Shown: positions 1-24,000, counted from the first letter of the stretch. The stretch: 24,000 bases of DNA from a bacterium (GCA_963656685.1 CAVKJJ010000005.1:13461-37460); one strand, 5' to 3'. The notes: generated from the letters alone by a model not told the origin. Translations and numbers: made by a program.

Positions 1-1
1 T

Positions 2-538
2 CCCCAAACGGAGCAACACATACGCCAACTCCAAGCAGAAGGCAAAGCCGACGACATACGCCTCGTCGTAAAGTCCACACCTAGCTCCATGCACAGTTTC
101 TATGAGATAAGCCCATATCTCACCGATGCGCCGTTCTGCCTCACCACCGTCGACACGATATTTCGCGAAGACGAGTTTGCCACATACATCCGCCGTTTCC
201 GCGAATTCCAAGGAGACGGATGCATGGCCGTAACAGACTACATCGATGACGAAAAGCCGCTCTACGTTGGCACAGACAACGAGTTACACATCACTGGATT
301 TCACGACACCAACGAAGGAGATCGCTTCATTTCCGGAGGAATCTATGCCTTGCGCCCCTCCGCAATAGGAACACTCCGCCGATGCATTGAAAGCGGGCAA
401 AGCCGAATGCGCAACTTCCAACGTGCATTAGTCGCAGACGGACTAAGCCTCACGGCCTATCCGTTCTCTAAAATTCTCGACGTTGACCACGCATCAGACA
501 TTGCTAAGGCCGAATACTTTCTCCTAAGTAAGGCGTAA
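2..538 (+). CDS. Nucleotidyltransferase (NTP-transferase fold), C-terminal part; the gene starts left of the window
   Basis: Frame 2 is open from position 2, with no stop before the listed Met at 89, so the ORF is 5'-truncated by the window edge. The translation (LVVKSTPSSMHSFYEI...TTVDTIF...ISGGIYALRPSAI...ILDVDHASDIAKAE) resembles the C-terminal half of sugar- or alcohol-phosphate cytidylyl/nucleotidyl-transferases. The substrate cannot be assigned from sequence. Confidence 0.65.
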   Translation, partial: PQTEQHIRQLQAEGKADDIRLVVKSTPSSMHSFYEISPYLTDAPFCLTTVDTIFREDEFATYIRRFREFQGDGCMAVTDYIDDEKPLYVGTDNELHITGFHDTNEGDRFISGGIYALRPSAIGTLRRCIESGQSRMRNFQRALVADGLSLTAYPFSKILDVDHASDIAKAEYFLLSKA

Positions 539-582
539 ACAAGCCACGCCGTTCATACAGCCCTTTCTAGAACCCACCACTC

Positions 583-1455
583 ATGAACATACTTGGCATT
601 AGCCGTTCTCACCGCTTCAGCCCCAATTCTACAGGACGCGACGAGGCCATATTTATGGCAGTAGCCAGCCGACTCAACCGCCGACACGATGTGAGCATCA
701 TCAGCGAAGACCTCTTCGTAGCAGTTGACCTCAAAGAGTTCGACCTCGTGTATTCCATGGCACGCGGAACGGATGTTCTCCAAGCCCTTTCCAAGGAGGA
801 AAGCGAACACGGGCTGAAGGTCGTCAACTCCCCGACAGCGCTACTGAAAAACAACCGATGCGAACTCTACGAAACGTTGCGCAAAGCCTCCATTCCCCAA
901 CCCGCTTCGTTGCCCATATGCCCAACATCAGCCGAAGCCACGACCATAGCGAGCAAACTTGGATTTCCCCTTTGGATCAAACGTGGCGATGCTTGCGCAC
1001 AGTCGGCCAGCGATGTATGCTTCGTCGAAAGCGAGGCGCACTTGAAGGAATGCCTAGCTACGTTCAAAGGAAAAGACATACTTAGTGCACTAGCCGTAAG
1101 CCACATTGAGGGAGACCTCGTAAAATTCTACGGTGTAGAAGGCACAGATTTCTTCAACTACTCCTACCCTACTGCCGACAATGGGTTCAGCAAATTCGGT
1201 CTAGAGCAACACAACGGAAAGGCGCGTCATTTTGAATTTGACGAATATCAACTCCATCAACTAGCCACACGCTCAGCTCAAGCATCAGGCATTACGGTCT
1301 ACGGAGGCGATGCCATTATTTCCGAAGAAGGCAACATCACAATTATTGACTTCAACGATTGGCCTAGTTTTTCCTCTTGCCGTAAGGAAGCCACAAAGCA
1401 CATAGCAACCCGTCTGGAAAAGGAAGGCGAAAACATTCACATCCATAAAAGATAA
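583..1455 (+). CDS. ATP-grasp domain protein (ligase or kinase type; ITPK1-like D-x-N metal motif)
   Basis: 290-aa ORF starting 44 nt after the upstream gene. It has ATP-grasp hallmarks: GFPLWIKRGD (phosphate-binding Lys region) and the C-terminal GITVYGGDAIISEEGNITIIDFNDWPSF. The metal-ligand triad is D243/D256/N258, that is Asp-x-Asn rather than the usual Glu-x-Asn. Confidence 0.7.
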   Translation: MNILGISRSHRFSPNSTGRDEAIFMAVASRLNRRHDVSIISEDLFVAVDLKEFDLVYSMARGTDVLQALSKEESEHGLKVVNSPTALLKNNRCELYETLRKASIPQPASLPICPTSAEATTIASKLGFPLWIKRGDACAQSASDVCFVESEAHLKECLATFKGKDILSALAVSHIEGDLVKFYGVEGTDFFNYSYPTADNGFSKFGLEQHNGKARHFEFDEYQLHQLATRSAQASGITVYGGDAIISEEGNITIIDFNDWPSFSSCRKEATKHIATRLEKEGENIHIHKR

Positions 1456-1503
1456 GAACGAAAGAACAACTTTTACGTTGTTACCCGCTCAACTATTCAC
1501 TAA

Positions 1504-2451
1504 ATGACTCAAGAAACTTCCCCTAGCAAACTCGAATCCACATTCAAGTCGCAAGACACTGAAGAGTGGCTCGACATACATTTCACCCGTCCACTCGGAC
1601 TCTTGTGGGCACTCTTCTTCAAACGTCTGCACATACATCCCAACGTGGTAACCATTCTCAGCATCATACTTGGCGCAGCAGCCGGCGTGATGTTCTACTT
1701 CGAAGACATCCGGCTGACCGTCATCGGCATTCTTCTTCTCGTTTGGGCAAACCTCTACGACAGCGCAGACGGCCAGTTGGCCCGTATGACGGGACAAAAG
1801 ACACAATGGGGACGCATTCTCGACGGTTTTGCCGGCGACGTATGGTTCTTCACCATCTATGCAGCCATCTGCCTTCGTTTGCAAGGAAAATTTATCCCCG
1901 GAACAGAAACGTATTGGGGAATATGGATTTGGCTCATGGCTGCAGTGTCAGGATTCATTTTCCACGGAAAGCAGTGTCAGCTTGCCGACTACTACCGCAA
2001 CATTCACCTCTTCTTCATTAAAGGAAAGAACGGAAGTGAACTCGACAACTACGCTACAATTCACGCCGAATGGAAGCAACTGTCATGGAGCAAGAGCTTC
2101 GTTTGGAAAGTATTTCTTTACTTCTATGGCAACTATACTCGTTCGCAAGAGAAGATGACGCCGCGTTTCCAAACGTTCAAGGCATTACTAGACAAGAATT
2201 TTGCCGCATCCGGCATTCCCACCGATTTCAGAGCTAAGTTTCGCAACGGAAGCCTTCCGCTTATAAAATATGCCAACATCCTCACGTTCAACACACGCGC
2301 CATTGTGCTCTACATCACTCTGCTCATCGCAGAGCCTTGGCTATACTTCGTTTTCGAAATTGTAGTAATGAACGCGCTCTTCTACTACATGAGAGCACGC
2401 CACGAATCGCTCTGCTTCCAATTAACAAAGGAGCTACAGAACGACAAATAA
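1504..2451 (+). CDS. CDP-alcohol phosphatidyltransferase family membrane protein
   Basis: 315-aa polytopic hydrophobic protein. Residues 86-112 read DSADGQLARMTGQKTQWGRILDGFAGD (nt 1759-1839). This matches D-x2-D-G-x2-A-R-x8-G-x3-D, but the final Asp sits one residue later than in the canonical D-x3-D. Confidence 0.85.
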   Translation: MTQETSPSKLESTFKSQDTEEWLDIHFTRPLGLLWALFFKRLHIHPNVVTILSIILGAAAGVMFYFEDIRLTVIGILLLVWANLYDSADGQLARMTGQKTQWGRILDGFAGDVWFFTIYAAICLRLQGKFIPGTETYWGIWIWLMAAVSGFIFHGKQCQLADYYRNIHLFFIKGKNGSELDNYATIHAEWKQLSWSKSFVWKVFLYFYGNYTRSQEKMTPRFQTFKALLDKNFAASGIPTDFRAKFRNGSLPLIKYANILTFNTRAIVLYITLLIAEPWLYFVFEIVVMNALFYYMRARHESLCFQLTKELQNDK

Positions 2452-2505
2452 CAACCAAACTCTCAACCGTGCTCCAATGTGGCAAAGCACGCATAATCCT
2501 TACTT

Positions 2506-3615
2506 GTGCCCAGCAACCTACCGCTACAAGGAAAGATTGCAGCACGCGATACCTCCAACACCTTGAAACCTCTTTTTCGCAACATTTTCCTTTTGTTCGG
2601 CATAGCAGCCATTGTAGTTATGCTTTGCAAATTTCCTGTCAACTACAATGAGATAGGAAATAACATACGCCTTATGGGCCTTTACTTGCCGGCAGTTGTT
2701 GGCGTTTGGATCTTTGTCTATGCCTTCAACGCCTGGGCTTTCCAGATTATCGTCAACAACGGTACGCACGACAAGCACCTATCCTTTCGCCATGCCTACA
2801 AACTCACCGTGTCGGGGTTTGCTTTTAGCTACACCACTCCTTTCGGCTTTGGCGGAGGACCTTACCGCGTGATGGAACTTAGTGCCTTCATCGGAGTGCC
2901 ACGCGCCATGTCCTCCGTGGTGCTCTATTCCATGATGCATATCCTTTCCCACATATGCCTTTGGAGCACTGCTGTAGTGGTGTTCGCCCTTGCCTACACC
3001 GAAAAGATGACGCCATTCCTTTGGTGGCTCTTTGTCGGCTATTTTGTGCTTCTTCTCGCTGTGCTGTTTGTCTTCAACCTTTGCTACAAGAAAGGAGTCA
3101 TCGTAAAACTCTTCACCCCCTTGCTTCACGTTCCCTTCGCAAAGAAATGGGCAAGAAAGTTCTACGACAAAAACATCGACTCCATGCGCAAAGTCGACGA
3201 GAACATTGCATACCTGCGTTCACAACCTCGCGCTTTTTGGCTTTCACTCCTCTTCGAATATGTAGCTCGCGTAATCAATTCGCTCGAATATTACTTCATT
3301 CTACTCTCCCTCGGTGTCAGCCTTGACTTTTGGGACGCACTTCTTGTCCTCGCCTTCTCATCACTCATCGGCAACCTGCTTTTCTTCCTCCCTATGCAGC
3401 TCGGTGCACGAGAAGGCGGTCTTTCCGCAATTGTCAAGATTCTCGGGCTCAGTGCTCCTGGCATAGGCGTACTCACCTCCCTCTACACCCGCATACGCGA
3501 ACTCGTGTGGATTTTTATCGGTGTAGGACTTGTAAAAATCGGCAACAAAAACATCATGCGCGACGGAACATCTTCCCAATGCGATGACAATAAAACCGAA
3601 GCCAACAACAAATAA
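2506..3615 (+). CDS. Flippase-like membrane protein (lysyl-phosphatidylglycerol synthase TM-region / UPF0104 type), with no synthase domain
   Basis: 369-aa ORF with about 8 hydrophobic helices. It carries family-typical segments (TTPFGFGGGPYRVMEL; LLFFLPMQLGAREGGL). The start is uncertain: the track start at 2506 is GTG, and the first internal ATG (2620) would cut the first helix. Confidence 0.65.
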   Translation: MPSNLPLQGKIAARDTSNTLKPLFRNIFLLFGIAAIVVMLCKFPVNYNEIGNNIRLMGLYLPAVVGVWIFVYAFNAWAFQIIVNNGTHDKHLSFRHAYKLTVSGFAFSYTTPFGFGGGPYRVMELSAFIGVPRAMSSVVLYSMMHILSHICLWSTAVVVFALAYTEKMTPFLWWLFVGYFVLLLAVLFVFNLCYKKGVIVKLFTPLLHVPFAKKWARKFYDKNIDSMRKVDENIAYLRSQPRAFWLSLLFEYVARVINSLEYYFILLSLGVSLDFWDALLVLAFSSLIGNLLFFLPMQLGAREGGLSAIVKILGLSAPGIGVLTSLYTRIRELVWIFIGVGLVKIGNKNIMRDGTSSQCDDNKTEANNK

Positions 3616-3635
3616 GAGACTTCACTTTCCCCTAT

Positions 3636-4352
3636 ATGCAACATCTCCATGCCCTACTCTTCGACTATGGCGGCACACTTGACACTGCTGCCAGCCATTG
3701 GTCCTACGTTCTGGAAGAAGGCTACCGCCAAGCCGGCATCCATTTGTCAGAAGCCGACTTCCGCACAGCCTATGTCTTTGCGGAACGCGCATTGGCAAAA
3801 ACGCCCATCATCAAGCCGGACTTCACCTTCAAGCGTCTACTAGAAGAGAAAGTACGCTTGGAATTGCAAAACCTTTCAGCACAAGGCGTATGGAACTTTG
3901 CTTCCAACGAGGAGCAGAGCAACACAATAGACCGCATAGCCTCCTTCTGCGACCAATTTGCACAAGAACACGTAGAGTTGTCGCGCCGCACGCTTGAAGA
4001 ACTCCACAAAAAATACAAACTTATCATGGTTTCCAATTTCTACGGAAACCTCCCCACCATCCTCCGAACTTATGGCATAGCCCATCTCTTCGATGCCGTA
4101 GTAGAAAGCGCTGTTGTAGGTGTGCGCAAGCCCAATCCCGGAATCTGGAACCTCGGTGTAAAAGCTGCCCAGTGCGAAGCTTGCGAAACAATGGCTATCG
4201 GCGACAGTTTCTCAAAAGATATTATACCGGCTCACTCCATTGGTTGCCAAACGGTATGGTTCAAAGGAAAAGAATGGGAAGAAAAAGAATACGACGAAAC
4301 GCTTCCAACTCACATCATTTCCTCTCTGAAAGAACTTACCGACCTTCTATAG
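3636..4352 (+). CDS. HAD-superfamily hydrolase (phosphatase-like)
   Basis: The four HAD motifs are visible: LLFDYGGTLD (motif I, second Asp replaced), IMVSNF (II), RKPNPGIW (III Lys) and IGDSFSKDI (IV). It starts 20 nt after the upstream gene. Confidence 0.85.
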   Translation: MQHLHALLFDYGGTLDTAASHWSYVLEEGYRQAGIHLSEADFRTAYVFAERALAKTPIIKPDFTFKRLLEEKVRLELQNLSAQGVWNFASNEEQSNTIDRIASFCDQFAQEHVELSRRTLEELHKKYKLIMVSNFYGNLPTILRTYGIAHLFDAVVESAVVGVRKPNPGIWNLGVKAAQCEACETMAIGDSFSKDIIPAHSIGCQTVWFKGKEWEEKEYDETLPTHIISSLKELTDLL

Positions 4353-4393
4353 AGTTTACCCCTTAGGTGATATTATCTTCAAAATGCGAGTTT

Positions 4394-4747
4394 ATGAAAA
4401 TCATCTACAACAAGGTCATCCCTTTCGGAAAAGACTTCTACGCCATCAACCTCTTCGGCATTCTTTTCGCTAAAGGTCCATGCGATGAAGTCACACTAAA
4501 CCACGAAAGCATCCACACAGCGCAAATGAAAGAATGGGGTTACATCCCTTACTATCTGTTTTACTGCATTGAATGGCTCATTCGCATCATTCAATACAAA
4601 GGTTACACTCGCGGATATTTCAACATCTCTTTCGAACGCGAAGCATACGCCAACCAATACAACCTTCGTTACCTAAAAGAGCGCAGACATTATGCCTCAC
4701 TACATTATCTGCGAAAACGGCCCGATTGCCCTGAGTTTTCATTATAG
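4394..4747 (+). CDS. Small conserved hypothetical protein with an HExxH motif (putative metal-dependent hydrolase-like)
   Basis: The ATG at 4394 (MKIIYNKVIPFGKDF...) is preferred over the GTG at 4367. It contains NHESIHTAQ (HExxH) followed by FEREAY. This is the last co-directional ORF after the HAD gene, with a 41-nt gap. Confidence 0.5.
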   Translation: MKIIYNKVIPFGKDFYAINLFGILFAKGPCDEVTLNHESIHTAQMKEWGYIPYYLFYCIEWLIRIIQYKGYTRGYFNISFEREAYANQYNLRYLKERRHYASLHYLRKRPDCPEFSL

Positions 4748-4755
4748 AAGCTGCG

Positions 4756-4826
4756 TGCAAAAAGCAAGGCATCGTGTAGAAAATCCAAGGCACGGTGTAC
4801 GAAATGAAAGGCATGTATGTGAGTCG
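4756..4826. repeat. Three tandem ~21-bp units, each an A-tract followed by an AAGGCAY core
   Basis: AAGGCAT at 4766, AAGGCAC at 4787 and AAGGCAT at 4808 give an exact 21-nt spacing. Each core is preceded by an A-run (gcaaaaag, agaaaatcc, cgaaatga). The same unit type recurs at 18282-18351. Confidence 0.6.
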
Positions 4827-4890
4827 TTCATGAAATATTGCAATACAACGGATATCAATATCCCTTGATATTATGCTTTTCTTCGCGCGC

Positions 4891-5058
4891 ACGCGCGTAT
4901 ACAGAAAGTTTGTGCAAACAACCTTCAGCCTTCAGCCGCAGTAGATGTTTTACCAGAAATCTATACTTGTTCGAGTTTCTTGGAGAAGACTTTTCTATGT
5001 TGTGGTCTATAAGGCTGAAGGCTGAAGGTTGTTTGCACAAACTTTGGTGTATGCGTGT
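4891..5058. repeat. Long inverted repeat / hairpin-forming element (33-bp perfect arms, imperfect 12-bp extension)
   Basis: 4905-4937 (aaagtttgtgcaaacaaccttcagccttcagcc) is the exact reverse complement of 5013-5045. After a small internal loop, 4891-4902 pairs with 5047-5058 (9 Watson-Crick pairs plus 3 T:G positions). A 75-nt spacer lies between the arms. Confidence 0.85.
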
Positions 5059-5182
5059 AATGCACATGCAAAGAGAACCATTCAGTACACTTTTCACATG
5101 TAAGAACAGAACCATGAAAGGAAATTACATTTTAAAGATGATATAACCCGTTCTAAGCGAAGCGACGTTTAAGCACCTTGTG

Positions 5183-5226
5183 GAAATTATCTACGAGCCC
5201 AACATGTTGGGCTCGTAGATAATTTC
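5183..5226. repeat. 44-nt perfect palindrome
   Basis: gaaattatctacgagcccaaca | tgttgggctcgtagataatttc is self-complementary over all 44 nt. The flanks accttg (5175-5180) and caaggt (5229-5234) extend the pairing after a 2x2 mismatch. Neither strand has an adjacent U-tract. Confidence 0.85.
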
Positions 5227-5340
5227 AGCAAGGTACACCAATTCAGAGAGGCGCTTATTACGGATTATACGCTTGCTATAACTCACAAGTTTATGCGCAC
5301 ACATAGTGCAGAACATACCCTTCAGCTACCGACGCGAATA

Positions 5341-5387
5341 TTAGAAAAGCGCCCCCTATGATAATTGTTCATCACCATAGAGGGCGC
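5341..5387 (-). terminator. Rho-independent terminator of glyA
   Basis: On the minus strand, gcgccctctatggtgat-gaaca-attatcatagggggcgc forms a stem of about 17 bp (some G.U pairs). TTTTCTAA follows, 26 nt after the glyA stop. Confidence 0.8.
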
Positions 5388-5412
5388 GATATTGTAACCA
5401 CATAGAGTTTGT

Positions 5413-6693
5413 TTAGTAAGCAAACAAGGGATAGCTTTCCATTGTTTCGTTTACCTTTCGACGCACATCGGCAATGACACTTTCGTCCGTCGGATTATTG
5501 AGCACACGTTCAATGAGTTCGGCGATGAGCACCATAAGATCTTCCTTCGCACCACGCGTGGTGATAGCAGCTGTACCTAGACGGATGCCAGAAGTCTGGA
5601 ATGCAGAACGGTCATCGAAGGGTACCATATTCTTGTTGACAGTAATGTCCGCAGCAACCAAAGCATTCTCTGCTACCTTGCCTGTGAGTTCCGGATATTT
5701 CGGACGGAGATCTACGAGCATCGAGTGGTTGTCTGTTCCACCGCTCACAATGGCAAATCCGCGCTTTACTAATTCTTCGGCAAGACATTCAGCGTTTTTC
5801 TTAACCTGAAGAGCATATTCCTTAAACTCCGGCTGCAAAGCTTCGCCAAAGGCTACGGCTTTTGCGGCTATTACGTGTTCAAGCGGACCGCCTTGTTCTC
5901 CGGGGAAGACTGCGCTGTTGAGCAACTGACTCATCATTTTGATAACGCCTTTGGGAGTCTTCTTACCCCAAGGATTTTCGAAGTCTTTCCCCATGAGAAT
6001 CAAGCCTCCGCGCGGGCCACGCAGTGTCTTGTGGGTTGTAGTAGTCACAATGTGGGCGTATTTTACCGGATTATCAAGCAAGCCTGCTGCGATAAGTCCT
6101 GCAGGATGTGCCATGTCAACCATAAAAAGAGCGCCAACCTCATCGGCAATAGCACGCATTCTTGCATAGTCCCACTCTCGGCTGTAGGCAGAACCACCGC
6201 CAATAATGAGTTTGGGCTTATGTTCCAAAGCGAGACGTTCCATCTCGTCGTAGTCTATGCGGCCCGTCTTCGGATCTAAATTATAACCAATGGGATGATA
6301 GAGGATGCCGCTAGTATTAACAGCGGAACCATGGGAGAGATGACCACCATGGGCGAGATTAAGGCCCATAAAGGTATCACCTGGGTTAAGTACAGTGAGG
6401 AGAACAGCGGCATTGGCCTGTGCGCCGGAGTGAGGCTGCACGTTGGCGTACTCTGCACCGAAGAGTTTTTTTGCACGTTCTATGGCCAACGTTTCCACTT
6501 GGTCTACCACCCCGCATCCGCCATAGTAGCGATGTCCAGGATAGCCTTCGGCGTATTTGTTGGTCAGGCAGGAGCCCATGGCGCGCAGCACTTCGTCGCT
6601 GACAAAGTTCTCTGACGCAATTAATTCAATGCCGCGCAACTGGCGACGACGTTCAGCCTCTACGAGCTGAAAGATTTGTGTGTCTCTTTCCAT
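5413..6693 (-). CDS. glyA: Serine hydroxymethyltransferase
   Basis: 426 aa of full-length SHMT-like sequence, including the PLP-lysine motif [15 protein letters not shown]. Confidence 0.97.
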
Positions 6694-6771
6694 AGATAAG
6701 ATATTTATCGTTCAAGGTCTTTTGCCAAGAGAGTCGTATGAACCAGTAGCAAAAGTTTGTGGTTACTTTAT

Positions 6772-6825
6772 TCTGAAAAGCAAAAGAACGTAAGCGGCGG
6801 ACTTTAATCTGCTGCTTACGTTCTT
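6772..6825 (-). terminator. Rho-independent terminator downstream of the flavin reductase-like gene
   Basis: On the minus strand, aagaacgtaagc...gcttacgttctt forms a 12-bp stem (6784-6795 / 6814-6825). TTGCTTTTC follows. Confidence 0.7.
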
Positions 6826-6835
6826 GTATCTTACA

Positions 6836-7408
6836 TCATTGTTTCTTTACGCTCCAACCGAATTTGCCTATCAGCTCTCCAAGTCCGTAGTATCCACCAT
6901 GTAAGTAGACTAACGGATTGCTTGCCTCTAGATGCCATTTTCCTTCGTTGTCAAGGTAACGCTCGTCGGCCTGTACGTTTACAACTTCAGCAATAAACAT
7001 GTCGTGCGAACCGAGGTGAACAATCTCCTTGACCTTGCACTCAATGCTCAAAGGCGACTCCATGATGATTGGTGCTTTGACACAAGAAGCTTTTCCTATG
7101 GTAAGCCCCATTTCTTCAAACTTGTTGTAATCGCGCCCTGAGCGTACACCGCACCAATCTGTAGCTCGTGCTAGTTCCTCTGTCGTGAGATTTAACACAA
7201 ACTCCATGTTGCGGCAGATAACATCGTAAGAATGACGTTCGGGACGTACTGAAATGTAGCACATAGCGGGGTTAGTACATACAGTCCCGCTCCACGCCAC
7301 GGTGAACACGTTATACTCTTCGGGAGTTGCTCCGCACGAAACGAGCAATGCCGGGAGAGGATATATCATCGTACCGGGCTTCCAGTCCATCTTACCTGTT
7401 GCTGCCAT
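6836..7408 (-). CDS. Flavin reductase-like (FMN-binding split-barrel) family protein
   Basis: 190-aa sequence typical of the flavin reductase-like domain (YPLPALLVSCG...NVFTVAWSGTVCTNP...). It starts 23 nt downstream of the pyrI stop, so it may be co-transcribed with pyrBI. Confidence 0.8.
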   Translation of the reverse strand: MAATGKMDWKPGTMIYPLPALLVSCGATPEEYNVFTVAWSGTVCTNPAMCYISVRPERHSYDVICRNMEFVLNLTTEELARATDWCGVRSGRDYNKFEEMGLTIGKASCVKAPIIMESPLSIECKVKEIVHLGSHDMFIAEVVNVQADERYLDNEGKWHLEASNPLVYLHGGYYGLGELIGKFGWSVKKQ

Positions 7409-7431
7409 AAAGGTTGAAGTGTTGAGTCTGT

Positions 7432-7890
7432 TTAAATCAATTTGGCTTTATCAAGTTGCTGCTCTTTCTCGCAGTAGTGACATTGAATGAGTCCAAGTTT
7501 GCTGTCTTTCACGCGGAAACGCGTCTGCATCGGCTCGTTGTTGCAGATGCATTTGGGGTTGGCACATTTCACGATATCTACGAGTTCAGCCGGAAGTGTA
7601 ACACACTTCTTCTCAACGACCTCAAAGTCGCGAATGATGCAGAGCGTGACATTGGGAGCTACAACGGAAAGCTTGTTGAGTTCAGCATCGGAGAAGAATT
7701 TATTCTCTATCTTCACGATGCTTTTATTTCCCATCTTCTTGCTCTTGAGGTTGTAACCTATCATCACTTGCGATGACTTCAGTTCCTCAAGATGTAGCAG
7801 GCGTACCACTTGAAAGAGTCTGCTAGAAGGTATGTGGTCGATGACCGTACCATTCTGAATGGCGGCCACCATGAGTTCTTGACGTTTCAT
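7432..7890 (-). CDS. pyrI: Aspartate carbamoyltransferase regulatory subunit
   Basis: Starting from the internal Met ([21 protein letters not shown]...), the protein is 152 aa with the C-terminal Zn site [12 protein letters not shown]...CHYCEKE. The track ORF start at 8046 would overlap pyrB and is rejected. Confidence 0.93.
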
Positions 7891-7921
7891 GACTATGACG
7901 TTTTTCTTTTGAATGCGGACT

Positions 7922-8854
7922 CTACTGTTTGATTTCATCGAGTGTGATGCCAAGCACGTCACAAATGATGGCCTGACGGGCAAAGAGCCCGTTGTGCGCT
8001 TGCTCGAAGTAATAAGCGTGGGGATTGTTGTCCACATCGTATGCAATTTCGTTCACACGAGGAAGCGGATGAAGAATTTTCATATTGTCGCGCACGTCTG
8101 AAAGCATGGAAGCCTTAAGGATGTAAACATCCTTCACACGTTCATACTCCATAAGATCTGTGAAGCGTTCCTTCTGTACGCGCGTCATATAGAGGATGTC
8201 AGCATCTTTAATGATGTCGGCATTGAAATCCTCGTGCTCAACAAAACGTATATCGTTCTCGCGGCAATAAATCTTATACTCCTCAGGCATTGCGAGTTCT
8301 TTCGGAGCAATGAAATGGAATGTCGGATTGAAATGGCGCATGGCCATAATGAGCGAATGGACGGTGCGCCCATACTTGAGGTCGCCCACAAGATAGATAT
8401 TAAGGTTCTCGAGTGTGCCCTGAGTCTTGTAGATGCTGTAGAGGTCAAGCATTGTTTGCGAGGGGTGCTGATTTGCTCCGTCTCCGGCGTTAACCACGGG
8501 AACGGGAGAAATTTCGCTTGCGTAGCGCGCAGCACCTTCAAGGAAATGACGCATTACTATCACGTCGGCATAGTTGCTGACCATCATTATGGTGTCCTTC
8601 AGGGTTTCGCCCTTGGTGGAACTAGTTACCTTAGGGTCGGTAAATCCGATGACGCGGGCGCCCAAACGGTTGGCGGCCGTTTCAAAGGAAAGACGGGTTC
8701 GCGTGGAAGGCTCGAAGAACAGTGTAGCCACGACCTTGTTGTCAAGAATTTTCCGGTTCGGATTTTTCTCGAACTCCTTTGCCATACTGATTAGATAGAG
8801 AATTTTCTCTTTCGACAAATTGGCAATCGTCACCAAACTATGTTTCTCTGACAT
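7922..8854 (-). CDS. pyrB: Aspartate carbamoyltransferase catalytic subunit
   Basis: Motifs [15 protein letters not shown] and HPLPRVNEI are present. The start is chosen at the ATG at 8854 ([13 protein letters not shown]...) rather than 8896. Confidence 0.95.
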
Positions 8855-9199
8855 GTTGTGAGTGTAAGATAGTTTTGCACGCAGTTTCAGTCGCATGAAT
8901 CAATGTGCTTGTTTTTATCAAGTGCATGCAGTTTGTCTTAACGTTCGCTATTCTTGGGCAAATAAAAGCGCATGAAAGCTAGACAAACGCAGCAGCGACC
9001 TATTATTATCGGTAAAATTAGGCAGAAAAGGCGAGTTTACAGAAATGCCAAGGAGGCTTTTTTAGTGTACTTCGGAGTTTTGACCGATTTTCGCAGAAAC
9101 GCAGCACTTTTGTCAGAACTATTCGGTAACTTTGCTTTTAAACGTTTTCAGCAATAGACACAAAAAACTTGCCATTCTTTGTTTATCCACGGTTTCAGC

Positions 9200-9841
9200 C
9201 TATTGCGCGTAATCTATCTTTATTACTATCACTTTCACGGCTTGATTTGCCTTTGCGGTGCGCACTTTTGCTACGTGCCAATCGCAAGGGAACATCACGT
9301 TGAACGTTCCTGGAACAGACTCAAAGCGCTCGAGTTTCTGCGCGTCAAAGTTGTAGTGGAGCACATCGGGGGTATATTCGCAATTCGGTTTGGAAGTTTC
9401 ATGATCAAGACGTGCGAAGCCTTCAGTTCCCTTTACGACTATCATGAAGTCTATCTTAGCTCGGTGCGACTCTGAACCTTTGCCGTTTAGCAAATCTTCT
9501 TCGCTGCACCAATTGTCGCCTTCTTCAACGGATGCTGTCAGTCCGCTGTCACCTACGGGAACACGTCCGGGTTTGATGGCAAGCAAATCTGTTTGCTGTA
9601 ACCAGTTGAACACTGCGTCCCACTGCTGAGGATTACGACTATACTGTATGCAGAACTCAGTTTCGTTTACTGTCGAAGCGGGACTTGCCTTGTCAAATCC
9701 TTTACGCCATTCGCCTTTTTTTACCCAATTATGGGCGGCTTTAGAAACGGATTTGGGATATACATTGGTGTAGGTTTGGGCAGAAAGTGCCAATGATGAG
9801 AAAGCGAAAAGCGCAGGAAGGAGGATGGTTCTGGTTTTCAT
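9200..9841 (-). CDS. YhcH/YjgK/YiaL (DUF386, EbgC-like) family protein with signal peptide
   Basis: The start is chosen at MKTRTILLPALFAFSSLALSAQ (signal peptide). The C-terminal half (ESHRAKIDFMIVVKGTEGFA...PGTFNVMFPCDWHVAKV...VKVIVIKIDY) parallels the conserved His/Asp/His core of E. coli YhcH/EbgC, as recalled from memory. Confidence 0.75.
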   Translation of the reverse strand: MKTRTILLPALFAFSSLALSAQTYTNVYPKSVSKAAHNWVKKGEWRKGFDKASPASTVNETEFCIQYSRNPQQWDAVFNWLQQTDLLAIKPGRVPVGDSGLTASVEEGDNWCSEEDLLNGKGSESHRAKIDFMIVVKGTEGFARLDHETSKPNCEYTPDVLHYNFDAQKLERFESVPGTFNVMFPCDWHVAKVRTAKANQAVKVIVIKIDYAQ

Positions 9842-9936
9842 GAATGTATTTATATGAGGCTTATAATATTCTGCTGCATATAGAAAAACGGACATGCTTA
9901 TGAGAGCCGTTGCAGCAGCGATGTTTTATTGCTATG

Positions 9937-9944
9937 CAAATATA
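9937..9944 (-). promoter_or_regulatory. Candidate Bacteroidota -7 box (TATATTTG) for the YhcH-like gene
   Basis: The minus-strand TATATTTG matches TAnnTTTG. It lies 96 nt upstream of the ATG at 9841, directly after the lacZ-like terminator. No convincing -33 TTTG is seen. Confidence 0.3.
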
Positions 9945-9992
9945 GGCAAAAGCAAAAGAAAAGTCCCCCTTCTTTTAACAAGAATGGGGACT
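9945..9992 (-). terminator. Rho-independent terminator of the GH2 beta-galactosidase gene
   Basis: On the minus strand, agtccccattctt-gttaa-aagaagggggact forms a 13-bp stem with one mismatch. TTTCTTTTGCTTTTG follows. Confidence 0.75.
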
Positions 9993-10015
9993 CTACTTTA
10001 TATTCTTAAATGAAC

Positions 10016-13219
<3,204 letters not shown>

Positions 13220-13246
13220 TCAAAACTCACCACTAGGCGAAGCCTT

Positions 13247-15235
13247 TTATTTCATGTTGAGTTTCTTCATCTGTGCATAGGCCTTGTAGAGCCCAAGCTG
13301 TCCAGCTTTGCTAAAATCTTCCGCAGCCTTTTTCGTCTCGCCGTCTGCACTAAGGAGTATGGCACGATTGTAGAAAGCTTCCGCAAAACGTGCATCAAGT
13401 TTGAGTACATCTCCAAAGGCTTCTATTGCAGCTTTGACATTGCCCACTTGAGCCAACAGGCATGCTTGGTTATACACGACAACTGCACTTTGGGGGGAGC
13501 GAGCCTTAGCTCGATCTAAGAAAGACTGAGCTAAATGTAAATTTGACTGTGCTTCAGAGGATGAAACAGTGCCTGATGCAGCCGAACGTGAAAGCACAAA
13601 TGCACATTGGAGCAAAGCCAAGACTGAAGTACTGTCTGTGCGAAGGGCTTCTTGCGCATCATTGAGTGCAGAAGTATAATTGTAACGTTCGACGGCTATG
13701 GCGGAACTTACCACAAGTTGGTTGCTAGCATTTAATGTAGAGGAAACCCTCTCCACTTGGCGCCAATCAGATTCACTGACATCGTCAACCGGAGTTTCAG
13801 ACTCTGCAGTCAGACAGAACTGGCGAAGCGGAGTATTGAGACAAGCGAAAGGCGCCATTTCTGCCATGAAAGCCACAGAATGGTATCCTCTGGTATAAAC
13901 GGGACGAAATGCCACATGGAACATGGGGAGAAGTTCATTGCTAACTTTTTCGTTCTGCACTTTTCCCAACATGGTTCCAAACACGTTACGCACGGTATCG
14001 GGGTCTTCTTCTATTAGCTGCTGATATTGTTCAAGGGCATGCTCGGAACGAAGACGCACCTTTTTCATTTTTGTGCGTGGAGCTCGTGCAAAAGCGATGT
14101 CAAGGTCGCGACGCGCTACGTAGGTTTCATCAGCCACGGCGCCCTTTTTGTCTCCTACTTTTCTGCGACAGGATGCTCGCTGTAAATATCCGTAAGTAAA
14201 GTTTGGATAGGCTTTAATAAGTTGCGAATAGTCGGCAATGGCGCCGCGATAATTGCCTACTTTTTCGCGCAATTGGGCGCGATTGAAGAGTGCTAATGTA
14301 TTGTCGGGTTCTACTTGCAAAACAAAATCGAAATCGAGGATTGCTTTGTTCAAATCGCCGACAAAGCTTCGCAAAAGTCCACGATTGTAATGAGCTACAA
14401 AATGTTGAGGAACTAATTCTATTGCTTTGTCGTAATCAGCTATGGCGAGTCCGAATTTATTAAGTGCATGACGTGCTTGCGCTCGTGCCACATAAGCTTC
14501 AAAGTCGTTGCTTTGATATTTCAAAGCTTGCGTAAGACAAGAGTCAGCCAATGCATAGTCGGACTTTTGAAGAGCATAGCGTCCCTTGAAACTCCAGGCT
14601 TGGGGTTCTTTAGGAGATAAGCTAAGCAAATGGTCTATCCATTTCAAACCTTCCAGTGTGTCTTTTTGCTCAAAGGCACTTTGCGCTTTGACCAAATAGG
14701 TTCTGCTGTAGGTGGGCCAATGACGCACAATATACGTCAAGTCAGAATCGGCTTGCGCATAGTTTTTTTGTTGTAGATAACAGAGCGCACGATTATATCG
14801 TGCCCCTTGGTCATCAGGAGTTTCGCGGAGTACACGCGAATAATCTGCGATAGAACCATCGTAATCGTCCAAATGAATACGGCACAATCCTCGCAACTGG
14901 TAGACCTCGCTAATGTAAGGGTTTAAAGAGATACTTTGCGAGCAGTCGGCTTCGGCTCCCACATAATCCTCCAAAGTAAATTTGGCATATGCCCTGTAAT
15001 AATAGGGACGGGAAAGGAACGGTTTAGCTTCTATGGCCTGGTTGAAATATTTGACAGCAGTGAGATAGTCATCTACACTAAGCGCATTGCGCCCCATTAT
15101 AGTTGCGACTTCAGCATCCACTTGCGCTGAAGCGTTCTGTACGAAACAGGAAACGAGCCACATGACAAGCACGCAACAACGCATCGCGCTTTTCAAAACG
15201 CGATGCTGCTGATAGTATAAGAGCGTGCAGAACAT
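13247..15235 (-). CDS. Tetratricopeptide-repeat (TPR) protein, probably exported
   Basis: 662 aa with many 34-aa TPR-like units (for example YLTAVKYFNQAIEAKP, ADYSRVLRETPDD, ADYDKAIELVPQH). The start is ambiguous. The Met at 15184 (MRCCVLVMWLVSCFVQNASAQ) would give a clean signal peptide. Confidence 0.8.
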   Translation of the reverse strand: MFCTLLYYQQHRVLKSAMRCCVLVMWLVSCFVQNASAQVDAEVATIMGRNALSVDDYLTAVKYFNQAIEAKPFLSRPYYYRAYAKFTLEDYVGAEADCSQSISLNPYISEVYQLRGLCRIHLDDYDGSIADYSRVLRETPDDQGARYNRALCYLQQKNYAQADSDLTYIVRHWPTYSRTYLVKAQSAFEQKDTLEGLKWIDHLLSLSPKEPQAWSFKGRYALQKSDYALADSCLTQALKYQSNDFEAYVARAQARHALNKFGLAIADYDKAIELVPQHFVAHYNRGLLRSFVGDLNKAILDFDFVLQVEPDNTLALFNRAQLREKVGNYRGAIADYSQLIKAYPNFTYGYLQRASCRRKVGDKKGAVADETYVARRDLDIAFARAPRTKMKKVRLRSEHALEQYQQLIEEDPDTVRNVFGTMLGKVQNEKVSNELLPMFHVAFRPVYTRGYHSVAFMAEMAPFACLNTPLRQFCLTAESETPVDDVSESDWRQVERVSSTLNASNQLVVSSAIAVERYNYTSALNDAQEALRTDSTSVLALLQCAFVLSRSAASGTVSSSEAQSNLHLAQSFLDRAKARSPQSAVVVYNQACLLAQVGNVKAAIEAFGDVLKLDARFAEAFYNRAILLSADGETKKAAEDFSKAGQLGLYKAYAQMKKLNMK

Positions 15236-15382
15236 GTTATTTTCTACTTATTATGGACTATTCTTACCAAAGGATGTATACTACGCACTTTGGCATTCAG
15301 CGCATGTCGCTATTAAAGAGGAAGATCAAGCAACCAGATTCAAAGCTCTGTAATCTAACGACTTCACAAGTGTAACAAAATA

Positions 15383-15940
15383 CTATTTCGGTGATTTAAC
15401 CTTATAGCCGCAGTTGAACTTTCCCTTAAGAAGGGTATTGAGTTTGCTACGCACCATCTGTTTGCGCAACGGAGAAATGCGGTCAATGAACATATGTCCG
15501 TCAAGGTGATCAAACTCGTGCTGCATAACACGTGCTAGATAACCATCTACCCATTCATCGTGTTCATTGAAATCTTGATCCATATAGGTCACATGAATAC
15601 GCTTGGGACGACGCACCGGTTCACGAATACCCGGAAGACTCAAGCAACCCTCGTCAAGAAGTTCTGTTTCGCTATCGTCAAACTCTACAATATGAGGGTT
15701 GATATAGGCTTCGTTGAAATCGGCATATTCGGGAAATTCGTCCTTAAGACAATCGAGAGTGATGACTACCACACGAATAGCCTTACCTATTTGGGGGGCA
15801 GCGAGACCCACTCCATCACTGTGATACATAGTCTCGAACATATCCTCAATGAGGGTCTTTAGTTCGGGATAGTCGGGGGTTATGTCTTCTGCTTCCTTAC
15901 GGAGCACAGGCATTCCGTAAGTGTAAATGGGGAGAATCAT
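15383..15940 (-). CDS. def: Peptide deformylase
   Basis: All three signature motifs are present: GVGLAAPQIG, EGCLS and HEFDHLDG. Confidence 0.95.
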   Translation of the reverse strand: MILPIYTYGMPVLRKEAEDITPDYPELKTLIEDMFETMYHSDGVGLAAPQIGKAIRVVVITLDCLKDEFPEYADFNEAYINPHIVEFDDSETELLDEGCLSLPGIREPVRRPKRIHVTYMDQDFNEHDEWVDGYLARVMQHEFDHLDGHMFIDRISPLRKQMVRSKLNTLLKGKFNCGYKVKSPK

Positions 15941-16067
15941 ATATTATTGTGTTTATTTAATGTTCTGGTGTTATTTCGTTGACTTCTTGTTCCTTGCACA
16001 CTTATTATTTACTACTGCACAAGCATGAATATCTTTTTGGGGCATAAGCCTAAAATCCCCCAACAAC

Positions 16068-16484
16068 TCACTTTTTGCTTTCCATCCAACTTTGAAGGAT
16101 GATGCAGGCACTTATTTCATCCACAAGTCCCTTGTCCTGTTGACGCCGCTTTTTCCCTATCCCTGAATTGAGGATGGCTTGATGCGCTAACACCGAAGTG
16201 AAACGCTCGTCGTAAAGTTCTATGGGAATATTGGGAAATCGGTTCTTGAATTTCTCCAGGAAAACAAGAACACGCTGTTGGTTCTCAGATGGTTGACCAT
16301 TAGGCTGGATAGGCAATCCGAGCACCACGCGTTCCACGTCCTCACGAGAAAAATAATCAGCAAGATAACTGACCAACGTAGGCGTTTCAACAGTAGCCAA
16401 CCCGTTGGCTATAATCTGCGCAGTGTCGGTCACGGCTATACCAGTACGCTTTTTACCATAGTCTATTGAAAGTATTCGGGACAT
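16068..16484 (-). CDS. ruvX: Holliday-junction resolvase-like / pre-16S rRNA nuclease (YqgF family)
   Basis: 138 aa with the N-terminus ILSIDYGKKRTGIAVTD and overall YqgF-family length and pattern. Confidence 0.92.
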   Translation of the reverse strand: MSRILSIDYGKKRTGIAVTDTAQIIANGLATVETPTLVSYLADYFSREDVERVVLGLPIQPNGQPSENQQRVLVFLEKFKNRFPNIPIELYDERFTSVLAHQAILNSGIGKKRRQQDKGLVDEISACIILQSWMESKK

Positions 16485-16554
16485 AAGGCATTATGGAAGT
16501 GCTTTACGCTGCAAACTTCAGCAGCTTAGACTTAAAGGAAAAGATCTTTTTGTG

Positions 16555-16610
16555 AAAAAGGCACGACAAACGTTTGCCGTGGAAATGACAATAATTTGCC
16601 GTGCCTTTTG
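16555..16610 (-). terminator. Terminator-like hairpin downstream of serS
   Basis: aaaaaggcacg (16555-16565) pairs with cgtgccttttt-type sequence (16600-16609), extended by caaa/tttg (about 14 bp, one mismatch). The A-tract on one side and T-tract on the other suggest a bidirectional type. tttgccgtg occurs twice (16573 and 16595), so a smaller alternative hairpin is possible. Confidence 0.6.
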
Positions 16611-16632
16611 TGTGTGTGCAAGCAGAGAAAGT

Positions 16633-17907
16633 TTACTTTATCATATCGCAACCCATGTAAGGCTGAAGTGCCTTGGGGATACGTATACCTTCTGGTGTTT
16701 GGAAGTCTTCAAGAAGCGCTGCTACGATGCGCGGAAGAGCGAGGGCTGAACCATTCAGCGTGTGGCAAAGCTGAATTTTCTTGTCAGCACCACGATAACG
16801 GCACTGCAGACGATTTGCCTGGTAGGTATCGAAGTTTGATACAGAACTTACTTCGAGCCAGCGCTTTTGTGCTTCGCTATAAACTTCAAAGTCGTAGCAT
16901 ACAGCTGCTGTAAAACTGATATCACCACCGCAAAGACGGAGAATGCGGTAAGGAAGTTCGAGCTTTTTCAACAAACCTTCCACATGATCCAACATCTCCT
17001 GATGGGATTCAGCGGAATGTTCGGGTTTATCAATACGAACAATCTCTATTTTGGAGAATTCGTGCAGACGATTCAGTCCACGTACGTCTTTTCCGTAGCT
17101 TCCTGCTTCGCGGCGGAAGCACTGCGTGTAGGCACAGTTCTTTACCGGCAATTGATCCTCAGAAAGAATCACATCGCGGTAGATATTCGTCACAGGCACC
17201 TCTGCTGTAGGAATAAGATAGAGATCATCTTCGTTGCAGTGATACATCTGCCCCTCTTTGTCGGGAAGCTGACCGGTGCCATAGCCAGACGCTTGGTTTA
17301 CAACGGTCGGAGGCATAATTTCCGTATAACCTGCTGCACGAGCTTCATCAAGGAAGAAATTGATGAGTGCGCGTTGCAAGCGTGCACCTTGTCCTATATA
17401 TACAGGAAAACCAGCGCCTGTTATCTTCACGCCAAGATCGAAATCAATAAGGTTGTACTTCTTTGCAAGTTCCCAATGGGGAAGCGGATTTTCAGGAAGT
17501 ACCGTATCATGGCCACCTGTTTTTACCACGAGGTTATCCTCTGCACCGTTTCCTTCGGGAACGATATCATAAGGTACATTGGGTATCGTATAAAGCACCT
17601 GCTTCTTATCTTCTTCAGCCTGCTTCATAACATCCTCAAGTTCCTTACTCTTGGCTTTGATGTCAGAAACCTTCTGCTTGGCGGCCTCGGCTTCATCTTT
17701 CTTGCCTTCTTTCATAAGACCACCGATGCTCTTCGAAAGGGTCTTTACTTGATTGTTAAGGGAGTCAAGTTCTGCTTGGGCTTCCTTACGCTTGTTATCT
17801 AATGCTAGCACGCGGTCAATAGCTTCGCGCGCACCGCTGAAGTGCTTCTTTTCGAGACCGCGAATGACGGCCTCCTTGTCTTCGAGGATTTGTTTGATAG
17901 TCAGCAT
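16633..17907 (-). CDS. serS: Seryl-tRNA synthetase
   Basis: 424 aa with an N-terminal coiled-coil arm and a class II core (for example FRREAGSYGKDVRGLNRLHEF and GSALALPRIVAALLE). Confidence 0.97.
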   Translation of the reverse strand: MLTIKQILEDKEAVIRGLEKKHFSGAREAIDRVLALDNKRKEAQAELDSLNNQVKTLSKSIGGLMKEGKKDEAEAAKQKVSDIKAKSKELEDVMKQAEEDKKQVLYTIPNVPYDIVPEGNGAEDNLVVKTGGHDTVLPENPLPHWELAKKYNLIDFDLGVKITGAGFPVYIGQGARLQRALINFFLDEARAAGYTEIMPPTVVNQASGYGTGQLPDKEGQMYHCNEDDLYLIPTAEVPVTNIYRDVILSEDQLPVKNCAYTQCFRREAGSYGKDVRGLNRLHEFSKIEIVRIDKPEHSAESHQEMLDHVEGLLKKLELPYRILRLCGGDISFTAAVCYDFEVYSEAQKRWLEVSSVSNFDTYQANRLQCRYRGADKKIQLCHTLNGSALALPRIVAALLEDFQTPEGIRIPKALQPYMGCDMIK

Positions 17908-17935
17908 TGCTCTTACTATTTTGAATTATTGAGAG

Positions 17936-17943
17936 CAAAAGTA
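17936..17943 (-). promoter_or_regulatory. Candidate -7 box (TACTTTTG) for serS
   Basis: The minus-strand TACTTTTG matches TAnnTTTG, 29 nt upstream of the serS ATG. It is the same octamer as upstream of the GH2 gene. Confidence 0.4.
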
Positions 17944-18281
17944 CTCAATTTTTCGGAATTTGTCCATTCACACCCAAAACTTTTGACGACACGAACTATT
18001 TTGCCGTTCCTCTATGCCACACACTATACGCATCAACGCTAACAACATAGCGTTTGAGTTAACCATAAAAGCAAAATAATGTAAACCGCTGACCATCCTT
18101 CACGCCTCGAGAATCGCACAAAACCATCCGACCATGCATGCGCTTGAAAATAAACGCACCACGCAACATCTGAGGATATAGTATTCGAGCACAACATATA
18201 GTATCTTAGCTTTTATACAGCAAGCAGCATAACATCAAGCCTATATCTGGTATTTCCTCACCCTTTTATTGCTAGAAGAAC

Positions 18282-18351
18282 AAGGCATCTAGAAAAAACT
18301 CCAAGGCATGCCGTAAAAAATCCAAGCCTTGGAATTTTTACAAGATGCCTT
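18282..18351. repeat. 21-bp phased A-tract/AAGGCAT units ending in a 49-nt imperfect palindrome
   Basis: AAGGCAT at 18282 and 18303 and AAGCCTT at 18324 give an exact 21-nt spacing. An inverted ATGCCTT lies at 18345. 18303-18326 pairs with 18328-18351 around C18327 as 6 bp, a mismatch, 7 bp, a 3-nt internal loop and 7 bp. Confidence 0.7.
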
Positions 18352-18588
18352 CTCGTGAATAATTGCTACCCTTTCCGCTATTTTTCAAATTCTATTTCGC
18401 AGACTTTCAAGCCTCGTTTTTCATTTACATCTATTCACGTTGCAAATAAATCTTACGCTCACTTATTCACATTTATTACAAACCAAATCGACTTATAGAT
18501 TAAAACCCCAAAAACAGAACCAAGGCCATTCAAACACCAAGTTGGACAAAAACTTTGCGAATCGTTTCAATTTTCGTGCTTCAAACAC

Positions 18589-18596
18589 TATCTTTG
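18589..18596 (+). promoter_or_regulatory. Candidate -7 box (TATCTTTG) for the TPM-domain gene
   Basis: It matches TAnnTTTG, 56 nt upstream of the ATG at 18652. The nearest upstream TTTG (18554) is about 31 nt away, which is longer than typical spacing. Confidence 0.35.
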
Positions 18597-18651
18597 CAAG
18601 TGAAATAAAAGGATATATCCCCTTGGACATACGTCTGAAAAGCAAAACCAT

Positions 18652-19563
18652 ATGGGCCACATCAAAGCCATCTTACTCACATTATGCCTATTGGCAAACT
18701 TCTCGCTTTATGCGACCAAATGGTCAGCACAAACGTTGCCAATGCCATATTTGCAAGACGAGCGAAAGCATGTATGCAACCCAGACCAGGTAATTTCGAC
18801 TGCCGCAGAAGACTCCATCAACGCAAGACTCTACGCCCTTGAGCACGACAAAGGGATTCAAGCTATTTTCGTAGCAGTTGAGCACATTGACGGAGATGAC
18901 CCTTACTCATTCGGCATGGAACTAGGCAGAAAGTACGGCATTGGTTCGAAAGACAACACGGGTTTGATTGTCATTCTCGCATCAAAAGACCGCAGTTATC
19001 AGATTCTCACCGGCAACGGACTTGAGGGATCTCTCCCCGATGCCATTTGCCGAAGAATAGAAAACCGCACCATGGTGCCGTTGCTTCAAGAAGAAAAATG
19101 GAGCGAGGCTTTGGTTGAGACTGCAAGAGACATTGACCGCTACATCCGAAAAGACCCAACGCTATCGTACGACAATGATGAAGATGACGACAGTGCAGAA
19201 GAGTTTAGTCTTGTTGCCTTAGCTTTCGTACTTACTATAGGCATCGGAAGTTTTGCTTTCACCCGTTTCAAAAGACGCAAGCGGTGCCCACAATGTGGAC
19301 ACTATCCAATGAAGAACCTCAGCCGAAAGCGTGTTCGCAACATAGCCACAAACAGTTTTCACATTAGAGTGGAGCGACAATGCCCGAAGTGCGGATTCAA
19401 AAAGACCGATTTTGAAGACGACGTGCAAAACCACAATGACACAGGCGGACTCTTTCCTCCACCTTTCATTGGAGGAACGGGGCACAGCAGCGGAAGTTCC
19501 TTTGGCGGAGGCAGTTTCGGCGGTGGTAGTTTCGGTGGAGGCGGAAGCGGCGGACGTTTCTAA
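18652..19563 (+). CDS. TPM-domain (YgcG-like) membrane protein with a cytoplasmic CxxC...CxxC zinc ribbon and a Gly-rich tail
   Basis: The parts, in order, are a signal peptide (MGHIKAILLTLCLLANFSLYA) and a TPM-like core (IQAIFVAVEHIDG...TGLIVILASKDRSYQILTGNGLEG). These are followed by an acidic linker, a TM helix, RCPQCG...QCPKCG and a GGSFGGGSFGGGGSGGRF tail. Confidence 0.85.
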   Translation: MGHIKAILLTLCLLANFSLYATKWSAQTLPMPYLQDERKHVCNPDQVISTAAEDSINARLYALEHDKGIQAIFVAVEHIDGDDPYSFGMELGRKYGIGSKDNTGLIVILASKDRSYQILTGNGLEGSLPDAICRRIENRTMVPLLQEEKWSEALVETARDIDRYIRKDPTLSYDNDEDDDSAEEFSLVALAFVLTIGIGSFAFTRFKRRKRCPQCGHYPMKNLSRKRVRNIATNSFHIRVERQCPKCGFKKTDFEDDVQNHNDTGGLFPPPFIGGTGHSSGSSFGGGSFGGGSFGGGGSGGRF

Positions 19564-19663
19564 AAATGCGCTCAACGTGCCATATCCGTTTCACTCTCGT
19601 TCCACTTTATAGGAATACTCTACACAGGAAACGTGTTTAGGCTTTTATTTCACTTCTCACATT

Positions 19664-19703
19664 ACTATAAAGAAGCGTACACAACTATAAAGAAGCGTAC
19701 ACA
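19664..19703. repeat. Perfect 20-bp tandem duplication upstream of the LemA-family gene
   Basis: actataaagaagcgtacaca occurs at 19664-19683 and again at 19684-19703. The repeat ends 16 nt before the ATG at 19720. Confidence 0.95.
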
Positions 19704-19719
19704 CTACAACAAATAAAAT

Positions 19720-20319
19720 ATGGCTCTACTCAAAAGAAACCAGACCATTCTAATAGGACTTGGCATCGTGGTGCTCATCGTAGCGTTCTTCACATTCCAC
19801 TCCTACAACTTGCTCGTAGCAAAAGACGAAGCCGTGGCAACTGCTTGGGGCAACGTACAGACGCAATACCAACGACGTGCCGACCTCATCCCCAACCTCG
19901 TAAATACAGTAAAGGGCTACGCCAAGCACGAGAGCGGCACGCTTAAAGAAGTGGTTGAAGCCCGTTCGAAAGCCACACAGATTAAGGTTGACTCCGACGA
20001 TTTAACCCCCGAAAAACTCAAACAAATCCAAGCAGCGCAAGGTGAACTATCGCAAGCCCTCGGTCGACTGCTTGCCATTACGGAGTCGTACCCCGAACTT
20101 AAAGCAAACGAAAATTTCTCAGAACTACAGGCTCAACTCGAGGGTACAGAAAACCGCATCAACGAAAGCCGTCAACTCTACAACGAATCTGTACAAAGCT
20201 ACAACGTGTCAGTACGTTCGTTCCCCAAAAACATCGTAGCCGGAATGTTCGGTTTTGAAAAGAAAACGCAATTCGAAGCCGAAGCCGGTACAGAAAAAGC
20301 GCCAAGCGTAGAATTCTAA
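19720..20319 (+). CDS. LemA family protein
   Basis: 199 aa with an N-terminal TM helix and the typical LemA core (AWGNVQTQYQRRADLIPNLVNTVKGYAKHE...YPELKANENF...YNESVQSYN). Confidence 0.93.
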   Translation: MALLKRNQTILIGLGIVVLIVAFFTFHSYNLLVAKDEAVATAWGNVQTQYQRRADLIPNLVNTVKGYAKHESGTLKEVVEARSKATQIKVDSDDLTPEKLKQIQAAQGELSQALGRLLAITESYPELKANENFSELQAQLEGTENRINESRQLYNESVQSYNVSVRSFPKNIVAGMFGFEKKTQFEAEAGTEKAPSVEF

Positions 20320-20393
20320 TGAACATCTATGCGGGACAAGTGCAAGACACCTATCCCGTCAAAACAATAAATCCAACACAGCCAACCACAACA

Positions 20394-21563
20394 ATGGACA
20401 GCAACCAACGTTATATGATGCGCGGTGTATCCGCCATGAAAGAGGACGTTCATAACGCCATCAAGAACATCGACAAGGGCATCTTCCCGCAAGCATTCTG
20501 CAAAATCATTCCCGACATTCTAGGAGGCGACCCCGAATACTGCAACATCATGCATGCCGATGGCGCAGGCACGAAGTCAAGCCTCGCTTACATGTATTGG
20601 AAAGAGACCGGCGACCTCTCCGTTTGGAAAGGCATAGCTCAGGACGCACTTATCATGAACACCGACGACCTCCTCTGCGTAGGTGCCGTGGACAACATCC
20701 TCGTAAGCTCCACCATAGGTCGCAACAAAATGCTCATTCCAGGCGAAGTAATCTCCGCAATCATCAACGGAACGGACGAACTGCTCCAGCAAATGCGCGA
20801 CATGGGCGTAGGCATCTACGCTACCGGTGGTGAAACGGCTGATGTCGGCGACCTCGTGCGTACCATCATCGTTGACTCTACTGTGACATGTCGCATGAAG
20901 CGTTCCGACGTAATCAACAATGCCAACATTCGTCCAGGCGACGTCATCGTAGGTCTTTCCTCCTGCGGACAGGCCACTTACGAGAAGGAATACAACGGAG
21001 GAATGGGTTCCAATGGACTTACTTCCGCACGCCACGACGTATTTGCCAAATACCTTGCAGAGAAATATCCCGAAAGCTACGACCACGCCGTACCTGAAGA
21101 ACTCGTCTACAGTGGCGGCTACAAACTGACCGACGCCGTAGAAGGTTCACCCGTCAATGCCGGTAAACTCGTACTCTCCCCCACCCGTACCTATGCCCCC
21201 GTGGTGAAGAAGTTGCTCGACGTTATGCGCAGCGAAATACATGGTATGGTACACTGCACTGGCGGCGCACAGACTAAGGTGCTCCACTTCGTAGGTGACA
21301 ATTGTCGTGTAATTAAGGACAACATGTTCCCCGTACCTCCCCTCTTCCGCGCCATTGCTCAGCAGAGCGGCACAGATTGGGCTGAGATGTACAAAGTGTT
21401 CAACATGGGCCACCGTCTTGAAGTCTACGTATCGCCCGAAATGGCCGAACAAGTCATTGCGGTAAGCAAGAGCTTCAACATCGACGCGCAAATAGTAGGC
21501 CACATAGAAGAAGGTCCGCGCTCACTGACGATAAAGAGCGAGTTTGGCGAATTCAACTATTGA
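20394..21563 (+). CDS. purM: AIR synthase-family protein (PurM-like phosphoribosylformylglycinamidine cyclo-ligase, long Bacteroidota form)
   Basis: ADGAGTKSSLA and FNMGHRLEV resemble the PurM motifs (xDGxGTK; FNMGxG). The start is chosen at MDSNQRYMMRGVSA (20394). The alternative ATG at 20319 overlaps the LemA stop (TAATG). Confidence 0.75.
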   Translation: MDSNQRYMMRGVSAMKEDVHNAIKNIDKGIFPQAFCKIIPDILGGDPEYCNIMHADGAGTKSSLAYMYWKETGDLSVWKGIAQDALIMNTDDLLCVGAVDNILVSSTIGRNKMLIPGEVISAIINGTDELLQQMRDMGVGIYATGGETADVGDLVRTIIVDSTVTCRMKRSDVINNANIRPGDVIVGLSSCGQATYEKEYNGGMGSNGLTSARHDVFAKYLAEKYPESYDHAVPEELVYSGGYKLTDAVEGSPVNAGKLVLSPTRTYAPVVKKLLDVMRSEIHGMVHCTGGAQTKVLHFVGDNCRVIKDNMFPVPPLFRAIAQQSGTDWAEMYKVFNMGHRLEVYVSPEMAEQVIAVSKSFNIDAQIVGHIEEGPRSLTIKSEFGEFNY

Positions 21564-21618
21564 TTCAAGGCGAAAAGAGAAACCACACGCACCGCCACAT
21601 TCGAAACATCTCATCCCG

Positions 21619-21831
21619 ATGACCAGACGAAAGACTTTTGAAGCCATTTACATGACCGCGTGCATGCTCTGCCTCGGTTTCCTCCTCGGATTCGAGTATC
21701 AAGAACTGGTCCACAAAGAGGCGGGATTCGTACGATGGACGGGAGGCATCCTCGCCGTTATCGGTTGGTGTTGCATCCTATGGAAAGCAGCATTCCGCTT
21801 CTTCCGCCCATCCAAAAGAAAAAGACAATAA
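21619..21831 (+). CDS. Small putative membrane protein (70 aa, two hydrophobic helices)
   Basis: From the ATG at 21619: MTRRKTFEAIYMTACMLCLGFLLGF...WTGGILAVIGWCCILW...RPSKRKRQ. It ends 6 nt before prfA. No family was recognised. The track start (TTG at 21544) would overlap purM. Confidence 0.4.
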   Translation: MTRRKTFEAIYMTACMLCLGFLLGFEYQELVHKEAGFVRWTGGILAVIGWCCILWKAAFRFFRPSKRKRQ

Positions 21832-21837
21832 CCAGAA

Positions 21838-22950
21838 ATGGCTGACAACAACACACTGCTTGAAAAACTGAACGGCCTCGTTTCACGTTTTGAAGAAGTA
21901 AGCACACTTATCACCGACCCGTCCGTCATAGCCGACCAGCAACGTTACGTTCGCCTCACGCGCGAATACAAAGAGTTGGAAAACCTCATGGCGGCACGCA
22001 AGGAATATGCATCGCTCATCAGCAACCTAGAAGAGAGCAAGAACATTCTTCTCAACGAGTCTGACCCAGAACTCAAGGAAATGGCCCGCGAAGAAGTTGC
22101 AACTTGCGAGAAGTCCATACCCGGCATGGAAGAGCAAATCAAACTCATGCTGGTGCCGAAGGATCCCGAAGACGCCAAGAACGCAATACTTGAAATACGT
22201 GGCGGAACAGGAGGTGACGAAGCAGCACTCTTTGCCGGTGACCTATTCCGCATGTATAGCAAATACTGCGAACGCAAAGGTTGGAAACTCGAAGTGTCCA
22301 GCGCTAGCGAAGGCGCAGCAGGAGGCTTTAAGGAAATTGTCTGCTCCGTAACGGGTGCCGACGTCTACGGTACACTCAAATACGAGAGTGGCGTTCACCG
22401 CGTGCAACGCGTCCCTGCCACCGAAACGCAAGGTAGAGTACACACCTCTGCCGCAACCGTTGCCGTCCTTCCCGAAGCTGAGGCTTTTGACGTAGTCATC
22501 AATGAAGGCGAAATAAAATGGGATACATTCCGCTCTAGCGGTGCTGGCGGTCAGAACGTAAATAAGGTAGAATCCGGAGTACGTCTCCGTTACAATTGGA
22601 AGAACCCCAACACGGGCGTAGTAGAGGAGATTCTCATAGAATGTACCGAAACCCGCGACCAGCCGAAAAACAAGGAACGCGCTCTCGCACGCCTACGCAC
22701 GTTCATCTACGACCGCGAACACCAGAAGTACGTTGACGACATTGCTTCGCGCCGCAAGACGCTAGTAAGCACCGGTGACCGCTCAGCAAAAATACGTACT
22801 TACAATTATCCCCAAGGGCGCATCACCGACCACCGCATCAACTACACCATCTATAACCTTCAGGCTTTCATGGACGGCGACATCCAGGACTGCATAGACC
22901 ATCTCGTAGTAGCAGAAAATGCCGAACGTCTGCGCGAAGCGGAGATGTAA
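21838..22950 (+). CDS. prfA: Peptide chain release factor 1
   Basis: 370 aa with the RF1-specific PAT tripeptide (RVPATETQGRVHTS) and the GGQ motif (SGAGGQNVNK). Confidence 0.97.
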   Translation: MADNNTLLEKLNGLVSRFEEVSTLITDPSVIADQQRYVRLTREYKELENLMAARKEYASLISNLEESKNILLNESDPELKEMAREEVATCEKSIPGMEEQIKLMLVPKDPEDAKNAILEIRGGTGGDEAALFAGDLFRMYSKYCERKGWKLEVSSASEGAAGGFKEIVCSVTGADVYGTLKYESGVHRVQRVPATETQGRVHTSAATVAVLPEAEAFDVVINEGEIKWDTFRSSGAGGQNVNKVESGVRLRYNWKNPNTGVVEEILIECTETRDQPKNKERALARLRTFIYDREHQKYVDDIASRRKTLVSTGDRSAKIRTYNYPQGRITDHRINYTIYNLQAFMDGDIQDCIDHLVVAENAERLREAEM

Positions 22951-22977
22951 CGGAGCGTCACAACAACAACTTGTTCC

Positions 22978-23163
22978 ATGAGCGACGGAAACTATAACAG
23001 AAATCTTCTCCCGTACCATCAGTACGCAAGCGGACTGAGAGCTGGCAAAGCACAAATGCACACAAAAGCGCTTACAGCTTTTCGTCAATGGCTCGAGGAT
23101 GAAGGCTACAGCAAAGAGGATGCAGAAAAGGCCTTGCTCAAGTTGCGCACCTATCTCGATTGA
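22978..23163 (+). CDS. Small hypothetical protein (61 aa)
   Basis: ATG-initiated ORF 27 nt after prfA with a helix-like, charged C-terminus (ALTAFRQWLEDEGYSKEDAEKALLKLRTYL). No family was recognised. Confidence 0.35.
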   Translation: MSDGNYNRNLLPYHQYASGLRAGKAQMHTKALTAFRQWLEDEGYSKEDAEKALLKLRTYLD

Positions 23164-23229
23164 TGTGCAACGCGGTATGCAAGACATTTCATCACCCCAT
23201 TGCAATCCCAACAGACAAACTTGACACCA

Positions 23230-23652
23230 ATGAAAAGATTCAACAAACTTGCAGCGACCCTGTTCCTTGCCGTCCTTGCAGCAAGTATCGGCATACAAGC
23301 ACGAACCGCAGGAAGCCCCGAAAAGACCATATATGCCTTTGGCTACAGCACGTCTTTGACAGACTCCACCATCTATCTCACCCCCATCTCCACGCTGCCC
23401 AGTGCGTCTATCGACAAGAAGACGCATTTCCTCAACGATAGGACGGAATATACTCATCAGCTGAAGACATTCCTCGAGAGCAAATATCCTGGCCACCAGA
23501 CAAGCGTGATTTTCTTCAACACTTCACGCAAGAAACTTGAAAATCAATATGTAAAGGTAAGACGCTCGGCCAAGAAAAACGCTGCGAACAAAGTAGTGGA
23601 ACTTGAAAGCAACGCATTCAAGTTCTCAGTTGCTCCCCAAGTCTCAGAATAA
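23230..23652 (+). CDS. Hypothetical exported protein (140 aa)
   Basis: The start is chosen at MKRFNKLAATLFLAVLAASIGIQA (signal peptide). The rest has ordinary composition and no recognised family. Confidence 0.55.
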   Translation: MKRFNKLAATLFLAVLAASIGIQARTAGSPEKTIYAFGYSTSLTDSTIYLTPISTLPSASIDKKTHFLNDRTEYTHQLKTFLESKYPGHQTSVIFFNTSRKKLENQYVKVRRSAKKNAANKVVELESNAFKFSVAPQVSE

Positions 23653-23730
23653 CATCACCTGCGGTTCCTATCTGCAGTAACATGATGTCCATACGGGCAT
23701 CATGCTTATTATACCAACAACAAGTTTCCG

Positions 23731-24000
23731 ATGCCACACCCCTCACCCACCTCGCACCGAATAGAACTCTCAATTGCCGGTATCAACTTCGCCATAACGG
23801 CAACCGACACGCAGCGCATAAAGCGGCTTCTACCCTCCTATGCTCCATTCCAAAGGAAAAAAGACGATACGAAGGTACAGCACACAGCCGAAGAGTCCCC
23901 GGTGAAGGTTGAAGTAAAGGACGATTTCAGTTGCGAGGAAGAACTTTTCAGTCCCGTTCACGAGTTCTTCACGATGGACATCCGCCAGGAAGTGTTCCAA
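23731..24000 (+). CDS. Hypothetical protein, N-terminal part (runs off the right edge)
   Basis: The frame is open from the ATG at 23731 to the window end (MPHPSPTSHRIELSIAGINFAITATDTQRIKRLLPSYAPF...). An in-frame stop lies at 23683-23685. It is absent from the ORF track because it has no stop codon inside the window. Confidence 0.4.
   Translation, partial: MPHPSPTSHRIELSIAGINFAITATDTQRIKRLLPSYAPFQRKKDDTKVQHTAEESPVKVEVKDDFSCEEELFSPVHEFFTMDIRQEVFQ

Follow-up and report, generated by a model that had tools for sequence, protein, structure and literature searches.

What does the gene cluster at the left end of this bacterial DNA build, and has such a cluster been seen before? The window, i.e. 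the whole 24,000-nt stretch analysed here (GCA_963656685.1, CAVKJJ010000005.1:13461-37460), opens with five co-directional plus-strand ORFs, and the gaps of 44, 48, 54 and 20 nt given in an earlier note on this DNA were exactly reproduced by our ORF listing (Table 1). That note read the genes as a biochemically uncharacterised pathway of the CDP-alcohol type for polar head groups, and our analysis supports this core reading. The cluster represents a variation on CDP-alcohol head-group pathways already known, and clusters of its type have been published, with attachment of inositol phosphate to sphingolipids of bacteria as their proposed function. On balance we favour, with modest confidence, its identification as the Prevotella/Phocaeicola-type 'alternative' inositol-lipid operon. 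The pathway, using a CDP-activated soluble donor and divided into two modules, would most likely provide dihydroceramide with a phospho-inositol head group (giving inositol phosphoceramide) and may do the same for glycerolipids.

Table 1. Genes of the cluster and the ORF that follows it (positions in the window).
Feature	Position	Strand	Basis or remark
Nucleotidyltransferase, 3' part (178 codons + stop of a 235-aa protein)	1..538	+	frame open from base 2
ATP-grasp enzyme, 290 aa	583..1455	+	fold match (AF2/Foldseek)
CDP-alcohol phosphotransferase-family membrane protein, 315 aa	1504..2451	+	PF01066
PF03706 (MprF transmembrane/HpnL-like) membrane protein, 369 aa, GTG start	2506..3615	+	PF03706
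HAD-superfamily subfamily IA hydrolase, 238 aa	3636..4352	+	PF00702, PF13419, PF13242
Small ORF, 126 aa, HExxH motif (HESIH)	4367..4747	+	14 nt 3' of the HAD gene

The first gene is indeed cut by the window's left edge: the ORF listing puts the first plus-strand ORF at 89..538, in a frame that is already open upstream, and this truncated ORF alone gave no Pfam match. A public contig (L001), identical to the window across the 600 bases compared, supplies the upstream sequence and carries the full nucleotidyltransferase gene (L001:4514-5221), with PF00483 and PF12804 on record. The HMM scan proposed in the earlier note recovered PF01066, PF03706 and HAD families and no ATP-grasp family at cut-off; the ATP-grasp assignment was borne out by fold. 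None of the cluster's proteins reaches a curated family-specific (equivalog) cut-off for a characterised enzyme. The PF03706 gene is called 168 nt later on L001 (313 aa), but we favour the longer form because conservation in relatives extends through the upstream part. Membership of the small ORF in the cluster is doubtful: it has no Pfam or NCBIfam match and no tblastn match in the related loci (0/80), and the gene called at its position on L001 encodes 117 aa.

Synteny was counted in the 80 best related loci, from Bacteroidales, Cytophagales and Chitinophagales, taking the nucleotidyltransferase, ATP-grasp, transferase and HAD genes as the core. Among these loci, the nucleotidyltransferase and the transferase were each found in 78 and the HAD gene in 75; all four core genes are present in 73/80 and co-directional in 72/80, whereas the PF03706 gene is adjacent in 44/80. 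Because gene order recurs in 72–73 of the 80 loci, the cluster is no chance arrangement, and the synteny across Bacteroidota that had been named beforehand as a test proved very strong. The same gene order occurs in Phocaeicola plebeius (L061; identities 66%, 64% and 41%), and a Tannerella MAG (L077) contains a nucleotidyltransferase–ATP-grasp–transferase–HAD cluster. The ATP-grasp protein is encoded in at least 597 GTDB species genomes, and our search found 6252 relatives.

The second putative PI pathway of Prevotella mentioned in the earlier note corresponds to the 'alternate cluster' of Heaver et al. (Nat Microbiol 2022; below, Heaver 2022), in which an NTP transferase, a CDP-alcohol phosphatidyltransferase and a HAD protein are encoded near MIPS; it was described as putative, common in Prevotella and functionally unconfirmed (PMC9246714). 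In Bacteroides (Phocaeicola) vulgatus it comprises BVU_RS13095, 13105 and 13115. The three named genes, their order and the LPG-synthase-like neighbour recur in the window cluster, which is an orthologue of this cluster type, and this match argues for the identity proposed above. Among genomes with the published cluster, some, e.g. P. copri, also have MIPS at another site. The gene between the nucleotidyltransferase and the transferase was given no role there, and the main text does not use the term 'ATP-grasp' (PMC9246714). Here, this ATP-grasp gene is a core cluster member, absent from the published description and new to this work.

We infer the following order of steps. Inositol phosphate would come from a MIPS encoded elsewhere in the genome, or from salvaged inositol. 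In a soluble module, the ATP-grasp protein would phosphorylate inositol or inositol monophosphate in the manner of an ITPK, and the nucleotidyltransferase would use CTP to form CDP-inositol or CDP-inositol-phosphate. In a membrane module, the CDP-alcohol phosphotransferase would transfer phospho-inositol(-phosphate) to ceramide with release of CMP, a membrane-held HAD hydrolase would take off the remaining phosphate or otherwise process the product, and the PF03706 protein would bring the completed lipid into the outer leaflet. The split into two modules is supported by gene fusions, which join the nucleotidyltransferase to the ATP-grasp protein in at least four lineages (L039, L062, L068, L074), the transferase to the HAD protein in L062 and, according to Heaver 2022, in P. 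veroralis, and the PF03706 protein to the HAD protein in L025 and L031. The fusions with the nucleotidyltransferase point to an early soluble step next to nucleotide activation, and the earlier suggestion that the ATP-grasp enzyme modifies the product late, after dephosphorylation, is thus disfavoured.

The nucleotidyltransferase is a probable sugar- or alcohol-phosphate cytidylyltransferase that would yield the CDP-activated head-group donor. It retains the N-terminal G-x-G-x-R-L motif (AAGEGSRL) and resembles, far below cut-off, the NCBIfam models Arch_glmU (4.5e-11) and IPCT/DIPPS NF041135 (6.3e-11 over residues 2-233; 41.9 bits vs a cut-off of 580). When its family profile was compared with the PDB, generic sugar-1-phosphate nucleotidyltransferases came first (5e-9), which counts against inositol, followed by T. 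maritima 4jd0 (3e-7), IPCT 2xme (6e-6) and LicC (9e-6). The structure 4jd0 has been identified as inositol-1-phosphate cytidylyltransferase (PMC12275187), and its alignment over nearly the whole length of the protein (residues 5-224 of the 235-position profile) argues for a soluble CDP-alcohol donor. The substrate cannot be read from likeness to IMPCT, however, since a related nucleotidyltransferase in Caulobacter uses phosphoglycerate (PMC12275187).

The transferase, which the earlier note had correctly placed in the CDP-alcohol family (PF01066, 8e-13; 49.5 bits vs a cut-off of 22), probably moves the phospho-head group onto (dihydro)ceramide or a glycerolipid. In profile comparisons with the PDB, AF2299 (2.3e-12) is far ahead of CHPT1 (3.7e-5), PIPS (~1e-4), DIPPS (2.5e-4), PssA (0.03) and PgsA (0.12), and the lead of AF2299 over PssA and PgsA, both CDP-DAG enzymes, again favours a soluble donor. 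AF2299 is also the top Foldseek match of the AlphaFold2 model (mean pLDDT 85.5; TM 0.47), with M. tuberculosis PIPS just after. The nearest NCBIfam models, by contrast, are the archaetidylinositol-phosphate (AIP) and PIP synthases, which use CDP-lipid donors and are the top matches in 37/37 orthologues, all far below cut-off (PIPS 39.8 bits vs 170; the BT_1523 model 21.5 vs 350). These matches count against a soluble donor and raise the rather unlikely alternative of a PIP-synthase-like reaction between a CDP-lipid (CDP-diacylglycerol or a hypothetical CDP-ceramide) and inositol 3-phosphate. The HAD protein would then remove the 3-phosphate, like BT_1525 in B. thetaiotaomicron, a sequence that suits the transferase–HAD fusion as well as the presence of MIPS near some loci, and the ATP-grasp/nucleotidyltransferase pair would make the CDP-lipid (e.g. 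with a lipid kinase acting first and cytidylylation coming second) or have another purpose. Yet the PIPS and AIPS scores are limited to the common motif region, the profile favours AF2299 over PIPS by seven orders of magnitude, and the nucleotidyltransferase has the fold of a soluble sugar-phosphate enzyme, not of a CDP-DAG synthase. To our knowledge, CDP-ceramide has never been reported. Moreover, the one ceramide kinase characterised from bacteria is a member of the LCB5/DAG-kinase family rather than the ATP-grasp superfamily (PMC10331486). The soluble-donor route we prefer has its own difficulty in the catalytic motif (D86xxD89GxxAR94x8G103xxxD107xxxxD112), whose final Asp is shifted by one residue towards the C terminus relative to the canonical form.

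The ATP-grasp family is unannotated and, as far as seen, restricted to Bacteroidota. No Pfam family was matched at cut-off (best RimK, E=0.034), and we assigned the fold from an AlphaFold2 model (mean pLDDT 91.3) that matched LysX/ArgX, Ddl, ITPK1 and RimK in Foldseek, each with a probability of 1.0 and the best with a TM of 0.74. Two readings of its activity can be weighed. The enzyme could be a ligase that joins a carboxylate to an amine or a hydroxyl, adding e.g. an amino acid to the head group or to a precursor of it; the modified lipid would then be exported by the PF03706 protein, as MprF flips aminoacyl-phosphatidylglycerol. ATP-grasp enzymes characterised so far are mostly ligases, MprF is the best-known carrier of the PF03706 domain, amino-acid ligases come closest in structure (LysX/ArgX first at TM 0.74, Ddl and RimK next), and weak RimK and LysX sequence matches occur. 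We nevertheless consider a ligase improbable: fusion to the nucleotidyltransferase suggests a step next to nucleotide activation, profile matches marginally favour ITPK over RimK, and plain inositol phosphoceramide is reported in cluster-bearing organisms, in reports that mention no aminoacylated inositol lipid.

The protein, weakly ITPK-like, is probably a kinase acting just ahead of the nucleotidyltransferase. ITPKs, described from eukaryotes and archaea (PMC8024741), share its fold and make up 5/9 of the profile matches in the PDB (E=0.007 to 0.27), the best being Entamoeba ITPK 1z2n. In both families an aromatic residue, P and S/G come after a D-x-N Mg-binding motif ([IV]D-x-N-x-[FW]P[SG][FY]; IDFNDWPSF here, VDVNVFPSY in ITPK), and we count this motif and the profile matches in favour of a kinase. 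The resemblance is marginal (E=0.007; structural alignments give 12-18% identity), ITPK1 fits slightly less well by structure (TM 0.63-0.67) than LysX/ArgX, which weighs against this reading, and PF05770 matches 1/30 family members, below cut-off. Further support comes from T. forsythia, which depends entirely on exogenous inositol for its inositol-phosphoceramides; no candidate for an inositol kinase had been found there, and a homologue of the CDP-inositol-dependent transferase BEPIS is present (PMC4587543). The cluster in the Tannerella MAG, taken with this case, argues for a kinase.

The earlier description of a flippase-like protein without a synthase domain holds: PF03706 (LPG_synthase_TM) is matched at 3.4e-24, TIGR03476 HpnL at 8e-17, below cut-off, and Pfam detects no synthase domain. 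It is presumed to be the flippase for the finished head-group lipid, and a BT_1521-like 'lysylphosphatidylglycerol synthase' gene was noted near both cluster types (PMC9246714). The 'HAD phosphatase' stands as a HAD protein (nearest NCBIfam models DREG-2, 3.6e-21, and YjjG, 7e-21, all below cut-off), but the phosphatase label is less safe, because an invariant Gly replaces the usual Asp+2 general acid/base: motif I reads D10-Y-G12-G-T14-L-D16, with Gly at this position in 30/30 orthologues and motifs II-IV intact. It presumably works at the membrane on the transferase product. The fusions and the motif suggest a membrane-tethered hydrolase with atypical chemistry, whereas Heaver 2022 proposed a PI:ceramide transferase. 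A simple CDP-inositol route would need no phosphatase; this, the missing Asp+2 and the shifted Asp of the transferase count against our preferred explanation.

Is inositol the head group? The leftward extension suggested earlier yielded PdxA, RlmN and a SPOR protein and no MIPS in ~4.7 kb on L001, and tblastn found no MIPS anywhere in the window, of which 19.6 kb lie 3' of the cluster; for this genome, inositol is therefore assigned by orthology. Elsewhere, MIPS lies within 10 kb in 23/80 loci, often directly 3' of the HAD gene and co-directional, and a PfkB sugar kinase gene directly follows the HAD gene in seven Cytophagales loci, in whose flanks no MIPS was found; both neighbours support a link to inositol. 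In L017 and L022, a PfkB gene is nearby on the opposite strand. PI-DHC is made by B. vulgatus and P. veroralis, both without B. thetaiotaomicron-type genes, and DHC-PI by P. copri (PMC10865984), which strengthens this link. The same seven Cytophagales loci carry the cluster in one co-directional array with a serine palmitoyltransferase (NF047600, 719.5 bits vs a cut-off of 640), an SDR and a fatty-acid hydroxylase, pointing to ceramide.

It is very unlikely, in our estimate, that the cluster instead makes another head group (phosphoglycerol, phosphoglycerate) or a soluble di-inositol-phosphate-type solute, with inositol metabolism loosely associated. Besides the missing MIPS here, 49/80 loci lack both MIPS and PfkB within 10 kb, the IMPCT-like enzyme of Caulobacter produces CDP-glycerate (PMC12275187), phosphoglycerol-dihydroceramide is a further product of P. 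copri, B. vulgatus and P. gingivalis (PMC9246714), and di-myo-inositol-phosphate synthesis follows the same nucleotidyltransferase, CDP-alcohol transferase and phosphatase logic. Against this, MIPS is the recurrent metabolic neighbour, cluster-bearing species without B. thetaiotaomicron-type genes make inositol phosphoceramide, and homologues of either cluster are absent or very infrequent in Porphyromonas (Heaver 2022), although P. gingivalis makes phosphoglycerol-DHC. The flippase-like member, the HAD membrane fusions and the serine palmitoyltransferase linkage argue for a lipid rather than a solute.

Compared with known systems, the inositol-lipid operon proposed here resembles the Rhodothermus marinus CDP-inositol pathway, outlined as MIPS + IPCT + BEPIS (Jorge et al. 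2015, in PMC4587543), archaeal IPCT/DIPPS and AF2299 in pairing a soluble cytidylyltransferase with a PF01066 enzyme that uses a soluble CDP-alcohol. AF2299 is by far the nearest solved relative of the transferase, and IPCT structures are among the nucleotidyltransferase matches. Descriptions of these systems include no ATP-grasp, HAD or flippase-like partner; the cluster scores far below the IPCT/DIPPS cut-off, its transferase has a long family-specific C-terminal half (roughly 140 residues) besides the shifted Asp, and its acceptor is probably ceramide rather than dialkyl-glycerol or inositol phosphate. The B. thetaiotaomicron/mycobacterial route (MIPS, PIP synthase BT_1523, PIP phosphatase BT_1525, IPC synthase BT_1522) would share the end products PI and inositol phosphoceramide, and both sets include a PF01066 enzyme, a phosphatase-like enzyme and BT_1521-like neighbours; the cluster lacks an AUR1-like IPC synthase and a PgpA-type phosphatase and has the nucleotidyltransferase and ATP-grasp genes in addition. 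A precedent that supports our explanation is the ceramide (di)phosphoglycerate pathway CpgA-D of Caulobacter crescentus (PMC12275187, PMC11324152), a sphingolipid head-group operon that also combines a cytidylyltransferase (the IMPCT-like CpgD), a CDP-alcohol transferase-domain protein, a phosphoesterase and a candidate flippase. The likeness is one of gene types, the sequence comparison being the shared IMPCT similarity of the nucleotidyltransferases; the head group there is glycerate, not the inositol proposed here, and the kinase is the LCB5/DAG-kinase-type ceramide kinase, not an ATP-grasp protein (PMC10331486). BT_1527-like (DUF5686) neighbours also occur beside the cluster in other genomes.

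The five co-directional reading frames that an earlier note had placed at the start of the window, with gaps of 44, 48, 54 and 20 nt between them, were confirmed by the ORF listing (see the table). The family labels given to them were sustained by Pfam for the CDP-alcohol transferase, the PF03706 protein and the HAD hydrolase; that of the ATP-grasp enzyme was upheld by its fold, with no Pfam family, and the truncated nucleotidyltransferase (NTase) matched no Pfam family by itself. The public contig L001 (Logan), which does not differ from the window in the 600 bases compared, extends it leftwards and supplied the full NTase, a protein of 235 aa that starts MKFAIIAAGEGSRL and is recorded with PF00483 and PF12804.

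Positions of the cluster genes, of their immediate neighbours and of the gene array found in Cytophagales
Feature	Position	Strand	Basis or remark
NTase, 3' part	open frame from base 2 to stop at 538	+	ORF listing
ATP-grasp enzyme, 290 aa	583-1455	+	ORF listing; label via fold
CDP-alcohol (CDP-OH) transferase, 315 aa	1504-2451	+	PF01066
PF03706 flippase-like protein, 369 aa, GTG start	2506-3615	+	Pfam
HAD hydrolase, 238 aa	3636-4352	+	PF00702, PF13419, PF13242
Small ORF, 126 aa, HExxH-like motif HESIH	4367-4747	+	14 nt after the HAD gene
PdxA	L001:3212-4459	co-directional with NTase	directly upstream of window base 1
Cytophagales array	L019:3247-15704		equivalents in L027, L032, L040, L046, L056 and L073; Dyadobacter, Runella, Larkinella

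The small ORF was not counted in the system because it is not conserved across related loci, with a counterpart in none of 80; it matched no Pfam or NCBIfam family. A gene is called at its position on L001. The remainder of the window is housekeeping: glyA was read from its translation, and Pfam identified a GH2 beta-galactosidase, def, ruvX, serS and a release factor. A promoter and terminator scan of positions 1-5500 gave no excess over shuffled expectation, using a sigma-70 consensus that is unsuited to Bacteroidota. The earlier note had proposed to look upstream for an inositol-3-phosphate synthase (MIPS). The 4.7 kb that L001 adds on this side hold only SPOR, RlmN and PdxA genes and no MIPS, and tblastn found none of MIPS, DUF5686, PfkB, DUF4837 and DUF4833 in the 24-kb window. 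PdxA stands immediately 5' of the NTase gene, in the same direction, in 44 of the 80 loci, mostly preceded by RlmN; this holds for most Bacteroidales and for none of the Cytophagales arrays. Since it scores 348.9 bits, above the cut-off of 290.35 for the true PdxA equivalog, and is missing from these arrays, its position next to the cluster is probably conserved housekeeping synteny.

Searching one genome per GTDB species with the alignment of the ATP-grasp family, we found a relative encoded in at least 597 species. Among the 80 best loci, the Bacteroidales are represented by Prevotellaceae, Bacteroidaceae and Phocaeicola, Alloprevotella, Muribaculaceae, Tannerellaceae and Dysgonomonadaceae; the others belong to Cytophagales (Dyadobacter, Runella, Larkinella) and Sediminibacterium. 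Near the ATP-grasp gene, the NTase and the CDP-alcohol transferase are each encoded in 78 of these 80 loci and the HAD hydrolase in 75. The full set of four occurs in 73 loci, in 72 of them in one direction, which marks the ATP-grasp gene as part of the cluster's core, seemingly obligate rather than a passenger. Synteny among relatives, which the earlier note had wished to see assessed, thus holds for the four-gene core, loci of Phocaeicola and Prevotella included. The PF03706 protein and PdxA are each encoded nearby in 44 of the 80 best loci, a DUF5686/CarboxypepD_reg protein in 33, MIPS (within 10 kb) in 23 and a PfkB sugar kinase in nine. PfkB lies directly 3' of the HAD gene in seven Cytophagales loci, in whose flanks MIPS was not found, and, in L017 and L022, close by on the other strand; MIPS and PfkB occur together in L022 only. 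Five of the loci (L002, L004, L036, L039 and L049) belong to 'cleanbin' assemblies labelled Christensenella, Clostridiales, Christensenellaceae, Oribacterium or Oscillospiraceae; given their Bacteroidota-type cluster, which in L002 reaches 92% identity with the window proteins, these taxon labels look wrong.

The existence of such a cluster is not new, since the type has already been described bioinformatically (Heaver et al., 2022, PMC9246714). As the earlier note had rightly stated, that study reported a second putative pathway in Prevotella: it distinguished two MIPS-linked cluster types among Bacteroides and Prevotella, the characterised type of B. thetaiotaomicron and a functionally unconfirmed one, proposed to make PI and inositol phosphoceramide through CDP-inositol (PMC9246714). 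In Prevotella this alternative cluster outnumbers the B. thetaiotaomicron type about fourfold; it occurs also in P. vulgatus and P. dorei, both abundant in the gut, and is sometimes found apart from MIPS, as in P. copri; its neighbours encode an LPG-synthase-like protein (BT_1521 homologue) and a CarboxypepD_reg-like protein (BT_1527 homologue; PMC9246714). The window cluster likewise holds the NTase, the CDP-alcohol transferase and the HAD hydrolase, all co-directional, and has no MIPS in its direct vicinity, that is, in the window or the 4.7 kb upstream on L001. The term 'ATP-grasp' is absent from the main text of PMC9246714, and the locus-tag spacing of the published cluster leaves two unnamed genes, 13100 and 13110. 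We found in the literature neither a later characterisation of the alternative pathway nor a link between it and an ATP-grasp enzyme. What is new here is the core status of the ATP-grasp gene, a two-module architecture deduced from gene fusions, a linkage to serine palmitoyltransferase in Cytophagales, a HAD hydrolase without the Asp at nucleophile+2 and a shifted catalytic Asp in the transferase.

Natural fusion partners tend to act in neighbouring steps, the so-called Rosetta-stone argument. The NTase and the ATP-grasp enzyme form a single polypeptide of 516-540 aa, with the NTP_transferase domain at the N-terminus, in four loci (L039, L062, L068 and L074), and the PF03706 protein is fused to the HAD hydrolase in two (L025 and L031). 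In L062, from a Dysgonomonadaceae MAG, the CDP-alcohol transferase is also fused to the HAD hydrolase, so that NTase-ATP-grasp, transferase-HAD and MIPS stand in a row, with nothing else of the cluster. A transferase-HAD fusion was also reported in P. veroralis (Heaver et al., 2022, PMC9246714). By the Rosetta-stone argument, the fusions define a soluble module (NTase, ATP-grasp) and a membrane module (transferase, HAD, PF03706), placing the ATP-grasp enzyme beside nucleotide activation on a soluble substrate and the HAD hydrolase at the membrane beside the transferase and the flippase-like protein. The earlier reading of the cluster as a polar head-group pathway is essentially supported, except for the late modification step assigned to the ATP-grasp enzyme, which is probably wrong.

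The AlphaFold2 model of the ATP-grasp enzyme (mean pLDDT 91.3, pTM 0.88) matches LysX/ArgX, Ddl, ITPK1 and RimK with a Foldseek probability of 1.0 and TM-scores up to 0.74. K133, D243, D256 and N258 are invariant in the family alignment, and the model predicts a three-domain ATP-grasp fold with Mg/ATP-binding residues; Pfam gave no family at cut-off for any of 30 family members. Likeness to ITPKs is marginal. In the profile search against the PDB, the best match was the ITPK 1z2n (E=0.007, 18.9 bits, in two short separate stretches), followed among others by ITPK4 (0.1) and human ITPK1 (0.24), ITPKs making up five of the nine matches. The ITPK counterparts of the family motif IDFNDWPSF read VDVNVFPSY and IDINAFPGY, and the ITPK family PF05770 (Ins134_P3_kin) matched one of the 30 members, at E=0.011. 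Foldseek against the PDB placed the ligases LysX and ArgX slightly above ITPK and so does not discriminate between kinase and ligase. A ligase that decorates the head group, as these scores would allow and as the fusions to the NTase would not lead one to expect, seems quite unlikely. A ceramide kinase is disfavoured, the known bacterial ceramide kinase CpgB being a member of the LCB5/DAG-kinase family. Should the ATP-grasp enzyme be an inositol(-phosphate) kinase, it would be, as far as we know, the first ITPK-type relative from bacteria.

The NTase is best described as a generic sugar/alcohol-phosphate nucleotidyltransferase, judging from a profile search in which IPCT structures are among the matches and not at the top: HddC, RmlA and G1P-CT (5e-9 to 1e-8) outscore both T. 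maritima 4jd0 (3e-7, over nearly the whole length) and the IPCT 2xme (6e-6). The IPCT/DIPPS model NF041135 gave 41.9 bits against a cut-off of 580. Because 4jd0 is the T. maritima inositol-1-phosphate cytidylyltransferase and the related enzyme CpgD takes phosphoglycerate instead (PMC12275187), this likeness leaves the substrate unfixed. A head group other than inositol, or a product that stays soluble, seems very unlikely to us for a cluster type carried by makers of inositol lipids.

PF01066 was detected in the CDP-alcohol transferase with 49.5 bits (8e-13) against a gathering threshold of 22. Foldseek matched its fold to AF2299 (top, TM 0.47) and PIPS, and the profile search against the PDB returned AF2299 at 2.3e-12, CHPT1 at 3.7e-5, PIPS and CEPT1 at about 1e-4, DIPPS at 2.5e-4, PssA at 0.03 and PgsA at 0.12. 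AF2299, an archaeal CDP-alcohol phosphotransferase related to IPCT/DIPPS, is thus far ahead as a profile match, which suggests a similar use of a CDP-alcohol. In NCBIfam the nearest models were AIP/PIP synthases, far under cut-off and covering the motif region alone (PIP synthase NF045883, 39.8 bits vs 170; BT_1523-type NF052561, 21.5 vs 350). PIPS-like use of a CDP-lipid and inositol phosphate, towards which these models and the PIPS fold match would lean and from which the lead of AF2299 points away, appears distinctly improbable. Among 37 orthologues (alignment A3), D86, D89, G90, A93, R94, G103 and D107 are invariant and the final signature Asp, D112, is found in 34. The spacing from D107 to this position is four residues in all 37, compared with the canonical three, so that the signature reads G-x3-D-x4-D instead of G-x3-D-x3-D and the catalytic Asp comes one residue later. 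The C-terminal half is family-specific. Two more conserved segments, K-S-x-D-T-E-E at the N-terminus and A-D-Y-Y-R-N-x-H, were also noticed in A3; they had no match in the examined alignments to solved structures.

The 369-aa protein carries the MprF flippase region (PF03706, LPG_synthase_TM; 3.4e-24, 86.3 bits vs a cut-off of 33.4) as its sole Pfam match, with no C-terminal aminoacyl-PG synthase domain, and HpnL is its nearest NCBIfam model. The HAD hydrolase shows the HAD fold (PF00702, PF13419) with motifs I-IV: D10, K165, D190 and D195 are invariant and S133 nearly so (alignment A6). Its motif I, D-Y-G-G-T-L-D, departs from DxD in having Gly at nucleophile+2, the place of the general acid/base Asp, in 30 of 30 orthologues, which suggests an atypical chemistry; phosphatase activity is possible, since a Gly occupies the corresponding place in E. 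coli YihX, whose annotation is that of a glucose-1-phosphate phosphatase. D16 and H21-W22 are invariant among the same 30 orthologues as well.

A clue to the acceptor comes from seven Cytophagales loci, in which a co-directional array runs from serine palmitoyltransferase through a 373-aa unannotated protein, an SDR, DUF5686, NTase, ATP-grasp, transferase, PF03706, HAD, PfkB and DUF4833 to a fatty-acid hydroxylase. The serine palmitoyltransferase scores 719.5 bits with NF047600 (cut-off 640). B. vulgatus and P. veroralis lack B. thetaiotaomicron-type genes (BT_1522, BT_1523 and BT_1525 homologues) and produce PI-DHC nevertheless; P. copri makes DHC-PI (PMC10865984). Because of this array and of these lipids in hosts of the cluster type, (dihydro)ceramide is the most likely acceptor. 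Both the 373-aa protein and DUF4833 may supply sphingolipid steps that are still missing.

We propose that a soluble ATP-grasp kinase and the NTase, acting as a cytidylyltransferase, would make a CDP-activated inositol donor, from which the PF01066 enzyme would move the phospho-head group onto ceramide; the HAD hydrolase would then process the membrane product and the PF03706 protein translocate it. T. forsythia makes inositol-phosphodihydroceramides solely from exogenous inositol and is devoid of MIPS and IMPase; a homologue of BEPIS, a transferase that depends on CDP-inositol, is present, and no candidate inositol kinase had come to light (PMC4587543). The model fits these lipids and the Tannerella MAG L077, which carries NTase, ATP-grasp, transferase and HAD in this order, and offers the ATP-grasp enzyme as a possible 'missing' inositol kinase for T. 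forsythia. An inositol transporter was also considered beside the Tannerella cluster; the upstream gene encodes an Asp-Al_Ex/TrkA_C permease and is uninformative.

It is tempting to sharpen this model, in a speculative version that we regard as rather unlikely. The ATP-grasp enzyme would be a bacterial ITPK-like kinase converting Ins3P, from MIPS or salvage, to Ins(1,3)P2; the NTase would form CDP-inositol-3-phosphate, a donor that to our knowledge has yet to be described; from it the transferase would give ceramide-phospho-inositol-3-phosphate, and the HAD hydrolase would remove the 3-phosphate. Such a scheme would account for a kinase and a hydrolase in a route that is otherwise Kennedy-like, for both fusion types and for MIPS or PfkB as alternative upstream suppliers; it would also offer a way from a 3-phosphorylated precursor to a 1-linked inositol lipid that bypasses CDP-diacylglycerol.

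Compared with the IPCT/BEPIS system of R. marinus, archaeal IPCT/DIPPS, the B. thetaiotaomicron/mycobacterial PIPS route and the Caulobacter CpgA-D pathway, the window cluster adds the ATP-grasp enzyme, the atypical HAD hydrolase and the flippase-like protein. The inositol lipids of B. thetaiotaomicron influence its fitness in mice as well as capsule expression and resistance to antimicrobial peptides (PMC9246714). For a widespread and important gut-bacterial pathway, the ATP-grasp enzyme adds a fourth core enzyme and the serine palmitoyltransferase linkage a direct genomic link. We infer the substrates of every enzyme; these putative assignments are concrete and testable, and reduce a vague pathway proposal to a few enzyme assays and deletions of single genes.

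Further genes were noticed beside related clusters. In the Dysgonomonadaceae loci L062 (10869-11678) and L068 (13908-14723), the gene after MIPS resembles those of the acyltransferases OlsF and GlsA of ornithine- and glycine-lipid synthesis (NF052615, 8e-37, below cut-off), which may be a further lipid-synthesis gene. An MFS transporter gene follows the HAD gene in four Bacteroidaceae/Phocaeicola loci (L017, L022, L023 and L061); in L017 and L022 it lies beside the divergent PfkB gene, and the two could form a pair for inositol uptake and phosphorylation.
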